From a phage, in the NCBI GenBank assembly GCA_024449565.1, contig GCA_024449565.1_4810.1: 64,000 nucleotides of DNA; one strand, 5' to 3'. This document shows, piece after piece, positions 1-64,000 of the stretch. Made by a program: the position numbers and the translations under genes. The notes below the pieces were generated by a model. The model searched no databases and was not told the origin of the DNA. It saw nothing but the letters and a program-made list of their open reading frames with translations. The first letter of the stretch is position 1; each line of letters starts with the position of its first letter.

Positions 1-55
1 AAAAAAAATAAAATTAAATTAGATATATAATTTTAAATTAATTTATTTGAATTCC
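1..55. other. AT-rich tract preceding repeat element A (possible DNA-unwinding element)
   Basis: Positions 1-55 are almost entirely A/T; a similar AT-rich tract precedes the second copy of the element near 14900-14960. Confidence 0.35.
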
Positions 56-150
56 TATAAAGTATCGCGGCAACGCGTATCATCCGTATCATCCGTAAGA
101 TTCTTTTGAAAACAACTACTTACTTGATACGGATGATACGTCATTATACG
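56..150. repeat. Iteron-like repeat element A
   Basis: TATAAAGTATCGCGGCAACGCGTATCATCCGTATCATCCGTAAGA (tandem CGTATCATC) followed by inverted copy TACGGATGATACG and CGTCATTATACG; near-identical element at about 14962-15090. Confidence 0.6.
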
Positions 151-184
151 CGTGAAATCCTGCGGCAATCCATTGCCAGGCGAT

Positions 185-322
185 TCAGTGAATATTAAAA
201 AGCACTCCAGCAACTAAAACGCCAATCAGCATTGAGTCATAAACAGCCCATTTCCAAGAAAGCAAAGAGTTGCAATTAATATTTCGCACTTTAACATAAC
301 GTGACTGAATAATCTTTTGCAT
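185..322 (-). CDS. small hydrophobic protein (45 aa, below the ORF-track cutoff)
   Basis: ATG at 322 preceded by AAAGAGGAAG Shine-Dalgarno; translation MQKIIQSRYVKVRNINCNSLLSWKWAVYDSMLIGVLVAGVLFNIH with hydrophobic C-terminus. Confidence 0.35.
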   Translation of the reverse strand: MQKIIQSRYVKVRNINCNSLLSWKWAVYDSMLIGVLVAGVLFNIH

Positions 323-394
323 AACTTCCTCTTTAGTTCATATCAAATTAATAATTGCACAGTTTAAATTGCGCTTATTTACAACTATCTTAAT

Positions 395-1246
395 TCAGAT
401 AATTGGTATTTTCCTGCACTTGCAGTGTATTGCCCATCCAGGAGGACCGATGTCACCCTTTTTGAACTTAAGTTCTCCACCTACTTCCCATAAGCGTTTG
501 TCATCAAGCTTGAATCTCATGCCGTCGACGTGCTCATGTGATATTCGCGGCTCTTTGCCTGCTCCTGAATGCGCCCACTCAAATTCCTCAACGCCATTCT
601 GTCGCATTCTTTCATCACTTAATACGCAATAAAGTTTGCTCGTTTGGTCTTTGGCGATAAGGTCTACGCGTTTTGCAGAGAAGTGTTTTACATTCCTTAA
701 TGCCGCCTGAATGCCGGACGTGCCTTGCTGGGCTGGGTCAGGCGAAGTCAGCGAAAGCATGACTGCTTCGTACACTCTGTTGTGAATATCCTCGCCGACC
801 TTAGTAACTAGAGTCGTGTTAAACGTCTCGCTTGTTCTAAGAGTGTTCTCAACGAATTTGTTATATGTGGCCTTTGGCGCTTCTATGCCTGCGGACTTAA
901 GGCTTGCGAATGTAGCAGAAGTCGCACCCTTTTCAACTGACTTGATGAAATCTGCGGCGATCTTTGACCCGACACGTGCGAATGCCTTTGCCCATTTCAG
1001 TTGAAGTCGCTTCATCAAGGTCTGAAAAGTTGAATCAGCAGAGTCTTGCGCAAAGAACTTTTTCACCTGCTTCTTTTCAAGCCATTCTGCAATTCCTTCT
1101 TGATAATCATCAATCATCGCATAGCAAAGACCTTTCATCTCACGACGATAGGCCATCGCAATAGCGTTGGATGGGATTATCGGACTGCCGCGCCCGATTC
1201 TATCGGGTGAGCGGCGTTCACGTTTTTTCGAAGCTTTAAAAGCCAT
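395..1246 (-). CDS. head morphogenesis protein (Mu F / SPP1 gp7-like)
   Basis: Immediately downstream of portal; C-terminal HCKC motif resembling the NCRC signature of the Mu F family; start trimmed to ATG MAFKASKK at 1246. Confidence 0.65.
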   Translation of the reverse strand: MAFKASKKRERRSPDRIGRGSPIIPSNAIAMAYRREMKGLCYAMIDDYQEGIAEWLEKKQVKKFFAQDSADSTFQTLMKRLQLKWAKAFARVGSKIAADFIKSVEKGATSATFASLKSAGIEAPKATYNKFVENTLRTSETFNTTLVTKVGEDIHNRVYEAVMLSLTSPDPAQQGTSGIQAALRNVKHFSAKRVDLIAKDQTSKLYCVLSDERMRQNGVEEFEWAHSGAGKEPRISHEHVDGMRFKLDDKRLWEVGGELKFKKGDIGPPGWAIHCKCRKIPII

Positions 1247-1247
1247 A

Positions 1248-3623
1248 TCAACCTTGCTTCGGTGAATTAGTAGGATTATTGAGTGCTCCATATGCTTGAG
1301 AGCAATCACCTTTCAACCACTCCTTGAATGAGTTTACATCTAATTCATGGATTGAATCGAATCCGTTCCAACCGTTACCAAATGATGCCTGATAAGCTTC
1401 TTTCGCTTCTTCTGCTGAATCGAATCCAAGCATACACTTGTGCTCATCAAATTCACCAGAATAATTATCATTTTGGTTAACGATGAATACTTTAGGAGAC
1501 TTCATATTTGGGCCAACAAAACAGTCGACTTCATCACCATCAGCACCCTTGGTGCCTTTGATGAATCCGTAGTGGTGCGGCATTTTGACTGCCCATTCAC
1601 CATCAAGGCTGTTACCCCTACGAATGCTGTTGCGAGGATTCTCGATGCCAAGGATCATCCCGTGCAACTTCATCTTAGGCAGCGACGCGGCATCCATCTT
1701 CCCTACGTTGTGGCGTAAGTTGATGACGTGTCCTTTAACGCTTGGAAGGGTAGACGGTTGCACCGACCGTGAATCTTTTTGAGGGTCAAAATCCACATCC
1801 TGACCCTCTTTCAGGTAGTAATCCGCAATACCCTCCAGACCTTCTTTCAACTGCGTTAGGACATCAACCTGATGGCTTGATTCATCATCGGTATCGTCCA
1901 TGTTGATTTCGACAGGCGCTTTGTCAGGGTTTTCCGCCAACTCACCACGCGCGGCACCCTCTGGCATAATACCTGTTTCGCTATAGAACTGGCCGCCCAT
2001 CTTAACGACATCAGCTTTCGCCTGTTCAATAGCGGCCTTACCTTGCAGGACTTCACCAGCAGACTTGCCAAGCAATGCCATATTCTCTGGAGACATCCCT
2101 GGGGTTTCTTCTGCTGCGTCTTCCGGCAGACGGTTGTAGCCGCTGTTTTTGTCGTCTTTGATGCGGTCGCGCTCTTCATCAGGAGAAATGACGCCAGCAT
2201 CAATAAGAGTTTTGCCAGTGTTGGCTCGCTTATCATTGATTTCTGCAAGTTGAGTAGCAGTAAGTGAGCCAACTGGTTCCCATGCAACCTTAACATCGAC
2301 GTCCACCCCTTCTGATTTGAGAAGGATTTTGTAATGGCGGTCGAGAATTTTTGTCAGGTCATGCTGCTGGCACGTTTCCAACTCTTCGTGATAGCTGACC
2401 ATCTCGAATTCACCAGTGGCGTTAAAGCCTTTTGGCGAAGTCCCAAGCAGTTTGGTCGACGGAACTTTTGCGATTGCGGCCACAAGCTGGTACTGGTTCA
2501 TGATGATACTGTCGAAGTCTGACAAGTTGATGTCAAACTGGTCCATCTCTTCTTTTTGGCCAAGCACTTTGACTGCATAGTTGTCGCGGTACTTGATCCA
2601 CATCATCAGACGTTCTGCAAAAGACCGCTCATTGGCAATAGCCTTGTCAACGTCGGTCCGCAGCGTCGTTGTACGCTTGGACATCGCCAGCAATGGCGCT
2701 TCGTTAGCGGTACGTTCAGCGGCATAGATGCGTTCATAAATCTGCTGAGTCAGAGGAATGCCGCCGTAAATATAAGTCGGCTTGAGAATATCAGCTGGCT
2801 CATCATTGCGCAAGATGATGAGGTGACTTCGATGATAACGTTGTCCGCTGATCACCCAGTATTCTGGATCATAGAAGTGCTGTGATGCAGGGTCTGCGGT
2901 ATTTTCAGACGTCAAAAATGGCATCATCCAATAAGGGTCAACCTGAATGATTCCCTTATAAGACCCCTTTGTCACACCATCAATGTTAAAAGGCTTGCTG
3001 TAATATTCTGGGTCATCGCTACGCACATCAAATATGATGACGCGGATACCAAAAATATTTTTGAATCGTTCGGCTTCAACTAAGTGCTCTTTGATATTAA
3101 ATTCTTTATCAATTTGCTTTAGGCGTTCGCTTGCCTGCACTGACAATTCTGACTCAGAACTGGATTTGACTTCCCAACCTTTACGGACCGCATCGCGGCC
3201 TACCATGGAACACGCCTTGTTCACCAGCCAATGCTGTGCGATGATGGCACAAGCTTGATAGCCGATGAATGACTGTGACAAATACCAGTTTTGAAGTTGA
3301 ATAGGTACTGTGTATGGGTTGACCTGCCCTTCTGAACTAATGTTCTTTAAGGCATTGTCCATAACTTTTTTGGATACTGTTGCGGAATCGACTGAACGGC
3401 CTTTTATGATAGCAACACCGTCGCCATTAATATCAGGCTCATATAAAGGGAAGTCATCAACCGTTTTAAAGGTCGGTCGATTGCTTTCAGTCTTTTCCCA
3501 GCGTTGACCGCTGCCGCGCCTTTCAAGGCGTTCAAACGGTGCCAATGGGTCGCCTGGCGGCATCTCCGCTGGTTCGGCTTCTGGTTGCGTCTTCTCCCAG
3601 AGTTTTATGCCAAGAATTTTCAT
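1248..3623 (-). CDS. portal protein with C-terminal inorganic-pyrophosphatase-like domain
   Basis: Large ORF between terminase and Mu F-like gene; ATG at 3623 with AGGTGG SD (track ORF begins at an upstream TTG); C-terminal about 190 aa contain MPHHYGFIKGTKGADGDEVDCFV and AEEAKEAYQASF, matching the family I pyrophosphatase core. Confidence 0.6.
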   Translation of the reverse strand: MKILGIKLWEKTQPEAEPAEMPPGDPLAPFERLERRGSGQRWEKTESNRPTFKTVDDFPLYEPDINGDGVAIIKGRSVDSATVSKKVMDNALKNISSEGQVNPYTVPIQLQNWYLSQSFIGYQACAIIAQHWLVNKACSMVGRDAVRKGWEVKSSSESELSVQASERLKQIDKEFNIKEHLVEAERFKNIFGIRVIIFDVRSDDPEYYSKPFNIDGVTKGSYKGIIQVDPYWMMPFLTSENTADPASQHFYDPEYWVISGQRYHRSHLIILRNDEPADILKPTYIYGGIPLTQQIYERIYAAERTANEAPLLAMSKRTTTLRTDVDKAIANERSFAERLMMWIKYRDNYAVKVLGQKEEMDQFDINLSDFDSIIMNQYQLVAAIAKVPSTKLLGTSPKGFNATGEFEMVSYHEELETCQQHDLTKILDRHYKILLKSEGVDVDVKVAWEPVGSLTATQLAEINDKRANTGKTLIDAGVISPDEERDRIKDDKNSGYNRLPEDAAEETPGMSPENMALLGKSAGEVLQGKAAIEQAKADVVKMGGQFYSETGIMPEGAARGELAENPDKAPVEINMDDTDDESSHQVDVLTQLKEGLEGIADYYLKEGQDVDFDPQKDSRSVQPSTLPSVKGHVINLRHNVGKMDAASLPKMKLHGMILGIENPRNSIRRGNSLDGEWAVKMPHHYGFIKGTKGADGDEVDCFVGPNMKSPKVFIVNQNDNYSGEFDEHKCMLGFDSAEEAKEAYQASFGNGWNGFDSIHELDVNSFKEWLKGDCSQAYGALNNPTNSPKQG

Positions 3624-3728
3624 TGTTAACGCCACCTGACAGTGAAAGGGAATCAATCTATATTATAAATATTCATGTGTTTGTAAGCAAATGATATGTA
3701 TGGTGATCATAAATAGTTCATAAAATAT

Positions 3729-3757
3729 TTTGCTTTTGTATCATTTTGAGTTATATT
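3729..3757 (+). promoter_or_regulatory. sigma70-like promoter TTTGCT-17-TATATT
   Basis: Hexamers with 17-bp spacer about 30 nt upstream of the 3786 ATG. Confidence 0.4.
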
Positions 3758-3785
3758 TTAGTTAACCAAACGAAAGGAGATTGAA

Positions 3786-4202
3786 ATGAGCACAACAATT
3801 GTATTTGTCGTCCTACACAACGGCGAAGTCGTTAACGTATGCGAATATGAAGAACTGGCAAAGGCCACTGCTGCGAGATACGAAGGTGCTACTATTGACC
3901 CGTGGATTTTAGATGCGCGCAGCGTCTTGCAGGCGACTTTAGATGAGTGGTTGTTGGGTCGCAAGGTCTATCCAGTAGACAACATCGACTCAATTCAAGG
4001 CGAAACAGTATACTTTGAAGATGAATGCGTTCGCGGCATCGGCAAATTTATGGGATTGTGCCCATCTTCATCCAAAAATAAATTCTATCGTATTCAAGTT
4101 GAAGAAAACGATATGTTTGATAAAGTCACGCGCTCGATTGTTCCTGGCGGCGGAACTCCAATCTTTATGGCAGAATCAGACATCAAGGGGATTATCAAAT
4201 GA
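3786..4202 (+). CDS. hypothetical protein
   Basis: AAAGGAG SD 7 nt upstream of ATG; plus-strand gene inserted between minus-strand terL and portal. Confidence 0.5.
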   Translation: MSTTIVFVVLHNGEVVNVCEYEELAKATAARYEGATIDPWILDARSVLQATLDEWLLGRKVYPVDNIDSIQGETVYFEDECVRGIGKFMGLCPSSSKNKFYRIQVEENDMFDKVTRSIVPGGGTPIFMAESDIKGIIK

Positions 4203-4438
4203 GAACTTTAACCGAACTCGATGTTTTGAAAGACGTTGCAGCGGCGCTGGGCGTTGAAGTCTCTGAAAAGTCGACACTGGGTGCTCTGCGTCGTGATTTA
4301 CTCGAAGCCGTCGACCGCAACGATTTTGATCGTAAGTGTTTGCAAAAGAAGATTCGACAGGCAGTAAGGGCGGGTAAGCGATTCCGTGCCAGGTCGTTTG
4401 CCGCAAGAAAGCTCGACCTTCAGCACGGAATGCTTTAA
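4199..4438 (+). CDS. hypothetical protein
   Basis: ATGA overlap with upstream gene; basic C-terminus; a 9-bp stem (4381-4389 / 4423-4431) lies in its 3' end. Confidence 0.4.
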   Translation: MRTLTELDVLKDVAAALGVEVSEKSTLGALRRDLLEAVDRNDFDRKCLQKKIRQAVRAGKRFRARSFAARKLDLQHGML

Positions 4439-4441
4439 TTG

Positions 4442-5902
4442 TTAAAGGTTAGAGAAGAAGCCGGATGCTGCAACAATTGGTTTCATCAACGCCATGATTG
4501 CTGCGTCCGCTTTGTTAGGCGATTTGACTCCACGCTTTGCCATATCCTTTTTCGATTCAACTTTAAACTTACCAAGCACAGACGTGTCTTTGCGCGGCGC
4601 TGACATCTCAAAAAGAAATGTCTCAATTTCTTCCGCAGACCAAGCAGGAATCCCAAGTTCTGGAATGCCGTCTGTGTCGATGGAAATCAGCTCATCAGTC
4701 GGGTATACGGCCTGCCCTGTTGCATACTCATATGTCTTCCTGAATCGTTCGGCAATCTCAGTCCATTTTTGCGCTTTTATGTTTGCGAAATGGTCTTTAT
4801 TGAGTATTTCAACGTGTGGTAACTCAAGGAAGACGTCATCAGGATCATCAACAGCACCTTGCGCGTTGAACGCATTAAATTCGATTCTTGGGAATGTTGG
4901 ATTTTCATGGATTGCATACTCATTAAGCTCATCAAATTTTGAACCAGCAAATGCACCAACACCGATGGCGTCATAGGTAATTGATGCGCCGAATGTTAAT
5001 GCATCTTTCCAAACTCCGCTTGCGGACTTAAGCAATTCATCTTCCAGACCTTCCCATGTCTTGATGCCGCGCAATACGTTGCCCGTGACAAATGCTGTGG
5101 CGTTTAAGTCGTCGCCGTCGTCCGCCACGTCGAAGCCTATACGGTTAGACCCTGACAAGCTCCATCCCAGCGTAGGGTGTTTGTGGAGGTTTAGCGCGGC
5201 TTTGACGAATGCACGGTTGATTACAGATTTGTCGCCGCCAGTCTTCGGAACGCCGCCATAAACGTGCTCTGCCTTTTTTGGGTCGCGCTCGTACATGCCT
5301 GCGATAACGTCCAGCATTGTTTGCGACAAGAATGGATTATCTTGCCAGTTTATCTTTTTAACAATGGCATTCTTCGGCGGTCGCATAACAAAGTTCTGGT
5401 AGACAAAATCGGCCTCTTCATCAGGGTTAAAGATGATCCATATTTCTGACCCTTCTTTACGGATTGTTGGCTCAATAATGTCCCACTGTTCTTCAGTAAG
5501 CGCGTGCGCTTCTTCCAGCCAAAGTACGTCAACACCTTCCGTTGATTTGATTTCATCAACATTACGTGCGATACCATAAAATAGAAATTCAGATTTAGTT
5601 CTTTTATGTTCGATAGAGTTCTTTAATAAATTGAACTCATCTTTGAAATCAGAAATTTCTATTTTGTCTTTTAATAGAGTATATACAGATTCAGAAATCT
5701 TGTTCTGGAATTGTCGAACGCAAAGGAATTTTAATTTGAAGTTTGCCGCCAAATAAATAGCAAAACCAGCGGCATCATGCGATTTGGAAGATGCACGACC
5801 GCCGTATATTACTTTGTATCGCGCTTTCGTCTTCCAGACTTCTTTTAAAGCAGGATTCAACTGGTACATGACTTTCCAATTATGTGTTAGTATTTTATTC
5901 AT
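4442..5902 (-). CDS. terL: terminase large subunit
   Basis: Walker A GGRASSKS near N-terminus, ATPase plus nuclease two-domain length (486 aa), position upstream of portal. Confidence 0.9.
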   Translation of the reverse strand: MNKILTHNWKVMYQLNPALKEVWKTKARYKVIYGGRASSKSHDAAGFAIYLAANFKLKFLCVRQFQNKISESVYTLLKDKIEISDFKDEFNLLKNSIEHKRTKSEFLFYGIARNVDEIKSTEGVDVLWLEEAHALTEEQWDIIEPTIRKEGSEIWIIFNPDEEADFVYQNFVMRPPKNAIVKKINWQDNPFLSQTMLDVIAGMYERDPKKAEHVYGGVPKTGGDKSVINRAFVKAALNLHKHPTLGWSLSGSNRIGFDVADDGDDLNATAFVTGNVLRGIKTWEGLEDELLKSASGVWKDALTFGASITYDAIGVGAFAGSKFDELNEYAIHENPTFPRIEFNAFNAQGAVDDPDDVFLELPHVEILNKDHFANIKAQKWTEIAERFRKTYEYATGQAVYPTDELISIDTDGIPELGIPAWSAEEIETFLFEMSAPRKDTSVLGKFKVESKKDMAKRGVKSPNKADAAIMALMKPIVAASGFFSNL

Positions 5903-5910
5903 ATTATAGT

Positions 5911-5939
5911 TTGCTTGTACAATCTATATCAAGTAAAAT
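5911..5939 (+). promoter_or_regulatory. sigma70-like promoter TTGCTT-17-TAAAAT
   Basis: Hexamers with 17-bp spacer; about 40 nt upstream of an intrinsic terminator. Confidence 0.35.
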
Positions 5940-5978
5940 TATGATTCCAGCTTAGTAGTGGATAAAGGGTGATCTTTC

Positions 5979-6006
5979 GGCCAGATTCTTTCTGGCCATT
6001 TTTTTT
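5979..6006 (+). terminator. rho-independent terminator
   Basis: GGCCAG-ATTCTTT-CTGGCC hairpin followed by an 8-T run. Confidence 0.55.
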
Positions 6007-6026
6007 GATTAAAATTCACAAAAAGT

Positions 6027-6054
6027 TTGCCTTTCTGAAATTCTGCATTATAAT
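6027..6054 (+). promoter_or_regulatory. sigma70-like promoter TTGCCT-16-TATAAT
   Basis: Near-consensus hexamers about 27 nt upstream of the 6081 ATG. Confidence 0.5.
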
Positions 6055-6080
6055 CATATTAACTCAAAACCGGAGGTAAT

Positions 6081-6296
6081 ATGAAACTCATCGACCGCGC
6101 CATCAAAGCCATTGATAATCACTCCACAGCGATTGCTTTCGTAATGGGATTTTGTTTCACTGCTGCGTTTGGCGACGTTCACACATTCAAGTCTGTCATC
6201 TTGTGTTGGTCCATTTGGTCACTTATTTCTCTGGTTTTGATTCTTCCGATGACGTGGCTTGTTCTTACTTGTCTTGAATCTCAAGGTGAAGACTGA
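6081..6296 (+). CDS. small membrane protein, two predicted TM helices (holin-like topology)
   Basis: GGAGGT SD; two hydrophobic segments in 71 aa. Confidence 0.45.
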   Translation: MKLIDRAIKAIDNHSTAIAFVMGFCFTAAFGDVHTFKSVILCWSIWSLISLVLILPMTWLVLTCLESQGED

Positions 6297-6517
6297 TGAG
6301 ACTATCAATCAAAGAGCGGGCAAAGCGGCCCAAAAGGAGTGAGCCAAAGGCCAAATACACATGCGTTGGCGGACCGTTCGACGGTCAAGTGGTGTGGCTT
6401 TCAAAATCTAATCCATCGACGGTTGAGTTCAGCCTTCGTGGAATGCGCGGCAGATACCTGCTAAATAGAGAAACAAGTGGCAGCACATTTGTGGAGTGGA
6501 AAGAAAATGGCAAATGA
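6296..6517 (+). CDS. hypothetical protein
   Basis: Start overlaps upstream stop; AGGTGAAG SD. Confidence 0.4.
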   Translation: MRLSIKERAKRPKRSEPKAKYTCVGGPFDGQVVWLSKSNPSTVEFSLRGMRGRYLLNRETSGSTFVEWKENGK

Positions 6518-6740
6518 ATTAACCTTAACGGTGCCAAAAGAAGTGCTAGACAAGGCATATGCAGATTCTGTAAAAGAATTAGCCGTAGTGCTTGGAATTG
6601 AAAGTGAATTCAACGTTCAGCTTCAATTCCTAAAAGATACTCTTCAAATCAAAGAGAATAGAGAGGCTGGCGGCGGTGCGCCTTTAGCTTTGGCAATAAT
6701 CTATGCGGGATTAATTTTGAAGTCTGGAGATGAACTGTGA
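6507..6740 (+). CDS. hypothetical protein
   Basis: Start trimmed to ATG MANELTL with GGAGTGGA SD. Confidence 0.4.
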   Translation: MANELTLTVPKEVLDKAYADSVKELAVVLGIESEFNVQLQFLKDTLQIKENREAGGGAPLALAIIYAGLILKSGDEL

Positions 6741-6936
6741 ATCGTTGGTGCAGTTGGAAGTTGAAACGTCTTGCCTGGGCCAATGCCGCCAATTCTGCTG
6801 GTGTCATCACCGCTGGCGTTGGGTCGGTATGGGATGGCGAAGGCCGTTGGGACTCGCTGTGTGGCACGCGCCTATTCTTTCGCGTAAAATAATTATCGCC
6901 CTTCCCGAAATGGGAAGGGAATTTAAAGAGGTTATC

Positions 6937-7278
6937 ATGAACAACACTTTGTCACAACTGTTAATCTGGACTATCGCTGCTATCATCGGCACCGTTATTA
7001 TGATGTCAAGTGCAAAGGCTGAAACGGATATTTGCGGCAGACTTATTTCTGAAAACGGCGAAATTTATTATGGCAACTCAAAAGGTGATTATATATCGCC
7101 TGAAGTTTGCGCTCAGAAGAAAGCAGAAATGCAAAAGCAGTATCATGAAGATCAATCTATATCTCAAGCCGCGCTGATTGAATTAAGTATATCAGCCATC
7201 ATCTTTCTAATCGTTTTTATGCTCATTATTAAACCAAATAATGGCAGCCACCGTCATATTCCTCTCAAAAGAAATTAA
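6937..7278 (+). CDS. small membrane or secreted protein
   Basis: Start trimmed to ATG MNNTLSQ with AAAGAGG SD; N-terminal hydrophobic signal-like segment and C-terminal TM segment. Confidence 0.45.
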   Translation: MNNTLSQLLIWTIAAIIGTVIMMSSAKAETDICGRLISENGEIYYGNSKGDYISPEVCAQKKAEMQKQYHEDQSISQAALIELSISAIIFLIVFMLIIKPNNGSHRHIPLKRN

Positions 7279-7316
7279 GGTTATAATACGGTTGTCGACA
7301 AAACGAGGACCGTAAA

Positions 7317-9227
7317 ATGCCAAGGCTAATATTCAAAAACAACTTTGAGGTCGCGCTCGCTCAGCCAGCGACGACTTCAGACACCACAATCACAATCCGC
7401 TCAGGGTCGGGCTTTCCGACCTTGGGCGCAAACGAGCGTGTAGTGGCGACAGTCGTCGACGCTGCAACAGGCCTCCAATTCGAAATCATCACTGTAACAG
7501 CCGTGGTTGGAAACGTGCTAACCGTGCAGCGTGCACAGGAAGGGACTGCAGCGCGTGCATGGAGCGTCGGAGATTTTTTATCCATAAGGGTGACGGCTGC
7601 CATATTGACAAGCACAGTAAGGAATTTTGGAGAATTACCTTCTGGAATAAACTTAAATGCCCTTACTGGTTCTTGGTTCGGTCAATACCAGCAGTCTTCT
7701 AATTCTGCGGCTTCGCAAGTTCTGAATTATCCTGTAGCCCAATCAGGCAGCCTTGAGGTTATTTGCTCGGCAAACAACTCTGGTGACCAATCTTGCACGC
7801 AAATATACAGCACGAATCCTGACAACAAGCAGTACAAAAGAACTTATAATTCAGAAACAAGCACATGGTCTACTTGGGCTAAAATATATAACTCTTCCGA
7901 CGTGATTCCAGTCTCCAATGGAGGGACTGGTGTTTCAGACATAGGATCAATAAGAAGAGCAATATTGGTGCAAGGACTTGAATGTAATGATCAAACTGGT
8001 CCCCAATCATACAACAGCTATCGTTCACCAAATTCAGCATACACATGGAAAATAGATAACTCAGGACTTGTGCAAGTCATAAAGACTTCTGATGGTTCTG
8101 CAGTGCCAATACCTATTGAATCAGGAGGGACTGGTGGAATAACTGCTTATAGTGCAAGGGTTAATCTCTCTTTGGATAGGCTGCGCCAAGAAGGTGCTTA
8201 TACAGAACTGAATTCTGCGAACGGAAGATATAGATTTCTTGTAAATGATTCAGGAGATTGGGGAGGTTTTGATGGTTCCACAAACGGCTGGAAGCCATTG
8301 GCAATAGCGCAGGGAGGGACTGGATCAACCACGTTGGAAGGAGCAAGAACGAATCTGAAAATTGACAGGTTCTTGCAAGGTGATATTGATACAAAAATAT
8401 CAACGCCTGATTCGCAATACAACTTTTTCATCACTGACGCTGATTGGGGTCTTTATGATGTAACATCACTAAATAGAGTTGCACTCCCAATTGTCAGCGG
8501 CGGCACAGGCGGAGTAACTGCTGTTGAATCTTGCAAGTCTCTCGCAGCGATGCATTATAAATACCCAGCGCAAACATCATTTGGGCAGCAATACATGGAG
8601 ACTGGGGTTGGATATTACAGCACTGATCAGTCACCAAGTCCAGGTGGAAGCGGTTCTCCATATAACTATGCCGAGATACTTACTATATCTGAATTTGGTA
8701 ATGGAGCTAACTATTCTCAAATCGCATTTTCAGTGTTGACGGAACAACCGCCGCGATACAGACAAAGGTTTGACTCTAATCCAAGGTTGACTAATTGGCG
8801 AGATTTCCTTATTCGCGATTTGAATACCAGCGTAGACAGCAACGGATTCATAAAAATTGCTTCACCAATAGTCAAAATAAGATTTGATGGATCATTTGAG
8901 CTGAACAGCGAGTCAGAAGGCTGCACAGTGTCAAGAGAAGGAAAGGGGCACTATTTGATAAGCGGTTGCCTCGGATTAAATAGTGATGCCGCCTGGGGAG
9001 GCGTTAACGGCGGCTTTGAAATTCCAGTTGATGTGAATAAACAGCCTAGAATTTGGCTTGACTATAAAGTGAATGAAGATGGATCAGTTGACGTATTCAC
9101 ATATCACAGGGTGCACAATGATGCCCCAGTTTTTGCAAGGAATAACCTTGAAGGTTATGCAGACGGAGACCCAATAGACATACCAAAGGATGCATTTATC
9201 TCTGTGAGGGTGCAAATGCCAAAATAA
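7317..9227 (+). CDS. tail fiber protein (GGTG-repeat type)
   Basis: Four repeats of the (S/E/A/V)-GGTG-x-(S/T) motif (SNGGTGVSD, ESGGTGGIT, AQGGTGSTT, VSGGTGGVT) typical of phage tail fibers; GAGGA SD. Confidence 0.7.
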   Translation: MPRLIFKNNFEVALAQPATTSDTTITIRSGSGFPTLGANERVVATVVDAATGLQFEIITVTAVVGNVLTVQRAQEGTAARAWSVGDFLSIRVTAAILTSTVRNFGELPSGINLNALTGSWFGQYQQSSNSAASQVLNYPVAQSGSLEVICSANNSGDQSCTQIYSTNPDNKQYKRTYNSETSTWSTWAKIYNSSDVIPVSNGGTGVSDIGSIRRAILVQGLECNDQTGPQSYNSYRSPNSAYTWKIDNSGLVQVIKTSDGSAVPIPIESGGTGGITAYSARVNLSLDRLRQEGAYTELNSANGRYRFLVNDSGDWGGFDGSTNGWKPLAIAQGGTGSTTLEGARTNLKIDRFLQGDIDTKISTPDSQYNFFITDADWGLYDVTSLNRVALPIVSGGTGGVTAVESCKSLAAMHYKYPAQTSFGQQYMETGVGYYSTDQSPSPGGSGSPYNYAEILTISEFGNGANYSQIAFSVLTEQPPRYRQRFDSNPRLTNWRDFLIRDLNTSVDSNGFIKIASPIVKIRFDGSFELNSESEGCTVSREGKGHYLISGCLGLNSDAAWGGVNGGFEIPVDVNKQPRIWLDYKVNEDGSVDVFTYHRVHNDAPVFARNNLEGYADGDPIDIPKDAFISVRVQMPK

Positions 9228-9235
9228 TTCACTCA

Positions 9236-9260
9236 AGGCGCTGAAAAGCGCCTTTACTTT
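9236..9260 (+). terminator. putative intrinsic terminator
   Basis: AGGCGC-TGAAAA-GCGCCT hairpin followed by a T-rich tract after the tail fiber stop. Confidence 0.4.
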
Positions 9261-9310
9261 ATGCGCTATTAAGTTATACTCATTATACGTTAACAAGTGA
9301 GGTGAATGAA

Positions 9311-9592
9311 ATGAAATTTGAAGACATCGACAAGGCCCAAAAAGCAAAGGCGCTGCCTAAATATGTCATCTGTGGTATTGACCCTGAAGATAACCGCTTG
9401 GTTTTCTTAAAGCAAGTTGATAGCAATGAATCTGGCGACGCAGCTAATTGGTGCACCCCTTTGTTTGAGACAGCAGAAGAAGCCCAGAAGGTATTGTCAG
9501 AAAGCAATTTACCTAAACACTACAGTGTCGTTTCACAAGATGACATGGCAAAATTAGTGTTTAATTTTTATGGATATGGGAGAAGATTCTAA
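9311..9592 (+). CDS. hypothetical protein
   Basis: Start trimmed to ATG at 9311, 6 nt after GAGGTG SD. Confidence 0.45.
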   Translation: MKFEDIDKAQKAKALPKYVICGIDPEDNRLVFLKQVDSNESGDAANWCTPLFETAEEAQKVLSESNLPKHYSVVSQDDMAKLVFNFYGYGRRF

Positions 9593-9801
9593 TGGAAATT
9601 AAATTATTGTCTGATTTCGTAAAAAGTATTGAAGCCAAAGGCATGACAATCAAGGCTAAGAAAGGCGGCCTTGTTTGCATCGATAAGCAACAAAGTGATC
9701 AGAGTATATCTCTTGATGATATCAAGACAATGCAAAAGCTCAATAAGAAAGGTGATTTACACAAGTTCTTAACGGATATTGGAGCGGTGGACAATGGATA
9801 A
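9592..9801 (+). CDS. hypothetical protein
   Basis: Start overlaps upstream stop; GGGAGAAG SD. Confidence 0.45.
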   Translation: MEIKLLSDFVKSIEAKGMTIKAKKGGLVCIDKQQSDQSISLDDIKTMQKLNKKGDLHKFLTDIGAVDNG

Positions 9802-9892
9802 AGAGGCACGGCGCTTTGCATTTTGGGGCACGGTTTGTGTTGTCGCGCTGTTTGGAATTGCTTATGCAATTGTTTACGCTGCAGCGGCATAG
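9794..9892 (+). CDS. small membrane peptide (32 aa, below track cutoff)
   Basis: GGAGCGGTGG SD then ATG; MDKEARRFAFWGTVCVVALFGIAYAIVYAAAA with one TM segment; its stop abuts the next ATG. Confidence 0.3.
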   Translation: MDKEARRFAFWGTVCVVALFGIAYAIVYAAAA

Positions 9893-9894
9893 TT

Positions 9895-10290
9895 ATGATC
9901 ATCGATATTGAAAAGGCACTCAAGCGTGAATTGACGCCAGGTGCGACCCCTGGCGAAGAAGCCTACTACCGACCGAAAGCGCAGCGCACCAATGAGATTC
10001 CGGTTGTTAAGCGGACAGTGAATAAGAACGGTCAGAGGTCGCGACCGCGCTCTATCCGGTCCGGTGAAAGGCTGAAAACGATTCGCCAGTGTCTACAACG
10101 ACTCGAAATCATGGGTTGCCGCGCTTATATCGACCCTGATGGAAAGGTTCTGGTGAGAATTGGCAATAGTACACAACTACAAGACGGATTGCCCTGTGGC
10201 GAATCCAGACCCATAGCAAAGACCGACCGTGTGGCTACTGGCCGCGAGATTGAGGAAAGTTGGTTGGGTGCTTTCTTATTAAAATATTGA
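9895..10290 (+). CDS. hypothetical protein
   Basis: Start trimmed to in-frame ATG MIIDIEK adjacent to upstream stop. Confidence 0.4.
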   Translation: MIIDIEKALKRELTPGATPGEEAYYRPKAQRTNEIPVVKRTVNKNGQRSRPRSIRSGERLKTIRQCLQRLEIMGCRAYIDPDGKVLVRIGNSTQLQDGLPCGESRPIAKTDRVATGREIEESWLGAFLLKY

Positions 10291-10297
10291 GGATTAT

Positions 10298-10546
10298 ATG
10301 AATCAAAATGAATCAGTAGCGTTCTTACAATGGCTGGAAGGTGTTGTGGAGTATTACGCTCCAAAAGACCGTTTCATCTTTCAAGGCAAAAGTTATAAGC
10401 GCAAAGGACAGGCCCAGAAAGCTGCGCGCAAGTACTGGAAAGAAGTTTATTCAGAGTTCTTTCAGCAGATGGGCATCATCGGCTCGACCGTATCCGGCGA
10501 CCCAGCACAGTTGGTATCGATTGATGAATCCAATCGTCACAATTAA
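10298..10546 (+). CDS. hypothetical protein
   Basis: GAGGAT SD 5 nt upstream of ATG. Confidence 0.45.
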   Translation: MNQNESVAFLQWLEGVVEYYAPKDRFIFQGKSYKRKGQAQKAARKYWKEVYSEFFQQMGIIGSTVSGDPAQLVSIDESNRHN

Positions 10547-10621
10547 TAAATCGATTTGAATGCCGCGCTATGCGGCTTTATTATAGTTATTGTTAATCAC
10601 CCAAATATTGAAGGTAATGAT

Positions 10622-11002
10622 ATGTCAAATAAAAATGATTCTGTGAGTCACACATATACTAAAGGCAGCGGCATTGCTTTTGGTTCCAGCATCAAAATTG
10701 ACGCTCCACCTTGCTATTCTGATGGATTGGAAGTTGGCAACCGCGACTTAACATGGGTTTTACGTCGCCAATCCGATTTAGAAGAGAAGCTGGAAAATAT
10801 TGAGCGTTCTCTTGAAAGTCTTCGCGACCAGCTTTTTGGTTGTCCTGAAGATGAGTCAAAACCTGAATCATATGCAGCCAATCGCGGTTTGATTGATAAT
10901 ATGCTTGCTATTACCGCTCGATCAATTGGTAAAACTGTGTCCATTGAATCATTGATCAGCCAGATTGCGGATGGCTTTGGTGATGCCCATAAGAGCGAAT
11001 AG
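10622..11002 (+). CDS. hypothetical protein
   Basis: Start trimmed to ATG MSNKND with GAAGGTAA SD. Confidence 0.45.
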   Translation: MSNKNDSVSHTYTKGSGIAFGSSIKIDAPPCYSDGLEVGNRDLTWVLRRQSDLEEKLENIERSLESLRDQLFGCPEDESKPESYAANRGLIDNMLAITARSIGKTVSIESLISQIADGFGDAHKSE

Positions 11003-11032
11003 TGGGTGGATGTTGCTTTAACCGTGAATCGT

Positions 11033-11059
11033 GGGTCGCTTAGTGCGGCCCTTTATTTT
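11033..11059 (+). terminator. putative intrinsic terminator
   Basis: GGGTCGC-TTAGT-GCGGCCC hairpin followed by TTTATTTT. Confidence 0.45.
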
Positions 11060-11062
11060 GCC

Positions 11063-11134
11063 TGCCGCGCAGGAGTGTACTGCCGCGCAGGAGTGTACTG
11101 CCGCGCAGGAGTGTACTGCCGCGCAGGAGTGTAC
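11063..11134. repeat. perfect tandem repeat, 4 x 18 bp (TGCCGCGCAGGAGTGTAC)
   Basis: Four identical head-to-tail units read directly from the sequence; a partial fifth unit follows. Confidence 0.9.
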
Positions 11135-11755
11135 TGCAAATTTCCTGTGGGTACAAAATAGTACGGTACTGTCTAGGACTTTTTCTTTGAAAAGTTAGTG
11201 GACCAAATGTGTCGTATTTTGATTAGTGTACCGCAAATTCCATCAAGTAGCAAAACGCACCAAAAGACCCATGCCCTAAAAACCACACGAACGCAATAAT
11301 CAATCGCCGTTACAGTTTCCAGCGTTACAATTAGAAAGCGAATGATTCGATGCATAATAATATGAAGCATAATGATTCGAAAGCTAATGGTTGCGCGTAG
11401 GATGATATCGGGAGGGATTATTCGAGATGCGTGTAATTTCGCATGCGTACTATTTTCGGGCGAAGGGTCGGCATATTCTTCGTTTTAGCTCGGAACGAAG
11501 GGAAAGTTTTGCGCCTTTATAAAACAACGACTTACGCGACCCGCCTTAACGGTCCGATATAGGTGTCTATATAAAACAAGGACTTACGCGATGTTCTCCA
11601 TTTAACGTAATACCTGTTATGCGAACTAAGGCGCATCTCGACGAAGATTGTGCGACGACGAAGGGAAGGATAAAGGAGTTTTCGCGTAGGAGCTCATCGA
11701 GATAGGGACGAAGAAAAGCCGCGACTAAGCGCGGCCTATTAGTAACGGAAGGGTA

Positions 11756-12046
11756 TTATAAGGAGACGATTTTAAAGAAAGAGTAACGGCCTTCGCCTTC
11801 GGATACCGCGATATATTCGCCGCCGAACTCCGTAGCAAAATAAACCTTGCCTTCGATAGTAACGCGGAAGGTAGAAATATCTTCCTCTTCGAGTTCCGTA
11901 AATTCGCTAAAATCGATAGGACTATGAAGCTCCTCGATAGTCGCATCTACGTTAAAGAGATAAACGTTTTTAAGTTTTTCGCCAAATACGTTAGAGTTTT
12001 CGGAAGTTTCGACGCGAGCGGAACGGATAGCGGCCAAAGTAATCAT
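11756..12046 (-). CDS. small acidic protein, paralog family member 1
   Basis: AGGAGA SD; 96 aa, acidic; N-terminus MITLAAIRSARVE and NVDATIEE resemble those of the 12682 and 12154 genes. Confidence 0.5.
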   Translation of the reverse strand: MITLAAIRSARVETSENSNVFGEKLKNVYLFNVDATIEELHSPIDFSEFTELEEEDISTFRVTIEGKVYFATEFGGEYIAVSEGEGRYSFFKIVSL

Positions 12047-12153
12047 AATATTCTCCTAGTTAGTCGGGAGGGTAGCGACCTATTCGCTACCTCATCCCCT
12101 CTCGATATAAAACATTATAGTCTTAGTGTACGAAGAAGTAAAGCACTTTTTCG

Positions 12154-12456
12154 TTATTCTGCGATAAAATATTTATAAGCTTTATCGCCTTCTACGTCGA
12201 TATACTCGACGATAATTAACGCTTCGCCGCGCGGCGTAACCGTCTCGATAAGGGTAACGGCTTCGTCGTCGGTCTTCGCGAAGCGGATTGCGCTACGTTC
12301 GGCGTACTTAATATCATCGAAGGAAAGGCCGACGAAAGCGACCGCGCGGACCTTAATAATGGTAGATTCTAGTTCCGCGTTAACGGCAGCGATAAGAGAG
12401 CGAACGGTTAAACGGTCTTCGTCGTAAGTAAGGATAGAAGAGATTAAAGTAGTCAT
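12154..12456 (-). CDS. small acidic protein, paralog family member 2
   Basis: Start trimmed to ATG MTTLISS with GGGAG SD; same N-terminal pattern as neighbours. Confidence 0.45.
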   Translation of the reverse strand: MTTLISSILTYDEDRLTVRSLIAAVNAELESTIIKVRAVAFVGLSFDDIKYAERSAIRFAKTDDEAVTLIETVTPRGEALIIVEYIDVEGDKAYKYFIAE

Positions 12457-12681
12457 AATAAAACTCCCGATGCTAGTAGAAGGAAGGGCCATCACCCGTC
12501 TCGATACAAACAAGTATACGCGAGTGTACGAAGAAGTAAAGAAAAAAGATAAAATAATTTATCTCATTTTTATCGAAAAAGTGCTTTACTTTTTTCTACA
12601 CTATATTATAATGTACTCATATCGGGACGGGATGAGTTAACGAATAGGTCGTTAACGCCCGTCGAGAACTAGGAGTTTAAA

Positions 12682-12966
12682 ATGGCTATTCTTAACGTTT
12701 CTTCCATCCGTAACGCTATCGTCGAGAACTACGGCGTAAAACAAATTTTATCCGAAGTTTACGCCGCGAACGTAGACCAAACTATCGAGGCGGGTGGGGT
12801 AACGGTCGCCGAGGCTTTTAAACTTTACGCGGCGCTACCGGAATCGGACCGCGAAGCCTTCGAAGTAAACGTTAACGGATACTTCTTCGAAGCGGTCGAA
12901 ATCGGTAACATCTTACTCGTTATGGGCGAAGAAGAATTTGATACCTTCTCCCTCGTCGAAGCGTAA
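12682..12966 (+). CDS. small acidic protein, paralog family member 3
   Basis: AGGAG SD; MAILNVSSIRNAIVE and NVDQTIEA shared with the 11756 gene. Confidence 0.5.
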   Translation: MAILNVSSIRNAIVENYGVKQILSEVYAANVDQTIEAGGVTVAEAFKLYAALPESDREAFEVNVNGYFFEAVEIGNILLVMGEEEFDTFSLVEA

Positions 12967-13046
12967 GAGAGGATTTTTAGAGCGTCGTGCGCGGCGCTTT
13001 AATAAAATTCTTTCGCGCCTAGCGCCCTAACAAATAGGAGTTCATT

Positions 13047-13673
13047 ATGGTTAGCTTAAATCGTTTCTCGACTAGCGGCGACGTTATCGCAACTAAGACC
13101 GCCGACCTCGTTGCATTTTATAATGCAAATTCAGGTTCGAAGCCGATTAAAAAATTTGCGGACCGCCGGACCGCCGAGACTCGCGTAATCGCGCTAATCG
13201 AGTCCTTAAACGCGCTCGATGAGCCGTCCAACGAATCGCCAATCCCCGACGCGAAGCCGCGCGAGGAAGTGTCCAGCGATGTAAAAACGCATAAGGCGCG
13301 TGCGGTCGTTAAAAAGGCAGAGCCGACGCAGGAAGAACTCGACGCGATGAGCGATGAAGAGTATGAAGCCTTCGTTAAGAGCGGCTTAAACGATAGTGCA
13401 AATTGCGTAGTGCAAAATGGAACTCCTTCCCATCGCCGTTCGAATAGCGAAGGTATTGCAAAAAGTTGGGACAATAAGGAAGTGGCGCAAAAGCGTCTCA
13501 CCCGTAACGGCGTTATGGTCGAGGGTGTAGGAGAGTTCAAATCGGTCCGCGCAGCTTTCGCCGCGCTGGGATTACCGGATAGCAAGCACATTCGCTTCCG
13601 TATGAAGCTTAAGGAAGCTGGGCGCTTGAACTTCGAGTTCGGCAACAAGTCCTTTACCTTCCAGATTATCTAA
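13047..13673 (+). CDS. hypothetical protein
   Basis: AGGAG SD; 208 aa; contains two in-frame copies of the TAGTGCAAA(A)T motif. Confidence 0.5.
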   Translation: MVSLNRFSTSGDVIATKTADLVAFYNANSGSKPIKKFADRRTAETRVIALIESLNALDEPSNESPIPDAKPREEVSSDVKTHKARAVVKKAEPTQEELDAMSDEEYEAFVKSGLNDSANCVVQNGTPSHRRSNSEGIAKSWDNKEVAQKRLTRNGVMVEGVGEFKSVRAAFAALGLPDSKHIRFRMKLKEAGRLNFEFGNKSFTFQII

Positions 13674-13723
13674 TCGAATGGCGGCCCTTCGGGGTCGCTT
13701 TTCATAGTGCAAATTGGTGGCTT

Positions 13724-13987
13724 ATGAATACGCTTATTCTCATCGCTACGTTGTCCATCGGAAGTGGTCGCACCTTATCCCTTTATGACCATAGTGCAAA
13801 TTGCGCCTATCCTACGCGCGTTGCGGCGATAGTTAATAGTGCAAATAAGATGCTATTCGAGACTTGCTGGAGGGTCGATAACGAGAAAGGTCGGGTAGTC
13901 TTAGGCTATAGTGCAAATCTGCTGGTGGAGTCGTTCGATTGGACGGTTGAAGGTCGTAAATTGTTACGTAAAGTGACTAAAAGATGA
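13724..13987 (+). CDS. hypothetical protein (questionable; ORF spans three motif copies)
   Basis: ORF with GGTGG upstream, but three ATAGTGCAAAT copies fall in-frame inside it, so coding status is uncertain. Confidence 0.3.
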   Translation: MNTLILIATLSIGSGRTLSLYDHSANCAYPTRVAAIVNSANKMLFETCWRVDNEKGRVVLGYSANLLVESFDWTVEGRKLLRKVTKR

Positions 13988-14101
13988 CTTATAATAATAC
14001 ACTTTCTAACGCGTTTATGGTTACAACCTTCCCCGTCGTATTACCGATGGCCCTAGAAGTGGAGAAAATGTGTTCTAGGGCCGTTTTATAGTGCAAATTG
14101 G

Positions 14102-14575
14102 CTAGTGGCGGGAGAATTGCTCTCCTTCTTTGGCCGCCTCTCCAAAATCCTTGTAGAAATCATCCATGGAACGGCCCATTTTACTATTGCCATTTTCATC
14201 AATCATCGTGATGCCGTAGATGATATTCAGTTCACGAATGGCATTAAGTTTGGCTGATGCCGCGACTTCTGGATCACGCACAAGCTTCACTAGATTGTGG
14301 ATGGAACTCTTTACGCTCCACAATTCCTTCAATGGCATCTCTTCCATACGCTTTTTGTAGCGCATCTTGTAGTACGGATTGCGCTGAGTGCACAGGATTC
14401 GCTGGCCAGTGTAGTTATCGGTCGCAACCTCCATGCCAAATACTAGTGCAAAAGCTGCGCGCATGTCATGGCCTTGAATAACAAGGTCAATGAACTCATC
14501 GAATAATGCCTGATTATGCTCTGCAAATCGCGGGTCTTCAAAGTCTTCAGGCATTGCTACATAATCTTGACTCAT
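14102..14575 (-). CDS. hypothetical protein (possible HTH DNA-binding; small-terminase-like is speculative)
   Basis: Start trimmed to ATG MSQDYVA; the start codon lies inside a motif copy; helix-rich N-terminal segment FIDLVIQGHDMRAAFALVFG. Confidence 0.4.
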   Translation of the reverse strand: MSQDYVAMPEDFEDPRFAEHNQALFDEFIDLVIQGHDMRAAFALVFGMEVATDNYTGQRILCTQRNPYYKMRYKKRMEEMPLKELWSVKSSIHNLVKLVRDPEVAASAKLNAIRELNIIYGITMIDENGNSKMGRSMDDFYKDFGEAAKEGEQFSRH

Positions 14576-14802
14576 AGTGCAAATCCCATAGTGCAAATTA
14601 ATAGTGTGAATTATACAATGAATGAACATTATATTCAAGTGCAGATTGATGTTCAAATTGGCTGTAAACGTACATAAATCATAGTGCTAAATGAATAGCG
14701 GACCGTGATGCGTGGTGTACTGTTTGATACGTATAAAAGAAATCCATCCCTTTCGCCGCTTGCTATGCAAATCAATGACTTAGCCGCTGCTGGCTGGTTG
14801 AA

Positions 14803-15090
14803 GCGTATCATGACGTATCATCCGTATTGCCGCAAGTCTTTGTTTTTACTTATATCTTACGGATAATACGTATAAATATAAGTTCAGTATAAGTATGAGG
14901 ATGTAGAAAAAAATTAATTTAAATTAATTCAAAATGGAGTTAATTGTTTTTTTCAAAGTTGTATAAAGTATAGCGGCGACGCGTATCATCCGTATCATCC
15001 GTAAGATGTACCATTGAACCCAGTCGCGGCGCACCATAGAAGTGTGTGGAGTGAACTACGGATAGGTCCAAATCTTACGTCATTATACGT
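14803..15090. repeat. Iteron-like repeat region B (homolog of element A)
   Basis: GCGTATCATGACGTATCATCCGTATTGCCGCAAG, inverted TTACGGATAATACG, then TATAAAGTATAGCGGCGACGCGTATCATCCGTATCATCCGTAAGATG (near-identical to 56-100) and CGTCATTATACG; AT-rich tract at about 14897-14961. Confidence 0.6.
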
Positions 15091-15374
15091 TTAAATTCTA
15101 TGCGTAAGGTTAGCCAGCTAACTATATCTCCTTTTTAATTTCAAGCGGCAATCCCAGAGACGGCGCACCATGTACACAAACACACCACGGTACACGCTCC
15201 AATTCCTAGTGATTTCCTCTCCAATCCCACAACACCACAGTACAATAATCTTCCAAAACCGCACACATATTCAAGACGCAAAATTCACGTCACAATCCTC
15301 ACTACCAACGACACTCTAATAGATTTACACAAATCAATCGATTTATCCGATAATAAAGACTCACATTCCACAGG

Positions 15375-15399
15375 CAAATAAAAAGGGCCAATCGGCCCT
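15375..15399 (-). terminator. rho-independent terminator (minus strand)
   Basis: GGGCC-AATC-GGCCC hairpin with T-run on the minus strand, directly after the stop of the 15417 gene. Confidence 0.55.
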
Positions 15400-15416
15400 C
15401 TTAACATTAATCATAA

Positions 15417-15869
15417 TTAAAATATAAAATTCTTCACTCCAAGCCTTTTAAATTCTTTCCTTAACATCATATTAAACTTCTTCAATTTAGTTTTATTCAT
15501 CCTTAGCGGATTGTAGGTGAACACCTTTTCTATTACTTCCTCACTCATTTTTGAGCGCATATTAGTTGCGTAATAGTTCTTGAACGTATAAATAAGGTAA
15601 TTTGCTTCAAGCTTAAGTTCAATTACTTCCTCCGATTCATCAAGCTCAAGCAATCCTCTTTGCGTAAGAATATCTCTTAATATATCCTGACATTTCTTGC
15701 AATCACCTTTGCCTAAAAGCGAGTCGATGTAATCGCCGCTGACGCGCTCATCACCGAAGTATGTTGCGCGACCACAAAGGCTTTGCACTTCTCCTTCGTC
15801 AAAGTAGTGCGCGCGATGAGCCCACTTCGGTATGGCCCAACCAGCGGCGATAAGCTTATTACCCATCAC
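15417..15869 (-). CDS. hypothetical early protein
   Basis: Last gene of a tightly tiled minus-strand array; followed by terminator. Confidence 0.45.
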   Translation of the reverse strand: MMGNKLIAAGWAIPKWAHRAHYFDEGEVQSLCGRATYFGDERVSGDYIDSLLGKGDCKKCQDILRDILTQRGLLELDESEEVIELKLEANYLIYTFKNYYATNMRSKMSEEVIEKVFTYNPLRMNKTKLKKFNMMLRKEFKRLGVKNFIF

Positions 15870-16465
15870 CCCTCCTTAACGACCCGATAAGCGATGATGT
15901 CTGAACCATAGCCAAGCAACGTTCTGTTCCAACCGATGCAGTCAGAAAAGACATCGTTAGCGACAATGCCGTCTCTGTATTTGACGTCTACCCGTTTCCC
16001 AGGCACCGGATTCTCACCGCCATGCCACGCTGTCCAAGCATCACCATCATTGCTCTTGACAACACGATAAGCAGCAATGTCGCTGCCATTTAACGCTCCT
16101 ATATGGCCCCAGTGAAGATGGTCAGAAAGTCTTGATAAAACTTTATCAGCCCCATCACGCAGCTTGTATTCAACAATCTCGCCAGGCACCGGATTCAAGC
16201 CACCAAACCACACATTCCACGCTTCTTCCTTCGGCGCATCCTCATCCACGCCTATAGTAGCAACGACGTCGTGCAACTGCTTAACAAGCGCCGACGCATC
16301 ACGGACCTGTGAGCGTAATGCAACCAACTCGCGTTGCGCTTCACTGTATTTCGCTTCCAGCGCGGCATAGTCCTCATATTCAACATAGCCGCCTTCATCA
16401 TCCTTTACAACTTCGCAGGTGCAAGCGTGCTGCGTGCAATAATCAACATCGTAACGTTGTATCAT
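15866..16465 (-). CDS. hypothetical protein with two copies of a W-GG-NPVPG ... DIIAYRVV repeat
   Basis: Internal duplication of a roughly 50-aa module; a third copy is in the 17943 gene. Confidence 0.5.
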   Translation of the reverse strand: MIQRYDVDYCTQHACTCEVVKDDEGGYVEYEDYAALEAKYSEAQRELVALRSQVRDASALVKQLHDVVATIGVDEDAPKEEAWNVWFGGLNPVPGEIVEYKLRDGADKVLSRLSDHLHWGHIGALNGSDIAAYRVVKSNDGDAWTAWHGGENPVPGKRVDVKYRDGIVANDVFSDCIGWNRTLLGYGSDIIAYRVVKEG

Positions 16466-16956
16466 TTTAACTTCTCCAAAATTCCAATAGCGATTTGCGT
16501 CTGTTTCTCAAGCGCAAGACGCAGTATGTCAATTTGCAAGTCACGATGGGCCAGTTCAGCGGCGATGTCAGACTTGCTGTAAAGTCCTTCATGAGTCATG
16601 GCATAGATGTGGCGTGTATAATAGCCGCCCTCGTCGAGTTGCTCGATGTCACGTTGCCCGACTGCGTATTGGTCATCGGTCGATGGCGCTTGGTCCTGAA
16701 TTTTAATTGCCGTCACTTCCTTTAATGAATCGCGTGATGCTGGCCTGTTCTCTTCGAACATCTTTCCATCACCAATTTGCTTGCACCAAAGCGAATCGCC
16801 GATTGCGTATCCCCACTGGCCGCAACAATCGTTCCATGCAGGCTTCCCCTCATACGCCCAGATGGTTCCGTTAGAGTCACGTGCAACGAATTTTGCACGA
16901 GCGTCTATTTCGTATTCTTTGCCTTCAAAATTGATGCGTTGCGTTTTGTTAGTCAT
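16462..16956 (-). CDS. hypothetical early protein
   Basis: Tiled minus-strand ORF, ATGA overlap with neighbour. Confidence 0.45.
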   Translation of the reverse strand: MTNKTQRINFEGKEYEIDARAKFVARDSNGTIWAYEGKPAWNDCCGQWGYAIGDSLWCKQIGDGKMFEENRPASRDSLKEVTAIKIQDQAPSTDDQYAVGQRDIEQLDEGGYYTRHIYAMTHEGLYSKSDIAAELAHRDLQIDILRLALEKQTQIAIGILEKLK

Positions 16957-17285
16957 GATGCATCCTTAGTTGGATAGAATTTAGGGTTTTTCTTATAGAA
17001 CGCCTTGAGCCATGCCTTTGCTTCGGCAATGCTGCTGAACTCTTCCTTGGAGAGTCCGGTGCGGTCCTCGCCTGCGACCTTGAAATGGATGCGCACCTTG
17101 AGCCGAAGGTTGGTTGCTCTCGCGTAGTGGCCTTCATAGCCGTCATGATTAAGACTTACTATCGCGGCGAGCATCTCGCAGTCTTCTTTATCGGGATTGC
17201 CGCTGTAACAAATCGGCCAGCCGCGACGTTGGAATGACCTGTATTGGCCTGTCGGCTCAGGGTCCACGTACCATTTCAATTTCAT
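16953..17285 (-). CDS. hypothetical early protein
   Basis: Tiled minus-strand ORF with 4-nt overlap. Confidence 0.45.
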   Translation of the reverse strand: MKLKWYVDPEPTGQYRSFQRRGWPICYSGNPDKEDCEMLAAIVSLNHDGYEGHYARATNLRLKVRIHFKVAGEDRTGLSKEEFSSIAEAKAWLKAFYKKNPKFYPTKDAS

Positions 17286-17605
17286 TCAAATTTCTCCGTC
17301 TCTTTAATGCACTGTAATACCTCTTCGATGCCCACTTCAACTTGCACATCGCTTTGACGCATCTCATCGATGAATTCATCTTCACAGCGTATCGGGTTAT
17401 GCATCGTTGATATTTCAAACACCTCAACGTGACTGACCAGCGGCAAAAGGTGCTTCCTTACTAATTTGATTAAAACGTCGTGCGAGTCCTTGTCTTTTAT
17501 TTCTGATTCAATATTATTTTCTTCACAGAAAAGTGACACTGTGTCACCATCCATGAATCCGAACTTAGATGCAAGCGATTGCGCGCGCAAGTTAAGAGTT
17601 TTCAT
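17282..17605 (-). CDS. hypothetical early protein
   Basis: Tiled minus-strand ORF with 4-nt overlap. Confidence 0.45.
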   Translation of the reverse strand: MKTLNLRAQSLASKFGFMDGDTVSLFCEENNIESEIKDKDSHDVLIKLVRKHLLPLVSHVEVFEISTMHNPIRCEDEFIDEMRQSDVQVEVGIEEVLQCIKETEKFE

Positions 17606-17943
17606 TTGACCTTCTCCAATTGGAATCTTGTTTCTGGAAAGCCTGCGACAAACATGTCACGGCCCTCGACATCACGCTTCACGAACCAACGCATTCCGCT
17701 TACTACCGTGAAGACAATTTGCCTTCCATCAATAATAAGTCCTTTTGCTTCATAAAGCAAATAGGTCTGACCGACTTTGAAGCTGGACAGCTCTTTGCTT
17801 GCGCTGGTGCACTTGAGCCGCCACTGGGTGAGATTGGATTCGCTCGCCTCGATGTCAACAACCTTACCGCGCAGCGGCGATGTGCGCTGAAGTTCGGCCA
17901 TTTGTTCATCAAATGTCAGCTCACGGCCTTCTTGCTCTTCCAT
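17602..17943 (-). CDS. hypothetical early protein
   Basis: Tiled minus-strand ORF; FKVGQTY motif shared with the 19138 gene. Confidence 0.45.
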   Translation of the reverse strand: MEEQEGRELTFDEQMAELQRTSPLRGKVVDIEASESNLTQWRLKCTSASKELSSFKVGQTYLLYEAKGLIIDGRQIVFTVVSGMRWFVKRDVEGRDMFVAGFPETRFQLEKVK

Positions 17944-18443
17944 TATTCCTCCACGACGCGATAAGCAATGATGTCATACCCCGATTCTTTATGACTCCAA
18001 CGGCATTTTTCGGATTCTGAAGGAAAAATCGTCTTTGTGCCTTGCCTTATTGCCACGCGGACTAATTTACCAGGCACAGGATTGCAGCCGCCAGCCCATT
18101 CAATCCAGCCGTCACTCGCCATCGGTTTATCCTTCAAGCACTCATGCTTCTCACCGATGTGGGCGACAGGTTGACGGCTTCCGTGATAGAATGCAAGCGC
18201 AACATCATGGCTTGGGTGAGTATTAGAAAGGCAAATGTCATCACACCAAAGCTCCATGGTGCGCGACTTAAGGGTCATGATATTGATATACCACTCGATG
18301 GTGTAGTGGTCATTAAGGTTGCCAACGATATAGAAGTTGCGACAAAACACCTTATCGCTATCTGACTTCTCGCGACGATAGCTTTTGATTGCGCCTGCCT
18401 TTACGGCCATTTCCAGTACTGCTTCGAGTTGTTCGATTTTCAT
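17943..18443 (-). CDS. hypothetical protein with one W-GG-NPVPG ... DIIAYRVV module
   Basis: C-terminal WAGGCNPVPGKLVRV ... YDIIAYRVVEE matches the repeat in the 15866 gene. Confidence 0.5.
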   Translation of the reverse strand: MKIEQLEAVLEMAVKAGAIKSYRREKSDSDKVFCRNFYIVGNLNDHYTIEWYINIMTLKSRTMELWCDDICLSNTHPSHDVALAFYHGSRQPVAHIGEKHECLKDKPMASDGWIEWAGGCNPVPGKLVRVAIRQGTKTIFPSESEKCRWSHKESGYDIIAYRVVEE

Positions 18444-18676
18444 TTCTTTACTCCGAGTTCAATTTGATAGCCGATTAACAATTCATTTTCGCCGATGGTA
18501 AATGCATCGACTGGCTGCGACATCACCGCTTTTAAATATACCTTCTTGCGCCGCTTTGCCTTGTACAAACAACGGTCGCCGCTGCGGTTGTAAATATTAA
18601 GCCAGGTGCGTTTACTAATCTTATGAGGCACATGCGGCTTGATGAATAATAAACGGGCTTTAAGATTTGATGTCAT
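18440..18676 (-). CDS. hypothetical early protein
   Basis: Tiled minus-strand ORF. Confidence 0.4.
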   Translation of the reverse strand: MTSNLKARLLFIKPHVPHKISKRTWLNIYNRSGDRCLYKAKRRKKVYLKAVMSQPVDAFTIGENELLIGYQIELGVKK

Positions 18677-18968
18677 AATATTTCCCTCCAGCCATATTCT
18701 CTTTAATTTCTTTTAATGCTGCACGACCTTTCTTTGTCATCACGACTGATGAATATCGGGTGGGGTCTTTCTCTCCTGGCACTTTCCAGTCAACAAGGCC
18801 CAGCCGGAATAAGACAGGAATTGATGGCGCGTTAACGTCGTGAAACAGTGAAGGCCGTTTCTCATAAGCCTTCTTGCAGTCGCCGCGCAACATGTATGAT
18901 GTGCTGTCTTCCATGCGATATAAGGTCTGAATCTGGGCTAGGCTTAATCTCATTGCTGTCTTCTCCAA
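18660..18968 (-). CDS. hypothetical early protein
   Basis: Tiled minus-strand ORF. Confidence 0.4.
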   Translation of the reverse strand: MEKTAMRLSLAQIQTLYRMEDSTSYMLRGDCKKAYEKRPSLFHDVNAPSIPVLFRLGLVDWKVPGEKDPTRYSSVVMTKKGRAALKEIKENMAGGKYYDIKS

Positions 18969-19135
18969 ACTGCGTGTAATGTTTTCTGGTCGAACTTGGA
19001 CAACGTTTCACGCTCCGAAGCCTTAAGGAATCGCGTGCCAAAGAACAGCATGCCTTGCGGCGTTTTAACGAGAGACACGCCTTTGTTACGGTAAAAGCTT
19101 ACCATTGCTGAAGCGTTATGGACTTCGGTACTCAT
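18950..19135 (-). CDS. hypothetical early protein
   Basis: Tiled minus-strand ORF. Confidence 0.35.
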   Translation of the reverse strand: MSTEVHNASAMVSFYRNKGVSLVKTPQGMLFFGTRFLKASERETLSKFDQKTLHAVWRRQQ

Positions 19136-19137
19136 AA

Positions 19138-19440
19138 TTAAATCCCCTTAAAAACAAAGCCGCTGATAACAGATTGATAGTAGGTCACGCCGCGCACCTC
19201 TACAACCTTGCAGCGATGGGCCTGGCCCTTATATTCTATCCACCAGACTTCCATATCAGGCAAGTTGTTGCGACGCGTCAACCAGCCGTGAAACAGCTTG
19301 TATGTTTCGCCGACCTTAAAAGGTTTCAGCGTACCGTAAGAATCAACCTTGAATGCGCAGACAACATCTTTGCTGTCTTTGTGTACAGCGTCATGAAATA
19401 ATCCGCTTCTGCCAAACCTTTCGTCGTAACTCATAATCAT
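19138..19440 (-). CDS. hypothetical early protein
   Basis: AAGGAGA SD; FKVGETY motif shared with the 17602 gene. Confidence 0.45.
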   Translation of the reverse strand: MIMSYDERFGRSGLFHDAVHKDSKDVVCAFKVDSYGTLKPFKVGETYKLFHGWLTRRNNLPDMEVWWIEYKGQAHRCKVVEVRGVTYYQSVISGFVFKGI

Positions 19441-19479
19441 TCTCCTTTGCTTGATGAACTAAGTATAATACAGGCAAAT

Positions 19480-19508
19480 AAAAAGGCAAGCATTTAGCTC
19501 ACCTTTTT
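19480..19508 (-). terminator. terminator-promoter unit (minus strand)
   Basis: Hairpin AGGUGAGC-UAAAU-GCUUGCCU (two G-U pairs) plus T-run on minus strand; TTGCCT then 16 nt then TATACT follows; 30-bp identical copy at 20733. Confidence 0.5.
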
Positions 19509-19511
19509 GAA

Positions 19512-19772
19512 TTAAATATTCTTCGCCTCTTCGTGAAGTCCGACCGACCTTAGTTTGCGCCGCAAGTAAGCTTTCTTTTCGCTCTCCCGCCCTTTCGGAG
19601 TAACGCGCCAGCGTAATGTGTTCTCCAGATTCTTGCGTCGGTTGTGCTCGTCGAGTAGCTCTACCAGTGCCTTTGCGTCGTCGAGTGTTAACACCACGGG
19701 CCGCGACCCATTAACGGCTTGTCGAAGCTTCCGCGCGGCAACGGCCAACTTGGTCATCGGACCCTTGTTCAC
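19512..19772 (-). CDS. hypothetical early protein
   Basis: Tiled minus-strand ORF followed by terminator. Confidence 0.45.
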   Translation of the reverse strand: MNKGPMTKLAVAARKLRQAVNGSRPVVLTLDDAKALVELLDEHNRRKNLENTLRWRVTPKGRESEKKAYLRRKLRSVGLHEEAKNI

Positions 19773-20152
19773 GGCAACTCCTTATTCATAGGCGTGATAG
19801 ACAACACCTTCACTTCAGTGATGTCACGGTTGTATTGGCGCTTGATTTGTAGAATCTGAGATTGGATGCGCGCAATAAAGTGCGACGTGATTCCTTCCTT
19901 AACGTTAATCAAGGCCGCAAGCTGAATTGAGTCGATGTCGCTTCTCAATGTTGTTGGACAGTAAATCGTACTTGGTGCGCCGTAAGCCCGTTGCACTTCA
20001 TAAGCAGAAGCTTTGAATGACACAAGAAACATTCTTTCTTCAAGTTGGCTTTCGCTTCTTGGATTCTTATCGCAACCAGACATGTGTTTCACAAACTCTT
20101 CATGCGGAAGGTGCATGACGTCGTGGCAATAAGGGCAGCGTTTCATTCTCAT
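19769..20152 (-). CDS. hypothetical protein with N-terminal Cys/His cluster (zinc-finger-like)
   Basis: CPYCH ... H ... C pattern in first 30 aa. Confidence 0.4.
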   Translation of the reverse strand: MRMKRCPYCHDVMHLPHEEFVKHMSGCDKNPRSESQLEERMFLVSFKASAYEVQRAYGAPSTIYCPTTLRSDIDSIQLAALINVKEGITSHFIARIQSQILQIKRQYNRDITEVKVLSITPMNKELP

Positions 20153-20385
20153 TTTGCATACTCCATAGCATATTGCTGCAGCTTAAATGCAGCCTTGTTC
20201 AATTGTTTGTGCCTTGCGTACAAGCGCTCACGTTCTTCTTCAGGGCAATCGGCACGAAGAATAGTCATGGCAATACTTGACATCGCATTAAGGGTGCGCT
20301 GAAAAGCCGACACCATGCGCAGCTCATTACGCTTGTTGAAAGACAACTTACCCAGCGCGACATTCATAATTGCACCTCGACACAC
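20149..20385 (-). CDS. hypothetical early protein
   Basis: Tiled minus-strand ORF. Confidence 0.4.
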   Translation of the reverse strand: MCRGAIMNVALGKLSFNKRNELRMVSAFQRTLNAMSSIAMTILRADCPEEERERLYARHKQLNKAAFKLQQYAMEYAK

Positions 20386-20681
20386 GATTCACTAGCCTTG
20401 AAGCTCCATCCTTCCAGACCGACTTCGCCGCAACAGCGCACCTTTGCCCATCCAGTCATGAGCCATTGGTGATACTTTTCGAAGTAGGTCGGCTTTTCTG
20501 AATAACAATGTATGAGGCCGTCATTGTCAATGGCCACGTAACGCGTCCAAGGCGCAACGGGTACAACTACGTCGCCGTGGTCCTCTGGCCAAGGCTTGAT
20601 GTGTACAGCTGTGTTCAAGTCTACGTTTAACACGCTTCCTAACCGCTCGTCTTGTTCCTGGTCGATGCCTAAGTAAATCAT
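20364..20681 (-). CDS. hypothetical early protein
   Basis: Start trimmed to ATG MIYLGID with GAGGTGA SD (track ORF begins at a TTG inside the terminator). Confidence 0.4.
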   Translation of the reverse strand: MIYLGIDQEQDERLGSVLNVDLNTAVHIKPWPEDHGDVVVPVAPWTRYVAIDNDGLIHCYSEKPTYFEKYHQWLMTGWAKVRCCGEVGLEGWSFKASESCVEVQL

Positions 20682-20731
20682 AATCACCTCACTTGTTCGT
20701 CTTGATGAAAAGAGTATAATTATTGATAAAA

Positions 20732-20760
20732 GAAAAGGCAAGCATTTAGCTCACCTTTTT
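20732..20760 (-). terminator. terminator-promoter unit (minus strand), copy 2
   Basis: Same hairpin as at 19480; on minus strand TTGCCT then 17 nt then TATACT follows. Confidence 0.5.
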
Positions 20761-20765
20761 GATAT

Positions 20766-21098
20766 TCATTTTACATAGTGGAGTAGGTCAATCTCTATCT
20801 GTTCACGTGTCCTTGTTATCTTTGTATCACCCGTCCGGTGAGAGAATCGATAGATGGTCAACTCTCCGTCATTTCCTCTGTCAAACTTCATGCTGGCTAG
20901 TCTACAAGCATATATTGCATTAAGCCTTTCGCCATAAGACAGAAGATTGAAGGTCAATACTGTGTTGCCCATTCTTGCATTTTCTTTTATGCACTTCTTT
21001 AAGAAGTAATAAGAATCAGCAAATGCATTGGCCTTCTTCCACACTTCCTTTATCAATCCACGCTCATGCGCGGCGAGTATTTGATCACGGGTCATCAC
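20766..21098 (-). CDS. hypothetical early protein
   Basis: Tiled minus-strand ORF followed by terminator. Confidence 0.45.
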   Translation of the reverse strand: MMTRDQILAAHERGLIKEVWKKANAFADSYYFLKKCIKENARMGNTVLTFNLLSYGERLNAIYACRLASMKFDRGNDGELTIYRFSHRTGDTKITRTREQIEIDLLHYVK

Positions 21099-21331
21099 TG
21101 CACCTCTGTTATTCCGGTGATACGAACGATTACGGTGTCATCTAAATTGAACTGCTGCCGCGCGACGCGCTTGATGTCGTCCTTAAGGTCCGCAATCAAC
21201 TCCCTTGTTAACACTGTACGCTCTGAAACGTCATATTGAACGTCAAAGGTATACTCGCCATAAAATACCGCGCCATTGGGAAGTTGCACGACATAGAATG
21301 CCATATACATGGCGTTAATATAATCTTCCAT
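21095..21331 (-). CDS. hypothetical early protein
   Basis: Start trimmed to ATG MEDYINA, TAATG overlap with upstream stop. Confidence 0.35.
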   Translation of the reverse strand: MEDYINAMYMAFYVVQLPNGAVFYGEYTFDVQYDVSERTVLTRELIADLKDDIKRVARQQFNLDDTVIVRITGITEVQ

Positions 21332-21678
21332 TACACATTCTCCACGGGTCGACGGATGAGTTTGCGTAATCCTTCGGGCCAGACCTTCTTGATGACGGCT
21401 TTTGCTGGGCTGGATGAAAGCTTCTTCAGCTTCAATAGGACACACCCTTCATCATCGTTCGGTTGCACCTGGATAACGACTCGCGCTTGTCGGTCGATGA
21501 CCATGACATCCCCAACGCGGATGTCTTTCACCAACACGCCCATCTCTTTCGTACCGGATATGCCAATCACGTGGTCGCAACGGACTCGCGACGGTATCAA
21601 CGTACCGCCTTCAGCCATCTCACGCACGCGCTTCTTAATCTCTGCGCCATACAACGTTTCATCTTTAACATGAGCCAT
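21331..21678 (-). CDS. hypothetical early protein
   Basis: Tiled minus-strand ORF. Confidence 0.4.
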   Translation of the reverse strand: MAHVKDETLYGAEIKKRVREMAEGGTLIPSRVRCDHVIGISGTKEMGVLVKDIRVGDVMVIDRQARVVIQVQPNDDEGCVLLKLKKLSSSPAKAVIKKVWPEGLRKLIRRPVENV

Positions 21679-22159
21679 GGTCGAGTACCTTATAAAGAGT
21701 GCAAGAAGGACTGCTGAATTCCCTTAATGCATAAGCCACGTTCAAGCTGCCAGGTTCTTTCTTTGCGTTTGTCACTTCCATGCATTGGCAGCCGTTTATG
21801 CTGTATCGTCTTACTACAACAGCATTGAAAATCTGACTGCCGTAATAGACGCAGACGATAACATCACCGACTTCTATTTTATCAGCCGGAACAGGCTTAA
21901 GGCGCGGCTTTTTATCAACATAAGTCTTGATAGGAACTTGTACGCAACGAGATTGATGGTAAATAGGTCTTGTTGCACCCTTGACGTTGCGCTTCAGCAA
22001 TTCATCAATGGCATAGTCAACATCATCACTTTCAAACTCCTTCATGATGAAGTCTCTTACCCTTACACGAAGGTTAACATCTGCTTCTGCACGTCTCAAT
22101 GCGTGTAAAATTTCTTCAGCTTCTTCTTTGTTCAACATTAAAGGGCGATGTATGATCAT
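21665..22159 (-). CDS. hypothetical early protein
   Basis: Tiled minus-strand ORF. Confidence 0.45.
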   Translation of the reverse strand: MIIHRPLMLNKEEAEEILHALRRAEADVNLRVRVRDFIMKEFESDDVDYAIDELLKRNVKGATRPIYHQSRCVQVPIKTYVDKKPRLKPVPADKIEVGDVIVCVYYGSQIFNAVVVRRYSINGCQCMEVTNAKKEPGSLNVAYALREFSSPSCTLYKVLDHGSC

Positions 22160-22161
22160 AA

Positions 22162-22425
22162 TTAACCTCTGATTTGTGACACAAAACGTTTATAATGTTC
22201 TTTGGCCAGGACGCGTGCGCGCTCTTTCGTATGGCCGCTGGCTTCAAGTACGCGGCGAAGCTGCTTGATTGCGTCTGCCTTGCTGATTTTATTATTGCTA
22301 AATTGATATTTATTCATTTCTTCATCTTCTCTCAATTCTGATTCAAAATCCAAACAATCTTCTTCGCCACTTCTCGTTTCGAGAAATAATTTGCACTTGC
22401 CTTTTATCATAAGTTTGTTATTCAT
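22162..22425 (-). CDS. hypothetical early protein
   Basis: Tiled minus-strand ORF. Confidence 0.4.
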   Translation of the reverse strand: MNNKLMIKGKCKLFLETRSGEEDCLDFESELREDEEMNKYQFSNNKISKADAIKQLRRVLEASGHTKERARVLAKEHYKRFVSQIRG

Positions 22426-22643
22426 GCTTCACAAGCCGCCTTAATTTGACGTGGAGTAACGATGACCACTTCACCAACCAGTGACTTGTCATCTTCTTTT
22501 ACCGTATCGATTCGAACGCGATAGTGATTGCGACCGCGCGAATCAGTAAGGTGTTGATCCAGCTCAAGGATGGTTCCTGCACGCATGTGATGTCCTGATA
22601 TCCAACGGATACGGTCGCCAGCCTTAAGGGTTTTCTTGCTCAT
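22422..22643 (-). CDS. hypothetical early protein
   Basis: Start trimmed to ATG MSKKTLK to remove overlap with the 22651 gene. Confidence 0.35.
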   Translation of the reverse strand: MSKKTLKAGDRIRWISGHHMRAGTILELDQHLTDSRGRNHYRVRIDTVKEDDKSLVGEVVIVTPRQIKAACEA

Positions 22644-22650
22644 CTTCAAC

Positions 22651-22929
22651 TCACTTATAATATTTAAACATAGCCGCGCAAAAGTCTTGCATGGCATTCT
22701 TAATTTGCTTCTTAAACAACGGGTCATGCATCGTTTCAACATTCGTCTTAATCCGAACGTGACCGATAACATCAAACGCAGTCGCTGGCATCGGCTCATA
22801 GATTTCATGATCGTTCAAGATTATATCTAGCTTTGACTCAGAAATCACGGGATAATTCTTGCCAGCAGTAAATTGGTCATCAATAGGTGATGTGCACTTG
22901 ACAAAGAATACTTTGTATGTAGTAATCAT
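22651..22929 (-). CDS. hypothetical early protein
   Basis: Tiled minus-strand ORF. Confidence 0.4.
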   Translation of the reverse strand: MITTYKVFFVKCTSPIDDQFTAGKNYPVISESKLDIILNDHEIYEPMPATAFDVIGHVRIKTNVETMHDPLFKKQIKNAMQDFCAAMFKYYK

Positions 22930-23135
22930 AGAGAATCCTTCGGGCCGCAGTAGCGCCCGTCCAGGTAGCGGTCATATTGGATTAAAGCGAATGTTTTCAG
23001 CGAAAGGTTACGGCGCTTAAACAGATGACCAGTTGCTGGATTCTGCTCGTGCGCCGTTGGATAAAGGCGTGACAGGTAGTGGATGAGGACTTGCAAAGCC
23101 CTACGTTGATTTGTTATTCTCCCCTGTGTATTCAT
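22926..23135 (-). CDS. hypothetical early protein
   Basis: Tiled minus-strand ORF. Confidence 0.35.
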   Translation of the reverse strand: MNTQGRITNQRRALQVLIHYLSRLYPTAHEQNPATGHLFKRRNLSLKTFALIQYDRYLDGRYCGPKDSL

Positions 23136-23325
23136 GGCTGAATCTACCCTCTGTCAATATCCGGTCATGGATGACTATACCAGTACAGCGCAGGCGGTTG
23201 GCATTGCTTCGCGCCTTTGCTGCTTGATGAGGATTGAACAAGCCAAACAAACTAGCCTTAAAAGCAAACTGGTAATATTTGATTAAGGTACTAAGTGCTA
23301 ACTCAATCCTGTCTAAATTAATCAT
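23101..23325 (-). CDS. hypothetical early protein
   Basis: Tiled minus-strand ORF. Confidence 0.35.
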   Translation of the reverse strand: MINLDRIELALSTLIKYYQFAFKASLFGLFNPHQAAKARSNANRLRCTGIVIHDRILTEGRFSHEYTGENNKST

Positions 23326-23364
23326 AATATCACCTCGTCAGAAAAGCAAATATTTTGATGATAA

Positions 23365-24012
23365 TTATCCTGTGGCCTGCATATTGCGTACATACTTCTG
23401 CTCTAATGAATAGATGAAGTCGGCGACAGTCAATCCCTTCGTGTGCCATTCATACATGGTGAAGCCTGTATTCAGGAAATAGCCGCGCACTTTATCCATT
23501 GCTTCAGCTTCCTCCATTGAAGCCATCAGCGCGGCGACGTTGTCATAAGAAGGCACAAATCCCTTCTTGCGTAGCGCATTGCGCAAATCTTTAGTTCTGA
23601 ATCCAATCTTGCAAGGGTCATCACGACCAGTAGATGATGCAACCTTTGGTAGCGCAAGGAACTCTTTAAGGAACATTGCAATGTTCAAGTCGCCTGCGTC
23701 ATCAAGCTTCTGGATTCGGTTGCGACCGCGACCCTTGAATTCACTTGCGCGAGGGTGAGTGCCAAAACAGTGCGCACCTTCCAGTTTAGGGTCGATGATC
23801 ATTACATCTTTACCAATGCGCAGCTCTACGTAGTAAAGATAAGACTCATCGACAAGCTTTGTACGCTTGCAAGTGATTGAGTCCTTATCATAACCAAAGC
23901 CACGCAACACGGTTGAAATCATCCGGTTCATTTCTTCGCCGTGAACATCACTTTCTTTGTTCAGTTCACCAAGATGTTGAAAGAATTTAGCGATGTTGAT
24001 TGCTTTATTCAT
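23365..24012 (-). CDS. hypothetical protein
   Basis: 215-aa ORF adjacent to the VirE-like gene. Confidence 0.45.
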   Translation of the reverse strand: MNKAINIAKFFQHLGELNKESDVHGEEMNRMISTVLRGFGYDKDSITCKRTKLVDESYLYYVELRIGKDVMIIDPKLEGAHCFGTHPRASEFKGRGRNRIQKLDDAGDLNIAMFLKEFLALPKVASSTGRDDPCKIGFRTKDLRNALRKKGFVPSYDNVAALMASMEEAEAMDKVRGYFLNTGFTMYEWHTKGLTVADFIYSLEQKYVRNMQATG

Positions 24013-25682
24013 CAGAATTCATCCTTATCTCTTCCCAAAGAACGTTTACGTTCAATAACCTTCTTCAAGAACTCAATATCTTCAGGGTCAGACTCATCGC
24101 GGATAAGATACGCTAAGATGGTCATCAAGTCAGAAATGTATTCCCCTGCTTCATTCTTAATCAGCGGCGTAAAGTAACCGCGCTGGTTGCGATAGGTCGC
24201 AGGTTCAAAGCCAAGCTTTGACATGTGCGGCGCAAGGGTACGAGAGAAAGGCGACTTGCCGCACTTCGCTCTGAATCCCATAGCGATAGCACCACTGGTA
24301 ATGTGCCAGCGTCCGCTGTGATGTCGGTCATAAGGCGCGGTGATGACGACTTCAACAAGGTCGTTGTCAACCATCTCATCACGGATAACGCCTCGCGCAC
24401 GTTCCATTTCATTCTTGCTGAACTCAGTAAGCATGCGAGATGTTTCACCAACAAACGCGTTATAGCCTGCTTCGCCGTGCTTCTCCATCCACGCAGCACA
24501 CTCAGCCATCAACTGCCAAACGTCTTCTTTCAAAGTAGAAAGGTCAGCTTGGAAGTCTTTCGACCAGTTCGGTTGCCCGTCCTTATCAGCGAGTTGGCCA
24601 ACAAAGATAGGATACACACGACGGTTGCCTGTGTCATCACGTTGCATGCCTGCGTATTCGTTGCCGTCCATGATAGCAATCCACTGGCGTGGTTTCACCT
24701 GCGTATCTTCAAATTTGAAGTCCAGGTCGTCTTCCGTCTTAGTCAGGAATGCTTTCATGTTTTCGATGTCGGCCTTTTTAAAGCCTGTCATCTCGCCGAC
24801 GTTCGCGATAATTGAGCGACCCGTAATAGCTCGCAAGAACGGGTTGAAGTTCTGCGCGGCTAAGTTCAACGGAATCGGTGTTGCGTGGCGGTCGTTCATA
24901 ATAGCTTCGCAAAGCAGCTTGCTAAAATAACTCTTGCCTGCGTTCTGGCCGCCGATGAGCGCGATGGAGATTGGCGCTTGACAGCCAGGGTTGGTCAGGC
25001 GGTTGTAGAGCGATAGCCAAAAATACACACCGATTTGTCGGTTTAACTCTGTATCGAACGGTCGGAATAGCTCGATAAGGTATTTCTCGATGCGCGCAGT
25101 ACCGTCCCATTCAGGCAGCTTCTTGTAGAAGAAGTCCATCAGGTCGTCACGCTGATAACGCATGGCCCATTCCTTATAGGATTGAGCGACCTGACGTGAG
25201 TTTGGGTTGGACAGTCCTGCTGCGTCGACAGCGGCAACTATCTCTGTGACTTCTAAGGTACGGTCAGTGAATGTTTCGCCGCGATGGTCGACTAAGCGCC
25301 CACGAAAAGTATCTTTGTGAGGGAATGGAACAACGCCACTTCCCTTATCAAACAACGCGTCGAAAACCGCATAACGGTTCATGTCACTTGTCCGGTCTGC
25401 CTGTAGAACGAAGTCATCTTTGGTCGGCTTGTAGTGAGGGAACTTGATTACCTGAAGTGAGGCGAGCAAGCGTGCTCTTTCAACCAAGTCTTCTTCACCG
25501 TAGCATTCCATGCGCTCTGAATCTTTTTCAACGGCTTTATGTTGAAGGCTGATTTTAGCTCTGGTGCCTTGCTGCTCTGCTGCCTGCATTTCTTCCGAAA
25601 CGCCTGCATCTTGAATTTCGTCAAAGATTGCACCAAATTCATCACCTGTATCCTCTGGAAGATTGTCATTATTAATTGACAT
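24012..25682 (-). CDS. VirE-like / P4-type primase-associated P-loop ATPase (putative replicative helicase)
   Basis: Walker A IGGQNAGKSYFSKLL; 556 aa; adjacent to primase-polymerase-like gene. Confidence 0.55.
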   Translation of the reverse strand: MSINNDNLPEDTGDEFGAIFDEIQDAGVSEEMQAAEQQGTRAKISLQHKAVEKDSERMECYGEEDLVERARLLASLQVIKFPHYKPTKDDFVLQADRTSDMNRYAVFDALFDKGSGVVPFPHKDTFRGRLVDHRGETFTDRTLEVTEIVAAVDAAGLSNPNSRQVAQSYKEWAMRYQRDDLMDFFYKKLPEWDGTARIEKYLIELFRPFDTELNRQIGVYFWLSLYNRLTNPGCQAPISIALIGGQNAGKSYFSKLLCEAIMNDRHATPIPLNLAAQNFNPFLRAITGRSIIANVGEMTGFKKADIENMKAFLTKTEDDLDFKFEDTQVKPRQWIAIMDGNEYAGMQRDDTGNRRVYPIFVGQLADKDGQPNWSKDFQADLSTLKEDVWQLMAECAAWMEKHGEAGYNAFVGETSRMLTEFSKNEMERARGVIRDEMVDNDLVEVVITAPYDRHHSGRWHITSGAIAMGFRAKCGKSPFSRTLAPHMSKLGFEPATYRNQRGYFTPLIKNEAGEYISDLMTILAYLIRDESDPEDIEFLKKVIERKRSLGRDKDEF

Positions 25683-25818
25683 TTAATCCTCCTGATACGG
25701 CTTTGTTATATTGTTGCATGGATATATCCTTTCAGGGTGCGGTAAATAAACGCCAGAAATCTGGCGTTGTATATTAATATAGTAAAACTCAATTTAAAGC
25801 AATATAACTGGTGAACTA

Positions 25819-26109
25819 TCAGCAAGGAAATTGGTCAGCGTATGCCTTTCTCAATTTGTTTACTGATTGAACAGCATGAAGGTATTGGCAATCGGTGAAG
25901 ATGCGGCGCAAATGATCCATAGAAGACAGGTCATCGTTAGTAACCACCAGAATCTCTTCCGAAGGGCAGCCAGCTTCTTTGACAATCTCATTAAGATTTT
26001 CGCCACTAATTTCTTCAACACGTTTCACCTCATCGATACCGTAAACATCAACGGCAACTTCGATGTCGTCATCGCTGATATTTTCACCATAAAGAATTAC
26101 AATATTCAT
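25819..26109 (-). CDS. hypothetical protein
   Basis: 96-aa ORF; start overlaps the stop of a small downstream peptide gene (ATGA). Confidence 0.4.
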   Translation of the reverse strand: MNIVILYGENISDDDIEVAVDVYGIDEVKRVEEISGENLNEIVKEAGCPSEEILVVTNDDLSSMDHLRRIFTDCQYLHAVQSVNKLRKAYADQFPC

Positions 26110-26210
26110 TTACTCACCCCTGCCAAATAATATGCCATATCCAATACATATAATAGCCCCAGGATGATAACAAGGGAAATGATTAATGTGTATTTCTTTA
26201 CGGCTTTCAT
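26106..26210 (-). CDS. small hydrophobic peptide (34 aa, below track cutoff)
   Basis: MKAVKKYTLIISLVIILGLLYVLDMAYYLAGVSK; stop overlaps the next start codon. Confidence 0.3.
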   Translation of the reverse strand: MKAVKKYTLIISLVIILGLLYVLDMAYYLAGVSK

Positions 26211-26228
26211 AAGTATCTATACCTAAAT

Positions 26229-26492
26229 TTACTGTTGAGGATCACCAATGGAGTCTGTCGCATCCCATTCAACGCGTGCTGTGCGTTCTGCTGGTGGGCA
26301 ACCTTCGCCAGCTTGAAGCTCAACAACACCTTCATGAGAGCAGCACTGGCACTCTACAAGGTCGCCATCTTCCCAGGCACCTTCCTCCGCGTTGCGATGC
26401 TGCCGCACCTTGATAACATCGCTTGCACAGTTAGGACAAGTCGAGAGATTGCTGGTAACGTTCCAGGTGAACTCGTTACGGAAAGCACCCAT
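26229..26492 (-). CDS. Cys-rich small protein (zinc-ribbon-like)
   Basis: Start trimmed to ATG MGAFRNE; CPNC ... CQCC pairs. Confidence 0.4.
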   Translation of the reverse strand: MGAFRNEFTWNVTSNLSTCPNCASDVIKVRQHRNAEEGAWEDGDLVECQCCSHEGVVELQAGEGCPPAERTARVEWDATDSIGDPQQ

Positions 26493-26493
26493 G

Positions 26494-26784
26494 CTACACC
26501 TCTTGATCTCTTTGCTGTTGAATCGCGGCTGAAGCTTCGTCAAAATTGACTGGCTCAACGGTGAACGTTGCACTGACCGTAAGGTTTTTAATAGTCAGCA
26601 GCGTATTGAATCGTTCGGCCTGAAGATTCATAGCGACATGCGTGGATACGTTAAGGATTGCCCCAACAACTTCCTCCACTGCGTAGCCTGCAAACAAAGG
26701 AAGAATCTGGTTGACAAGCTTAAGCTCGTTTTCAACACGAAGATTTTGTGCTTCTTCAACGGTCATCATTTTTGGTTCGTTCAT
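26494..26784 (-). CDS. hypothetical protein
   Basis: Tiled minus-strand ORF. Confidence 0.4.
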   Translation of the reverse strand: MNEPKMMTVEEAQNLRVENELKLVNQILPLFAGYAVEEVVGAILNVSTHVAMNLQAERFNTLLTIKNLTVSATFTVEPVNFDEASAAIQQQRDQEV

Positions 26785-26786
26785 TT

Positions 26787-26933
26787 TTATTCCTTAACAA
26801 ATTCAGAGTAGTGTTGGGCCGCAGCCGCTTGATGGTGAGCCATGACTCCTTGAAGGGTCGGAAGCTCTGCTGGTTTAGGTTCTAACGACTTTAACAGACA
26901 TTCAACCTCGATGTTCAATTCTTCGCTTTGCAT
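26787..26933 (-). CDS. small protein (48 aa, below track cutoff)
   Basis: ATG at 26933 preceded by GAGGTGA SD; stop abuts the start of the 26494 gene. Confidence 0.4.
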   Translation of the reverse strand: MQSEELNIEVECLLKSLEPKPAELPTLQGVMAHHQAAAAQHYSEFVKE

Positions 26934-26991
26934 GAATCACCTCTGCTTCAGTTCATAAAATGATTATAGTTGCTATGAAAATAAAAGCAAA

Positions 26992-28074
26992 CTATTTTAT
27001 GCCACCTGCACGACGATTTATCATGTCAAGTTGATTCTCAATATAAGGCATGACGATTGCTTCAACAAAAGCAGTCCAACCTTTCTTGCCTTCCCCTTTC
27101 CGGTGACAGTCGTGGGCGCAACCGAACACAAACTCATGTTCTGCACCAGGAATAGGGCCGCGAAAGTAAGCGCCATACGGGTCGCCGTTGGTGTGTTCTT
27201 CACCCCAAGGACAGATTATGCGGCACTTGCCTGACATGTTCTCGATGACGTCGCCATCAGACCCTTCACCCATTTTGTTGCGCGATAGAATCTGCTGGGC
27301 TATTTTATACCAAACAGCATCATACTTGTATTCATCGACGTCAATTTGAATCTCACGCTTTTGCGGCATGACGACGTGAAAGCCAAATGCCTGACAAATG
27401 TCTTCGATGGTGTAGCGCAATGAGTAGTCTGCATGGACAAGTCGGCAGCGGAACGGGTCGCCGTTCTCATCGACATATTTATAGGGGCCGTCGTGAGTCA
27501 CACGCTTGTTGTTGATGCACCCAGGAACACGGCCCACGCGCGTTACGTCTTTAATCGTGTTGTCGCCGCCCTTCTTGAGTACCATGTTAACGAAAGACCC
27601 AAGGAACGCTTTGAACTGAATAAGATGGTCAATCGGTTCTTTAAAGAAGTACCAAAGCTGGTGGTTGTTCGGTGAAGTCTCGACGATGACAGTCGGCTTC
27701 AGTCGCTCAAAAAAGAATTCCAAATCTAAATCGCCTTTGGACCCTTTACCGTGACCGATGTCGTCGACCATCATCGCCATGCCATGGCCAAAGGCCGACT
27801 CTGTACGCCAGTATCGCATCTCACCCGTCTTTGGGTTGGGAGACTTACGCATTGAACTTATGCAGGCGTAACCGTTCTGATGTTGCATCAGCGGCTTTCC
27901 CAACTTCCAAGGCTTAGGCCAGAAGCTACTGTTAATCTTCTTGCCGCGCTCGTCAGTCTGCACCGTTGCTTCAGGCGCAAACACCGTCATGACGCGCTCA
28001 TCTTCTGGAATGCCTCTTTGGAGTTCTGTTAAAAACTCTTCGATTATTTTTGCTTCTTCTCTTAAACTAGCCAT
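26992..28074 (-). CDS. primase-polymerase-like protein with C-terminal Cys/His cluster
   Basis: 360 aa; acidic MMVDDIGHG segment and CRIICPWGEEH ... FGCAHDCH cluster; sits beside the VirE-like ATPase. Confidence 0.45.
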   Translation of the reverse strand: MASLREEAKIIEEFLTELQRGIPEDERVMTVFAPEATVQTDERGKKINSSFWPKPWKLGKPLMQHQNGYACISSMRKSPNPKTGEMRYWRTESAFGHGMAMMVDDIGHGKGSKGDLDLEFFFERLKPTVIVETSPNNHQLWYFFKEPIDHLIQFKAFLGSFVNMVLKKGGDNTIKDVTRVGRVPGCINNKRVTHDGPYKYVDENGDPFRCRLVHADYSLRYTIEDICQAFGFHVVMPQKREIQIDVDEYKYDAVWYKIAQQILSRNKMGEGSDGDVIENMSGKCRIICPWGEEHTNGDPYGAYFRGPIPGAEHEFVFGCAHDCHRKGEGKKGWTAFVEAIVMPYIENQLDMINRRAGGIK

Positions 28075-28105
28075 CTTTCTTTCCTTCGGTGATCAATACC
28101 TGCAG

Positions 28106-28131
28106 TATAATATTGAGTGATACAAAGTCAA
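28106..28131 (-). promoter_or_regulatory. sigma70-like promoter TTGACT-16-TATACT (minus strand)
   Basis: Read on the minus strand upstream of the 28074 start; divergent from the plus-strand promoter at 28168. Confidence 0.45.
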
Positions 28132-28167
28132 CAATATTTACCATTTAGTTCACAATTTCGATTTACT

Positions 28168-28196
28168 TTGCTTTATACTATATCTGCAATTATACT
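28168..28196 (+). promoter_or_regulatory. sigma70-like promoter TTGCTT-17-TATACT
   Basis: Hexamers with 17-bp spacer upstream of the 28235 gene. Confidence 0.45.
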
Positions 28197-28234
28197 ATCA
28201 GAAAATATTTCCGCACTAACAAAGGTCGCCTGAA

Positions 28235-28561
28235 ATGAACGAAAAAGAGACGAAGCAACGCGAACGTGCAACACACGTCGGAATCGTTGAGTCCTTCCTT
28301 AATACAAGATTGAATTCAAGCCTAACAATCATGCGATTCCTGGGTCAACCAGACAGAATCAAATTTATTTTTGCCGCAAATCCGGTATCGCTGTACATCC
28401 CTGTTGAATCCATGGCGTACTTAGTGCGCGACGAGAAAGGATGGAAGATACCAAACACAACTGTTTTCTTCAGTCATGTTGATGGTGAGATGTTTGAACG
28501 AAAAGAAGATTGCCATTTTATTCCAGTATATCTGGACCTTGACAGCGTAGTGGAGTTATAA
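28235..28561 (+). CDS. hypothetical protein
   Basis: First gene of the plus-strand replication operon. Confidence 0.45.
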   Translation: MNEKETKQRERATHVGIVESFLNTRLNSSLTIMRFLGQPDRIKFIFAANPVSLYIPVESMAYLVRDEKGWKIPNTTVFFSHVDGEMFERKEDCHFIPVYLDLDSVVEL

Positions 28562-29745
28562 TGAACATTCCAGAATTTAATGATGAGCCAGTGATTCAGT
28601 TTAACGCGCAACAAATCGATGCCATCGAGAAGGCCGTTGCATGGTACAAGCGGTTGCAGGACGGTAAAACGACGAAGCGTGTGTTTTTCATTGCTGGCTA
28701 TGCAGGGACTGGTAAAACCTCTATTGCTCGCGAGATTGTGCGTCGCTGTGTCGGTGAGTACGGCGCTATCTATATTGCGCCGACCGGAAAGGCTGCAAGC
28801 CGATTAAAGCAAAAAGGCTGTCGTGGCGCTAAGACCCTTCACCAGTTCATCTATAACGTGCGCGGCGTAAATGACGACAATGAGCCAATCTTTTCGAGAA
28901 AGTCAAAGCTGGATGAAAGGCCGCACCTTGTTGTACTCGATGAAGCGTCGATGGTTGGCGAGTGGGACACAGAGCGCCTTCTTGATCACCGCATCCCTGT
29001 CCTGGCATTAGGCGACATTGGACAAGTCCCTCCGGTAAAAGCCGCTGCCTACTTTACTGAAGATGCCGTTGACGTGCTGTTAACAGAAATCATGCGGCAA
29101 GGGAAAGAGTCCAATATAATCCGCGCCTCCTTCTTCGTGCGCCAAGGCAACCGCCTTCCTCCGCGTGAATACGATGACGTCAAAGTATTGGCAGAATCGC
29201 CGCGCGTTACTGCATTGAAGAAATTCATGGGCGAAGATGATCAAATTATTTGCTCCTATAATAGCACCAAAGATAAATGGAATTCGTTATTACGGCAAGT
29301 GAGCGGACGTATAACGCCAATGCCAGGAATCGGCGAGAAGGTTATTTGCACCTTCAACCAACACGGTCCAGGATTCTGTAATGGCGAGCAGGGGATTGTT
29401 ATTAGCTATGAGCCAGTGCCGGACTTTGAAAGGGATGAAGACGAGTCGAATGAAATGATGTATGTCAACTTGCGCTCATTGACTGATGGTAAAGATATAA
29501 AGGTAAAGATTAATCCTCTTTCCTTCTCTACTGATCAGGAAGTGCGCAAAGAAGCGCAACGTGCTGTTGGAGGCATGGACTATGGATATGTCATCACGGT
29601 GCACAAATCGCAAGGCAGCGAGTGGGACAATGTGTGCGTGCTGGAAGAAATCTTGCGCGGCGTTCCGTACTCCAAGATGATGTACACCGCAATCACCCGT
29701 GCCAAGAAGAATCTGACCGTGTACCGTGATTTGAAAGCGCGTTAA
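28561..29745 (+). CDS. dda: Dda/RecD-like superfamily 1 DNA helicase
   Basis: Walker A GYAGTGKT, Walker B VVLDEASMV, C-terminal VHKSQGSEWDNV and AITRAKKNLTV motifs. Confidence 0.8.
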   Translation: MNIPEFNDEPVIQFNAQQIDAIEKAVAWYKRLQDGKTTKRVFFIAGYAGTGKTSIAREIVRRCVGEYGAIYIAPTGKAASRLKQKGCRGAKTLHQFIYNVRGVNDDNEPIFSRKSKLDERPHLVVLDEASMVGEWDTERLLDHRIPVLALGDIGQVPPVKAAAYFTEDAVDVLLTEIMRQGKESNIIRASFFVRQGNRLPPREYDDVKVLAESPRVTALKKFMGEDDQIICSYNSTKDKWNSLLRQVSGRITPMPGIGEKVICTFNQHGPGFCNGEQGIVISYEPVPDFERDEDESNEMMYVNLRSLTDGKDIKVKINPLSFSTDQEVRKEAQRAVGGMDYGYVITVHKSQGSEWDNVCVLEEILRGVPYSKMMYTAITRAKKNLTVYRDLKAR

Positions 29746-29903
29746 TGTTGACGTAAATTTACGAAAAATAAAACTGAAAATCAGTTTAATTAAAGTGGCA
29801 TTGCCGCCATAGTTTTTAGTTGCTACTGGCGGCGACTGAAGGCATAATTAAGTTATCCCAAACGGGGAATATAAAATAAACTAATTTATTTAAGGACTGT
29901 CAA

Positions 29904-30743
29904 ATGGCCGAAGCAATCAAAGTATTATCTAAAGAAGAAAAACAAGCCGCTGCAGCAGAACGTCGTCGCGTAGCTGAAGAAAAACGTTTGGCTAAAAAGA
30001 AAGAAGCCGAAGAAAAGCGCCAGAAGCGCGAACAGGAAAAACAAGCCAAGCGTGAAGAAGCCGCGCTGAAACGCAAGCAGGCTGCTGACGAGAAGGCTCA
30101 GAAGCGTGCTGAAGAAGCAGCTAAGAAAGCTAAAGAGCGTGCAGAAAAGGCCGCTGCTAAGAAAGCAGAGCGTGAAGCCGCTAAAGCAGCAAAAGAAATC
30201 GAAAAGGCAAAGGCTAAAGAAGAAGCCAAGCGCCTGAAAGCCGAGCAGGCTGCGGCCAAGAAAGCAGAGCGTGATCAAGCCCGTGCTGCAGCGAAGGCCG
30301 AAAAAGAGAAGGCCAAAGAAGAAGCTAAAGCGAAACGCAAGGCAGAGCGTGAAGCTGCTAAGATTGCGGCGAAAGAAGCTGCAGAACAGCAGAAAGAACA
30401 GCGTAAGAAAGAAGCTGAAGAACGTCGCAAAGCCATCGCAGAACGTAAGGCTGCTAAAAAGGCAAACGGTCAGCGTCGTGCAAAAGCCACTCACTTCATC
30501 TACACTGGCAATGGCCTGAGCCAGCCGCAAGAGCATTCCACCCGTGGACGCGTTCTGGCGGCGATCAAAGAAGGCGAAGTTGGCGTGGCACAGTCTATCG
30601 ATGAGCTGGGCGAAAAAGTTAAAGATCAACTGTTTGGCGCTTCCGTTCGCTCCTACCTGAGCAAGCTGGAAGAGATGGGACACATCGAGTTTGTCGATGT
30701 TGAATCCAACGACGATGCTGAAGACGGTGATCAAGCGGAATAA
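29904..30743 (+). CDS. Lys/Ala/Glu-rich low-complexity protein with structured C-terminal domain
   Basis: About 190 aa of KAE-rich sequence then an 85-aa C-terminal domain; preferred-codon usage unlike neighbours; own terminator. Confidence 0.55.
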   Translation: MAEAIKVLSKEEKQAAAAERRRVAEEKRLAKKKEAEEKRQKREQEKQAKREEAALKRKQAADEKAQKRAEEAAKKAKERAEKAAAKKAEREAAKAAKEIEKAKAKEEAKRLKAEQAAAKKAERDQARAAAKAEKEKAKEEAKAKRKAEREAAKIAAKEAAEQQKEQRKKEAEERRKAIAERKAAKKANGQRRAKATHFIYTGNGLSQPQEHSTRGRVLAAIKEGEVGVAQSIDELGEKVKDQLFGASVRSYLSKLEEMGHIEFVDVESNDDAEDGDQAE

Positions 30744-30771
30744 CCTGTAGGACGGTTATATAGCGGTAATT

Positions 30772-30798
30772 GACCCACACTTGATGTGGGTCTTTTTT
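30772..30798 (+). terminator. rho-independent terminator
   Basis: GACCCACAC-TTGA-TGTGGGTC hairpin followed by TTTTTT. Confidence 0.7.
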
Positions 30799-30824
30799 CG
30801 TCTGTACTAAATAGAAATGACTTG

Positions 30825-30853
30825 TTGCTGTAAATTAATTTAGCTATTATACT
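30825..30853 (+). promoter_or_regulatory. sigma70-like promoter TTGCTG-17-TATACT
   Basis: Hexamers upstream of the 30878 gene. Confidence 0.4.
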
Positions 30854-30877
30854 TCTCATATCACCCACAAAGGAAAA

Positions 30878-31873
30878 ATGAACATGAAACAACCTGTAAT
30901 GATTATCGGCGGCGGCTTGGCAGGACTTATTACCGCGTGTCACTTCCCGAACTCCATTGTGTACGAAGCAGGGGAACGAGCGCCACAGCACAAGGCGCTG
31001 CTACGCTTTCGCGGCGAAGAAGTAAGCCGTATTACCGGAATCCCTTTTAAGGCCGTGACAGTTGACAAGGCTGTGTATTTTCGCGGTAACTACTATAACG
31101 ACCATTGCCCAATCAACCTTGCCAATATGTATTCGATGAAGGTCACCAATCAGTTTGGTAGCCGTTCAATCATGAAGCTTAAAACTGCAACGCGTTATAT
31201 TGCGCCGGACGACTTCTATGATCAGCTTGTCGATAAACTGGGTGATCGCATATTCTTCAATACTCCGGTTGACACGCTTTGCGGCTATAGCGAGACGCCA
31301 ATCATCAATACATCGCCGCTGCCAGTCATGATGAAGCTGGCAGGAATTGATCAAAATATTGACTTTTCATTCGATAAAGCAAACATTCGCGTTTACCGCT
31401 TTAAGATTAAACGTAAGTGTGAACTGTATCAAACCATTTACTTTCCTGATTGCTCCGTCAGAACTTACCGTGCATCAATCACTGGCGACACATTGATCAT
31501 TGAAACAATTCCTTTGGTTAGCGTAAGTGAAGCCGCAGTTGAAGCCGCTGGCGGCATTACTCGTTACCGTGACATTAAGTTGCGTGCAGAAGTTGACGAA
31601 GTGTTGACGGCCTTTGGTCTTTCATGGAGTGACATTTCTCTCGAAGAAGTTGAAAAGGTCGACCAGAAGTATGGCAAGATTGTCGACATTCCGAAAGACT
31701 TGCGACACGCTCTACTCCTACAGCTGACCATGGATTTGAACGTATTCAGTGTCGGTCGATTCGCTACTTGGCGAAACATTTTGCTTGATGACGTTGCTCA
31801 TGACCTTGTTGAAGTTGAAAAACTCATCAAAGCAAATAACTATCAAAAATTTGCTTATATTGCTAATAAATAA
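30878..31873 (+). CDS. FAD/NAD(P)-binding Rossmann-fold oxidoreductase
   Basis: N-terminal dinucleotide-binding motif VMIIGGGLAGL; 331 aa. Confidence 0.45.
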   Translation: MNMKQPVMIIGGGLAGLITACHFPNSIVYEAGERAPQHKALLRFRGEEVSRITGIPFKAVTVDKAVYFRGNYYNDHCPINLANMYSMKVTNQFGSRSIMKLKTATRYIAPDDFYDQLVDKLGDRIFFNTPVDTLCGYSETPIINTSPLPVMMKLAGIDQNIDFSFDKANIRVYRFKIKRKCELYQTIYFPDCSVRTYRASITGDTLIIETIPLVSVSEAAVEAAGGITRYRDIKLRAEVDEVLTAFGLSWSDISLEEVEKVDQKYGKIVDIPKDLRHALLLQLTMDLNVFSVGRFATWRNILLDDVAHDLVEVEKLIKANNYQKFAYIANK

Positions 31874-31874
31874 T

Positions 31875-31919
31875 TTGCTTTCTGCTTCAATGGGCGTATA
31901 CTTTAATCATTGAAGCAGA
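31875..31919 (+). promoter_or_regulatory. promoter TTTGCT-16-TATACT inside a 12-bp inverted repeat (operator-like)
   Basis: TCTGCTTCAATG (31881-31892) and CATTGAAGCAGA (31908-31919) flank the -10; no T-run, so not a typical terminator. Confidence 0.4.
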
Positions 31920-31939
31920 ACTCATAAGAGGAAACGAAA

Positions 31940-32386
31940 ATGAAACGCATCACTGGAATCGCGCTTGCCGCAACTGCTATTCTCGGAACCATGTATATGG
32001 AAGCGACTGAAGCTGCCATCCGTACTTCCGATTCAATCGCTGTTTACGATTGCGAAGCGATGGACGGCAAGACCGCAGCGACGACTGGCGCAACAATTAC
32101 CACTTACATCGGTGTGAACGAGCAGGAAGGTCTGAATATTCAGATTCAGGGATTCACCGGAAAAGGCGCCAACCGGACTCCGTGGATGCAGCGTTTCACT
32201 TTCGTTCAGCCTCGTTCGACTGGCGACTTTATTAACCTGATTGGTGAAAACCGTTCTGGTGCAGAAATCTTTACCTCAATGAGTTCTAATAATGAACCAA
32301 AGAAAAGTTTTCAGTTGCTTTATAACGCACAATTCGTTTATCATTGCACCTTCTCTGGTGATCAGCAACTAGTGAATTACCGTTAA
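31940..32386 (+). CDS. secreted or periplasmic protein
   Basis: N-terminal signal-peptide-like segment MKRITGIALAATAILGT; AGAGGA SD. Confidence 0.45.
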   Translation: MKRITGIALAATAILGTMYMEATEAAIRTSDSIAVYDCEAMDGKTAATTGATITTYIGVNEQEGLNIQIQGFTGKGANRTPWMQRFTFVQPRSTGDFINLIGENRSGAEIFTSMSSNNEPKKSFQLLYNAQFVYHCTFSGDQQLVNYR

Positions 32387-32399
32387 TAGGATAATTAAA

Positions 32400-33209
32400 A
32401 TGAAAGTTGAATTAATTCGATACACCCAAGATGCACTTGACCTTTTGCTGGAAACAAAGAACACGCGCATGACTGGTAAGCCAGTCTCTGAGATGACAGA
32501 ATCAGAGAAGCAAGAGCACTGGCGCTACATGCTTGATACAATCAAGTCTCCTTTTGACTTTGTGGACTATATCTTTGATATCACAGCTGTATCAAAGAAC
32601 ATGACCCATCAGATGGTACGCACACGCACAGGCGCATATCAAGAACGCACCAGCCGCGCTCAGGAGTCGTCTGCATTTGATGCGATTCGTCCGAAGGCAT
32701 TCGAGCACCCTTCTGACTGCAATGATGAAAATGCATTTGATGATGTGCACATAAGAAATCACTCATTGGCAGAGAAGTGGGATGATGCGATGGCCACGAT
32801 TGACGCTCTATACCAAGAGCTTCGCGCGGCTGGCGCAGAGATTCAAGATGCACGTGCCGTGTTGCCTTCTAATATGCAAACGCATATCATGGCAAAGTTC
32901 AACTTGCGCACTCTACAACAAATGGCCTCTAACCGCTTGTGCACGCGTACTCAAGGCGAGTATCAAGAAGTATTCCGTGCAATGGTTGCGGAAGTCCTTA
33001 AGGTGCACCCGTGGGCCAATCCTTTACTACAGCCGCAGTGCATCGGTATGGGTAAGTGTGCATTTCCTCGTCACGGTAAGGCCCATTGCCCATGGTATCG
33101 TGATTGGATGGATACGACTGCACAGCAAGAAGAATTGCGCATTCAGTTTTGGGATGCCGCGCCAATCACCAACAATCCAGTTGCTAAAGATGGAGTATCA
33201 AAAGGATGA
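32400..33209 (+). CDS. ThyX-like flavin-dependent thymidylate synthase homolog with non-canonical motif
   Basis: SPFDFVDYIFDI ... THQMVRTRTGAYQERTSR aligns with the ThyX core, but the RHR-X7-S signature reads RTR-X7-TS. Confidence 0.5.
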   Translation: MKVELIRYTQDALDLLLETKNTRMTGKPVSEMTESEKQEHWRYMLDTIKSPFDFVDYIFDITAVSKNMTHQMVRTRTGAYQERTSRAQESSAFDAIRPKAFEHPSDCNDENAFDDVHIRNHSLAEKWDDAMATIDALYQELRAAGAEIQDARAVLPSNMQTHIMAKFNLRTLQQMASNRLCTRTQGEYQEVFRAMVAEVLKVHPWANPLLQPQCIGMGKCAFPRHGKAHCPWYRDWMDTTAQQEELRIQFWDAAPITNNPVAKDGVSKG

Positions 33210-34078
33210 GCATTAAAAACAGCGAAATCTTAAATGTATTCGACCTTGACGGAACGCTGTTTGATGACCGTTGGCGCTTAGACCGCATTAAGGTGGCAGG
33301 TCCGTTGTCAGACTATGATGATTATCACAGCGGTATTGGTTATGATCAGTTCTATCCTCACATTGCATCAGCAGTAGAGTCGGCATCTCTTCGCGGTGAG
33401 GCGGTTGAATATTGGACTGCAAGGCCAGAAAAATACAGACAAGTGACTTTTGAACGTCTGGACAATGTTTTTCCTTTTGATGAATTTACAATCAAGATGA
33501 GAGACTATGGCGACAAACGTCCATCAACTATTATGAAATCTGCATGGCTATCGCACGCATTGCGGCACGGCGATTATCGAATCATCAACGTATTCGACGA
33601 CCGACAAGACGTACTCGCGCGGATGCAAGATGAAGCATTGTATTATAATTCCGTTGCTCAAAATAAAATCGCTTTTACATTTAATCTTTGCAAGGCAGGT
33701 GAAGTGGTGCAACAATTAGCAATTGATCCAAGCGCAACAGGGCAAGAAGAGACTAAGGCTGTGGAAGTTGAACAATCTCCGGCAACTGCCGCCGATATTC
33801 TTGATGCAATGGCAGCAACCTTCCGTGAGCGCAACGCTGTCTATGGCGATAACGCTGTGATGGTAGGTCAGGTTATGCAAGTGCTTTTCCCTAATGGCGT
33901 GACGTTGAAAACGCCGGAAGACTACCACATGTGGCATCTGTTCGAGCTTAAGATTGTCAAGCTTACACGCTTCGCAATCAGCGGCCTGAAGCACGAAGAC
34001 TCTATACACGATGATGGTGTTTACAGCGCCATGTGTGAACGTCTTGTTAACACCCATAATATTAATTTCAATAAATAG
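33206..34078 (+). CDS. HAD-superfamily phosphatase with C-terminal domain of unknown function
   Basis: HAD motif I VFDLDGTLFDD near N-terminus; ATGA overlap with the ThyX-like gene. Confidence 0.55.
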   Translation: MSIKNSEILNVFDLDGTLFDDRWRLDRIKVAGPLSDYDDYHSGIGYDQFYPHIASAVESASLRGEAVEYWTARPEKYRQVTFERLDNVFPFDEFTIKMRDYGDKRPSTIMKSAWLSHALRHGDYRIINVFDDRQDVLARMQDEALYYNSVAQNKIAFTFNLCKAGEVVQQLAIDPSATGQEETKAVEVEQSPATAADILDAMAATFRERNAVYGDNAVMVGQVMQVLFPNGVTLKTPEDYHMWHLFELKIVKLTRFAISGLKHEDSIHDDGVYSAMCERLVNTHNINFNK

Positions 34079-34125
34079 TTTACTTGTGCGTTTCGATGAG
34101 TTATATTTATCTCATCGAAACGAAG
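34079..34125 (+). promoter_or_regulatory. promoter TTTACT-17-TATATT with perfect 12-bp inverted-repeat operator
   Basis: CGTTTCGATGAG (34089-34100) and CTCATCGAAACG (34111-34122) flank the -10; related element at 41010-41055. Confidence 0.5.
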
Positions 34126-34143
34126 TCCAAAAAGGATAAATAA

Positions 34144-34827
34144 ATGAAAAAAGTAATTGTTGTAACTGGCTGCAATTCCGGTCTTGGTAAGTCCATTTTT
34201 GACACCCTTGGCGCTTACGGTCATGAAGTTGTCGGTATTGATTTGGAGAACGGCTATGACATCCGTAACGCGAAACAGATGAAAGAGCTTCTCTCTCAAT
34301 ACGACGTAGAAGGCTTGATCAACTGCGCTGGCGTCAACTCCAACAACTGGTTCGAAGATGTTAACTACGAAGAGTTCAATCGCGTTATGCACACCAACGC
34401 CTTCTCTTTCGTCAACACGACTCAGGCCGCGCTGAAAAGTCTTATTGACAACAAAGGTTTTGTGATCAACATCGTTTCCAACGCTGCGCATATTCCTATG
34501 ACGTCCAGCTTGTGTTATAATGCTTCCAAGGCTGCTGCGCTCATGATTAGCAAGCAGATGGCTCACGAGCTTACGCCTAAATACGGGATCACGGTATTCT
34601 CTATTAGTCCTAACAAGCTACGTGGTACTGGCATGTCCAAACAGATTGAAGATGCTGTTTGCGCGACTCGCGGCTGGACTCCTGAATACGCTGCTGAATA
34701 CCAGAAAAAGGCACTGATGAATGGATTGGAGACTGAGCCGCAAGTAATTGCTGACTTCATTCGCCATATCTTAATTACGGGCGCATGGCGCTTTATGTCT
34801 GGTACTGATATTCCATTTGGGAAATAA
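34144..34827 (+). CDS. short-chain dehydrogenase/reductase (classical SDR)
   Basis: TGCNSGLG cofactor motif, NCAG, and YNASK catalytic Tyr/Lys. Confidence 0.7.
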   Translation: MKKVIVVTGCNSGLGKSIFDTLGAYGHEVVGIDLENGYDIRNAKQMKELLSQYDVEGLINCAGVNSNNWFEDVNYEEFNRVMHTNAFSFVNTTQAALKSLIDNKGFVINIVSNAAHIPMTSSLCYNASKAAALMISKQMAHELTPKYGITVFSISPNKLRGTGMSKQIEDAVCATRGWTPEYAAEYQKKALMNGLETEPQVIADFIRHILITGAWRFMSGTDIPFGK

Positions 34828-34830
34828 ATC

Positions 34831-35001
34831 ATGACTATCAAAGTTGTTGTAGAAGTGATTGGCGACGTAGCAGAAGTGAAGATTGATCAAGAAGGTGTTG
34901 GATTTGAAGTAATAAGAATCGAAAACGCAAAGATTAACCACGAGCGCGTCGGTTCCATTGAGACTTATTCCATCGAAGGCAACACAGTAATTAATCAATA
35001 A
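34831..35001 (+). CDS. small protein (56 aa, below track cutoff)
   Basis: ATG 3 nt after the SDR stop; MTIKVVVEVIGDVAEVKIDQEG ... Confidence 0.3.
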   Translation: MTIKVVVEVIGDVAEVKIDQEGVGFEVIRIENAKINHERVGSIETYSIEGNTVINQ

Positions 35002-35021
35002 TATTTAATTAAGGAAACAAA

Positions 35022-35573
35022 ATGCCACATTTTAAAATTGAACAAATCGCCCTGTCAATCCCAGATGCTCAACGCGCTCAGGACTTCCTGGCTAAAATAG
35101 GCCTGACAGAATGGTTCCATGATCACGTTGTTGCTACTGGTCGCGTATTTGAAGCTGATTACTTTAAAGGTCAGCGCGGCGATTGCACCAATGAAGCTAA
35201 CTTGCGCTTCAACTATCAGGCTGGCAACGGTACTGATGGCGGCGCTGGTAAGCCTCTTGAGCTTGAAATCCTTGACTATACAAAAGGTTGCAACTGGATT
35301 CGCGAAAACATCGAATACATCGATGCGCACGACAATCAGGTTAGCCATCTTGGTATGCACGTGACTGCCGCTGAACTTGCTGAATGGCGCAAGTTCTTTA
35401 AAGAAGAAGGCATTCAGGTTGCGCAGGAAGTTGTGACCGACTCTCACACCAACCCAAACATTGCTGGTCAGCGTCGTTACAACTATGTAATCTTTGATAC
35501 GCGTGAAATCATCGGCGTTGATTTGAAGTTTATCGTGCGGTTGAATCAAGACGGTACTCCGTACACTGCATAA
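35022..35573 (+). CDS. VOC-family (glyoxalase/dioxygenase-like) protein
   Basis: Two beta-alpha-beta-beta-beta-like modules (KIEQIALSIPDAQRAQDFLAKIGL and HLGMHVTAAELAEWRKFF); AAGGAAA SD. Confidence 0.5.
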   Translation: MPHFKIEQIALSIPDAQRAQDFLAKIGLTEWFHDHVVATGRVFEADYFKGQRGDCTNEANLRFNYQAGNGTDGGAGKPLELEILDYTKGCNWIRENIEYIDAHDNQVSHLGMHVTAAELAEWRKFFKEEGIQVAQEVVTDSHTNPNIAGQRRYNYVIFDTREIIGVDLKFIVRLNQDGTPYTA

Positions 35574-35589
35574 CGAATCTTGAATCTGT

Positions 35590-35615
35590 GGCCGTCCTAA
35601 TGGGCGGCCTTTTTG
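35590..35615 (+). terminator. putative intrinsic terminator
   Basis: GGCCGTCC-TAAT-GGGCGGCC hairpin followed by TTTTT. Confidence 0.5.
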
Positions 35616-35627
35616 TAGGAGGCCAAT

Positions 35628-36170
35628 GTGTTATTTCTCCCTTATGACTTCGAAACAACAGGATTAACCGTGCACCCGAAAGCGCCGCTTGGAATGCAGC
35701 CGCGCCCTATTGAATTTGCAGGGTTGTTGACGGACGGCAAAGAGATTCTTGAAACGTTCGAGTTCATAATTAATCCTGAAATTGTGATTGAAGAAATCAT
35801 CACAAAGATTACCGGATTGACAAATGAAGACCTTGAGTGCAATCCACCATTCATCAATTTTGTCCCGCAGCTAAAAGAAATCTTCAAGAAGACGGATGCC
35901 ACTATCGCGCACAACCATGCGTTCGATAAAAACATTCTTGATTATGCACTACAGCGCGAAGGACTTACGCTTGATGATGTTAATTTTCCAGAAATAAACA
36001 TTTGTACAGTTGAGCAAACCTTGCCTATTTTTGGCCGAAGAGTTAAGCTTCAAGAGCTGTATGAATTATATTTCGGAAAATATGAACAGAAACACCGTGC
36101 ATTAGACGACGTAATATTACTGCACAAAGTCTGCCAACAAATTGGCGTATATGACATCTGGAGTAAATAA
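35628..36170 (+). CDS. DnaQ-like 3'-5' exonuclease (DEDDh)
   Basis: Exo I DFETTG, Exo II AHNHAFD, Exo III HRALDD; GGAGG SD; GTG start. Confidence 0.75.
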   Translation: MLFLPYDFETTGLTVHPKAPLGMQPRPIEFAGLLTDGKEILETFEFIINPEIVIEEIITKITGLTNEDLECNPPFINFVPQLKEIFKKTDATIAHNHAFDKNILDYALQREGLTLDDVNFPEINICTVEQTLPIFGRRVKLQELYELYFGKYEQKHRALDDVILLHKVCQQIGVYDIWSK

Positions 36171-39067
36171 TGTTTCCACAATTGAGAGTTCGCAGCGGTT
36201 ACACGTTCAAAGAAGTTTATGGACGGCATCCTGAAATTATAGCACGGCTCAAAGAGTTGGGCTGCGAAGTCGCGGCATTAGTTGATAACAACACATGGGG
36301 TCACGTTCGCTGGGAAAAGGAATGCCAGAAAAATGATATTAAGCCTATGTTTGGAATGGAGATTCCAATCATCGACCCTGATGCGGACCCGAAAAAGGGA
36401 TTCAAACCGAAGGCTTGGATATTGGCCCTTGACTTAAAATCTTTTTACAACGCTACAACACTTGCAACGCAGCGCGGTGGACTTACCCGTGCAGAGTTCG
36501 GTGCGCTTGATGGCGTCGTTAAATTCTGTGGCGGTGCCGTGGAGTTGCTGCGGCCAGAGGACTACGACTATATAGACGTCAACCCATCATCGTTCCTTTT
36601 GGCAAAGCGCCAGGCATTGGCTCATCGTAGCAGTGGAAGGCCGCTGGTTTTAACCGGATACAACCACATGCCTTCACCTGAGCACGTTGACTTTGCTTAT
36701 GCGTGGGAAGTGCGCGACACGGTCAAGCCGCACTGCATCGTTGACGCGGAAGACTTGCGAAAACAGCTTAAAGGCATCTTGACTGAAGATGAACTTGATC
36801 AGGCAACGGCCAATGCTGTTGACATAGCAAACGGCATAGTCGGACTTGACCTGAAATTACGCAAGGCACCGATTATTCACCTTGCTGGTGACATGGTAAA
36901 GCTTGCTCGCGAGGGTATGGAGTACCGTCTAAAAGCAGGTCACATCAAAGAATGGACTCAGGAATACGAGGACCGCTTCAACGAAGAAATTCACCAGATT
37001 CAGCTGAAAGATTTCGACTCATACTTTCTGGTGGTAGCGGACCTTGTACGATTCGCAAAAACAAAAATGCTCGTCGGTCCTGCGCGCGGCTCATCGGCTG
37101 GTTCACTTGTTTGCTATTGCCTCGGCATCACGGAAGTGGACCCAATCCCGTATAAGCTGCTGTTTGCCCGATTCATCGACGTAAGCCGCGCCGACCTTCC
37201 TGACATCGACATCGACTTTGAAGATACCAAACGCTATATGGTGTTTGATTATCTTAAAGAGAAATATGGCGAAATGAACGTTGCAAAGCTTGGCAACATC
37301 AACACGCTTAAGGCCAACTCAGTAATGGCTCAGGTTGGTAAGAAGTTCAACATTGGATATCACGAAACAGCCAACATCAAAAACGCATTGCTTGAATACT
37401 CATCCGGTGACGCCCGTTATGGTCACGGTCTGGAGGATACCTTTGCAACAACGACCACGGGCCAAGAGTTCGTGGCGAAATATCCTGACGCCGCGCGATG
37501 CATGGGTGACCTTGAGATTCACCCTTCCCACACTGGCGTTCACGCAGCGGGAATCATTGTGTGTAATGACCCAATCTCTGATTACTGTACTGTAACTGCA
37601 GAAGGGATTGCGCAAATCGATAAGCCTGACAGCGAATACCTCAACCTTTTGAAGCTTGATGCGCTGGGCCTTCGTACTCTCGGTATTATTTCTGATACAG
37701 GCGTTATTGATGCTGAAACGCTCTACGGAATCAAGCTTGATGATCAAAGCGTCCTTGACATTCTTAACGAAAACAAGATGTCAGGCATCTTCCAGTTTGA
37801 AGGTGATGCTGTACGCTCAGTAACAAACTTTGTTCATGTCGATAACTTTAACAAAATCGACAACCTGACAGCTTTGGGTCGACCTGGCCCGTTGTCATCC
37901 GGTATGGCCCAGAAATACATTGAACGCGCGGCAGGGCGTGCGCCGATTGAATACGACGTGCCGCAGCTTGAGCCGTACTTAAAAGAGACTTACGGCGTGT
38001 TTCTTTACCAAGAGCAAATCATGGCCGTGGTTAAAGAGATTGGTTCATTTGACTGGGCGAAAACGTCCGCTGTGCGTAAGGCGATGTCAGGCCGTAAGGG
38101 TGAAGAATACTTTAACAAGCTTGGCGAGGACTTTGTTGCAGGCGCAATCAATAACGGCGTACCGGAAGCGGATGCAAGAAAGCTTTGGCAAGCAATGGCT
38201 ACGTTCGGGTCATGGGGCTTTAACAAGTCGCACTCCGTGTCATACGCGGTCGTGACCTACTGGACATTGTGGCTTAAGCGACACTACCCGTTGGAATTTG
38301 CCGCTGCCTGCTTACGCGCTGCTAAGGACGAAGACCAGACGATTGCGATATTACGTGAACTTGCGAAGGAAGGCGTGGATTACGTTCCAATCGACCCTGA
38401 TCACTCTTCGATGAACTGGACCATCGCGAACGGAAAGCTAATCGGCGGCATTATGAACGCGAAAGGGTACGGAATGGTGAAGGCGATGAAGTACATCGAA
38501 GCGCGTGAAGCCGGAACCTTAACGCAGAAGCAAAAGGACGCATTGGCCAATGCTGAAGTAAAATATGGCGACCTTACAGAGATGCACACAAAGTTCGGCT
38601 GGGCGTATAATGACCCGTATCTGATTGGCGTGACGTCCGGCGCTTCAATACGCCAGATGAAGGAAGTCGGTGATGACGAGCGCGCAATAGTAATCGGCAA
38701 GTTGACAAAGAAAGTGCTTGCGGACGAGAACGAAGCAACACGCATCCGTAAACGACTTGAGCGCGGCATCTATACAAAGCAAGGCAAGCTTAAAAAGGGT
38801 CTTCAAGCTGATGGCCGCTACGCAGAGTTTGACCAGTACGGGAACAAGCTTGAGACTCAGTTCATCGACCTTATGTGCAAAGACGACTCGACCGACTCGC
38901 CAATGCGCTTCAGGATTCGTCCAGAGAAGTTCCAGAAGTACGGGAAGTACATCGCTGAAAACGTCGGGAACGGCGCATTCTTCCTGATGAAAGGTCGTAA
39001 GCTTGAAGGCATTGACATGTTCATCGTTGACGTGATCAAACAGGTGTATCCAGATGGCAACAAATAA
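36170..39067 (+). CDS. dnaE: DNA polymerase III alpha-type (DnaE family) replicative polymerase
   Basis: N-terminal PHP-like region; GPARGSSAGSLVCYCLGITEVDP ... DIDIDF matches the DnaE catalytic core. Confidence 0.9.
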   Translation: MFPQLRVRSGYTFKEVYGRHPEIIARLKELGCEVAALVDNNTWGHVRWEKECQKNDIKPMFGMEIPIIDPDADPKKGFKPKAWILALDLKSFYNATTLATQRGGLTRAEFGALDGVVKFCGGAVELLRPEDYDYIDVNPSSFLLAKRQALAHRSSGRPLVLTGYNHMPSPEHVDFAYAWEVRDTVKPHCIVDAEDLRKQLKGILTEDELDQATANAVDIANGIVGLDLKLRKAPIIHLAGDMVKLAREGMEYRLKAGHIKEWTQEYEDRFNEEIHQIQLKDFDSYFLVVADLVRFAKTKMLVGPARGSSAGSLVCYCLGITEVDPIPYKLLFARFIDVSRADLPDIDIDFEDTKRYMVFDYLKEKYGEMNVAKLGNINTLKANSVMAQVGKKFNIGYHETANIKNALLEYSSGDARYGHGLEDTFATTTTGQEFVAKYPDAARCMGDLEIHPSHTGVHAAGIIVCNDPISDYCTVTAEGIAQIDKPDSEYLNLLKLDALGLRTLGIISDTGVIDAETLYGIKLDDQSVLDILNENKMSGIFQFEGDAVRSVTNFVHVDNFNKIDNLTALGRPGPLSSGMAQKYIERAAGRAPIEYDVPQLEPYLKETYGVFLYQEQIMAVVKEIGSFDWAKTSAVRKAMSGRKGEEYFNKLGEDFVAGAINNGVPEADARKLWQAMATFGSWGFNKSHSVSYAVVTYWTLWLKRHYPLEFAAACLRAAKDEDQTIAILRELAKEGVDYVPIDPDHSSMNWTIANGKLIGGIMNAKGYGMVKAMKYIEAREAGTLTQKQKDALANAEVKYGDLTEMHTKFGWAYNDPYLIGVTSGASIRQMKEVGDDERAIVIGKLTKKVLADENEATRIRKRLERGIYTKQGKLKKGLQADGRYAEFDQYGNKLETQFIDLMCKDDSTDSPMRFRIRPEKFQKYGKYIAENVGNGAFFLMKGRKLEGIDMFIVDVIKQVYPDGNK

Positions 39068-39476
39068 CCGTGAGCAGAAATACATATTCGTGCCTTTGAA
39101 GAAGCATTCAGAATCGGTATTGAAGCTTCAACGAATCGAGTCGATGACTGGTGATGGCGTGCCGGACGTAATCGGCACCAACCGGAAAGGGCGCGGCTTT
39201 TGGCTTGAAATGAAGTTCTTTGAATCGTGGCCTGCAAGGGCCACCACTGCACCTTTTAGAAATGCATTTGAGAAAGGCCAATGCAGCTTTCTTTCTTCGT
39301 GGAATGATTGGAAATACCCATCATTTGTTCTGCTTAAGGTTGATTCTGAGAAGATGTTTTATTTAGTCCACCCTTCTATTGAATTAAAGCGTTATAATAT
39401 TGCAGACGTTCAACGTGAGATAATCGTGAAGGGAACTATTCATCACATCATCAAGTATTTAGAGGAATTGTCATGA
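39054..39476 (+). CDS. VRR-NUC / PD-(D/E)xK-like nuclease
   Basis: GVPDVIG ... FWLEMKF resembles the PD ... E-x-K motif; upstream partner of the SNF2 helicase. Confidence 0.5.
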   Translation: MATNNREQKYIFVPLKKHSESVLKLQRIESMTGDGVPDVIGTNRKGRGFWLEMKFFESWPARATTAPFRNAFEKGQCSFLSSWNDWKYPSFVLLKVDSEKMFYLVHPSIELKRYNIADVQREIIVKGTIHHIIKYLEELS

Positions 39477-40996
39477 AAACACAAGGGATGCGCCACCAAT
39501 TATTGGCGCTTGATAAAGCAGGTCGCAGAAAATACTTTGCTTATTTTATGGAGCAGGGTCTTGGCAAAACCTGGACTGCTTTGGCAGAGTTTGAAAAACA
39601 CTTCGCCGCTGGCGCATTTGATGCCATGGTTATCATCGCTCCTAACGGTGTACACTCAAACTGGATTCGCCGTGAAGCACCAGAGCACCTTTCCATCAAA
39701 TGGATTGGTCATTACTGGCGCGGCAATGACAAGATGAAAACTAAAAAGGGCAAAGCAATTTGGGAGAAGATGTTTGCTGATCACTATCCTGAAGGTGAAG
39801 TGCCTGCGCGCATCTTCTCATTCAACATTGACACGGTGAATACGCCAGTCGGTTATCAACACATCGAATCGGTCCTGAAGAAGTATCGCTGTTTGATGAT
39901 CATTGATGAATCGACGCGTATCAAAAATAACACAGCCAAACGCTCCATCAAGGTTGTAGAATTGGGACGGCTGGCAAAGGCCCGTCGAATCCTTTCTGGC
40001 ACGCCGCTGCCACGCTCGCCTGCTGATATTTACATGCAGTATCACTTCCTTGAAGCTGGCTTGCTTGGCACCAAATCGTTCCGTGCATTCAACTCTGAAT
40101 TCACAGTACTGCTTGAAGCGCACGACCCAGAGATGCAGGCCATTCTCAAGAAAATCGGCGGCAACGGTTATGGCATTCCGCAAGTGCCGCGCAAAGACCA
40201 GTTTGGTCGACCGATGTACAAAAACCTTGACAAGCTTATCCGGCTGATGGAGCCGCACTATTTCCGCGCGACAAAAGCGGAATACTTGCCGGACCTTCCA
40301 GAGAAGGTGTACAAGTTTATCGACTTCGAGTTGTCGCCTAAGCAGCGCGATGTCTACGATGAACTCAAGAATGAGTACAACTATCTGATGGAGTACAAAG
40401 GGGAAGAAGAAAACGTTAAGTTTGAGATGATCGCATCTCGCACTAAGATGAAGCAGGTGACATCAGGCTTTGTTAAGGTATATGATGAGATGGTCTACAT
40501 GGAAGACAACCCACGATTCACAGCCTTTAAGGATTATGTGGAAGGGGTGCTGGAAGACGACCCAGAGCGCAAATTCATTGTTTGGGCCATCTTTAAGGAA
40601 GAGATGAACCAGATTAAGGACTGGCTTGAGTCTGAAGGCGTGGTCACTGGTGTGTATAACGGTGAGACATCAAAAGAGCAGCGTGAGTTCTTGATTGATG
40701 ATTTCCAGAAGAACACAGTCGAGAACGGTGGGACGCAAGTGTTGGTTTGTCACGCTGCAGCGGCAGGCATCGGGATCACGCTTACCGCCGCCGACTTGGC
40801 AATCTATTATTCTTGCAACTATGACAACGAGTTGCGCAAACAATCCGAAGACCGAAATCACCGCATCGGCACCAAATCAAGCGTGTTGTATGTTGATTTT
40901 ATTGGGGTTGATACCATCGACGAAGAAATTCAGCGTTCATTAAGTATGAAGTCTATGCTTGCTGATCACATCCTCGACGGCAAAAAGATGAATTAA
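39473..40996 (+). CDS. SNF2-family helicase/ATPase
   Basis: Motif I QGLGKT, motif II IIDESTRIKN, C-terminal motif VI QSEDRNHRIGT. Confidence 0.75.
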   Translation: MKTQGMRHQLLALDKAGRRKYFAYFMEQGLGKTWTALAEFEKHFAAGAFDAMVIIAPNGVHSNWIRREAPEHLSIKWIGHYWRGNDKMKTKKGKAIWEKMFADHYPEGEVPARIFSFNIDTVNTPVGYQHIESVLKKYRCLMIIDESTRIKNNTAKRSIKVVELGRLAKARRILSGTPLPRSPADIYMQYHFLEAGLLGTKSFRAFNSEFTVLLEAHDPEMQAILKKIGGNGYGIPQVPRKDQFGRPMYKNLDKLIRLMEPHYFRATKAEYLPDLPEKVYKFIDFELSPKQRDVYDELKNEYNYLMEYKGEEENVKFEMIASRTKMKQVTSGFVKVYDEMVYMEDNPRFTAFKDYVEGVLEDDPERKFIVWAIFKEEMNQIKDWLESEGVVTGVYNGETSKEQREFLIDDFQKNTVENGGTQVLVCHAAAAGIGITLTAADLAIYYSCNYDNELRKQSEDRNHRIGTKSSVLYVDFIGVDTIDEEIQRSLSMKSMLADHILDGKKMN

Positions 40997-41009
40997 TATC
41001 AAAAATAAT

Positions 41010-41055
41010 TTGACTTGTCACGGAAGATGAGTCATAATTACTTCATCGAAACGAA
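41010..41055 (+). promoter_or_regulatory. promoter TTGACT-17-CATAAT with operator-like element
   Basis: Shares GATGAGT ... TCATCGAAACGAA with the 34079 element. Confidence 0.45.
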
Positions 41056-41070
41056 ACAGAGGAATACAAA

Positions 41071-41334
41071 ATGGTACGCATCCTTGAACGTTACAAAAAT
41101 GAATCTACTGGCGCAATCGCTTTCAAACGTCTTTTGGTCAAAGAAATTGACGGTATGTTCCGCGTTGTTAAAGAGTTTGATTATGGCAACGGTGCTGGGG
41201 TGAATACCGTTATTATGCCTGGTATCAAGGCATATAAAACATTAAAAGGCGCTGAGAAGGCTTTGGCGGCTTGGAAGTCTGAACGTTATCAAATGACCCG
41301 TGTTGAAGGTCTAATGCAAGAAGGTAAAATATGA
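41071..41334 (+). CDS. hypothetical protein
   Basis: 87-aa ORF after promoter; AGAGGAA SD. Confidence 0.45.
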   Translation: MVRILERYKNESTGAIAFKRLLVKEIDGMFRVVKEFDYGNGAGVNTVIMPGIKAYKTLKGAEKALAAWKSERYQMTRVEGLMQEGKI

Positions 41335-41582
41335 GCAACAAAGTATTGTTAATTGGTCCGCCAGCTTGCGGCAAAACGACTAGCGCAAAGAATATTGCTG
41401 AAGTCATGGGATTGAATAACATTTACGACATAGGAAAGGGTGGAGAAGACAATTTTAAGTCCGCACTCAAAGATGACAAGGAAGGTCTTTATGTCACTGT
41501 GAAATTACCGCGCGGCATTCGCCGTGAACAATTTGATATTGTAATTGAAGTCAACAGAGGATTTATCGATGTCAGATATTAA
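41331..41582 (+). CDS. small P-loop NTPase-like protein
   Basis: Walker A GPPACGKTT near N-terminus; only 83 aa. Confidence 0.35.
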   Translation: MSNKVLLIGPPACGKTTSAKNIAEVMGLNNIYDIGKGGEDNFKSALKDDKEGLYVTVKLPRGIRREQFDIVIEVNRGFIDVRY

Positions 41583-42126
41583 TTGGGAAGATGATTTGCC
41601 GCAGGTTGCTCCTGAGAGCATTCAAGAGCGCCTTGCGCGCTTAGTATCGGAATTGGCAGAACGCCAAGAAGCTTTGACAGAGCTTGAAGATGAAGCTGAT
41701 ATGCAAAAGCAGCGCATCAGTGAAATCAAAACTGTTCTGCTTCCTGGTGTTATGGATGAGCTTGGCGTGTCCGAAATCAAGCTTGAAGACAAGACCAAAA
41801 TCAAGGTCGAGTCAAAAGTGAATGCTTCAATCAAGAAAGAAAACGAATTAAAAGTTTTCGATTGGCTTGTCAACAACGGTTACGGCGGCCTGATCAAGTC
41901 CAGCGTCACGGCTGAGTTCGGTCGCGAAGAAATCGAACAGGCGCAAGAGATTGTTGCCGCACTGCGTGAAGATGGTGTTGAAGCCACATTGAAACAAGGC
42001 GTTCATTCTGCTACACTGAAGTCGTTTGTAAAAGAACAGCTGGAAGCAGGCAATCCAGTTAGTGAAGATATTAGCGTTTTTGAATACAAAGAAGCTAAAA
42101 TAACCTTGCCTAAAAGCAAAAAGTAA
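41569..42126 (+). CDS. hypothetical coiled-coil protein
   Basis: Start trimmed to ATG MSDINWEDD with AGAGGA SD. Confidence 0.4.
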   Translation: MSDINWEDDLPQVAPESIQERLARLVSELAERQEALTELEDEADMQKQRISEIKTVLLPGVMDELGVSEIKLEDKTKIKVESKVNASIKKENELKVFDWLVNNGYGGLIKSSVTAEFGREEIEQAQEIVAALREDGVEATLKQGVHSATLKSFVKEQLEAGNPVSEDISVFEYKEAKITLPKSKK

Positions 42127-42185
42127 TTTAACCTTTATCTTGAAATCAGGTTGCCACGAAACTTGATACTATAGGAAAATATCAA

Positions 42186-43046
42186 ATGTCTAAGAAAGAA
42201 ACTACCGAAGTTGCAGCGAAAAACACCCAGATGTCCGCTATGGCTGATTTTGTCGACATGACCGATTTTGGCGCTGGTTTTGAAGGTGCCGATGCCGATG
42301 CGTATGCCATTCCTTTTATCGTCGTACTGCAAAAGATGTCTCCGATGGTCGACGAAGATGATCCAAAACACGTGCCTGGCGCAAAAGCTGGTATGCTGTA
42401 CAACACCGTTACTGGTGAGTTGTATGACGGCAAGAAAGGCGTGCAGATCATCCCTTGTGCATTCAAACGCACCTTCATCCTTTGGGGCGGTCGCGAGTCC
42501 GACGATAAAGGCTTTAAAGGTGAATTCACCAAAGAGCACGTTGATGCAGAAGTCGCGGCAGGCCGCGCTGTTGAAATCAACGGTAAGGTGTTTGTTCCAG
42601 ACGAAAACGGCAAAGTGCACGAGAAAAAATCTCCTTACTATGCAGATACACGTAACCACTTCGTCATTCTGTTGAATGAAGAAACGGGTGAATTTGGCAG
42701 CGCCATGTTGTCTTTGACTTCTTCAATGATCAAGCCGTCTCGAATGCTGATGACCGCGCTACAGCAGAAGAAAGTTCAGACTCCGCAAGGTCTGAAAACG
42801 CCGCCGACCTTTATGAACATCGTTCGCATGGGTGCTGCATCCCAGTCCAAAGACGGCAACACCTGGTCCGTTCTGAAGTTTGAGCTGGAAGGTCTGGTGC
42901 AGGACAAAGGTCTGTACGAAGTCGCCAAAGCATTCCACAACGACGTGGTTGGCGGCAACGTTAACATTGACCGCAGCAAGCAGGAAGAAGCAAGCGGTGC
43001 CGCTGGTCCTGTCAATGAAACTCCGACCGACGCAGAAGAGTTTTAA
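42186..43046 (+). CDS. putative ssDNA-binding protein (acidic C-terminal tail ending in Phe)
   Basis: C-terminus ...NETPTDAEEF resembles the acidic F-terminated tails of T7 gp2.5, T4 gp32 and bacterial SSB; weak evidence. Confidence 0.3.
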   Translation: MSKKETTEVAAKNTQMSAMADFVDMTDFGAGFEGADADAYAIPFIVVLQKMSPMVDEDDPKHVPGAKAGMLYNTVTGELYDGKKGVQIIPCAFKRTFILWGGRESDDKGFKGEFTKEHVDAEVAAGRAVEINGKVFVPDENGKVHEKKSPYYADTRNHFVILLNEETGEFGSAMLSLTSSMIKPSRMLMTALQQKKVQTPQGLKTPPTFMNIVRMGAASQSKDGNTWSVLKFELEGLVQDKGLYEVAKAFHNDVVGGNVNIDRSKQEEASGAAGPVNETPTDAEEF

Positions 43047-43103
43047 TCGACAATCAAATCAACAAGGCTGCCGATTGGCGGCCTTTTATTTATCTGGTGC
43101 ATC

Positions 43104-43622
43104 ATGATAGAAAGAATTGTACCGCTCCTGAAGATTCTGGCCCTTGTCGGCGCGTTTGCCGCTGGATCATACGTTGAAGACCTTAAGCAAACCAACGCAT
43201 CACTGGCCAAGGATAATCAATATCTGACATCGCTTAATGAGCGTAAGGACAAGATAAATGCACTCGAAGAGCAAATTGCAACTTTACAGGTTGAATCGGC
43301 ATCGGCATATGAGAAGGGTCGCCAGGAAGCGCAACTGGTTGCTGATGACACTATTGCTCGTTACAAGTCTGGGAATATCAAGCTGCGCGAGCAACTCAGC
43401 TGCTCCCGTGAGTTACTCAGGAGTGTGCCCGACTCTGCGACCACTGGACGCCTCTCTATCCCAGAAGGAAACTGTGGACTATCAGAAGAAGATGTCAGAT
43501 TTCTTGTTCAGTTCGCCGCAGAAACAAATCGATTAAAAGAGAAAGTTAATAGCTTGATTGATACTTATAATCAGGCTAAAATAAAAATCGATCAATTCAA
43601 TGCATCAAAGGAAAATAAATGA
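43104..43622 (+). CDS. Rz-like inner-membrane spanin (i-spanin)
   Basis: N-terminal TM segment IVPLLKILALVGAFAAGSYV then coiled-coil periplasmic domain; contains an embedded +1-frame lipoprotein ORF. Confidence 0.5.
   Translation: MIERIVPLLKILALVGAFAAGSYVEDLKQTNASLAKDNQYLTSLNERKDKINALEEQIATLQVESASAYEKGRQEAQLVADDTIARYKSGNIKLREQLSCSRELLRSVPDSATTGRLSIPEGNCGLSEEDVRFLVQFAAETNRLKEKVNSLIDTYNQAKIKIDQFNASKENK
43309..43536 (+). CDS. Rz1-like outer-membrane lipoprotein spanin (o-spanin), embedded
   Basis: +1 frame inside the i-spanin gene: basic n-region, hydrophobic core, lipobox-like ISSC, Pro-containing mature peptide; start uncertain (43258, 43309 or 43345). Confidence 0.4.
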   Translation: MRRVARKRNWLLMTLLLVTSLGISSCASNSAAPVSYSGVCPTLRPLDASLSQKETVDYQKKMSDFLFSSPQKQID

Positions 43623-44242
43623 AACAGATTTATGCAAACATTCGCCATTGGGCTTCTGACCGTAACATCATCCAAGGTTGCGACCTTAAGGACCAATACC
43701 CGAAGCTTATCAGCGAGTTTGGGGAGTTAACCGACCACGTTGATCAACTCCATGACCTTGTGTTCTTCGACCCTGAAATTGGCTATACAGAGCAGGCCAT
43801 CTGTGACTTGCAGGCCGCAATTAAGGACGACATTGGCGATTGCCTTGTTGTGTTGACCATCCTGGCAGCGCAAAACGGTACTGAAATCGAAAACATTAAT
43901 GGCGGCGGTTGCGCTGATAAAGGTGCTCACCCTCATTCATTTATCCTTCGCCTGGCAAAGACCCTTGGACGACTTGGTGATGCTATTGCCAAGAATCAGA
44001 CCATGGATATTGACGTCACCATCATGGCCGCAGTCGATTACCTTTCCGGCGTAGCTCATGATTATGGCCTTCGCTTATCCGACTGTGCGCAAGCGGCCTA
44101 CGAAGACATCAAGGACCGCAAAGGTGTCATGTACAACGGAACGTTCATCAAATCTACTGATCCAGCTTATGAGCACTCCTGCAAAATGGTAAAGAAGCTG
44201 GAACTTGAAGACCGTGTGATCAGAGAAGTTACAGGACAATAA
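43619..44242 (+). CDS. MazG-like nucleoside triphosphate pyrophosphohydrolase
   Basis: EFGEL ... DIGDCLVVLTILAAQNG resembles the MazG E-x-x-E and helix motifs. Confidence 0.5.
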   Translation: MKQIYANIRHWASDRNIIQGCDLKDQYPKLISEFGELTDHVDQLHDLVFFDPEIGYTEQAICDLQAAIKDDIGDCLVVLTILAAQNGTEIENINGGGCADKGAHPHSFILRLAKTLGRLGDAIAKNQTMDIDVTIMAAVDYLSGVAHDYGLRLSDCAQAAYEDIKDRKGVMYNGTFIKSTDPAYEHSCKMVKKLELEDRVIREVTGQ

Positions 44243-44244
44243 TT

Positions 44245-45207
44245 ATGACAGCATTAAAACCAATGAAGGGTTGCCAACGTAAGCAGATTATCGAGCGCGG
44301 CGAAGATGTGCCGCTGCCTTGCGGACTTTCATTCAAGGTCGATGGCATACGCGCAATGGCGTATGACAACTTGCCAATGGGCACATCCGGCATGGCGCTG
44401 AGAAACGTTCAAATCAAAAAAGAGTTCCTCTTTTTGGGTGAACTAATTCACGGACTTGATGGAGAGCTAATCGACGGCAATCCAAATGACAAGAACGTCA
44501 TGCAACAGGCCTATACTGCATGCATGAATACTGATGCAATCACTAACTTTACATGGTGGGTGTTTGATGACTTCAGCGACCCTGATTTGCCTTTTGAAAA
44601 GCGTTATGCAAACTATCGAGCTAGAGTTGCTGAAGTTAATCAACATCTCATCAACCATGGTCGACGCCCATTCCTTCGCGCTCTCGAATATCGCAACATC
44701 GAAAATATGGAGCAGTACGCGGCAATGCAAATCGAAGCAGACCAGCTTGGCTATGAAGGCTTGTATGGCAAGTCTTGGACGGGCAAATACAAGCATGGCC
44801 GCGCAACGCCAAAGTCACGTGATGTGTGGAAGGACAAGCCGTGGACAGATGAAGAAGGGTTGATCATAGACTTCGTTGAGATGATGGAGAACAACAACGA
44901 AGCATTCATTGACGAATTGGGTCGCACCAAGCGTTCAAAAGAGGCTGAAGGCTTAGTTGCAAAAGGATACCTTGGATCATTTGTAGTTGTCAATCCAAAA
45001 TATGTTGATGAGAAAGGTGAAATGATTCCTTTCCGCGTCTCCGCTGGTTCAATGCCTATGGCAGAGAGAAAAATGCTTTGGGAGAATCGCGAGAATTATC
45101 GAAACAAGTATTTGACATATAAATTCTTTAACTTTGGCATAGTTGACGTGCCGCGCTCTGCCTTGTATAAGTGCTTCCGTGATATTACCGATATGGAGTA
45201 TTTTTAA
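44245..45207 (+). CDS. ATP-dependent DNA ligase
   Basis: Motif I KVDGIR (adenylation Lys), later EGLIID and EGLVAKG motifs; 320 aa. Confidence 0.75.
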   Translation: MTALKPMKGCQRKQIIERGEDVPLPCGLSFKVDGIRAMAYDNLPMGTSGMALRNVQIKKEFLFLGELIHGLDGELIDGNPNDKNVMQQAYTACMNTDAITNFTWWVFDDFSDPDLPFEKRYANYRARVAEVNQHLINHGRRPFLRALEYRNIENMEQYAAMQIEADQLGYEGLYGKSWTGKYKHGRATPKSRDVWKDKPWTDEEGLIIDFVEMMENNNEAFIDELGRTKRSKEAEGLVAKGYLGSFVVVNPKYVDEKGEMIPFRVSAGSMPMAERKMLWENRENYRNKYLTYKFFNFGIVDVPRSALYKCFRDITDMEYF

Positions 45208-45281
45208 CACACTGGATAAATAATTGTTGCGTATAATCTATCGCGCCGTTTTCTAGAATTTAATATACAGTGTATACATAA

Positions 45282-45309
45282 AGCCGGAAATTTCCGGCTT
45301 TTCTTTTAT
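45282..45309 (+). terminator. rho-independent terminator
   Basis: AGCCGGA-AATT-TCCGGCT hairpin followed by a T-run. Confidence 0.65.
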
Positions 45310-45338
45310 TTACTTTCGGCGTATTTACTTTCAAAACC

Positions 45339-45367
45339 TTGAGCCTATACTATTAATATTCATAATC
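45339..45367 (+). promoter_or_regulatory. sigma70-like promoter TTGAGC-17-ATAATC
   Basis: Hexamers upstream of the 45383 gene. Confidence 0.35.
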
Positions 45368-45382
45368 AAAAGGTGAATTATA

Positions 45383-45925
45383 ATGAAAGCGAACAAATTA
45401 AAGATTGTTTTGATCATCATCATGGCTATGCTGACAGTTATATTCTTCACCAAGACTGCATCGGCTGAAAATATGTTTACGCCGCCGAATGGAAGTGCAA
45501 AAGTTTTGACAAGATATTTCAACAATGGGCAGTCATTTGAGTTTTGCTGGAATAAATACGACGTAATAAAAGAAAGATTTGACAAAGAAAAGATGTGCGT
45601 AATGAATGATCGCGGTCGGCAGGTCGTGTCGTTTGTGTTCGGAATGTCAATGGCAAAAGTTGATGCCCCTGAAATCGTTGTCAGGTATAATACATTGGAC
45701 AGCGGCCTTGTCGACAAGACATACCCTGTTGCAGTAGACAGCAGGACAGGCGGCGCACTAATACTCACTCCAGAAGATAAATCAGATGTCGTTAACATGC
45801 TCATCAACAGCAAAGACGTAATCGTGTTTTATCACATTGAAGGCGTATCAGACTACCAAATGGCCTACTATCCACTGCCCTTGAGAGATGCTTCAGGTAA
45901 TGTTAAGACACAGGAAGTGCGTTGA
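45383..45925 (+). CDS. secreted protein
   Basis: Signal peptide MKANKLKIVLIIIMAMLTVIFFTKTASA; AAAAGGTGA SD. Confidence 0.5.
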   Translation: MKANKLKIVLIIIMAMLTVIFFTKTASAENMFTPPNGSAKVLTRYFNNGQSFEFCWNKYDVIKERFDKEKMCVMNDRGRQVVSFVFGMSMAKVDAPEIVVRYNTLDSGLVDKTYPVAVDSRTGGALILTPEDKSDVVNMLINSKDVIVFYHIEGVSDYQMAYYPLPLRDASGNVKTQEVR

Positions 45926-46152
45926 CATGGGTGGTAGTTATGCAGAAAGATTTGGAAGAAAACAAAAGGCTGAAAAAGGCTTTGACGTCTCAAATCTTAT
46001 CCCTGTTGGTAAAGCTTATTGGGGAGTCAATTAGCAACAAGGTGGCACGGGCCGCGATTGTGGGTGCAATTGGTATGGCGGGGTATTATTTCGACTTACC
46101 AGACATTGATACAAGTTCCGCTCCGCCCGTCCAAGTTGAAGCCGTAAAATAA
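45922..46152 (+). CDS. hypothetical small protein
   Basis: ATGA overlap with upstream gene; one weakly hydrophobic segment. Confidence 0.4.
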   Translation: MTWVVVMQKDLEENKRLKKALTSQILSLLVKLIGESISNKVARAAIVGAIGMAGYYFDLPDIDTSSAPPVQVEAVK

Positions 46153-46154
46153 AC

Positions 46155-46177
46155 AAAGGCCCATATGGGCCTTTTTC
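46155..46177. terminator. bidirectional intrinsic terminator
   Basis: A-run, GGCCC-ATAT-GGGCC hairpin, T-run between convergent genes. Confidence 0.65.
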
Positions 46178-46822
46178 TTACATAACTGCTAGTGCATCTT
46201 TGTAACGCTTTCTTCGCAACTCACCGTGGTTTGCTGCGTTCGGCGCGGCCCCGTTAATCCGCTTAACGGTTGAATCAAAATTTCCTGCATCCGCAAGAGG
46301 AATACAGCCGCTATTCTTAAAGAACCATGCCGCGCTGTCAGCAATGTATTTTGGTTCAGTCAGAATATCAGGATTGTTCAATGCATCATAGCCTGATTGA
46401 CGCGTATATTCCGCATAGTTGGCCTTTCCAGTCAGCTGAATGGCACCACGGCCACGGTACTTCCAACCGTCGCCAGATGCTACTGAACCGTTGCCCATGC
46501 GGTTTGCATATGTATTATTGGCGATTTCCACAGGTTTACGGGCAATCGACAGTGCCAATGAGTTCGGGGCACTTCCAGAGCGACCGTTGACGCTGTAACG
46601 ACTAGGCCATGTATTGGCAAGACCTTGAGCGGAATAATTCAGATTTTCCACAAAGGTCTTCAGACTGCCTGTTTCCACTCCTACGTTTGCAAGCAGCGCC
46701 GCGACGGCATTCTTGCTTTTGATTCCGTAGTGCTCACAAGCCTGCTTGAAGGGGTCGACCCATTTTTCAGCAACATCCATGCTGCATCCGGTCCCTTTAG
46801 ATATTACGTTTGCATTAATCAT
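46178..46822 (-). CDS. endolysin, glycoside hydrolase family 19-like
   Basis: GRGAIQLTGKANY signature and upstream GVETGS segment. Confidence 0.7.
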   Translation of the reverse strand: MINANVISKGTGCSMDVAEKWVDPFKQACEHYGIKSKNAVAALLANVGVETGSLKTFVENLNYSAQGLANTWPSRYSVNGRSGSAPNSLALSIARKPVEIANNTYANRMGNGSVASGDGWKYRGRGAIQLTGKANYAEYTRQSGYDALNNPDILTEPKYIADSAAWFFKNSGCIPLADAGNFDSTVKRINGAAPNAANHGELRRKRYKDALAVM

Positions 46823-46830
46823 AAATCACC

Positions 46831-48615
46831 TTATGCGCTTCTGTACCAGCCGTTCAAGACGACATATCGCGGCAGAGTTGAAACAGCCGTCGGCACGGAC
46901 TGTCCTGCATCGCCAGTGTTACCGACCACATCGTGAGTGTGAGCGGGAAGTGTATAGCTGTGGCTGTGATTTCCGGAAAATTGAATATTCAAGCCATGGG
47001 TGTGTGAACCAGAAGATTGAATATTGTGGACATGGTTGCCGTTAGTTGAAGTGTTGAATTTGTAGTTATCATAATCCGTCTTTCTGCTTCCAATGTTGTT
47101 GTTTGTTCCATCATAAACTCCGTATCGAGCTTGGTCGGCAAACGCCTCGCCCCATCCGCTGTCGTGATGGTGGTTACCAGCTGCATCCATACCGTGAGAG
47201 TGAGCACCGTTTTGGCTTGTATCACCTATGTGGTTATGGTTGCCTGCGTCTCCAGTGGTATTTGACCATGGACCACTTTGTCGCGTGGTAATGTTCACGC
47301 TGTGATTGTGGAGTGGAAGCATTGCAGCGGTAAGGGTAACAGAGTCTGCACCGCCTGTATCAAGACCGTTTCGCGCCGTGCCAGACGTGCGAATCACCAT
47401 GTTATCAGGCAACCTTGTCCATACCTGACCGTAAGCGCCCAGTTTAGTATTTGGGTTAGTCCCGTTGGTAAGGAATCGAGTCTCACCAACTTCGAATACG
47501 TCGCCCATGGTAATCAACTTCGCGGCAAGCGCGTCAAGTTGCCTTTTGGTAACAAATTGCTGCGGCTCCGTAGCATCAACGCCGATTTGCGCCGCGCCGA
47601 ATGCCTGAAGAAGACGCCAAACAGTGCCGTCATAGATGATGGTGAATGGCAACAGGCCTACGATAGCGCCAGCTGGCAACTCGCTGCCGTCGAATCCAAG
47701 AACGGCAACTTTGTTTACACCAATGGTCACGGTGACAGGTCCGGTAGTCGTCACATCATTGACGATTGTCAGGCGACTACCTGCTGACGGAGGCCATGAA
47801 TACCCTGCTGGAACGGTAAGGATTATGTCTTGCGCTCCTTTACCTGATGCAAGATTCGGCGTTCCAATTTGCACGTCTTGAACAGTGGCATTTTGAATCC
47901 AAGCACTCCAAGCACCAGAAGTATAAGAGCGAGTAAACAAATAGCCATTCATTGATGTATATTGCTGCAAGGCAAAGGTTTGCGCATCGACCTGCCAAGC
48001 GCAGACCTGCAGCCGACCTGCAACCTTCGTTGCGCCAACTGCATTCGGGATGTTAGAGCACAGAGCGGCGACGGAATCGGATTGAATCACGATAGTTGTG
48101 GAAGTCGTGATATTATCGAAGTCCACAAAACTTGAAATCAATCCACGAACAAAGTACGGGTTTTGCGCATCGCCGCCAGCAGGCATCGGAATGTATTTTC
48201 GCGCTTCGCTGGGCAGCGTTAATTCCTGCCAAGATTCCGTTTCTCCGTTGGCTGGCACGGCGCTTGTGTTGCCGTCGACCACGCTTTGAAAGATGCGCCA
48301 CTCAGGCGCTGAAGGCGTTCCAGAGTTGCTTACTACGATGGCGTTTTTCGGGTATCCATCCGGCTTCAAGTCAGAAGAGAAATATTGTTGAGCGCCATGA
48401 TCTTGAATAAACATAAGGTTGTCTGTAATCAAATTCAGCAACCAGTTCATGGATTCGCGCTCAACAGCTTTCGCGGCGACGTTTCCAGCCTCCAGGGCAA
48501 GCGCATAGTCAGGGGTGTAGCCGCGCTGGAAGTTCACATAACCACTTGGGCTTGCATCCGGCACCACGGATACATCACCGCTTTGCGCGAAAGGTCTGTT
48601 AATAAGTGTTGGCAT
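46831..48615 (-). CDS. tail fiber protein with C-terminal HxH repeats
   Basis: Start trimmed to ATG MPTLINR with AGAGGA SD; NHNH, AHSHG, NHHHD, HVHN, HTHG, HSHS, HTHD runs near C-terminus. Confidence 0.65.
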   Translation of the reverse strand: MPTLINRPFAQSGDVSVVPDASPSGYVNFQRGYTPDYALALEAGNVAAKAVERESMNWLLNLITDNLMFIQDHGAQQYFSSDLKPDGYPKNAIVVSNSGTPSAPEWRIFQSVVDGNTSAVPANGETESWQELTLPSEARKYIPMPAGGDAQNPYFVRGLISSFVDFDNITTSTTIVIQSDSVAALCSNIPNAVGATKVAGRLQVCAWQVDAQTFALQQYTSMNGYLFTRSYTSGAWSAWIQNATVQDVQIGTPNLASGKGAQDIILTVPAGYSWPPSAGSRLTIVNDVTTTGPVTVTIGVNKVAVLGFDGSELPAGAIVGLLPFTIIYDGTVWRLLQAFGAAQIGVDATEPQQFVTKRQLDALAAKLITMGDVFEVGETRFLTNGTNPNTKLGAYGQVWTRLPDNMVIRTSGTARNGLDTGGADSVTLTAAMLPLHNHSVNITTRQSGPWSNTTGDAGNHNHIGDTSQNGAHSHGMDAAGNHHHDSGWGEAFADQARYGVYDGTNNNIGSRKTDYDNYKFNTSTNGNHVHNIQSSGSHTHGLNIQFSGNHSHSYTLPAHTHDVVGNTGDAGQSVPTAVSTLPRYVVLNGWYRSA

Positions 48616-48625
48616 TGCCGTTCCT

Positions 48626-51364
48626 CTACACGATGTATTTAATTTTTGATAAAAGGGTTGATGCCCAATCACCAGTTAAGTCAGTTATGTTCATGCTTGA
48701 AACATAACCGCCAGCAGCACTTCTTGGAAAGTTTACTGTCGCTACAACATCCCCATTCGAAGCTATCAATTGAACTCCAGTCGCCAGTGACCCTGGGTTT
48801 TTGATGTATATAGAAGTTGCAGTTTTCTTTGCAAAGTCTTCGCTTGTTGAAATCGCAAGCGCATTCATCGTATTACCAGAAACAAGCATCAAGCTTAAAA
48901 TATCAAGTTCAAGAGTCGTACCAACTTCGGTCGGCAAGTCTTTCCCTGATATCAAGCCAATGCTTATTCCACCTGTCGAACCATCCCAAGTCGTTCCTGC
49001 AACAATCTCAGCGGCAAGGTCAACTTCGATACGTTGCAAATCACCTGCGCCTATGCTGTAGAATTTAGGGATATAGCCGCCCATACCATCCGGTACGGTT
49101 ACGAAAAGTTTTTGACCGTTTACCGTGTTGTTTTTAACTATTGCGATAAATGACAAAGGACCAGTCAGGCTGCCAGTGTATTTAGTAGCAAGTACAGCGC
49201 GTGCATAACCGGACGCTGGCACAGTTCCTATTGTAGCGGAAAGCTTGAATGATGGGAACTGGTTGGGCGCACCGCTGATTGGCGTCGCCGTTACCGTGTT
49301 ATCTCCGTCCTTGACGATATTGCCAAAAGATGTGCCGTCATTGGGCTGTGTGTATCGCCAGTAGTTTGTGATCGCGGCACGTGGGATTTCACGACCAAAG
49401 TCATCTCTTGATGCTTTTGAGATTGAATAGTCGTTGACAAGTGCGCCGTCGATAACTTGGTTCACACCTTTCAGAGATTCAAGCTGTCGTATTACGCCTT
49501 TAAAGTTGTTCAGCGGCCACTCGTTTATGCCGCCAACTCTGATGATGCCGTCAGTGTTAATCCATGCGACACCTTCCGTTTCGAATCCTACTCGCGTGTC
49601 TGTTATGTTGCTGACAGTCAAATCAATATCAGATAAGTCTGCGACTTCTTGGTAAAGCTGCCAACGTATTCCGGCATTTGCTGGCAAGAATCCTTCATTC
49701 CTGTCGCCAACTAGCGTCTTAAAGTTGTCGGATAAGTTGTTGGCGAAATAAGGCCCGATGACATATTCCATGTAATAGTCAGCGGTCGGCGGCGGCGGTA
49801 CGCCGTCCAATCGGCTAACGTTCCATGAGCGTCTGATGCCGTCAGTCTCTGCAATCAATGTTGCGTTTCCTGGGTACGGGTAGCCGCCGATTGAACCAGA
49901 GTATGCAAGCGATGAACCAGGCTGCATGAATGATTCACCTACCACGCCATCCCTTGTTGTCAACGGACCGTTTGCGCAAGATATGTTGTTGAGCGTTCCT
50001 GCCGTAACAGACAGGATTGCCGTTCCATCTGCAGGAGGATTTTGAGTCCCATAGAAATAAGGCTCAGGCCCATTAGGATTTTGAACAGGGTCGCAAACAC
50101 AAATGGAGTATCCAAAAAGAAGCGCATCAGACCCTTCAGGCAATTCGCGAGTCTGGGTTGATCCAGCGGCAGTTGCTTTCAACTCAATTGAAAAGCTTGT
50201 TTTCACCCCAGCCGTCGCGTTTGCAGTTTGCTCTACAATCCAGATTCTGTACCAATCGCCGCCGATTGCCTTGATGCCACCACGATTTGATTCCCTTCTC
50301 ACACCGTCGAACTTGCCTGTGATGAAATAACTCAAAGAAGAGTCAAGGTTGAACTGCCCAGTCACTGGGTCGAAAAGTTTTCCATTACTCGATGCATCAC
50401 TGTTCTCTGTTACGGAAACAGAAGCCACGTTTTCAGAAAGCACTTTTATGTAGAAGCTATAGCAAACGTTGACACCAGCCTGAGAAGGAAGCGCAATAGA
50501 TTGGGCGCTTGGATTATTGGCCAAAGAATACACAGGCTCGCCGCTGGAAGCGGTCTTGATGACCCGTACTGCGTTGGCGAAATTCTCTATGGCCTCTCCT
50601 GGGTAGTCACCGCACAGTTGTCCGTAATAGTCAGGGCCGCCATATTGTCGTGTATCGCCGCCGACAATACCAGCGCCGGAACCATTGCCCCATGAATACC
50701 AGTCTGGGTGCGCCATCCGTGACACGGTGCCTGACACTCCGCTGATGGTAAGTCCTGCGTTGTTGCCATGGCTTAAAAGTATCTGCTTATAATCGTGCTG
50801 AATCTCAGTTGACCCTTGCCAGTCGTACAGAAGGAATGAGCCATTGGTTGATTCAGACGAAGACACCGCGCCTTGAGTATTGTCGGTCACATATGCGTAG
50901 CGTGATGAAGAATAATCCCAAGCCTCTCCACGGTTGAAAATCCACTTAAGCATGCGGTTGATACTTTCGATGCGGCCATCACTTGTAAGCGTCAGATAAC
51001 GAAGCTTAAGAAGTATGCGTGCTTCTTCGATATTCTTTACAACCTTCCCGCCAGCACCAAAGAAGTTGCCGCCGATGTTGTCCGCACCTTCAAAGTTGTC
51101 GCGCGTCGGTCCAAACGCCCAGTTGTGCTCATAATTGCTTAAGTCCACAAAGTCTCTTGGTATGCAAAGAATGTCGCACCAAATATAAATGCCCATTGCA
51201 TCACAAGTATCAATGTTGAATATGTTCTTGTACCAGTCAATCCAAAACTGATCTTGATATCGCTCGTACCAGTCACTTTTCTTTTGCACCAAAGATGTGA
51301 TGTTTGGCGCATTGTTCTGCATCCACTTAAGGTTTTGCAACAGGTTTGTGTCAAACTTTTGCAT
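48626..51364 (-). CDS. large baseplate/tail protein (912 aa)
   Basis: Position between baseplate J-like gene and tail fiber; Gly/Ser/Thr-rich C-terminal half. Confidence 0.45.
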   Translation of the reverse strand: MQKFDTNLLQNLKWMQNNAPNITSLVQKKSDWYERYQDQFWIDWYKNIFNIDTCDAMGIYIWCDILCIPRDFVDLSNYEHNWAFGPTRDNFEGADNIGGNFFGAGGKVVKNIEEARILLKLRYLTLTSDGRIESINRMLKWIFNRGEAWDYSSSRYAYVTDNTQGAVSSSESTNGSFLLYDWQGSTEIQHDYKQILLSHGNNAGLTISGVSGTVSRMAHPDWYSWGNGSGAGIVGGDTRQYGGPDYYGQLCGDYPGEAIENFANAVRVIKTASSGEPVYSLANNPSAQSIALPSQAGVNVCYSFYIKVLSENVASVSVTENSDASSNGKLFDPVTGQFNLDSSLSYFITGKFDGVRRESNRGGIKAIGGDWYRIWIVEQTANATAGVKTSFSIELKATAAGSTQTRELPEGSDALLFGYSICVCDPVQNPNGPEPYFYGTQNPPADGTAILSVTAGTLNNISCANGPLTTRDGVVGESFMQPGSSLAYSGSIGGYPYPGNATLIAETDGIRRSWNVSRLDGVPPPPTADYYMEYVIGPYFANNLSDNFKTLVGDRNEGFLPANAGIRWQLYQEVADLSDIDLTVSNITDTRVGFETEGVAWINTDGIIRVGGINEWPLNNFKGVIRQLESLKGVNQVIDGALVNDYSISKASRDDFGREIPRAAITNYWRYTQPNDGTSFGNIVKDGDNTVTATPISGAPNQFPSFKLSATIGTVPASGYARAVLATKYTGSLTGPLSFIAIVKNNTVNGQKLFVTVPDGMGGYIPKFYSIGAGDLQRIEVDLAAEIVAGTTWDGSTGGISIGLISGKDLPTEVGTTLELDILSLMLVSGNTMNALAISTSEDFAKKTATSIYIKNPGSLATGVQLIASNGDVVATVNFPRSAAGGYVSSMNITDLTGDWASTLLSKIKYIV

Positions 51365-51370
51365 AGTTCC

Positions 51371-52642
51371 TCACACAAATTTAACGTTGATGAAGCCGCG
51401 CATAGTATTCGCCTTATCCCAAGGGTTGGCAATCCACTCGCTGCCGTAATCGGATGGATAATTTGGCGCTGCCTGTCCGCTTTTTACTGCTGCAATTTTG
51501 CAATCTTTGATATAAAGTCCTGGATATTCGCAGGATACTGCTGAAGCAATTTCAAAAGAAGATTGAGATTGACCCACTGCATATCCTTGCTCGCCGTTAA
51601 AATTGCCATTGCCGTAATTCAGTACAGCGGCAATAATAGACTCTGCATCAGCGGTCGCCGTTCCTCTTGAAACGGTTATGTCAACATACAAGTCATATAT
51701 CACTGCAGTATTAAATTTGACAAAATAAGACAGTTGCGATTCTTCGTCGACAACTTCTATTCCATCAGGCGAGTTGACTGGATCACCTTGATTAGCAGCG
51801 CCAAAGTCCCAAGGTTGACCGCCCATCTTCGCCTTGAATATCGTCTCCGCAAACACTTGCTTGTCAAATGTTCCGCTTGCGCACACCCAAACACCGTTAG
51901 GCGTTGAGAAGGTGATGCCGCGCACCGTTCCAGGCGCTCCTGTGTCGTTCTCAACGACCATCACAGATTCTACACCGTCGACCGACATGGCGCGAGCGCG
52001 AATGGCACCAAGCGATGCAATGCCCTGCTGGTAAAGACGCTTAACACGAGCGGCCTTTAATGCTCCGTCGCTCATGTATTGTGTTCCTGGCACGGTCGTT
52101 GTTGCCGACGTTGAATAAGTTCTTGACCATCCGATGACATCATAACCTTGCACCACTGTAAACTCTTCATCAGGCGCAACAGTGAATGATCCATAATCTT
52201 TTGACGCAAGAGTCATATTGCTTGTCTTGCCAGTCGAAGTGATTTGAACGTCTTCCAGAACATACCAGTATGTACCATTTGAATCAGTAAGAAGACTTCC
52301 AGCAGGAATTTCCAGCAGCGGCGTTCCCTCTGCAGTCACACCTTTCAACATCGTGCTTACGTTCTTTGTGCGCTCGATACCAAGAAGCGCCGCGATTGCA
52401 TCAAGATATACTCCATATGAGTAGTTAGGGTTGATGAGACTTCCCAATTCGGCATTGTTCTTCATCACTGAAGTTCTTGCCAACGTTTCTGTTGCGATTA
52501 GAGTGCCTTGCGGCGTCGAAGCATCAACATCAAGCCCGACCCCTAAAGACTCAATCCATTCACCTTGAACATCAGCCAATAAATCTGCCGTGTCAATGGT
52601 GATCACACCAGTGCTTACTATGTAAGAATATTGTGCACTCAT
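51371..52642 (-). CDS. baseplate J-like protein
   Basis: 423 aa; position and size fit the gpJ/gp47 family; recognised by gene order and general sequence character. Confidence 0.55.
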   Translation of the reverse strand: MSAQYSYIVSTGVITIDTADLLADVQGEWIESLGVGLDVDASTPQGTLIATETLARTSVMKNNAELGSLINPNYSYGVYLDAIAALLGIERTKNVSTMLKGVTAEGTPLLEIPAGSLLTDSNGTYWYVLEDVQITSTGKTSNMTLASKDYGSFTVAPDEEFTVVQGYDVIGWSRTYSTSATTTVPGTQYMSDGALKAARVKRLYQQGIASLGAIRARAMSVDGVESVMVVENDTGAPGTVRGITFSTPNGVWVCASGTFDKQVFAETIFKAKMGGQPWDFGAANQGDPVNSPDGIEVVDEESQLSYFVKFNTAVIYDLYVDITVSRGTATADAESIIAAVLNYGNGNFNGEQGYAVGQSQSSFEIASAVSCEYPGLYIKDCKIAAVKSGQAAPNYPSDYGSEWIANPWDKANTMRGFINVKFV

Positions 52643-53367
52643 TCTATCATATTCCCAGTTCTGTTTCCAGGCCCGTTACCGATATGCCCGTGAGTGGATA
52701 CATCAATGCCGCCGACCGTTGTGCCAGTCGGAAGCGTTGCCGTCGTTCCTTCTTTGCCTTCTATCCCACCATTGAATGTTGCCTTTCCATTTACTATCAA
52801 TTGTTGATCGATAGTGGTTATCGGGGTCTTGACGTTTACTCCAGCAGACGCAGTTATGTTTATTGAGTCATCGCTTAGTGCAATTCTCACAGCGCCGCTG
52901 AGGGATTGAATTACCATTGACCCTGCATCCTCTCCGCTTATGGTGTATTTTCGGAATACATCCGGTATGAACAGTCCATCAGCGAAAGTTTTTACACGGC
53001 CATTGGTAGGCGCGGTCGGCTTCAATTCTTCAAGGAATGTCGACAACTCGCGGTCGCCAGCGAATATCCAGCCCAAGTCGCCTTCCTTCAAAGGGAAGTT
53101 GATCACGAATCCGCCGCCGCCGATTGCCAGTACCGGAATTGACACCAAAGGTTGACGCTCCACTGGCTTATCATCAAGACTTACGAAATGAATAACAGGT
53201 TTTATGACTGCTAAATTTTTCTTGCGGTCATAAGATATTACTTGCGCAGGAATCATACCATCAGTGGTATACTTGCCACGGTCCAGCATTCCCTGAAGCG
53301 CGGCAAACATACTTGATTTGTCAGTTTGGTTGGGGCTTGTAAGTTGGGTTAACTTTTCTGCCATCAT
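52639..53367 (-). CDS. baseplate protein (spike/gpV-like, tentative)
   Basis: Start trimmed to ATG MMAEKL with AAGGAG SD; Gly-rich C-terminus; position upstream of J-like gene. Confidence 0.4.
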   Translation of the reverse strand: MMAEKLTQLTSPNQTDKSSMFAALQGMLDRGKYTTDGMIPAQVISYDRKKNLAVIKPVIHFVSLDDKPVERQPLVSIPVLAIGGGGFVINFPLKEGDLGWIFAGDRELSTFLEELKPTAPTNGRVKTFADGLFIPDVFRKYTISGEDAGSMVIQSLSGAVRIALSDDSINITASAGVNVKTPITTIDQQLIVNGKATFNGGIEGKEGTTATLPTGTTVGGIDVSTHGHIGNGPGNRTGNMIE

Positions 53368-53414
53368 AGACTCCTTATATCTGATCAACAAATTATAATC
53401 TATAAGGAGTCTAT
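53366..53414 (-). promoter_or_regulatory. 14-bp perfect inverted repeat sequestering the RBS and start codon
   Basis: ATAGACTCCTTATA (53366-53379) and TATAAGGAGTCTAT (53401-53414), 21-nt loop; the 3' arm on the mRNA contains the AAGGAG SD and the first two bases of the ATG. Confidence 0.5.
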
Positions 53415-53424
53415 AAGCAATATT

Positions 53425-53946
53425 TTAGCGATTTGACTTTGATTCTTTAATGGCAGCTTCGTTTGAGTAGGCTTCATTAAGTGATTTTGCTATTAAACCA
53501 TCAAACATGGCAAATGCATCACGCAGTGAATAGTATTCTTCCAACTCCTTTAAAGATGCAAGGCCGTTATTTATTAGACTTGCAACCATTGGCTCAAGAT
53601 AATTAGGCTCTACTGTCGGTGCATCCGCCAAGAATCTATTTGGAATTTTGGTGCTTTTCCAATCGCTAAGGAATCCAAAGTTGTGCTTTTTAACGGCTTC
53701 CATCAATACTTTCAACACAAGATTAGGCGGCAAGTGATTAGGAATACTTTTCACTTCCTCACTAATTACTTTTTCAGAATTAAGCCTTACTTTGGACCCG
53801 TCGTATTTGATTACATAACATTCACTCAATAATTCAAGTGGGGTTAATATACTTATGTCATCGACCATTTCAAATGCATCTATTGCGCTGAATTGATGAA
53901 TTTCATAAGTTACGCCAAACAAGTCGATTATTTTATTCTTTCTCAT
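53425..53946 (-). CDS. hypothetical tail/baseplate protein
   Basis: Tiled ORF within the tail module. Confidence 0.45.
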   Translation of the reverse strand: MRKNKIIDLFGVTYEIHQFSAIDAFEMVDDISILTPLELLSECYVIKYDGSKVRLNSEKVISEEVKSIPNHLPPNLVLKVLMEAVKKHNFGFLSDWKSTKIPNRFLADAPTVEPNYLEPMVASLINNGLASLKELEEYYSLRDAFAMFDGLIAKSLNEAYSNEAAIKESKSNR

Positions 53947-53948
53947 AT

Positions 53949-54821
53949 TTATGCCGATGGTGCAACGCCGCCCGTCACCGTAAATATATCATCACGACTC
54001 GCTAAATCATATTCAAGTTGCATGATGACAAATGTGGTGTCGTTCAAGCTTGGGTTTAAGACTGATTTGAATTTAACACCTTGTGCAAGCTTCAAATCTG
54101 CGTTATACATACAAGTGAAGTCTGCACCCCACTCGTTCCACATCGGTATTCCGACAAATTCCTCAATGACTGTAATCTGGTCTGGATTTAGAATTTTGTC
54201 TTTATCCTTAACAATTAACGTATCGTCATCAATGTATGCCGCGATTGAGTTGCGTTGATAGTTCTGGATCTCAAGCAGCAGCGCAGCAGCAACATATGTT
54301 GTTCTTCCTGGGTTCACAAGTCGCTGATTGTTAATCGACGTGTCACAAATAACAGTATCGATGCCCATTTGTTTTGCAGACCATTCCACAAACTCTTTGA
54401 AAGTCGGGTTGGATGGCGCGGCTTGAGTTATGAACTTCGTTCTGTTTATTTGGTTGGTGTAACAAGTGATTCTGATGACAATATTCGGCGGCGGTGCTGT
54501 GATCTCAACTGTCGTCACCTGTCCCTTGTATACCAAGTTGCTGCTGATTACGCTCCCTTCTCTGTATCCAGCTTCAATAGTCACGTTAACATAGTTCGCC
54601 GCCAACTGACCTTGATCACGCAGACGTTTGTTGAATGCCGTGAAGTTGGAAAGCAGGTACTCTCTCAAGTACCCTGTCAATCCTGCGACTTCAATCGTGG
54701 CCTTATTCTGAACGGAAAGTGCTGCCTTTTTGATTCGGCATCTAAGCATCAATCCTTCATCAAGCACTTGGCTTGTGCCATCCGGCATAGATAAGGTGAC
54801 TTTAAGGATTCTCTTTTTCAA
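53949..54821 (-). CDS. tail/baseplate protein (hub-like, tentative)
   Basis: 290-aa ORF immediately downstream of the tape measure gene. Confidence 0.4.
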   Translation of the reverse strand: MKKRILKVTLSMPDGTSQVLDEGLMLRCRIKKAALSVQNKATIEVAGLTGYLREYLLSNFTAFNKRLRDQGQLAANYVNVTIEAGYREGSVISSNLVYKGQVTTVEITAPPPNIVIRITCYTNQINRTKFITQAAPSNPTFKEFVEWSAKQMGIDTVICDTSINNQRLVNPGRTTYVAAALLLEIQNYQRNSIAAYIDDDTLIVKDKDKILNPDQITVIEEFVGIPMWNEWGADFTCMYNADLKLAQGVKFKSVLNPSLNDTTFVIMQLEYDLASRDDIFTVTGGVAPSA

Positions 54822-54825
54822 ATTA

Positions 54826-57006
54826 TCACCACTTCAAAGGTGTAGCAGTAAGGTTGTTTATGTCATTGATATCATCTTGTTCAAGCACTCGTTTCGTTTC
54901 GAATGCCGTGCTGCGTGGGTCTTGAGCGCCGTTGACGTTGATGACAACGTTTTTCTGACCCATAGTAATATCACGCCCACCAGGTCGACTATTCGCGGAA
55001 AGGTCGCCGCCGTATTTCTGGAATGCCTCAAGTTGGAATGCAGCAAGACGAGCATTCTTCATCGCTTCGGCTTGAATGTTCGGTCTTACACCTGGAGTTG
55101 AAGCCAGTTGCATGTTTTTAATATAATCCCTTTGCGTTCCAAGTTTAAGGTAAGTTTGAGCAAAGTCAATATCGCCTTTGTTAACTTGCCCTTGCATCAA
55201 CTGCTCAACTGGCACGTTTAGGTATCCTGCAACGGCTTCTTGCAACTGTCTGTATTGCACCGTTTGGCGGGATTGGCCTTGTACTGGTGCATAACGGCCC
55301 TTTGGTGCTTCCGCTCCGCTACCGCTAAGTACTGGAGTAACTGGTGCACCTTGCGGCGCTCCTGTGGCGTATTCTCCATTCGCCTGTCGGTCGAGAGCGG
55401 CCATTACCTTGCCAGGGTATGCACGGGTGTTCTTTCCCCATCCGCTTCGGTCATATCCACCGTGATACATAGTCAGCGCAAGATTCCAATCGCCATTGGC
55501 AGCTGTTAAATATTCCTTGAGAAGTTGAGCGCCGCCCATAATGTTTTGTCTTGGGTCGTTACCGTCTGTGATACCAAGTCCCTTGAAGTTGGAAGGCATT
55601 ATTTGCATCAATCCGGTCGCGCCTGCTCCGCTCACAGCGTTAGGGTTGAATCCAGATTCGACTTCTGTGACGGCCTTCATCATCGCAACAGGGATTCCAT
55701 AACGCTTGGAAGCTTCCTCATAGATTGAGTCATATGCAGTCGGATTTCCTGACCCCAAGTTGTTGCCTACGGTCGCACCAGTGCTTAGTGCTGGTGTGCC
55801 AGGCATTGCGGATTGGCCTGCGCTTCGTCCTATCTCACCAGCCCATGCAGCCCACGCTTGTCGCTCATCAATAACACCAGCAAAGGTTGAAACGGCGCTT
55901 GAAAACAGGTTGATGTCGCGAGTGAAAAGTGCTTGCGCAGAGCGTTGTTCAGCCGCGTTTTGCTCCTGGTTCCTCTGGCGCTTCACATCGCCGTCAGCCA
56001 TCTGAGTTATCCATCTATCAACGGCACGCTCGTGACGCTCGTTAACAGCCGCCTGTTTATCGAACGGGTGTTTCAAATCAGCGATGAAATTGTCGACAAA
56101 TTCAGACCATCCATCAGACATCCTTTGGAACATCATCTGGAATCCTTCGACTGTATCGGCAGTCTTGCTGACAAGCGTCGAGAATGCTGGCATCACGTTC
56201 TCGCCGATTACCAGTTCAATGCGTCGCCAGTCTTCTTGAATTTGGCCCATGCTGTTTCGTATCGTTTCAAGCGCAGCCTGCTGTCTTTGCAGCTTCGCCG
56301 TTTCTTCGTCGCTTATACGGGTGCTTTCTTTGACTGATTGATTTCGCTCACGAAGCGCACGGACTTCATCGGCGGTAAAACCTGCCAGAGCACCAATAGC
56401 ACGAGCGGTTTGCTCATTCACACTTCTCAGCTTTGTGCCAATTTCATCAAGCAGCTGGTTTGTGTCTTTGATGCCGCCGTTACTGTTGAAAGGACTGGTC
56501 CCCATCTTGTTCAGCAGCAAGTTATCCTTGTTCATCACATCTGGGTTGGTGTATGCGTTGAATGCGAGATTAGAAGCCTTGCTGATTAAATCCCTTGACC
56601 CTTGCGCACCAAGAACTCCGCCTGAACTTTCATTCAATTGTCGCTGTAATTGCTCTACGCCAATTGGTGAAAGACCTGCTTCAAATCCAAGCTTCCTTTG
56701 CGCTTCGTATTCTTTTCGAACATCAACGATAGATTTGACTACGACAGCCAATCCTGCGACAACAGGGACGAGCGCGGCAAAGCGATAAGTAAGCCGCGCA
56801 AGGATTCCGTCAATAGACCCCAGTTCAGCTGTGAGAGGCTTCAACTCACCAAACACATCCTTGAATGCTCCAGTGAAGTCTTTGCCAGCGGACTTTGCCT
56901 TTTTGTTTGTCTGATCAACCTTATCTTGCAATTGCTCAAGACGATTGATGGACTCTTTCAAGTCCACCGTATATTGAAGAACAAATTTTTCTAATGAGTC
57001 AGACAC
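54826..57006 (-). CDS. tail tape measure protein with lytic transglycosylase (SLT) domain
   Basis: Coiled-coil-rich N-terminal two-thirds; C-terminal EVESGFNPNAVSGAGATGLMQIM SLT motif; GTG start with AAGGGG SD. Confidence 0.65.
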   Translation of the reverse strand: MSDSLEKFVLQYTVDLKESINRLEQLQDKVDQTNKKAKSAGKDFTGAFKDVFGELKPLTAELGSIDGILARLTYRFAALVPVVAGLAVVVKSIVDVRKEYEAQRKLGFEAGLSPIGVEQLQRQLNESSGGVLGAQGSRDLISKASNLAFNAYTNPDVMNKDNLLLNKMGTSPFNSNGGIKDTNQLLDEIGTKLRSVNEQTARAIGALAGFTADEVRALRERNQSVKESTRISDEETAKLQRQQAALETIRNSMGQIQEDWRRIELVIGENVMPAFSTLVSKTADTVEGFQMMFQRMSDGWSEFVDNFIADLKHPFDKQAAVNERHERAVDRWITQMADGDVKRQRNQEQNAAEQRSAQALFTRDINLFSSAVSTFAGVIDERQAWAAWAGEIGRSAGQSAMPGTPALSTGATVGNNLGSGNPTAYDSIYEEASKRYGIPVAMMKAVTEVESGFNPNAVSGAGATGLMQIMPSNFKGLGITDGNDPRQNIMGGAQLLKEYLTAANGDWNLALTMYHGGYDRSGWGKNTRAYPGKVMAALDRQANGEYATGAPQGAPVTPVLSGSGAEAPKGRYAPVQGQSRQTVQYRQLQEAVAGYLNVPVEQLMQGQVNKGDIDFAQTYLKLGTQRDYIKNMQLASTPGVRPNIQAEAMKNARLAAFQLEAFQKYGGDLSANSRPGGRDITMGQKNVVINVNGAQDPRSTAFETKRVLEQDDINDINNLTATPLKW

Positions 57007-57009
57007 AGT

Positions 57010-57426
57010 TTACCCCTTGTTTGGAGTCTCGCCGCTGAGGAATGGCGCGATTAATCGCATCGATTCGCCAATAAATGCTGCAGCCATTTCGCCGCCAACC
57101 TGTTCCCAGTATCCTTCACGTTCAGCGTGAGTCTCTGGGTTGATTCCGTTTTCCATCAACACCGCTTCGAAAACCAATTTTAAGTTTTCCCAGTCGCCAA
57201 GATGGTTGTCAATAAGTGCGCCAGTGCTCAGAGGAATTTCTTGCCCGACATCAAGTTCAACCTTCGCAAAGCTTAATACTTCCATTGTGTATTCTGAACG
57301 AAAGGCGGGGTCTTTTGACATCGCAAATTCGATGAATCGGCGCTGTATGTTCCAACCTTCCATCGCAGTCATTTTGCTGATTTTAATTTCTACTTTGCGA
57401 CCAGTTTGTTTATTGGTGATCTTCAT
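57010..57426 (-). CDS. tail assembly chaperone (tentative)
   Basis: Small gene immediately upstream of tape measure; AGGAATAT SD. Confidence 0.4.
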   Translation of the reverse strand: MKITNKQTGRKVEIKISKMTAMEGWNIQRRFIEFAMSKDPAFRSEYTMEVLSFAKVELDVGQEIPLSTGALIDNHLGDWENLKLVFEAVLMENGINPETHAEREGYWEQVGGEMAAAFIGESMRLIAPFLSGETPNKG

Positions 57427-57427
57427 T

Positions 57428-57988
57428 TTATATTCCTACTGTTGATTTTATTTTATTATATAACGAACTCACAGTTGTAGTCAAACTGACTGGCTCTTTA
57501 ATAGCCACGCCATTTGACGATTCATCTGCGGACTGTTTAGGGTCAAAGCTTCCTTGAATACTAAATGACGTCTGTTCAAATGTTATTACAATTGAGACTC
57601 CATTCAGGTTTTCTTCTGACTGAGTTATTTCGACATCAGACATCGACATTTTGCTTGCAATTATGCTTCGAGAAGTTATTGAAAATGTAACTTCATCATT
57701 GTCGAATGTATTAATTATGTTTTCAATAGTCGATTGGTCATTGCAAATTACGTTTAGCGCCATGTGCGCTGGCATTATTACTTTTGCCGCCTGTAGATTG
57801 CTTACTGAGGATATGCTTGATACTTCCACCACCTGCATTGCCGTTCCAGCAAGTGGAAATTGAGTGGTTTCTGCTGGTGATGTTATTTCTGCAGATACTG
57901 GAGAAAGCTTTGTCCATACAGGAATCCCTGTTGACTCATTCGTTATGGTCAAAGATTGACCAGAGAGCAGAATCGAAACAAAGTCCAT
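57428..57988 (-). CDS. hypothetical tail protein
   Basis: Tiled ORF within the tail module. Confidence 0.4.
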   Translation of the reverse strand: MDFVSILLSGQSLTITNESTGIPVWTKLSPVSAEITSPAETTQFPLAGTAMQVVEVSSISSVSNLQAAKVIMPAHMALNVICNDQSTIENIINTFDNDEVTFSITSRSIIASKMSMSDVEITQSEENLNGVSIVITFEQTSFSIQGSFDPKQSADESSNGVAIKEPVSLTTTVSSLYNKIKSTVGI

Positions 57989-58521
57989 CAGAACATCCCC
58001 TTGATGCCATTCATCACCTTTGTTGCAACGCCAGTGACGCTGGCAGTGGTTTCTTTTATATAAGCTATGCCGCGCTCGATGACAGTTGAGTCGGCTGCTT
58101 GCGCTGTTTGAATAGACACATCCTGCTGTGTTAATATTTCGTGGAATACCAGTTGTATGGGTTGTGAAGTTATATTGTCAGCATCTTGGCTGAAATTGTT
58201 ATTTTGCAGCACCATACGTTCAAATATTAGCCCACGAGAATTTATTGTGTATATCGTGGACCTGTTTTGCAACATCTTTGCGATTGCGTCGGACGCGCTT
58301 TTTGTCTGTGCTATTACAGTCACAGTCAATATTCTAGGCATTTTGACTCTGCCATCGACGATATAGCTTCCGTCTTCCCTTTGGTTTTTGAATATCTTTG
58401 CTTGGAGTCTTATTTTAACGTTAACAATCGCCCAACCAAGCGTTGACACTTCCCCAAGGTTGAAGCTTCTTATTGTGAAGCTTCTGTTGGAAAGACTATA
58501 TGACAATAAATCGATAGCCAT
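57988..58521 (-). CDS. hypothetical tail protein
   Basis: Tiled ORF within the tail module. Confidence 0.4.
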   Translation of the reverse strand: MAIDLLSYSLSNRSFTIRSFNLGEVSTLGWAIVNVKIRLQAKIFKNQREDGSYIVDGRVKMPRILTVTVIAQTKSASDAIAKMLQNRSTIYTINSRGLIFERMVLQNNNFSQDADNITSQPIQLVFHEILTQQDVSIQTAQAADSTVIERGIAYIKETTASVTGVATKVMNGIKGMF

Positions 58522-59018
58522 TAAATTGACCCCAATATGCTCTGCACCACGCCTTTTGCAATTTGCGATGTGCTCTGTGCGCCGCCGTAGCTGGCAAACA
58601 CGAATGTGTATCTGTTTGTCTTACGACGACCGGACTGCTCAATGGAGTCGCCAAGCGGACCGCTGATGATGGTCCCGTTCGAAAACGCCACTCTGCCGCC
58701 ATCAGGATATGTAATAAGCATTGATGTGACATCCTGGATAGGAAGCCACTTGAATCCGCCTTTACGAGCGGAAAGCAAAAGCTTTAGGTTTATGTCGTCT
58801 TCAGTGTTTGGGATCACTGCAATGGATACGCGAACGACGGCGGCCTTGTCATAAATACAAATGCCGCCGTCATAAGTAAGTTGATAGCCTACTGATTCAA
58901 CTTCCTCAATAATTAGCGAATCCTGGTCATCAGACAAAGAACTGATATTCAGCCCAACAGGAAAAGATTGGAGAGCGACAATTCTAATGCTTGTGCCAAA
59001 TCCACTAATATTGACCAT
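58521..59018 (-). CDS. tail tube-like paralog
   Basis: N-terminus MVNISGFGTSIRIVA nearly matches MINVSGFGASIRLVA of the 59969 tube gene; similar length. Confidence 0.6.
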   Translation of the reverse strand: MVNISGFGTSIRIVALQSFPVGLNISSLSDDQDSLIIEEVESVGYQLTYDGGICIYDKAAVVRVSIAVIPNTEDDINLKLLLSARKGGFKWLPIQDVTSMLITYPDGGRVAFSNGTIISGPLGDSIEQSGRRKTNRYTFVFASYGGAQSTSQIAKGVVQSILGSI

Positions 59019-59020
59019 GT

Positions 59021-59287
59021 TTACTCCGCAGATGCAGATTTAACTGCTGCAAGAATTTCATCCTTATAAGAAAGACCTTTGATGTCAATCTCATGTTCCT
59101 TTGCATAAGCCTTCAATTCAGAGACGCTCATTGAATCAAAATCAACTTTCGATTCTACTGCCTTCTCTTCAACCTGTTCTTTCTTCTCCGCAACAGGGTT
59201 TGAAGTCTTTTTGAATAATTCCGATGCGTCTTCAAATTTTTCTCCAAATTTCATGACGCCATTAGCAAAATGAATTACTTGTGCCAT
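59021..59287 (-). CDS. hypothetical protein
   Basis: 88-aa ORF between the two tube paralogs; Lys/Glu-rich with short helical C-terminus. Confidence 0.4.
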   Translation of the reverse strand: MAQVIHFANGVMKFGEKFEDASELFKKTSNPVAEKKEQVEEKAVESKVDFDSMSVSELKAYAKEHEIDIKGLSYKDEILAAVKSASAE

Positions 59288-59643
59288 TATTGATTACTCA
59301 CCTTTATACGTTCGCCATAAATAGTCACCACTTCAGCGGTGAATCCAAGAATACCGTTTTGGATGGTGACAGTCAATGAGTCGATTCCGGCAACGTCTGC
59401 TTTCTTCAGAATAGCATCTGCAATCGACTTTCTCGCACCGTCTTCATCAACGGGCGATTTGAAAACAGTGCCCAAATAATCGACTCCGTTTTCAACATCG
59501 TACAAGTCTTCACCAAGTCGCATTTGATGCGCCGCCTTGATAACTTGTACCATGGCCTTTTCTCCTGACAGAATATTCAAATTTCTTCCATCAGGCAGAA
59601 ACAGGTCATTGTTATCATTAACTTCAATCGTTAGAGTTGTCAA
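59287..59643 (-). CDS. hypothetical tail protein
   Basis: Tiled ORF within the tail module. Confidence 0.4.
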   Translation of the reverse strand: MTTLTIEVNDNNDLFLPDGRNLNILSGEKAMVQVIKAAHQMRLGEDLYDVENGVDYLGTVFKSPVDEDGARKSIADAILKKADVAGIDSLTVTIQNGILGFTAEVVTIYGERIKVSNQ

Positions 59644-59969
59644 ATTGCAAACTCCGCTTCAGCAGTTTTCTGGAATTCAGCCAACTCAGATTCTGACATG
59701 TAATATAAATTACAGCCGCCAGAGTTAAAATGCTCATAATCGGGTACGCTGTCAAAAATAAAGTTGCCGTACCCAATCATGAGATATTTATAAGGCACCA
59801 TTGGTATACCACCAAAACAACGTACCCCCTGAATCAACAATTCGCCATTGCGGTAAACATCTGCGCACATGTGCTCAATTGCGGCGAATATGTGCAGCTG
59901 CCAATAAGCACCGTCAACGTTAAAGCTGATATTCTGGTTAGGTACACTGTCAAGTGGTATTTGATACAT
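59640..59969 (-). CDS. hypothetical tail protein
   Basis: Tiled ORF with 4-nt overlap. Confidence 0.4.
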   Translation of the reverse strand: MYQIPLDSVPNQNISFNVDGAYWQLHIFAAIEHMCADVYRNGELLIQGVRCFGGIPMVPYKYLMIGYGNFIFDSVPDYEHFNSGGCNLYYMSESELAEFQKTAEAEFAI

Positions 59970-60436
59970 TATAAAATCTCTTGGTTGCTCACGCCAGTTT
60001 TGACTACGTTCTCAAACTTAAAGCGATATTGACGTGTTTTTACACGACCCTGAGACTGGATGCCAGGAATCACTGAACCAGTCGTCAAAGTTCCCTTGTT
60101 CAGTGTGATGACCATGCCAGAAGGGTAGGTCAGAATAAGGGTGATCACGTCTTTCGCAGAGTTCTTGCGCTTGCCTACACGGTTAGCCGCTGCCAGAACA
60201 TCTAAGTTTACATCGCTTTCAGAAGTAGGGATGATGTTGACGCCTACTTCAAGAGGGTTGGCACGGTTCCAGACTACCAAGTCACCGTTCAATCCCATTG
60301 CCGCTTCAGAGATTTGAAGATCAGGCGCGTCAATCGGATCAGCATCATCTGCGAAATCAGAAAGAGTTACACCATTTGGAAAAGTGTTTGATGCCACTAA
60401 ACGAATCGAAGCGCCAAAACCGGAAACGTTAATCAT
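59969..60436 (-). CDS. tail tube protein
   Basis: 155-aa gene immediately downstream of sheath. Confidence 0.65.
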   Translation of the reverse strand: MINVSGFGASIRLVASNTFPNGVTLSDFADDADPIDAPDLQISEAAMGLNGDLVVWNRANPLEVGVNIIPTSESDVNLDVLAAANRVGKRKNSAKDVITLILTYPSGMVITLNKGTLTTGSVIPGIQSQGRVKTRQYRFKFENVVKTGVSNQEIL

Positions 60437-60483
60437 TACAGATTCCTCTCAGAGAGATGGCCGCCAGTTACGGCGGCAATTAT

Positions 60484-62022
60484 TTAGATAAGAACGTCAC
60501 GACCTTCAACGCGACGCACAGCATCATCTTTAGAGTAGATTAGCGTGTATGTTGCATAGTATTCGGTGCGCCCATCGGAGGTGGTTTCAGTATCAAAGTC
60601 TACAGTCAGCCAGTAACCGATAGTTTCAACCTGCCGCCAAGCAGTGTTGTCACCGGAAGTTTGCGTGATGTATTGTTTCTGAATCTCAGTCAGCGCCTTG
60701 CCAACAGAGATGGTGCCGTTAACCTTTGCATTGTCAACAGCAACTTGAATCATGGCTTGTACAGTCGCTTTACCTTCTTCGTTTGCAGGCACGCGACCAA
60801 GATTCAAGAACATGCTGAACAGCTGAGAAGTGATAGCAGATTTAAGCCACATCTCGTTGGCATAAGTATTCATGTCAACTGCTGCGGTAGACCCGCCCAT
60901 CAATACGCCGCGCTGGAAGAATGCCAAGGTTTGTCCGGCCTGCTGAGTTGCACCGATGTAGTTAGCACGGTTTTGATCAGCAGTATCTGCGCGAGAGTCA
61001 GTTGAAACAGTCACATTGCGAGTATCAAACTGATAATACATGTAGTTTTGAGTTGCATTCACAGTATTATAGTTTGTTGCCGCGAGGATTTCAGCAGGTG
61101 CTTGGTCGATGTAATCGTTTGCAAGGTTAGTTGCACGAATCATCATGCCAACGCCTGAGTACCCTTTCAGAGCGGTATAGTATGACCCGATATTAGCGAA
61201 CGAAGTCGAGAATAAATACATGTACATATTATTCTGCGAATGAGTCCACGCTGCCACAGCGGTAATCTCTTCCAGAGTTCGGTCTGCTCCAGCGAAAAGG
61301 AATGAGCCGAAGTTGTTGGAGATTTCCACAGATGCTGCGATTGCTTCTACCGGACTTGAAACGCCCTGGCCTGCAACGGTTACGGTGCCAGTGGTGGTCC
61401 AACCCAATGCTTGAGACGGGTCTGTCGGTTGGCCTGTGACGTTGATAGACAGATTGCCTGCACCAGCAGTCGACGGCGCTGCTTCCAGCGTGAACTGCTG
61501 AGTATTAGCGTTCCAATACACTTCTGCATCAGCAAGTGCAGGCACCGACGTACCGCCTTCTGCTGCAAATTTAGTATTGATTGCCGTTTCCAGAAGTTCA
61601 GCCACATTCGCCAGACTTGTTGCCGCTGAAAGGTTAATTGCGTCAGTCAGGTAGTCTGTGCCATCATAAGTAATGCTTAAGATAGCGCCAGTGAATGCTT
61701 GAAAAGTAGCAAGCACTTTAGGCTCAGTATCACCGATTACCATTGCTGGAATCGCAGTTGAAACAATTCGCGAGAAGCTGATTGAATCAGGCGAGTTAAT
61801 TTGCTTGCTGATGAATCCAAAATATGATGCTGCGCGCTTATATTCTTCGGAAGAATAACCGAAATATGATCCAACAGCATCAGCCGTTGAAAATTCTGCT
61901 ACAATGCCTGGCGGCAGAACTGTATTAGAAGTCATGACGCGAAGCGACAGTTTGCGAACTGCAACAGCCGCGCCTGCTCCGACCCCTGATACAATTTTAA
62001 TATAACGAGATTGACTGATCAC
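60484..62022 (-). CDS. tail sheath protein
   Basis: 512 aa; position upstream of tube; GTG start with AAGAGGA SD. Confidence 0.75.
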   Translation of the reverse strand: MISQSRYIKIVSGVGAGAAVAVRKLSLRVMTSNTVLPPGIVAEFSTADAVGSYFGYSSEEYKRAASYFGFISKQINSPDSISFSRIVSTAIPAMVIGDTEPKVLATFQAFTGAILSITYDGTDYLTDAINLSAATSLANVAELLETAINTKFAAEGGTSVPALADAEVYWNANTQQFTLEAAPSTAGAGNLSINVTGQPTDPSQALGWTTTGTVTVAGQGVSSPVEAIAASVEISNNFGSFLFAGADRTLEEITAVAAWTHSQNNMYMYLFSTSFANIGSYYTALKGYSGVGMMIRATNLANDYIDQAPAEILAATNYNTVNATQNYMYYQFDTRNVTVSTDSRADTADQNRANYIGATQQAGQTLAFFQRGVLMGGSTAAVDMNTYANEMWLKSAITSQLFSMFLNLGRVPANEEGKATVQAMIQVAVDNAKVNGTISVGKALTEIQKQYITQTSGDNTAWRQVETIGYWLTVDFDTETTSDGRTEYYATYTLIYSKDDAVRRVEGRDVLI

Positions 62023-62034
62023 GTCGGTGTCCTC

Positions 62035-62520
62035 TTATTTAATGACTTGGCTGCTGACAGATTGCCACATGAGGCTAGTGTGAATCAAAGGCTTGTCGAA
62101 TCCCTTCACACGTACAGTATATCTGGCGTTTGGTTGCCACGGTCCGTTTTTAATTGATTCGACAATCTTTGCTTCCATCGCAAGCCCAATTTGACCCAAT
62201 GCCTGTCTAGCGTCTATTTTACCGGAAAAAATCTTTTTAGCAATTTTATTCTCTATTTCACTGCGCTCACTAACGAATAATTCATAGGCATATCTCATGA
62301 ATGGTCTGGGTGGCACTTCTACCCTGACTGGGCCTTGTCCAAAGTTCAAAACGGCTATGTGACCAAACTCGTTAAGCCGCGCGACTTCTGACACCAGTAT
62401 GCCTTCTCCACCAGTTTCTGAAGGGTATCTGGTAGAATCAAACCATCCTGCCTCAACAGTAAGACCCTTCATAGATTGAAGTGCCTTAATCTGTTTTTCT
62501 ATCATTTTTGATTTTGTCAT
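62035..62520 (-). CDS. hypothetical neck/tail completion protein
   Basis: Start trimmed to ATG MTKSKM; upstream of sheath. Confidence 0.4.
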   Translation of the reverse strand: MTKSKMIEKQIKALQSMKGLTVEAGWFDSTRYPSETGGEGILVSEVARLNEFGHIAVLNFGQGPVRVEVPPRPFMRYAYELFVSERSEIENKIAKKIFSGKIDARQALGQIGLAMEAKIVESIKNGPWQPNARYTVRVKGFDKPLIHTSLMWQSVSSQVIK

Positions 62521-62521
62521 A

Positions 62522-63103
62522 TTACACCGGAACGTCACCCAAATCATTATTAACAGCTCTTGCCACTGCAGGAGTATCAATTGAAATTGCGTTTCTGTGA
62601 AGTATTACCAAATCAAAAGAAGGGAATGATTCAAACTGCGACATGTCATCATAAAACTTTTCATTATTATTCATGTCGATTCGATATACTGATGCTTGAT
62701 GCTTTTTGAACCAATCTCTCAGATTGGCTTTATGAGTTATGAATCTTGCTAAATAAGTCAAAACATCATTAGCTGTAGGCTTTTCTGGATTGCCAGGGAC
62801 TTCTGGAAATAAGCCGCTAATTTGAAAACGTGTTGCGTATATTTGATCTTCAATATCTTTAAATTTGCCATTGACGAATTGAGATTCATCATTGACAAAT
62901 TCATTCTTTCTCATCGACCAACCGAATGGAACTGAGAATAAAAGGTTAAACCAAATCTGATCACCAGTCGGAATGCCCTGTTGAGTCGGTTGATACTTTT
63001 TCTGGACCGGAACAGCAGAAAGGTCTGCACGACTATACGCCGCCAGACCTTCTTCAATTCGCGTCGCCAGCATGTCAATCAGGTCGACATCTGTCATATA
63101 CAC
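62522..63103 (-). CDS. hypothetical virion protein
   Basis: Tiled ORF upstream of sheath. Confidence 0.4.
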   Translation of the reverse strand: MYMTDVDLIDMLATRIEEGLAAYSRADLSAVPVQKKYQPTQQGIPTGDQIWFNLLFSVPFGWSMRKNEFVNDESQFVNGKFKDIEDQIYATRFQISGLFPEVPGNPEKPTANDVLTYLARFITHKANLRDWFKKHQASVYRIDMNNNEKFYDDMSQFESFPSFDLVILHRNAISIDTPAVARAVNNDLGDVPV

Positions 63104-63104
63104 C

Positions 63105-63491
63105 TCAAGTAGACACTGGAAAGCTTTGTTTTACTTCCACGGCAAGGCAAGACGTCCAACCATCTTGGTCAAACCATGTCGTTTCATCTTCCATCTTGTA
63201 CGTTTTGCCACCAAACACAAAATAGTCGCCGGAAGCGTCGCGGTCAAGGTCAACAATGTCTTTGTCCACCCAGATTTTGACATAGTTCTTTTGAAGCTCT
63301 AATCCAAGCTCAACGTATTGGTTTCGAAGAACAGCCTGCACCGAAGCAAGTAGGGTGATTGGTTCTTCATATGTAGTGACATAGTTGCGCATCTTATCAA
63401 GGGTGCGCCCCTTGTACATGTAATATTGAATCGGTTGGCGACCGATGACCTTTGTCGCAACTCGATATAAGTTTACGCCAGGAATCCTCAC
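63105..63491 (-). CDS. hypothetical virion protein
   Basis: Tiled ORF. Confidence 0.4.
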   Translation of the reverse strand: MRIPGVNLYRVATKVIGRQPIQYYMYKGRTLDKMRNYVTTYEEPITLLASVQAVLRNQYVELGLELQKNYVKIWVDKDIVDLDRDASGDYFVFGGKTYKMEDETTWFDQDGWTSCLAVEVKQSFPVST

Positions 63492-63943
63492 CAGAATACC
63501 CCACCAATTTTACGAAAGCCTTCGCGCTCTGGAAGCCCACCGAATGACAAGCCGCCAACGGCCAGTGCTTGCAGAAGCGCCCAAAGCGCCATGCCATAAG
63601 GAGTGCTTGAAAGCCAGTATTCCCAACCATCACTCGCAGGCGGCGCTACCTTATTCACGGTGATGTCACCGATTGTTGCACCAGTCACGAAGCCGCCTTG
63701 TTCAACTCCGTCACCAGAAGACACAGACACCTGTTGGTCTGCGGCTATGCATAAAAGATGAGCCGTCATATATTCCAATGCCAGCTCCAATTTACTGCCA
63801 TTTAAAACACGACAAGGACTGTCTTGTGATTCAATAAATTCACATGCCATGTCATAGAATACTTGAAGCGTTGTGTCAGGGAATTTGACCTGATCAGCAA
63901 ACTGTGGAAATTTTATTCTGAACTTTTCGTAATCTAATGACAT
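63488..63943 (-). CDS. hypothetical virion protein
   Basis: Start trimmed to ATG MSLDYEKF with AAGGTG SD. Confidence 0.4.
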   Translation of the reverse strand: MSLDYEKFRIKFPQFADQVKFPDTTLQVFYDMACEFIESQDSPCRVLNGSKLELALEYMTAHLLCIAADQQVSVSSGDGVEQGGFVTGATIGDITVNKVAPPASDGWEYWLSSTPYGMALWALLQALAVGGLSFGGLPEREGFRKIGGVFW

Positions 63944-63957
63944 GGCATTCACCTTAT

Positions 63958-64000
63958 TTAAACGCGGAACAAATCATCTTCTTGTTCGCCGCTCAATTTA
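63958..64000 (-). CDS. C-terminal fragment of a gene continuing beyond the window
   Basis: Open frame reading ...KLSGEQEDDLFRV then stop at 63958-63960; start lies outside the window. Confidence 0.3.
   Translation of the reverse strand, partial: KLSGEQEDDLFRV

What the first reader, a model, noticed from the sequence alone, without database searches (positions are those of the whole stretch)
53366..53414. Perfect 14-bp hairpin that buries the ribosome-binding site and start codon of a baseplate gene
The inverted repeat ATAGACTCCTTATA / TATAAGGAGTCTAT sits between the 53425 gene stop and the 53367 start. In the minus-strand mRNA its 3' arm contains the AAGGAG SD and the first bases of the ATG. 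This suggests translational repression or coupling, or an RNase III processing site.
Basis: seen in the sequence. Interest (0 to 1): 0.5.

Follow-up and report, generated by a model that had tools for sequence, protein, structure and literature searches.

The report
Promoter nested inside an RBS-masking hairpin
The hairpin is real and does bury the ribosome-binding site of a phage baseplate-spike gene, but a conserved promoter sits in its loop, so the block should apply only to RNA reading through from upstream, a design known from phage T4 and not yet reported for this phage group.

Summary
The window is a Wifcevirus, an E. coli myovirus distantly related to Pseudomonas Pbunavirus. The 14-bp perfect inverted repeat (53366-53379 / 53401-53414) is confirmed. 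On the minus-strand RNA it extends to 16 bp (-23.2 kcal/mol, z -6.4). It pairs the AAGGAG Shine-Dalgarno and both candidate ATGs of the baseplate central-spike gene.

TTGCTT (53420-53415), a 17-nt spacer and TATAAT (53397-53392) place the 5' arm in the spacer and the -10 in the loop. RNA started there (about 53385) lacks the 5' arm and has an open leader.

In Pbunavirus 14-1, the same gap between orthologous genes holds a published, mapped and GFP-validated promoter (P018). Across about 30 distinct relatives the -10 is conserved. In at least 10 lineages, unrelated stems pair the ribosome-binding site only with bases upstream of the predicted start site.

The best reading is transcript-specific masking, as at T4 genes e, soc, 49 and I-TevI. 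Read-through RNA is silent for the spike gene and promoter-initiated RNA is translated. No transcript or translation data exist for this phage.

This is a new member of a known kind, of moderate interest.

The parts
53425..53946 (-). Upstream gene (173 aa, PHROG 4774). It is the ortholog of 14-1 gp41. Its TAA stop is at 53427-53425.
   Evidence: ORF list. PHROG match. 41% identity to 14-1 gp41.
53415..53420 (-). -35-like hexamer TTGCTT (TTG matches the consensus), 17 nt upstream of the -10.
   Evidence: Read from the sequence. It is invariant in all 29 Wifcevirus records. Many relatives have TTTACT or TTTACC at this position. The consensus scanner did not list it because it needs 4 of 6 matches in each hexamer.
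53401..53416 (-). 5' arm of the hairpin (core 53414-53401, extended to 53416). It carries the anti-SD sequence CUCCUU. The core arm fills the first 14 nt of the 17-nt promoter spacer (53414-53398); the two extension bases overlap the -35 hexamer.
53392..53397 (-). Perfect -10 hexamer TATAAT, located in the hairpin loop.
   Evidence: A TATAAT or 5-of-6 variant lies 29-38 nt upstream of the ATG in 27 of 31 distinct homologous gaps. The orthologous TATACT in 14-1 drives the mapped TSS P018.
53384..53386 (-). Predicted transcription start (6-8 nt after the -10). It would give a leader of about 20 nt that lacks the 5' arm.
   Evidence: Inference from the -10 position and from 14-1, where the TSS lies 8 nt after the -10 and the leader is 19 nt. 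The predicted leader 53385-53345 is unstructured: -2.2 kcal/mol with an open centroid.
53364..53379 (-). 3' arm of the hairpin (core 53379-53366, extended to 53364). It contains the SD AAGGAG (53376-53371), the first ATG (53367-53365) and the A of the second ATG.
   Evidence: 14 of the 16 ribosome-binding-site bases are paired in the minimum-energy structure.
52639..53364 (-). Baseplate central-spike gene (241 aa, gpV/gp138-like). Its likely start is the ATG at 53364.
   Evidence: PF18352 match. 44% identity to 14-1 gp42. Mansfield annotates this start.
51371..52642 (-). Baseplate J-like gene. Its start overlaps the spike gene's stop (ATGA), so it is probably translationally coupled to the spike gene.
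   Evidence: ORF list. PF04865 match. 14-1 TU018 covers gp42 plus gp43.
57455..57484 (-). Upstream sigma70-type promoter TTGACT-18-TATAAT, in front of the 138-aa gene. It is the probable source of transcripts that read through the hairpin.
   Evidence: Promoter scan, 11 of 12 matches. Sequence. The 138-aa gene is 53% identical to 14-1 gp38, whose mapped promoter P017 lies at the same relative place. No convincing terminator lies between this promoter and the hairpin.

Best explanation
The 57-60-nt gap before the baseplate-spike gene holds two overlapping signals: an internal sigma70-type promoter and an RNA hairpin.

The promoter is TTGCTT, a 17-nt spacer and TATAAT, with a start site near 53385.

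The hairpin's 5' arm (an anti-SD sequence) lies inside the promoter spacer. Its loop holds the -10 and the start site. Its 3' arm is the ribosome-binding site and start codon of the spike gene.

Transcripts arriving from upstream, most likely from the promoter at 57484, carry both arms. They fold into a helix of about -23 kcal/mol that keeps the 30S subunit off the spike gene. The coupled baseplate-J gene is probably silenced with it.

Transcripts that start at the internal promoter lack the 5' arm, have an unstructured leader of about 20 nt, and are translated.

The net effect is that spike-gene expression is set by its own promoter and is insulated from read-through, without a terminator.

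What is shown and what is inferred:
- Shown: the structure, the promoter motifs, their conservation, co-variation of the stems, and promoter activity at the orthologous site in phage 14-1.
- Inferred: promoter activity and start site in this phage, the existence of read-through RNA, and the difference in translation.
For: Structure:
- The inverted repeat is perfect over 14 bp and extends to 16 bp. It folds at -23.2 kcal/mol with z = -6.4.
- Opening the ribosome-binding site (-13..+4) costs 22-24 kcal/mol in read-through RNA and 5.8 in RNA from the predicted start site. With a shuffled 5' part the cost is 7.7-8.2 +/- 1.8, and 0 of 60 shuffles reach the observed value.
- It is the most masked of 91 gene starts in the window.

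Promoter:
- TTGCTT-17-TATAAT is read directly from the sequence.
- Of 31 distinct homologous gaps in relatives, 21 carry a perfect TATAAT and 6 a 5-of-6 variant, 29-38 nt before the ATG. Many have TTTACT at the 17-nt spacing.

Experimental anchor:
- In Pbunavirus 14-1, the gap between the orthologs gp41 and gp42 holds TSS P018 at 28318. It lies 8 nt after TATACT and 19 nt before the ATG.
[quoted passage not shown] TU018 covers gp42 and gp43 (Putzeys et al. 2024, PMC10914365 and its bioRxiv supplement).
- An imperfect hairpin, CCUGGGAAGGC/GCUUUCCCAUG, brackets that -10 and start site as well.

Co-variation:
- In 11 of 11 masking lineages, every partner of the ribosome-binding-site bases lies upstream of the predicted start site. 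The partner falls in the -35, the spacer or the -10 depending on the lineage.
- In a swap test over 21 lineages, the cognate 5' segment masks best in 9 (1 expected by chance). The cognate mean is 12.7 kcal/mol against 7.6 for non-cognate pairs, p = 9e-6.
- Stem differences between close relatives keep pairing through G.U on the sense strand.
- The sense strand folds better than the antisense strand, p = 0.01, n = 32.

Selection:
- The gap is identical in 23 of 29 Wifcevirus genomes although the flanks differ by about 9%. The promoter hexamers, 5' arm, SD and ATG never vary.
Against: - No transcript 5'-end, RNA-structure or translation data exist for any Wifcevirus. The start site is extrapolated from a relative whose spike protein is 44% identical.
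- The -35 matches only 3 of 6 positions, and the generic promoter scan did not list this promoter.
- About half of the related lineages keep the promoter but show no masking above the shuffled control. Masking is therefore not a universal requirement.
- Two other perfect inverted repeats in this genome bracket a -10 in the same way but do not mask their genes' ribosome-binding sites. Such hairpins may therefore have another, or an additional, role.
- Within Wifcevirus and within Pbunavirus the arms are invariant, so there is no within-genus covariation.
- A column-based consensus fold across genera failed because the stems are out of register.
- Read-through transcripts are inferred, not observed. 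In 14-1 the long reads from upstream promoters stop early.
Confidence: 0.6

Rival explanations
1. The hairpin is mainly an RNA processing or stability element that exists only on read-through RNA. It could be an RNase III site or a barrier to 3' exonucleases that separates the upstream tape-measure/hub message from the spike message. Masking of the ribosome-binding site would be secondary.
For: - The genome has two more perfect inverted repeats (31880-31920 and 34089-34122). Each has its 5' arm in a promoter spacer and the -10 in the loop, yet neither masks a ribosome-binding site: 4.4 vs 4.2 and 4.6 vs 3.7 kcal/mol. This points to a shared role other than masking.
- In context the helix is long: 16 pairs plus a 5-bp inner helix.
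Against: - At the spike gene, the constant pairing partner across at least 10 lineages is the ribosome-binding site, while the 5' partner moves relative to the promoter.
- Cognate-specific masking is strong in the swap test.
- In this window the 3' arm starts 12 nt after the -10, against 3-4 nt in the other two cases. That shift places it exactly over the SD and ATG.
- No cleavage data exist.
Confidence: 0.2
2. Every spike mRNA carries the hairpin, which lowers translation constitutively or makes it depend on ribosomes finishing the upstream gene (coupling).
For: - The hairpin is stable and covers the SD and ATG.
- The upstream stop codon is only 8-10 nt from the stem.
- The promoter has not been demonstrated in this phage.
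Against: - The -10 is perfect, is conserved across genera, and marks a mapped, validated promoter at the orthologous site in 14-1.
- By my inference from ribosome footprint sizes, a ribosome at the stop codon would reach only the outer 1-2 pairs.
- All other genes of the 18-kb module are packed with gaps of 12 nt or less, apart from one 47-nt gap (60437-60483). This 57-60-nt gap therefore looks like a break in coupling rather than a device for it.
Confidence: 0.1
3. The inverted repeat acts on DNA. It would be a palindromic operator on both sides of the -10, bound by a dimeric regulator that controls the internal promoter.
For: - The core is a perfect Watson-Crick palindrome and the arms flank the -10.
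- Two other promoters in the genome are bracketed in the same way.
Against: - The three repeats share no half-site sequence.
- Apart from the two arms themselves, the 14-mer has no other match with fewer than 2 mismatches in the window; the nine looser matches are mostly SD-like.
- In relatives the stems contain G.U pairs, and the sense strand folds better than the antisense strand.
- The arm positions shift relative to the promoter but always include the ribosome-binding site.
- Arms of 14 bp separated by 21 bp are an unusual geometry for an operator.
Confidence: 0.05
4. The hairpin is an intrinsic transcription terminator that ends the upstream operon.
For: It is a stable stem-loop placed just after a gene end.
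Against: - No U-tract follows it; the next bases are GAUGGCAG.
- Only 4 of the 14 core pairs are G-C.
- The terminator scan does not list it.
- The 14-1 data show no termination site between positions 6661 and 35525.
Confidence: 0.02

Closest known systems
Phage T4 gene e (lysozyme), and also soc, gene 49, I-TevI/II/III, segB and Aeh1 mobE: a promoter nested in an RBS-sequestering hairpin (Uzan & Miller 2010, PMC3014915; Edgell et al. 2010, PMC2988022)
   Same: A stable stem-loop sequesters the SD and/or AUG on longer, upstream-initiated transcripts. [quoted passage not shown] The DNA that encodes the 5' strand overlaps the promoter.
   Different: - The T4 promoters are late (gp55, TATAAATA) or middle promoters, so the device gives temporal control. 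Here the promoter is of the host sigma70 type (-35/-10), and no temporal class is known.
- The controlled gene is a baseplate spike inside a structural operon, not a lysis, decoration or homing-endonuclease gene.
- There is no sequence or phylogenetic relationship.
- The T4 cases have been shown by experiment and this one has not.
Pseudomonas phage 14-1 promoter P018 / transcription unit TU018 (Putzeys et al. 2024, PMC10914365)
   Same: It lies at the orthologous position, between the gp41 and gp42 orthologs. It has a -10 about 32 nt before the ATG, a leader of about 20 nt and a shared AUCAGA motif in the leader. Its transcription unit covers the spike and baseplate-J genes.
   Different: - The 14-1 stem is shorter and imperfect: 10 of 11 pairs, including one G.U. 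Masking is weaker, 11.4 vs 5.1 kcal/mol.
- The paper's main text describes the promoter only and does not mention a hairpin or ribosome-binding-site masking at P018.
Phage lambda sib retroregulation of int (from my own knowledge, not checked here)
   Same: An RNA structure is complete on only one class of transcript, defined by where transcription starts or ends. Two mRNAs for the same gene therefore have different fates.
   Different: sib lies downstream of the gene and acts through RNase III cleavage and 3' decay, not through masking of the ribosome-binding site.

Membership tests
T4 gene e-type transcript-specific RBS masking | A stable RNA helix that sequesters the SD and/or start codon | tested here: met
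   The 16-bp helix folds at -23.2 kcal/mol. 14 of the 16 ribosome-binding-site bases are paired. Opening energy is 22-24 kcal/mol against 7.7-8.2 for the shuffled control.
T4 gene e-type transcript-specific RBS masking | A promoter whose start site lies between the arms, so that its transcripts lack the 5' strand | tested here: met
   This is met at the level of sequence and orthology only. TTGCTT-17-TATAAT has its -10 in the loop. The -10 is conserved in 27 of 31 distinct gaps. The orthologous TSS is mapped and the promoter validated in 14-1. The start site in this phage has not been mapped.
T4 gene e-type transcript-specific RBS masking | Longer transcripts from upstream promoters that read through the hairpin | tested here: inconclusive
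   An upstream promoter lies at 57484-57455 (11 of 12 matches), at the position of 14-1 P017. No convincing terminator lies in between. No transcript data are available.
T4 gene e-type transcript-specific RBS masking | The long RNA is translated poorly and the short RNA well | not testable with these tools
   Only thermodynamic predictions are available: the leader from the predicted start site folds at -2.2 kcal/mol with an open centroid.
T4 gene e-type transcript-specific RBS masking | The nested promoter belongs to a phage-specific late or middle class, giving temporal control | tested here: not met
   The nested promoter has a sigma70-type -35 and -10. There is no TATAAATA in the gap. 14-1 P018 works in uninfected E. 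coli and P. aeruginosa. So this element works like the T4 device but is not the same temporal switch.
Bacterial sigma70-type promoter | A -10 TATAAT and a -35 TTGACA-like hexamer separated by 16-18 nt | tested here: met
   The -10 matches 6 of 6, the -35 matches 3 of 6 (TTG), and the spacer is 17 nt. It falls below the scan tool's threshold of 4 of 6 per hexamer.
Intrinsic (Rho-independent) terminator | A G+C-rich stem followed directly by a U-tract | tested here: not met
   Only 4 of 14 pairs are G-C, and GAUGGCAG follows the stem. The scan does not list it.
RNase III processing site | A double-stranded RNA of about two helical turns that is cleaved by RNase III | not testable with these tools
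   The helix has 16 pairs plus an inner 5-bp helix. Cleavage cannot be predicted reliably from sequence.
Any curated RNA family (Rfam 15) | A match to a covariance model | tested here: not met
   No match at E <= 1 in 52900-53900 on either strand.
Palindromic operator of a DNA-binding regulator | A shared half-site that recurs at co-regulated promoters, with symmetry kept at the DNA level | tested here: not met
   Apart from the two arms themselves, the 14-mer has no other match with fewer than 2 mismatches in the window. The three promoter-bracketing repeats are unrelated in sequence. Relatives show G.U pairs and a bias toward the sense strand.

The most novel reading that the evidence does not exclude
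Phages of the PB1-like group (Pbunavirus, Wifcevirus, Myosmarvirus, Pantoea phage Kyle, Salmonella phage PCSE1 and uncultured relatives) may use internal host-type promoters wrapped in hairpins as terminator-free insulators.

RNA reading through from the previous unit would be folded at each such promoter. At the spike gene this would silence translation. By my speculation it could then be cut, or terminated by Rho because it is untranslated. Each unit's output would then be set only by its own promoter.

The three promoter-bracketing perfect repeats in this genome (53.4 kb, 31.9 kb and 34.1 kb) would be instances of one general design. In that case the T4-like masking at the spike gene would be one use of it.
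Probability: 0.3. Interest if true: 0.55.

Novelty: new member of a known kind. Interest (0 to 1): 0.42.

Why it matters
- It would extend a classic T4 regulatory trick to an unrelated myovirus lineage, and to host sigma70 promoters and a structural gene.
- That lineage includes Pbunavirus phages, which are widely used for therapy.
- It gives a concrete, easily tested explanation for the one large gap in the tail and baseplate operon.
- It predicts that spike and baseplate-J expression depends on the internal promoter alone. This matters for anyone re-engineering or refactoring these genomes, or reading their RNA-seq data, because transcript level would not equal translatable message.
- The compact 55-nt promoter-plus-mask module could be used as a synthetic-biology part.

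Tried and rejected
- **Rfam:** a search of 52900-53900 at E <= 1 found nothing.
- **Consensus folding:** a MAFFT plus RNAalifold fold of six cross-genus gaps gave no pairs, because the stems are out of register. I replaced it with opening-energy tests against shuffles and with the swap test.
- **Within-genus covariation:** in Wifcevirus only three single changes occur in the gap. One breaks the loop-proximal pair in Eco4M-7 and none is compensatory. In Pbunavirus the core is invariant.
- **Terminator reading:** rejected because there is no U-tract, the scan does not list it, and 14-1 has no termination site there.
- **Antisense promoter:** ATTATAAT is its own reverse complement, so TATAAT also reads on the + strand. 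No usable -35 lies 16-18 nt upstream of it there, so I judged this unlikely by reading the sequence.
- **Enrichment of the arm sequence:** the 14-mer has 11 matches at up to 3 mismatches against 3.5 expected. This is explained by SD-like AAGGAG sites and is not a regulon.
- **Promoter annotations in Xanthomonas phage XcP1:** the annotations near its spike gene are pattern matches on the opposite strand and are irrelevant.
- **Literature:** searches found no transcriptome for any Wifcevirus and no earlier description of the hairpin.
- **PHROGs:** the search gave no family for the spike protein. Pfam did.

Full report
**Identity of the window**

Megablast of 52600-54000 gives 29 phage records at 90.7-99.4% identity. 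All are Wifcevirus, E. coli/Shigella myoviruses of about 68 kb. The literature describes this genus as a distant relative of Pseudomonas Pbunavirus (Humolli et al. 2025, PMC11990801).

The finding lies in the minus-strand tail and baseplate module. The gene order is: tape-measure/lytic tail protein (54826-57006), baseplate hub (53949-54821), a 173-aa protein (53425-53946), the gap, a 241-aa central spike (52639-53364; PF18352), and a baseplate-J protein (51371-52642). From 63952 down to 46178 all but two gaps are 12 nt or shorter. The exceptions are 60437-60483 (47 nt) and this one (57-60 nt).

**The observation**

- The arms 53366-53379 and 53401-53414 are 14 nt, perfectly complementary and 21 nt apart.
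- On the minus-strand RNA the helix extends to 16 pairs, with one U.G. It folds at -23.2 kcal/mol, against -8.1 +/- 2.4 for shuffles and -17.2 for the opposite strand.
- The 3' arm contains AAGGAG (53376-53371), the first ATG (53367) and the A of the second ATG (53364).
- The second ATG is the likelier start. It aligns with the MAEK N-terminus of Pantoea phage Kyle, it is the start annotated in Mansfield, and it lies 6 nt from the SD.
- Perfect repeats of this size are absent from shuffled windows.
- This ribosome-binding site is the most occluded of 91 gene starts in the window.

Read 5' to 3' on the minus strand, the gap is: TAA, aatat, TTGCTT, ATAGACTCCTTATAGAT (17 nt), TATAAT, ttgttgatcaga, TATAAGGAGTCTATG, ATG.

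This is a sigma70-type promoter. The core 5' arm fills the first 14 nt of its 17-nt spacer, and its perfect -10 lies in the loop. RNA polymerase starting 6-8 nt after the -10 (53386-53384) makes an RNA that lacks the 5' arm. That leader is essentially unstructured, at -2.2 kcal/mol with an open centroid.

The cost of opening the ribosome-binding site (-13..+4) is:
- 22-24 kcal/mol in read-through RNA;
- 5.8 kcal/mol in RNA from the predicted start site;
- 7.7-8.2 +/- 1.8 kcal/mol when the 5' part is shuffled, with 0 of 60 shuffles reaching the observed value.

**Experimental anchor in a relative**

The two genes flanking the gap are orthologs of gp41 (41% identity) and gp42 (44%) of Pbunavirus 14-1. 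Putzeys et al. 2024 (PMC10914365; tables in the bioRxiv supplement) mapped a transcription start, 14-1 P018, at 28318 in that gap.

- The start lies 8 nt after TATACT and 19 nt before the gp42 ATG.
- P018 was classed as sigma70-type.
- TU018 covers gp42 and gp43.
- No termination site is listed between positions 6661 and 35525.
- An imperfect hairpin (CCUGGGAAGGC/GCUUUCCCAUG, one G.U and one mismatch) brackets that -10 and start site, and its 3' arm holds the AUG.
- The main text of the paper does not mention a hairpin at P018.

**Comparative evidence**

I collected 80 IMG/VR loci and several GenBank phages that encode spike homologs.

- Relatives with about 40% identity or more keep a gap of 34-75 nt before the spike gene. 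In more distant relatives the genes overlap.
- Of 31 distinct gaps, 21 have a perfect TATAAT and 6 a 5-of-6 variant, 29-38 nt before the ATG. A TTTACT or TTTACC -35 often lies at the 17-nt spacing.
- Masking of the ribosome-binding site that no shuffle (0 of 60) or only a few (1-4 of 60) reached is seen in these lineages: Wifcevirus, Pantoea phage Kyle, Myosmarvirus (Serratia WR01 and a relative), L034 and Salmonella phage PCSE1, L038/L039, L051 and L033. It is weaker in Pbunavirus and Carpasinavirus.
- About half of the lineages keep the promoter but show no masking.
- The stems are unrelated in sequence. In all 11 masking lineages, every partner of the ribosome-binding-site bases lies upstream of the predicted start site. 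The partner sits in the -35, the spacer or the -10 depending on the lineage.
- In a swap test over 21 lineages, the cognate 5' segment masks best in 9 (1 expected by chance). Cognate pairs average 12.7 kcal/mol and non-cognate pairs 7.6, p = 9e-6.
- Differences between close relatives are compatible with G.U pairing on the sense strand. Examples are WR01 vs L024 and L034 vs PCSE1. Between this window and Kyle there is a double change, U-A to C-G.
- Sense strands fold better than antisense strands, p = 0.01.
- Within Wifcevirus the gap is identical in 23 of 29 records, although the flanks differ by about 9%. The three changes seen spare the hexamers, the 5' arm, the SD and the ATG.
- Within Pbunavirus the core is invariant.

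**Mechanism**

The best-supported reading is the design known from T4 genes e, soc, 49 and I-TevI/II/III, from T4 segB, and from Aeh1 mobE (PMC3014915 section 29; PMC2988022 section 12).

- Upstream-initiated RNA carries both strands of a helix that hides the ribosome-binding site.
- A promoter nested in the helix makes RNA that lacks the 5' strand, and this RNA is translated.
- Read-through RNA most likely comes from the strong promoter TTGACT-18-TATAAT at 57484-57455. That promoter sits before the ortholog of 14-1 gp38 (53% identity), exactly where 14-1 P017 was mapped.
- The baseplate-J start overlaps the spike stop (ATGA), so the mask probably silences both genes on read-through RNA.

Unlike in T4, the nested promoter is of the host sigma70 type. 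The likely role is therefore to insulate two adjacent transcription units without a terminator, rather than to act as a temporal switch. That purpose is my inference.

**Complication and rivals**

The window has only four distinct perfect repeats of 12 bp or more with short loops. Two of the others, 31880-31920 and 34089-34122, also have the 5' arm in a promoter spacer (TTTGCT-17-TATACT and TTTACT-17-TATATT) and the -10 in the loop. Neither masks its gene's ribosome-binding site: 4.4 vs 4.2 and 4.6 vs 3.7 kcal/mol. Their arms are invariant within the genus.

Promoter-bracketing hairpins may therefore have a further role on read-through RNA, such as processing, a barrier to decay, or insulation. 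I keep this as the main rival or complement.

The other rivals fare as follows:
- A DNA operator is unlikely. The repeats share no half-site, relatives show G.U pairs, and the ribosome-binding site rather than the promoter is the constant partner.
- A terminator is excluded.

**Verdict**

- The structure is real and under selection.
- The promoter is very likely. My estimate is 0.85, based on orthology with a mapped and validated promoter.
- Transcript-specific masking is the most likely mechanism (0.6) but is untested in this phage.
- It is a new member of a known kind of regulation and has not been described for this phage group in the literature I could search.

Noticed in passing
window 31874-31920 (+): A second promoter-bracketing perfect repeat. 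TTTGCT-17-TATACT has the 5' arm TTCTGCTTCAATG in the spacer, the -10 in the 13-15-nt loop, and the 3' arm CATTGAAGCAGAA starting 4-5 nt after the -10. The SD of gene 31940 lies 6-7 nt downstream of the arm and is not masked (4.4 vs 4.2 kcal/mol). The arms are invariant in four Wifcevirus genomes.
   Followed up: partly
window 34079-34122 (+): A third instance. TTTACT-17-TATATT has a 12-bp perfect repeat, CGTTTCGATGAG/CTCATCGAAACG, bracketing the -10. It lies between the polynucleotide-kinase gene and the FabG-like gene. The ribosome-binding site of gene 34144 is not masked (4.6 vs 3.7 kcal/mol).
   Followed up: partly
window 76-140 (+): The longest perfect inverted repeat in the window: 16 bp, CGTATCATCCGTATCA/TGATACGGATGATACG, with a 33-nt loop. 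It lies near the window's left end in a region with no convincing gene. Its function is unknown.
   Followed up: no
window 57455-57484 (-): A strong sigma70-type promoter, TTGACT-18-TATAAT, is embedded in the 3' end of gene 57428-57988, about 22 nt before gene 57426. This is the same relative position as the mapped promoter 14-1 P017 before gp38.
   Followed up: partly
window 3729-3789 (+): A weaker copy of the masking design. TTTGCT-17-TATATT has a 9-bp repeat with two G.U pairs (TCATTTTGA/TTGAAATGA). Its 5' arm is in the spacer and its 3' arm covers the ATG of gene 3786. Opening energy is 6.6 vs 2.0 kcal/mol, and 10 of 60 shuffles do as well.
   Followed up: partly
whole window, e.g. 6026, 9253, 12585, 28167, 45324 (+); 26991, 12142, 3691 (-): Many candidate promoters use TTTACT or TTTGCT as the -35 hexamer. 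This resembles the CTTTACT -35 seen in many mapped sigma70-type promoters of Pbunavirus 14-1, so the promoter flavour may be shared across the two genera.
   Followed up: no
window 60437-60483 (-): This is the only other gap longer than 12 nt in the tail module, between the sheath and tube genes. It holds a G+C-rich hairpin (GCCGCC...GGCGGC) with no U-tract after it. It may be an mRNA stability element or an attenuator that sets the sheath-to-tube ratio.
   Followed up: no
L016 (NC_041865, phiKTN6) 1486 vs 1588: The RefSeq spike CDS of phiKTN6 is annotated from an internal start 34 codons downstream of the start used in 14-1. As a result, the promoter and hairpin gap looks like 157 nt in that record instead of 55 nt.
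   Followed up: no
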